A stretch of 11,737 nucleotides of DNA from an uncultured archaeon (GTDB taxonomy: Archaea; Asgardarchaeota; Lokiarchaeia; Sigyniarchaeales; SOKP01), in the NCBI GenBank assembly GCA_964525635.1, contig CAZGJX010000118.1:1-11737 (forward strand), read 5' to 3'. How positions within the stretch are numbered: the first letter of the stretch is position 1; every line of letters starts with the position of its first letter. Below are positions 1 through 11,737 of this stretch, piece after piece. Position numbers and translations under genes: made by a program. The notes beneath the pieces were generated by a model. That model was not told the DNA's origin. It saw only the letters and a list, made by a program, of their open reading frames with translations, and searched no databases.

Positions 1-53
1 ATAGAGAAGAAATGATATGGAAAAAACTTAAAAATTTAATGCGTTATAAATAA
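1..53 (+). CDS. Probable 3' end of a gene entering from the left edge (…REEMIWKKLKNLMRYK*)
   Basis: The frame starting at nt 3 is open from the window edge to TAA at 51-53, which directly abuts the convergent stop of the minus-strand gene at 54-56. Too short to identify. Confidence 0.4.
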   Translation, partial: REEMIWKKLKNLMRYK

Positions 54-506
54 TTATCCTTTCTCCTTATTCTTTAAATCTTCTTTAATTTTCCTTATAA
101 TTTTTGGTTCTTTTTTTTCATTTTGATAGAATATTATAATTGAGGTACAAGTGAATATTAGAGCAATTATTATAATTGTTATACCAGTTATTATCATATC
201 AATTAGATACTCCTTATTTAAATATGCTAAAATAAAACCTCCAAATAAAAACATAATAAAGGAGAAACAACATAAGGTAAGTCCAATATTTTCTTTTATT
301 TTTACCTATTTTAATTTTTTATTATTATGAGAAGGAATCATATTAAAATGCTCTTGACAAAAATCAAGTTTTAGACATTTTCTACATAGTTTCCTTTTAC
401 AATATACACATTTTAATATATTTGGTTCTTCTGTTATTTTTTTGCATTGTTCACATTTGTATGTAACATCATAGTCATAATCTACATCTATCCAATCAAT
501 ACCCAT
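54..506 (-). pseudogene. Cys-rich zinc-finger plus 2-TM membrane protein interrupted by one in-frame TAG (joins track ORFs 306..548 and 54..254)
   Basis: Both ORFs are in the same frame: …HNNKKLK-TAG(308-306)-VKIKENIGLTLCCFSFI-MFLFGG…. The N-terminal part has CxxC…CxxC-x4-CxxC-x5-CxxH (B-box/AN1-like Zn ligands). The C-terminal part has two hydrophobic helices and a Lys-rich tail. Likely start is ATG at 506 (MGIDW…), giving 150 codons plus stop. Confidence 0.65.
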
Positions 507-663
507 AAATAAATATTCTTTGATTAGATTAAAAATATTGAGGTACACTTATAGAACTATATTTTTATTTAATTTAGTTATAATAGTAAACTAATTTTCA
601 TAAAATTCGATATTCTTTTTTTTTTTAAAATGTAATAAAAAGGAAAATAAAATAAAAAAAAAA

Positions 664-759
664 TTATTTTTTTTGATTTATACAATTAAGACGACAATTT
701 CTTTTATTTTCAATTTCAATCATTTCCTTCAAAATGGCTAATTTGAATTTTTTTCTCAT
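664..759 (-). CDS. Putative small protein, 31 aa (MRKKFKLAILKEMIEIENKRNCRLNCINQKK)
   Basis: ATG at 759 is preceded by a GGTG SD-like motif (alternative in-frame ATG at 771). A TTTAAATA TATA-like box lies at ~816-809, and long minus-strand T-tracts follow the stop (636-663). Confidence 0.35.
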   Translation of the reverse strand: MRKKFKLAILKEMIEIENKRNCRLNCINQKK

Positions 760-1177
760 TATTAACACCATTACTTACTTTTCTATATTAAGTATATGAA
801 ATAAATTATTTAAATAAGTAAGTGTTTAAGAGTATAGTCAATATAAAAATGGTAACTTACTATGAAAACATATAATTGTGAATTTAGTATGATTTATTGG
901 GGGGAAGTTCCGTGATAAGTGCTTAAGATAATGTAAACCTTCTATTGTCTGAGGAAATTTCATGTATTAAGACAATAAAGGGGATTTTATTGTTTATAAT
1001 GATAATTCATTATAAATAATATTAGACACATTTCTAATGCCTAAAATAGATATATCGAAGAGATAAACTAAATTTGATGGGATGGGCAACTTATCTATAT
1101 CCTAAACAATTGAATGATATCAAACATGAAAAATTTTGAATAAATGATTGAAACTATCTCTTTTAAGTAATGTTAGT

Positions 1178-1648
1178 TCACTGGATGGATATTGTTTGAA
1201 ATATATCTTTCAAGAATTGACGTTCTGAAATTGAAAATTTTGTAAAAATATTCTTAAATTTACTAGAAATATATTCAAAATACTTTAGCGATAGTTTTCT
1301 ACCTTCTCTCGTTAGTCGTAAATTAATTTTTCTATGGTCTTCTTTAGATTTTACTCTTTTAACTAATTTTAATCCAACCAAATATTCTATTCTTCGGGTT
1401 GCTGTACTATTTGGTAATCCAATCATATCAACAATATCCTTCATAATAATATCTTTTCTTAGACCTATGAGATGAATGATAAAAATATCAGATCCTATTT
1501 TATTTCTTATTTCCTTATTGGTAGAATCTTTTGAAATATAAAATATCTCATCAATATCTTTAAAGATTTGAGTAATAATCTTTGAAAAAATTTGACAAAT
1601 TTCTATATCTATGTGATAATTTTTATTTTTTTCCATTTTATTACACAT
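1178..1648 (-). CDS. MarR-family winged-helix transcriptional regulator
   Basis: Typical MarR HTH and wing: MKDIVDMIGLPNSTATRRIEYLVGLKLVKRVKSKEDHRKINLRLTREG (DxR wing motif, LTxxG). About 150 aa; the start may be ATG 1636. Divergent from a membrane protein gene. Confidence 0.92.
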   Translation of the reverse strand: MCNKMEKNKNYHIDIEICQIFSKIITQIFKDIDEIFYISKDSTNKEIRNKIGSDIFIIHLIGLRKDIIMKDIVDMIGLPNSTATRRIEYLVGLKLVKRVKSKEDHRKINLRLTREGRKLSLKYFEYISSKFKNIFTKFSISERQFLKDIFQTISIQ

Positions 1649-1670
1649 TTAATTATATTTTATCAACAAT

Positions 1671-1689
1671 TATTTCCATTTCGGAAATT
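1671..1689. promoter_or_regulatory. Imperfect palindromic operator 1 (putative MarR site)
   Basis: TATTTCCAT-T-TCGGAAATT, a degenerate copy of the perfect palindrome 50 bp downstream. Confidence 0.7.
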
Positions 1690-1696
1690 TTAAATA
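1682..1696 (+). promoter_or_regulatory. Archaeal-type BRE + TATA box for the 1762 gene
   Basis: CGGAAA-TTTTAAATA: purine-rich BRE immediately followed by TTTAAATA. The expected start site (~1720) falls on operator 2. Confidence 0.5.
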
Positions 1697-1720
1697 CTTT
1701 ATATTTTTTACTATATTAAA

Positions 1721-1739
1721 TATTTCCATTATGGAAATA
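1721..1739. promoter_or_regulatory. Perfect 9-1-9 palindromic operator 2 (putative MarR site)
   Basis: TATTTCCAT-T-ATGGAAATA in the intergenic region between marR and its divergent gene. Confidence 0.8.
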
Positions 1740-1761
1740 ATATTAATTAAAATGAGAAAAT

Positions 1762-2655
1762 ATGGACAAACATAAGTTAAAATTTATATTTATAAAATTA
1801 ATGTATCTTTATGGTGCAGTTGCAGACCTTTTAATTCTCTTAGCATATATTTTATACACGATTACAGACTATCGAATATATATAGATATCATGGGATTTC
1901 CAATCCCCACAATTGAGTTAAAAGTTATTTTGACCTTTGCTTTTGGAAGCATGATGGGATGGGCAATATTGCTTTTTTGGGGATTTATAAAACCATTAAA
2001 ATATAAATTTACTCTATTATTAACAAGTTTAGGATTGTTCTTTTTTGGATTTATTTCTGATTTTTTTATTTATATACCCTATAGTTCTATTTATACAATA
2101 AATAATGCACTTTCTCAAATACCACTAAGATTATTATTAGGTATTGCATTTCTATTAGCTTATATTTTTGGATTTCAACTAAAAAATAATAAATCATTGA
2201 TAAATAATAAAAAAAATCAATATAATACTCAGACACCTAATATTAACCATATAAATTTGAAAAAACATATGTTTATTCAAATAATTTTTTGGGTAGGTAT
2301 TAGTTTTTGTTCTATCACAACTTTTTTAGCCTATTTTTATTTTTTAGGATATGATAAGGGATTAGTAGTATTAGGATTTCCATCTTATTCAGATGAAAAT
2401 GCTGTTGCTGTATATCAATCAATAGCAATAATGCAATCATGGACAGTTTTATTATTATGGTCATTCCATCGCCCCTATCTTAGAAGATCTATTTTATTAT
2501 TAACAGCATTAGGATTAATATTACCATGCTTAATTTATAGTGGAACGATATTCCTTATATTTCAAGCAACACCCTCTTTATTTACATATGTTATCTTTAT
2601 TTGTTTGATTATTATCTTAATGTTAGCATATCTTTTCGCAAGACTTAAGGAATAG
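1762..2655 (+). CDS. Uncharacterised integral membrane protein, ~8 TM, made of two homologous 4-TM halves
   Basis: Half 1: MGFP…SMMGWAILLFWGFIKPLKYKFTLLLTSLGL. Half 2: LGFP…IMQSWTVLLLWSFHRPYLRRSILLLTALGL. The halves are joined by an Asn/Lys-rich linker (~nt 2180-2265). Confidence 0.85.
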   Translation: MDKHKLKFIFIKLMYLYGAVADLLILLAYILYTITDYRIYIDIMGFPIPTIELKVILTFAFGSMMGWAILLFWGFIKPLKYKFTLLLTSLGLFFFGFISDFFIYIPYSSIYTINNALSQIPLRLLLGIAFLLAYIFGFQLKNNKSLINNKKNQYNTQTPNINHINLKKHMFIQIIFWVGISFCSITTFLAYFYFLGYDKGLVVLGFPSYSDENAVAVYQSIAIMQSWTVLLLWSFHRPYLRRSILLLTALGLILPCLIYSGTIFLIFQATPSLFTYVIFICLIIILMLAYLFARLKE

Positions 2656-2679
2656 AGAATACATTTATTTCATAAAAAA

Positions 2680-2699
2680 TTCTTTTTTTTTTTAATTTT
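2680..2699 (+). terminator. Oligo-T tract, probable archaeal-type terminator
   Basis: T11 run at 2683-2693, about 30 nt after the stop of the 1762..2655 gene. Confidence 0.45.
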
Positions 2700-2853
2700 A
2701 ATTATATTAATAATCAGCAAGATATAACTAAATAAAGAATATATGTAAGCCAATCCAACTCTACGTTGTTCAAAATGAAAAAGAGAAGAATGAAAATTAT
2801 TCTAATAGATTTAAATAATTTCCAGGAATAATCAAAAAAATATCAAATCTCAA

Positions 2854-3537
2854 TTATGTACGTTTTAAAATAAACGATGCTATAATTAATGTAATAACTA
2901 ACGCAAATATAGATTGAGATATTGTAAAAATCACCAATCCCGTTATACCGTCTAACATTGCCGAAATTGGTATCCCAAAAGTAAAATAAATGGAAAGTAA
3001 CAATCTTTTTAATTTTTTGTGGATATTTATATCAGTTATATTTGAAGATGAAATCGATCGTCTTAAACGCATCGATGTATATATCAAATTTATAAAAATC
3101 CAAATTGTGATACTTGTCATATACATTGGATTTCGTTGAAAATTCAGAGGTTGAATGGATTGTATTATAATAAAATTAGGTATCCATACCACTATCCATA
3201 AAGCTCCAATAAGAAATGGAGTTAATTTAAAAAAAGTTGTTTTTTTCACTAAGTTCCAACTTTCACAAAAAATCCAGATCCCAATCATAAGACAGGGAAT
3301 ACCGAGAATAATACCCATGACGCTAATTCTAATCACAATTTTAATGACTTCCTCGCTAAATTCAAACGTGCTAATCATTATCATCATTATATTTACTAAA
3401 ATTCCAAAATAAGCAACCACCAAAAATTGGTTTCCTTTATATTTTGGATTTCGGAAATAGATTATCAATATGAATGTAAAAAGAATTATAAAAGTGATAA
3501 GATGAAAAATATTCGAAATAATAAATTCTAGTTTCAT
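2854..3537 (-). CDS. Stand-alone seven-transmembrane protein, HisKA_7TM-like sensor domain without output domain
   Basis: Seven hydrophobic segments in 227 aa. The TM1-TM2 loop IYFRNPKYKGNQF resembles the RNPKxxxNxxF loop of histidine-kinase N-terminal 7TM domains. There is a basic loop between TM5 and TM6 and no cytoplasmic kinase or cyclase domain. Confidence 0.75.
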   Translation of the reverse strand: MKLEFIISNIFHLITFIILFTFILIIYFRNPKYKGNQFLVVAYFGILVNIMMIMISTFEFSEEVIKIVIRISVMGIILGIPCLMIGIWIFCESWNLVKKTTFFKLTPFLIGALWIVVWIPNFIIIQSIQPLNFQRNPMYMTSITIWIFINLIYTSMRLRRSISSSNITDINIHKKLKRLLLSIYFTFGIPISAMLDGITGLVIFTISQSIFALVITLIIASFILKRT

Positions 3538-3802
3538 AAATTATTCATCTTTTTTTTCTAATTTAAATTTAGGGTAATCCATAGTATCCAAAAAAAAGGA
3601 CAAATCTGGAAATTATGTATATTTAATTCATATTTGGCTATAGTTCTAAGTGATAGGATTTTAATAAATTAGAATCCTTATTGTCTCCTGATTTTTAAAT
3701 TAGAAGAAATTATTAATAGCTTTAACATATAAAATATTAATTCATAAGGAAGATAATAAAAATAAGATGTTATAATAGATATTATTTTATATTGGATTAA
3801 TA

Positions 3803-3943
3803 ATTCAAGAGGATTTCCCTCAATTGGAGAATTAATTTCCTATTTCAGGAAAGAGAATTATCGCATTTCGGGGGAGGCTATATGTCGCCCTTGAGACCGT
3901 CCGTTGTCGGTCACTCAGGCATCTTTCCTCTTGGAATAGATGC
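3803..3943. ncRNA. Candidate structured non-coding RNA or element (unidentified)
   Basis: 36/60 G+C at 3861-3920 inside an extremely AT-rich intergenic region, with several complementary helices (see findings). I could not confirm a match to any known family. Confidence 0.45.
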
Positions 3944-4346
3944 AAAAAGATTTGTCCAGGAATGTCCAGATTTTTTACAACGGTTTAATTTATAATTTTT
4001 AAGATTTTAATATTTTACATTATATAATAGAGAATTTTTTGTAGGATGGGAACGTTGAAATAAAATATCAAATAGTTTTGTTTGGTGAATTTCCTCAATA
4101 TTATCATAAAGATTAAATGGATTTGTCAGATCAGAAATTATTTCTTTTTTCCTTATTAATTCTTTGTTCTTAATAATCTAATTTTTAGATTTTTTTTTTC
4201 AATACTCCCCCACACTTTATGAAAATTCTATGAATAAAGATCGTGAAATGTATGTTTCATGCAAAAATATAGATACTAAAATATTGTGTAGATATGTTAG
4301 TTTTGTTAACTTTGAATATTTTAATTTTGAAAAATTTAAATATTAA

Positions 4347-5153
4347 GAAGAATATATCAGTGAAGTTAATTTTCTTGGAGGAAAACCATTATTAAATTAT
4401 AATCTGCTAATCAATCTCATTGAAGAGACAAAAAAGTTTGATATTCCAAAGATAGGACTACCAACGAACGGTTATTGGGGTAAAGATGAGGAAACTGCTA
4501 AGAAATATGCTCAAAAACTAAAAGAGGTTGGAGTTAATTTAATTGGGTTTAGTGCTGATGCATTCCACCAAGAATTTATTCCTCTTGAAAATGTAAAACG
4601 AGCAATTAAAGCAGCTCATAAAGCAGAGATAGAAACTATACTTATTAATGCGCAAATTATTGGTGCTCCAAATGAATCAAATTATTTCAATACAAAAACA
4701 AATAAGATATGTAAAAGTATCTCTAATGAGTTTAAGTTCTGTCAAATAATAAAAAGCCCATTACAAGTAAGAGGACGAGCTATAAAGAATCTTTTAAAAT
4801 ATTACCATATAAATACTATACCTTCAGAAAAGTGCTCTATTTTTAGAGCGCCTATGTATATGATAGATCCTAATGGATGGGTTTTCATTCAAGGATGTCA
4901 AGGTATTTGTTTGGGAAATGCTAAAAAAGATTCATTATTAAAAATAATTAGTGAATTTAAGCCTAGAAAACATCCTATAATAGGTAAAGTAATGGGTAAA
5001 GGAGGAGTGTGTAGTCTCCTTGAGTTGGCCATTGAAAAAGGGTATGAACCATTAGAGAAATATGCCGATAAATGTCATTTGTGTTATAGCACGCAGAAAT
5101 TTCTACGATCTTATTTTCCTAATATACTTGAACCTTCAAACTTATGGGACTAG
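4347..5153 (+). pseudogene. 5'-truncated radical SAM protein with C-terminal Cys-containing (SPASM/twitch-like) region
   Basis: The frame of track ORF 4854..5153 is open back to TAA at 4344-4346 and reads EVNFLGGKPLL…TNGYWG…FSADAFHQEFIP…VRGRA…C…IDPNGWV…GC…LGN…DKCHLC (268 aa). These are radical SAM core motifs, but CxxxCxxC and a start codon are missing and GGEP reads GGKP. Confidence 0.85.
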
Positions 5154-5154
5154 A

Positions 5155-5171
5155 TTTTTGCTTTTTTTTTT
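5155..5171 (+). terminator. Oligo-T terminator after the radical SAM gene
   Basis: TTTTTGCTTTTTTTTTT beginning right after the TAG at 5151-5153. Confidence 0.5.
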
Positions 5172-5580
5172 CCATACTAAAAAAAGTAGTTCACCAACAA
5201 ATTTGAAGAATAGGTAATTCTATATTGTTTAAGTTTAAAGATCTCCTATTTATTTTATTAAAATAACAAGAATAGGAAAGATTTCTTTATAAAAAATATT
5301 TTTGAGCAAATAGAATGAATTTTAATAATCTTTATTTTAAAAAAATTATATTATTTAAAAACTTCAAAATCATTCCAATTGGTTTTATATTGAGAATAGA
5401 CTTTACTATAATAATAGTAGTTAAATTAAGAAAAATCTTAGAAATCTTTTATTAATTTTTTAAGAAGTTATTCTCAAGATTTCATGTATTTATCAAATAA
5501 AATAAAAAATTTTGGTCCATCAGAAATGTTTTAACATAAATTTTTTTTTCCATCTTACGAAACCAAACTAAGTTAATCTC

Positions 5581-8500
5581 GTGTTAAAAATGTCAAGAAT
5601 AAAACAAATTGGAATATTGTTAATGGTTATAATTATTGGATCTACTTCAAATATTTACAATCAGTTTAAAGTTTATCAATATAAAGAAGACTCTATAATT
5701 CCCAAAACTTCAACAGGTTTTAATAATTGGACTATTATGGTTTATCTTGCTGCAGACAATAATTTAGAATCTGCAGGATTAGACGATTTAAATGAAATGG
5801 AATCTATACAACTAGAAGAAGGTATTGAAATAGTCGTATTATTTGATCGAGCAGTAGGGTATACTAGTGCTGATGGAGATTGGACGACAACAAGACGATA
5901 TAATATAACTTATGATGAAGATAATGACTATATTAATTCAGATTATGAAGATCTCGGGGAATTAAATATGGGAGATCCTGATACTCTCGAAAATTTTATT
6001 AATTGGTCACAATCAAACCATCCTGCTGATAAATATGCTTTAATATTATGGGATCATGGTCTTGGAGTAGGATCTGGTTCATATTTCGGAGGTGCTTGTA
6101 TTGATCGATATAGTGAAAATGATTACTTAGATATTTTTGAAATTGATCAAGCAATAGCAGGAAAGGGCATTGATCTCTTAGGATTTGATTGCTGTATTAT
6201 GGGAATGATGGAAATTGCTTCACAATATCAGACAGATGTAGATGTTTTTGTAGGAAGTGAATGTTCAGAACCGTTAGATGGATGGGCATACGATTTAATC
6301 ATTATTGAATTAAATAAAAATCCAAATTGTACTTCTGCAGAACTTGGAGAAATTATATGTGCAACATATGAAGAATCTTATAGATATGATTATACCTGGG
6401 AAGACCTACCAATGGTTTCCTTGGATTTAACAAAATTTGCCGAATTAGAAACAATTTTAAATGATTTTTTATCTTATATTGACCAAGATTATAATAAATC
6501 TATTGCAAATATTATTCAGAAAGCAATTGAAGACTCTCAGTTTGTTGAATATGATGAGAATTATATTGATTTTGGAGATTTATTTTCTCATTTAAAATCA
6601 TTATTTCGTTATATATATCCTAATTTATATCAATTCACTTCTAATATTTTAGAAATATATGAAGAAATTGTTATGTCACTTTATATTGCTAGACATAGAA
6701 AAAAAACACTAACTGGTGCCTCTATTCAAATATTACCAGATGAGGAAAACTTCAGATACCAGAATCTAGATTTCTGTATAAACACCTCATGGCATAATTT
6801 TATTTCAAAACAGAAAACCATAGCTGATGAATTAATAGATGATAATTATGAACCTAATGATAATTTTGATGATAGACAAAAATTATCATTCTCAGAATCA
6901 CTTAATTTAATCTGGTCTGATCAAGATTGGTTTGAAATTTATGTAATTCAGAATGTATCTTTTTCTCTAATTCTAAATGAAACTTCATTTCAACCTAATG
7001 AGGTTGATATAATTATTTATGATAGATCTTTGAATTTAGTTGATAAAGCTCCATTTAATCTTTCACTTGAATTAGAACAGTCCGGATATTATACAATTTG
7101 CATCAATTCATCTCTTAAATTTGTAGAAGTTCCCTATACCCTGACTTTAACAACCAATATTATTGATGATAATTATGAGAATAACAATGATTTTGCTGAT
7201 GCAACTTTAATTACTTCAGGAAGCTATTTAGATTTAGTTAGTTTAGATGATGATTATTATCAAATTCATGTTCCTGAAAGTAACGTCTTAAACATTTCTA
7301 TTTATATTCCTGATGAGGATATTTCTTTGTATATCTTCTTATATGATTCTTCACAGAATTTACTTGATGATTGGAGAACATGGTATGATGGATTTTTCAG
7401 AATGCGTTATTTCATGAATAATGAAGAAGATCTTTATATAAGAATTAGGCCTTATTATGGATTTGGTTTTTATTCATTTAATATATCAGTTGATTTTGTC
7501 CAAGATGATATTTTTGAAAATAATGATAATATTGAAAATGCAAGTCCCATTGAAATGGGTTATTATTCTGATTTAACTATATATGATATTGATTATTATA
7601 GTATAACTGTTAATGAGGGGGAAAATCTGGAGATTGATTTATATTATTCTTTTTATACAATGGATCTATATATTTTAGATAATGAATCGAATAAGTTTGA
7701 ATCTGAAAGAATAACTTCATGTTTTAATTCTAAGTATGTATATCGTAATACTCTTTCATTTTATTCATATATAACGCAAAATATTACTATAGTTATATAC
7801 TCTAGTGGATATGGAAGTTTTGGAAAGTATTCTTTAAAAATTAGTACAACTTATCAGAAAGATGATATATATGAAGAAAATGATTTTCTTGATGCTGCAA
7901 CATTTATACAACCTGATTTTTATTCCAATCTAAAACAAATAGATGATGATTTCTATAAATTTAATATACATCAAGGAGAATATTTTGAAATTATGATTTC
8001 TTCAGATGACACTCGTTATTTTAAATTGAAAATTTATGACTTAAATATGGATGAAATCATAGATTATTCTTATTACACTGAGGGTGATAGATGTTATTAT
8101 TATTCTAATATCGATCAACCAATAATTATAGAAATTCGCCCATATAATGAACATATAGTAGTATATTATACCTTGAATATAACTTTAGTACAAGTAGAAG
8201 ATGATGATTACGAGCAAAATGATGTTTTCGAATATGCCTCACCAATAACTATTGGAATTCATCCTGATTTAATTTATAATGATCATGATTATTATAATAT
8301 AAGTGTATTGGAGGGTGAATCAATTGAAATTTCGCTGGAATCTAATCTGTATTTATATCTGTTTCTCTTTAATTCTAATGATCAATATATTACATCTGGT
8401 CAAGGTAGAGATATAGTTTTAAAGTATTTTTCTCATTCCAATCAATCATTAATAATTTATATTAGGAAAAGTAATGGAGGAGAATATGGAAATTATTCTT

Positions 8501-11070
8501 TAGAAATCTCTAAAGAATTTATAATAGATGATGATTATTTTGAAGATAATGATTCTCCAGAAACTGGTAGAGAATTAACTTCTGGATATTATTCTAACTT
8601 AATTGCTTTAGATGATGATTATTATAATTTTTCTATCAATGAAGATGAATATCTTGAGATTAGTCTTTATTTTAGATATGATGGAATAACCAGTATTAAT
8701 CTTTTTCTTTACAATTCTAATATGGAATTACTTAAAAGTGGTTATCATAGTTATAATAATAAGAGTTTGACTTATTATAGTGAAATTGAGCAAAATTTAA
8801 TCATTTATGTTGAATCTGGTTTAAGTGTTGGAAATTATTGTTTAAGAATTAATATTTTAGAAGATGATATATATGAAAATAATGATTTTCTTGATAATCC
8901 AACAAATCTTACTCCTGGGAATTATACAAATTTAGTCCAATTAGATGATGATTATTACAATATTTCAGTTCAAGAAGGAATGAAGTATATCATTTATGTT
9001 ACACCTAATGATATTTATGTTTCTAAATCCTATACGATGACAATATATGATTCACATTTAACATATATTACTTCTGGTAAAACTATGGGTAGATCTCGTT
9101 TTTATGCATTTACTTCTGATTGTAATGACTCCATCATTGTAAGGATATTTAATCATAATTTAGATTATAGAGTGGGAAGTTATAGCTTAAACATGTCGCT
9201 ATCTTTAGCTCTTGATGATATTTATGAGATAAATGAATTTAATGAAGAAAATGATTTTCCTGAAACACCAACACAGATTAATCCAGGAGACTATCAGAAT
9301 CTTATATCTCTTGATAATGATTATTATAACCTTTCAGTTGAGGCAGATAGTGTTCTTAGAGTTAAAGTGAAATTTGAGAATAGTTATTGCAGTGAAAGAT
9401 ATCTAAAATTAGCAGATACTAATTTAAAAACTTTAAATACTTCACGTTATAAAGATGGAATTTATTATTTCAGTTATCTTTTTAAAGAAGCTCAAGATGT
9501 ATTAATTGTATTAACTATTTATCATGGTTTTACAGACTATTCTATGAATGTTTCGATTCATCCATCAGAAGATGATATATATGAGCAAAATGATACTCCA
9601 GAAAATGCTGCAGTGCTGATTCCAGGATATTATAGTAATCTAAAATATTATGATAATGATTATTATAATCTTACCTTACATGAGTATGAAATATTAGATA
9701 TAAAAATAGATAGTCAATATTCACGCTATTTTTCTTTCACTCTTTATGATTCTAATATGGAAATATTGGATAAAATTGATTTTCATTATTATTATTACTA
9801 TATTAATAGATTTTCTTTAAGATATTTTTCAGAAATTAATCAATCAGTTACCTTACATGTTTATTGTACATTTGACTCGGGTTCTTATACTTTAAATATA
9901 TCAACAACCTTTATTGGTTTAGATGATATTTTTGAGGAAAATGATAATCCTGGAAATGCTGCAATTATTAATTCTCATAAATATAATTTAATTTCCTTAG
10001 ATGATGATTATTATAATTTATCTGTGCAAAAAGGAGATTTTATAGAAATTAACTTGAATTTTAATATCAATAATCTCAATTTTGATCTGTTTATATTCAA
10101 TTCTTCTATGACTTTACTTTATAGTTCAGATTCACGCTATGAATTTGAAAACATACAATTCTACTCTGAAAAGAATGAAAATCTTATTATACTTATCCAT
10201 TCTATTTTTGGGTGTGATTTTTATACGTTGGATATTTCAATAGTTCATTTTGAAGAAGATATCTATGAGGAAAATGACACTCCCGAATCGGCTGCCACTA
10301 TAAGTGAAGGCGTTCATCTAGATCTGATGTGTGGTGATAATGATTTTTATAGATTTACAAGTCCTGCTGGCTATAACCTTTCTATTTGGTTATCATCTTC
10401 TCAAGCAAATGTTGATCTTGACTTAAAAATTTTTGATTCTGATATGTTTTTATTAGATTCCTCTATATCTTGCACCTCTGATGAATATATCCAATTTTTA
10501 TTATGGAAAGATATGGAGATTTTCATATTAGTTGATTCTTTCTCTGGTTTTGGAAGTTATAATTTAACTATAAATCTTGTTTTGATAGCTGATGATTCTT
10601 ATGAGGATAATGACTCTCCTGAAACAGCAACCTTAATTTCAGAAAATAATTATATTGGATTATTATGTTTAGATATGGATTATTATACACTATATCTTGA
10701 AGAAGCTGAACAATTTGAAATAGATATTGAGTATGATCTTTCCTATTTTGATCTATATTGCGTTATATATGATTCTGAGATGAATATTTTAAACTCATCT
10801 GAATTTTTACCCTATAGTTATCATTTGAGCATTACATTAACTCATAATCAATCGATTTTTATTGAAATTGGCTCCAAAAATGGAATAGGGCAATATAATT
10901 TTACTATTACTCTTAAAACTTCTATACCAGATCAACCAATCATCCCTAAAGATGAATTTAATATCTTAATTCTACTAACTTCTTTAGGATTTACTAGCTT
11001 ATCTATTTTAATTATGGTTATTGCTATTAAGATATATATAAGAAGAAGAGGATCGAATTTAGTTAATTAG
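5581..11070 (+). CDS. Secreted, membrane-anchored clostripain-family (peptidase C11) cysteine protease with 12 tandem PPC-like repeats
   Basis: N-terminal signal or anchor helix (start probably ATG 5590). C11 motifs: WTIMVYLAADNNL, ELNMGDPDTLENFINW, YALILWDHG (His159), GFDCCIMG (Cys205), VGSE…GWAY. Twelve repeats follow, then a Pro-containing linker, a TM helix and an RRR cytoplasmic tail. Confidence 0.93.
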   Translation: MLKMSRIKQIGILLMVIIIGSTSNIYNQFKVYQYKEDSIIPKTSTGFNNWTIMVYLAADNNLESAGLDDLNEMESIQLEEGIEIVVLFDRAVGYTSADGDWTTTRRYNITYDEDNDYINSDYEDLGELNMGDPDTLENFINWSQSNHPADKYALILWDHGLGVGSGSYFGGACIDRYSENDYLDIFEIDQAIAGKGIDLLGFDCCIMGMMEIASQYQTDVDVFVGSECSEPLDGWAYDLIIIELNKNPNCTSAELGEIICATYEESYRYDYTWEDLPMVSLDLTKFAELETILNDFLSYIDQDYNKSIANIIQKAIEDSQFVEYDENYIDFGDLFSHLKSLFRYIYPNLYQFTSNILEIYEEIVMSLYIARHRKKTLTGASIQILPDEENFRYQNLDFCINTSWHNFISKQKTIADELIDDNYEPNDNFDDRQKLSFSESLNLIWSDQDWFEIYVIQNVSFSLILNETSFQPNEVDIIIYDRSLNLVDKAPFNLSLELEQSGYYTICINSSLKFVEVPYTLTLTTNIIDDNYENNNDFADATLITSGSYLDLVSLDDDYYQIHVPESNVLNISIYIPDEDISLYIFLYDSSQNLLDDWRTWYDGFFRMRYFMNNEEDLYIRIRPYYGFGFYSFNISVDFVQDDIFENNDNIENASPIEMGYYSDLTIYDIDYYSITVNEGENLEIDLYYSFYTMDLYILDNESNKFESERITSCFNSKYVYRNTLSFYSYITQNITIVIYSSGYGSFGKYSLKISTTYQKDDIYEENDFLDAATFIQPDFYSNLKQIDDDFYKFNIHQGEYFEIMISSDDTRYFKLKIYDLNMDEIIDYSYYTEGDRCYYYSNIDQPIIIEIRPYNEHIVVYYTLNITLVQVEDDDYEQNDVFEYASPITIGIHPDLIYNDHDYYNISVLEGESIEISLESNLYLYLFLFNSNDQYITSGQGRDIVLKYFSHSNQSLIIYIRKSNGGEYGNYSLEISKEFIIDDDYFEDNDSPETGRELTSGYYSNLIALDDDYYNFSINEDEYLEISLYFRYDGITSINLFLYNSNMELLKSGYHSYNNKSLTYYSEIEQNLIIYVESGLSVGNYCLRINILEDDIYENNDFLDNPTNLTPGNYTNLVQLDDDYYNISVQEGMKYIIYVTPNDIYVSKSYTMTIYDSHLTYITSGKTMGRSRFYAFTSDCNDSIIVRIFNHNLDYRVGSYSLNMSLSLALDDIYEINEFNEENDFPETPTQINPGDYQNLISLDNDYYNLSVEADSVLRVKVKFENSYCSERYLKLADTNLKTLNTSRYKDGIYYFSYLFKEAQDVLIVLTIYHGFTDYSMNVSIHPSEDDIYEQNDTPENAAVLIPGYYSNLKYYDNDYYNLTLHEYEILDIKIDSQYSRYFSFTLYDSNMEILDKIDFHYYYYYINRFSLRYFSEINQSVTLHVYCTFDSGSYTLNISTTFIGLDDIFEENDNPGNAAIINSHKYNLISLDDDYYNLSVQKGDFIEINLNFNINNLNFDLFIFNSSMTLLYSSDSRYEFENIQFYSEKNENLIILIHSIFGCDFYTLDISIVHFEEDIYEENDTPESAATISEGVHLDLMCGDNDFYRFTSPAGYNLSIWLSSSQANVDLDLKIFDSDMFLLDSSISCTSDEYIQFLLWKDMEIFILVDSFSGFGSYNLTINLVLIADDSYEDNDSPETATLISENNYIGLLCLDMDYYTLYLEEAEQFEIDIEYDLSYFDLYCVIYDSEMNILNSSEFLPYSYHLSITLTHNQSIFIEIGSKNGIGQYNFTITLKTSIPDQPIIPKDEFNILILLTSLGFTSLSILIMVIAIKIYIRRRGSNLVN
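6838..10920 (+). repeat. 12 diverged protein-domain repeats (109-119 aa), consensus DDxYExND…A..I..G.Y..L…D.DYY…Y.L.I
   Basis: Repeat starts at 6838, 7165, 7504, 7861, 8200, 8530, 8863, 9214, 9571, 9922, 10255 and 10591. They resemble pre-peptidase C-terminal (PPC)/collagen-binding beta-sandwich modules with an acidic ExND Ca-binding-type motif. Confidence 0.88.
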
Positions 11071-11257
11071 ATTATTAAATCTTAAATAAAAAATAAAGCT
11101 CTAATCTACTTATTTTTGTTTATGAAAAGTAGTGATAATTTATACCCAACTAAAAAAAAAAATAAAATAATTAATGGGAAAGATTATCCCTTAACGCTTT
11201 TTAATATAAATTTATTTCATTTAATTAAAATAATTAAAAAAAATTAAGGTGGAAAAA

Positions 11258-11578
11258 TTGAAAAAAACTAGAATGTTCTTGATAAGTTCTCTTCTAATCT
11301 TAGGTTTATTCTCGATGATAGCTTTTATAAGTTTTTCAAATGCTTATCCTGGTGATCAAACCAGAGTTCAAGACCAAATTGAAGACCAAGACTGCGAACC
11401 TGATCAAACTCAGGATCAAACCCAAGATCAAGATTGTGATCAAGACTGTGATTGTGAACCCGATCAAACTCAAGACCAAATCCAAGATCAAGATTGTGAT
11501 CAAGACTGTGATTGTGAACCCGATCAAACTCAGGATCAAATCCAAGATCAAGACAGAGATCAAGATTGTGTCCAATAA
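11258..11578 (+). CDS. Small secreted Gln/Asp/Cys-rich tandem-repeat protein
   Basis: SD-like AGGTGG at 11247-11252 favours TTG 11258 as the start rather than the track's GTG 11249. MKKTRMFLISSLLILGLFSMIAFISFSNA is a signal peptide (SNA/Y). The mature part consists of DQTQDQIQDQDCDQDCDCEP repeats, and differences between copies are mostly synonymous in this frame. Confidence 0.8.
   Translation: MKKTRMFLISSLLILGLFSMIAFISFSNAYPGDQTRVQDQIEDQDCEPDQTQDQTQDQDCDQDCDCEPDQTQDQIQDQDCDQDCDCEPDQTQDQIQDQDRDQDCVQ
11354..11575 (+). repeat. 60-bp tandem repeat (one degenerate 48-nt unit, two full units, one 54-nt unit)
   Basis: Units are 11354-11401, 11402-11461, 11462-11521 and 11522-11575, with an internal GATCAA/CAAGAT hexamer substructure. 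Confidence 0.95.
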
Positions 11579-11617
11579 GACATTGATAATCTAATTATTA
11601 TTGAAGAGTAAACAAAA

Positions 11618-11629
11618 TTTTTTTTTCTT
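11618..11629 (+). terminator. Oligo-T tract, probable terminator
   Basis: T9 run at 11618-11626, about 40 nt after the stop at 11578. Confidence 0.4.
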
Positions 11630-11737
11630 ATTATAATTTTAAATTTAAACCTATCAATTGGGATTTATTTTACCAAACTGATGAGGGTAAGTCATAGTTT
11701 CCAAAAATGATGATAAATCTGGACAGTATTTAAACGG

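Follow-up and report, generated by a model that had tools for sequence, protein, structure and literature searches.

A 412-bp protein-less IS607 derivative, very probably carrying an omegaRNA scaffold, in an archaeal genome

Standalone mobilised omegaRNAs acting in trans have already been described, according to the account of OMEGA systems given in PMC10691335, which summarises Altae-Tran et al. 2021. The IS607 family of insertion sequences is characterised by GG termini, the absence of a target duplication, and subterminal repeats that are bound by the transposase TnpA (PMC6188088). In TnpB omegaRNAs, and also in the guide RNAs of Cas12, the scaffold nucleotides beside the guide form a conserved pseudoknot (PMC10097598), and a pseudoknot is also found in the reRNA of the IS607 element ISFba1 (PMC11061315). 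A role in retention or homing has been described for TnpB (10.1101/2023.03.14.532601; PMC8612924).

The stretch of DNA analysed here (the window, 11,737 nucleotides) contains a GC-rich island at 3803-3943, for which the initial annotation favoured a structured RNA of riboswitch type. The island is not a riboswitch; it forms the 3′-terminal third of an ORF-less mobile element 412 bp long. The whole element occupies 3572-3983 on the + strand, with GG at both termini, and is delimited by the edges of multi-copy conservation and by an empty site. The original box is too small, because the full unit is 3572-3983 and one partner of a pseudoknot (3977-3983) lies outside it. It is very probable that 3572-3983 is a protein-less derivative of IS607, and that the GC-rich island is its omegaRNA (reRNA) scaffold. 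This is based on direct observation of the repeat family and its ends, of the genes of the parents, of an empty site, and of the covariation and the strand. The standalone omegaRNA, or mini-IS607, is a kind of element that is already known.

As in the standalone omegaRNA loci of OMEGA systems, so far as they are described in PMC10691335, the element encodes no protein, keeps the transposon ends and the scaffold, has effector-bearing parents in the genome, and is followed by a presumptive guide in the flank. On the same description, it differs from those loci in having an IS607-type parent, a TnpB-like nuclease of about twice the usual size (733-800 aa), and a head with two hairpins. It also resembles the PATE/MITE-type derivatives of IS200/IS605 elements, in that it is short, ORF-less and multi-copy and has kept both parent ends. 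However, its parent has a serine recombinase (IS607) and not a Y1 transposase, and it does not have palindromic end hairpins of the kind that are recognised in single-stranded form.

The assembly to which the window belongs (4.45 Mb in 245 contigs) was searched for related sequences. It contains no 16S rRNA, and its archaeal origin is supported by a match to archaeal SRP RNA close to the cut-off. About 13 related right ends are present in the genome, many of them at contig ends, and about seven near-identical right ends lie exactly at the end of a contig (C75, C169, C88, C19 at both ends, C126 and C31). Copies at contig ends are the usual signature of multi-copy insertion sequences, which break the assembly. 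A second copy with the same short architecture is found at C75:8684-9122, and the core recurs on the minus strand at C22:18006-18123, directly 3′ of an ORF of 733 aa. The copy-number check that had been proposed for the island therefore identifies it as a repeat family, both in its own genome and in relatives. All the copies can be aligned through ...GTCCAGATTTTTT(A/G)CAACGG and then diverge at once; every copy diverges right after ...GG(T), and in the window this boundary is at 3983.

The left end (LE, 3572-3620, +) consists of a GGG terminus, a CATAGT box, an A-run, and the subterminal repeats GGACA and GGAAA. It was recognised by its match to the sequence upstream of tnpA in C22, and further LE copies form the ends of contigs C122, C160, C233, C244 and C118. 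The flanks of the copies diverge immediately before AGGGTAA, and it follows that the element starts at the GG of 3572-3573. Similarity to the LE of the C22 parent runs on to about 3690, which is 5 nt before the position of the tnpA start codon. A local alignment of window 3560-3690 with the C22 LE indicates that 3621-3690 (+) is a remnant of the 5′ untranslated region of the parent tnpA. The right end (RE, 3862-3983) matches the region 3′ of tnpB in C22, and finishes with the GG of 3982-3983.

The motif GGACA/TGTCC occurs twice at each end, with a 10-nt spacing, and is inverted between LE and RE. The two LE repeats (+) are GGACA at 3598-3602 and GGAAA at 3608-3612, 10 nt apart, and are presumed to be TnpA binding sites; they recur inverted in the RE. 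There, TGTCC at 3953-3957 and 3963-3967, also at 10-nt spacing, forms with a T-run a segment (3953-3976, +) that is invariant in the copies from this genome. The block AATGTCCAGATTTTT shows zero variation among the same copies. Since it overlaps the TGTCC repeats it is read as a site for the transposase at the level of DNA, presumably a TnpA binding site.

The organisation is like that of IS607 and IS1535 (PMC6188088), with GG termini, no target-site duplication, asymmetric ends carrying subterminal repeats, and a serine-recombinase TnpA in the genome. No target-site duplication is shared among the flanks of the window, C75 and C22 copies. Unlike IS607 and IS1535, the window copy encodes no protein: 3572-3983 contains no ORF of at least 50 aa with a start codon, and the open frames of the element have no Pfam match at E ≤ 1. 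The possibility that the island is a coding remnant was considered and rejected, the open frames across it being without a Pfam match.

Directly 5′ of the core in C22, the C-terminal 250 aa of the 733-aa ORF contain a RuvC triad and a zinc ribbon. The ORF matches PF07282 (Cas12f1-like_TNB), and its match to the NCBIfam model guided_TnpB is below the cut-off of that model. The ORF upstream of this nuclease is an IS607 TnpA serine recombinase (NF033518, 162.7 bits against a cut-off of 110). A second parent, in C51, combines an ORF of about 800 aa with a TnpA and has a core of its own. The genome has intact IS607 TnpA genes at three places (C1, C51 and C22), each of them exceeding the NF033518 cut-off. 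Matches to a covariance model of the core (R1) lie directly 3′ of TnpB-like ORFs in C22, in C51 and in several relatives, and the sequence upstream of them encodes the RuvC-III motif D-x-NAA-x-NI. The high-copy parent element is absent from the assembly of this MAG.

The parent nucleases are about twice the usual size of TnpB, with 733 aa at C22:18113-20311 (L016:2611-4812, minus strand) and about 800 aa at C51:16354-18621 (minus strand). Their N-terminal 470 aa or so have no match in Pfam or NCBIfam. Relatives of the 733-aa nuclease are rare, forming 19 clusters in a large protein collection, with lengths of 700-880 aa, and most of them come from contigs about 3 kb in length. Among solved structures the closest is that of a Cas12f, and the match is confined to the last 170 aa.

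A diverged subfamily is found at C93:1720-2300, C51:16224-16330 (minus strand) and C128:4600-4968. In the C93/C51 subfamily, again unlike IS607 and IS1535, both termini have TG in place of GG, and the pseudoknot described below covaries (CAGUUAC/GUAACUG). The TG termini, together with the matching change in the pseudoknot, link the recombination core to the RNA structure. At the far end of the window (11684-11732), the high-copy IS607 element is represented by an LE (AGGGTAAGTCATAG...AAATCTGGACAG) that is cut off where the contig ends. Just past the window end there is probably a full-length IS607 insertion, and a copy beyond 11732 would explain why the contig stops there.

The G+C content of the window is 25%. 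The fraction is 0.19 in the intergenic region 3538-3802, 0.45 in 3803-3943 and 0.60 in 3861-3920, and the reported island of 60% G+C is thus confirmed by count. The sequences quoted in the initial annotation were all found in the places that it gave, as were its four hairpins. Of these, TTTCCT/AGGAAA at 3836-3852 is real and covarying, and GGGGAGGC...GTCGCCC at 3871-3890 is stem P1 of the putative omegaRNA. Comparative support well above chance is obtained for the hairpin at 3836-3852, for P1, and for the inner 5 bp of the long hairpin discussed below. Folding of the + strand was compared with dinucleotide shuffles, giving z = -2.6 for 3803-3943 and z = -3.0 for 3855-3950. This is a moderate excess, and meets the concern raised at the outset that folding might be no better than in shuffled controls. 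The corresponding values for the minus strand are -2.5 and -1.4.

The Rfam search that had been suggested was run with cmscan, and gave no match at the gathering score in the whole window. Nothing relevant was found over 3600-4200 at E ≤ 10, and the likeness to the Moco RNA motif that had been remarked on is accordingly not upheld. Rfam also gave no match at E ≤ 0.1 for the parent right end or for the other families described below, and ARAGORN found no tRNA or tmRNA in the window. The Rfam result and the covariation together bear out the original description of a structured non-coding RNA without an Rfam family.

Base pairs were counted on an alignment made with R1, which contains 37 copies, 35 of them distinct. 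In the structure as a whole 86.8% of cells are paired, compared with 29-48% when the partners are slid by 1-3 columns. Changes on both sides are seen in 19 of the 25 pairs, and none of 500 shuffles was as good. Stem P1 (3868-3894, +), which was obtained from the MFE fold and covariation, pairs 3868-3878 with 3884-3894 and has a conserved UAUAU loop; 78.1% of its cells are paired, and 9/10 pairs are changed on both sides. Stem P2 (3895-3912, +) pairs 3895-3899 with 3908-3912 and is identified by covariation, with 98.1% of cells paired and 4/5 pairs changed on both sides. The P2 loop (3900-3907) holds the 5′ strand of the pseudoknot, CCGUUGU (3901-3907, +), which pairs with ACAACGG at 3977-3983 (+). 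The terminal GG of this 3′ strand is the IS607 crossover dinucleotide and forms the right boundary of the element, where conservation stops. For the pseudoknot, 96.9% of cells are paired and 5/7 pairs are changed on both sides, as in CCGUUG/CAACGG versus CAGUUA/UAACUG. The model used for searching and alignment did not contain the pseudoknot helix. These pair counts, which bear on the covariation check proposed initially, show strong covariation of P1, P2 and the pseudoknot over the 35 distinct copies.

The pseudoknot joins the loop of P2 to the last 7 nt of the element. A pseudoknot coinciding with the edge of conservation is as would be expected of a TnpB omegaRNA scaffold followed by a guide derived from the flank. 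The segment 3984-4003 (+), which is variable in every copy, is the presumptive guide, by analogy with TnpB omegaRNAs (PMC8612924, PMC10097598). Just before the 3′ strand of the pseudoknot there is a conserved T6 run (3971-3976), which could be an archaeal terminator, limiting read-through into the guide.

Among paired cells, the ratio of G.U to A.C is 62:20. This excess of G.U points to an RNA of the + strand, which is the same strand as tnpB in the parents. It bears on the suggestion that the helices are the architecture of a recombination site in DNA, serving the transposase only and having no role as a guide RNA. In keeping with that suggestion, both the AATGTCCAGATTTTT block, with its lack of variation, and the GGACA/TGTCC repeats of the two ends resemble DNA sites bound by protein. 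However, IS607 TnpA acts on double-stranded ends by way of subterminal repeats and not hairpins (PMC6188088), and P1, P2 and the pseudoknot covary as the sequence drifts. The covariation and the G.U excess imply selection on RNA from one strand, and we consider a purely DNA-level function to be very improbable.

The preferred reading, as a guide RNA scaffold, is consistent with a comparison with known RNAs. Like the ISFba1/RAGATH-18-derived reRNA (PMC11061315) and the ISDra2 omegaRNA (PMC10097598), the RNA is at the right end of the element, downstream of tnpB, and has several stems and a pseudoknot on the guide side. It differs from the ISFba1 and ISDra2 RNAs in the layout of its helices, and in that the 3′ strand of the pseudoknot includes the GG crossover dinucleotide. 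It also shares no similarity with them in sequence or covariance model, and neither the window copy nor the parent right end (L016) matches RAGATH-18 or any other Rfam family. The RNA would have the same role as RAGATH-18 RNAs and belongs to a different family.

The long hairpin reported at 3889-3919 stands in part. Its inner five pairs are P2 and are conserved, whereas the outer ones form in no more than about 35-60% of copies. The extended form was rejected, because the outer pairs compete with the 3′ arm of P1, which is better supported. The remaining hairpin, GCAUCU...AGAUGC (3919-3943, +), is specific to a subfamily and is found only in the window, in C75, and in two other genomes, G019 (L043) and G008 (L042). 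Its interior varies, and it stands where other copies have a short GGA/UCC stem. Three competing partners had been proposed for 3922-3933, namely its own hairpin and complements at 3806-3813 and 3847-3854. Both complements, of 8 nt each, do exist in the window copy, but these pairings are not conserved in sister copies. A conformational switch was also rejected: the interior of the hairpin is different in C75, and the G019 and G008 copies lack the whole 5′ module.

It is unlikely, though conceivable, that the element is a dead relic, in other words a mini-IS607 by descent whose RNA is no longer made or used, and whose structure only shows that it was copied recently from parents that are active. 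No other copy has exactly the form of the window copy, which has an A.G mismatch within P1 and in which the second LE repeat is degenerate (GGAAA and not GGACA), all of which would fit with decay. Against this, the window copy scores 89.6 bits against R1, where the best copies have about 100 bits, and it keeps all seven pairs of the pseudoknot. Through compensatory changes, P1 stays paired in the window, in C75 and in the parents, and the same subfamily hairpin has been kept in two other genera.

Evidence for insertion comes from two sister species in the same genus (G001:C167 and G003:C488), in which window 3568-3982 is missing at the orthologous site. Their empty sites consist of the equivalent of 2824-3567 (84% identity), then about 9-12 nt, and then the equivalent of 3983-4247. 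The alignment implies that 412 bp are missing exactly between the boundaries that were deduced from the comparison of repeats. GG was not seen at the junction of these empty sites, where the flanks are about 84% identical with indels, a divergence too great for the original target to be reconstructed. The C75 copy lies within an ORF, and when it is taken out a frame of at least 117 aa again reads through the junction. A mobile-element end was among the options listed in the initial annotation, and this proves to be correct, given the parent ends, the empty site and the multi-copy family.

On its left side, the mini-element is about 34-35 nt upstream of the start codon of a 7TM gene (2854-3537, minus strand; gap 3538-3571). 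A TATA-like sequence, TTTAAAT, is still present beside the 7TM gene, and everything farther upstream has been replaced by the insertion. The insertion may have altered the promoter context of the 7TM gene relative to the sister species. On the right side there is a radical-SAM/SPASM-like frame (4182-5153, +), with a GGKPLL motif and a Cys-rich C-terminal part. It has no ATG, GTG or TTG start before 4854, and it joins 4182-4343 save for one in-frame TAA at 4344-4346. It may represent a pseudogene or a gene that has been truncated, and it is within this frame, near 4247, that the similarity of the DNA to the sister species ends.

The short distance to the 7TM start codon and the existence of the 8-nt alternative complements of 3922-3933 are what might be expected of a riboswitch or cis-regulatory leader, acting through alternative pairings on the 7TM gene (minus strand) or on the downstream gene (plus strand). 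This reading is scarcely credible. The element is missing from the orthologous intergenic region in both sister species; its copies occur in unrelated contexts, one of them inside an ORF; the alternative pairings lack conservation; and Rfam has no matching family. The proposal of a minus-strand leader for the 7TM gene fails in addition on the + orientation indicated by the G.U excess. A mobile element that has landed beside the 7TM gene is the preferred explanation.

Of the 135 family genomes, 22 have R1 matches, between 1 and 29 in each and often at contig ends, and the distribution is patchy and variable in copy number. Two of these genomes (G019 and G008) have independent deletion derivatives, in which a few tnpA codons are joined straight to the core.

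The short copies of several genera have kept a conserved 5′ head module, which occupies 3783-3860 (+) in the window and was defined from an alignment (A4), pair counts and a second model (R2). It contains a TATA-like box (3785-3792), the sequence ATTGGA (3791-3796), hairpin 1 (3809-3812/3818-3821) and hairpin 2 (3836-3841/3847-3852), all on the + strand. Hairpin 1 is an invariant GAGG/CCUC. In alignment A4 hairpin 2 is 91.7% paired, with 5/6 pairs changed on both sides. The head would supply the promoter-proximal 5′ part of guide-only elements.

The head model R2 has roughly 110 matches, spread over 21 of the 135 genomes, and a single genome may contain as many as 23. In most cases the head stands before another RNA core and not beside an R1 core; R2 occurs in some genomes that lack R1, and R1 in others that lack R2. 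One head-bearing family (G002:C113, G021 and G017) has its own IS607-like ends and a pseudoknot between a loop and the 3′ end, CUCUAAC/GUUAGAG. Another family, of about 480 nt, has the same head and a different structured core that ends in ...AAGGGA...CCAAACTTCGTATGAACA. Its copies are at C22:16030-16295 (minus strand), C106:3170-3427 (minus strand), C58:21107-21371 and C36:27245-27385, with many more in G002 (L064-L066, L068, L069); it has no Rfam match and no adjoining TnpB-like ORF. The head also stands before another GC-rich segment (GTAGCGAGTCCCGTTCCCGCT...), in three copies that are about 96% identical (C1:52649-53000; C29:7807-8135 and C32:16059-16391, both minus strand). The C22/C58/C106/C36 and C1/C29/C32 families showed no significant similarity to the right ends of the other TnpB genes in the genome.

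The sharing of a two-hairpin head with other families of mini-elements is a modestly new point. The head precedes at least three different RNA cores, and is present in genomes that lack the R1 core. On these grounds we make the tentative suggestion that it is a portable cassette for expression or stabilisation, which defines a long-lived selfish lineage of guide-only elements. The mini-elements would then not be one-off deletions, but would exchange one omegaRNA core for another and live at the expense of several TnpB families, among them the double-sized ones. This is a possibility that we hold with some doubt.

A mechanism can be proposed for the element in the window, in which transcription, binding by TnpB and use of a guide are steps that we infer. 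IS607 TnpA from elsewhere in the genome would move the element in trans, with crossover at the terminal GG. Transcription of the + strand would begin in the head region and run past the right end into the flank. The scaffold would be bound in trans by the large TnpB-like nuclease of the parents (C22, 733 aa, or C51, about 800 aa). The window copy is assumed to be compatible with one of these two nucleases, its subfamily hairpin replacing the third stem of the parents. The first 16-20 nt or so of the flank, from 3984, would act as a guide against the element-free allele, and so favour retention of the element.

The analysis removes a false riboswitch candidate, and puts in its place a natural guide-only derivative of IS607 that is well bounded, with exact ends, an empty site, and a pseudoknotted scaffold backed by covariation. 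The scaffold model (P1, P2, the pseudoknot, and a guide start at 3984) defines a minimal RNA partner apart from the protein gene, and could be of use in tests of the unusually large nucleases of TnpB type that this genome encodes. That several families share the 5′ head hints at a modular lineage of guide-only elements with an evolution of its own.
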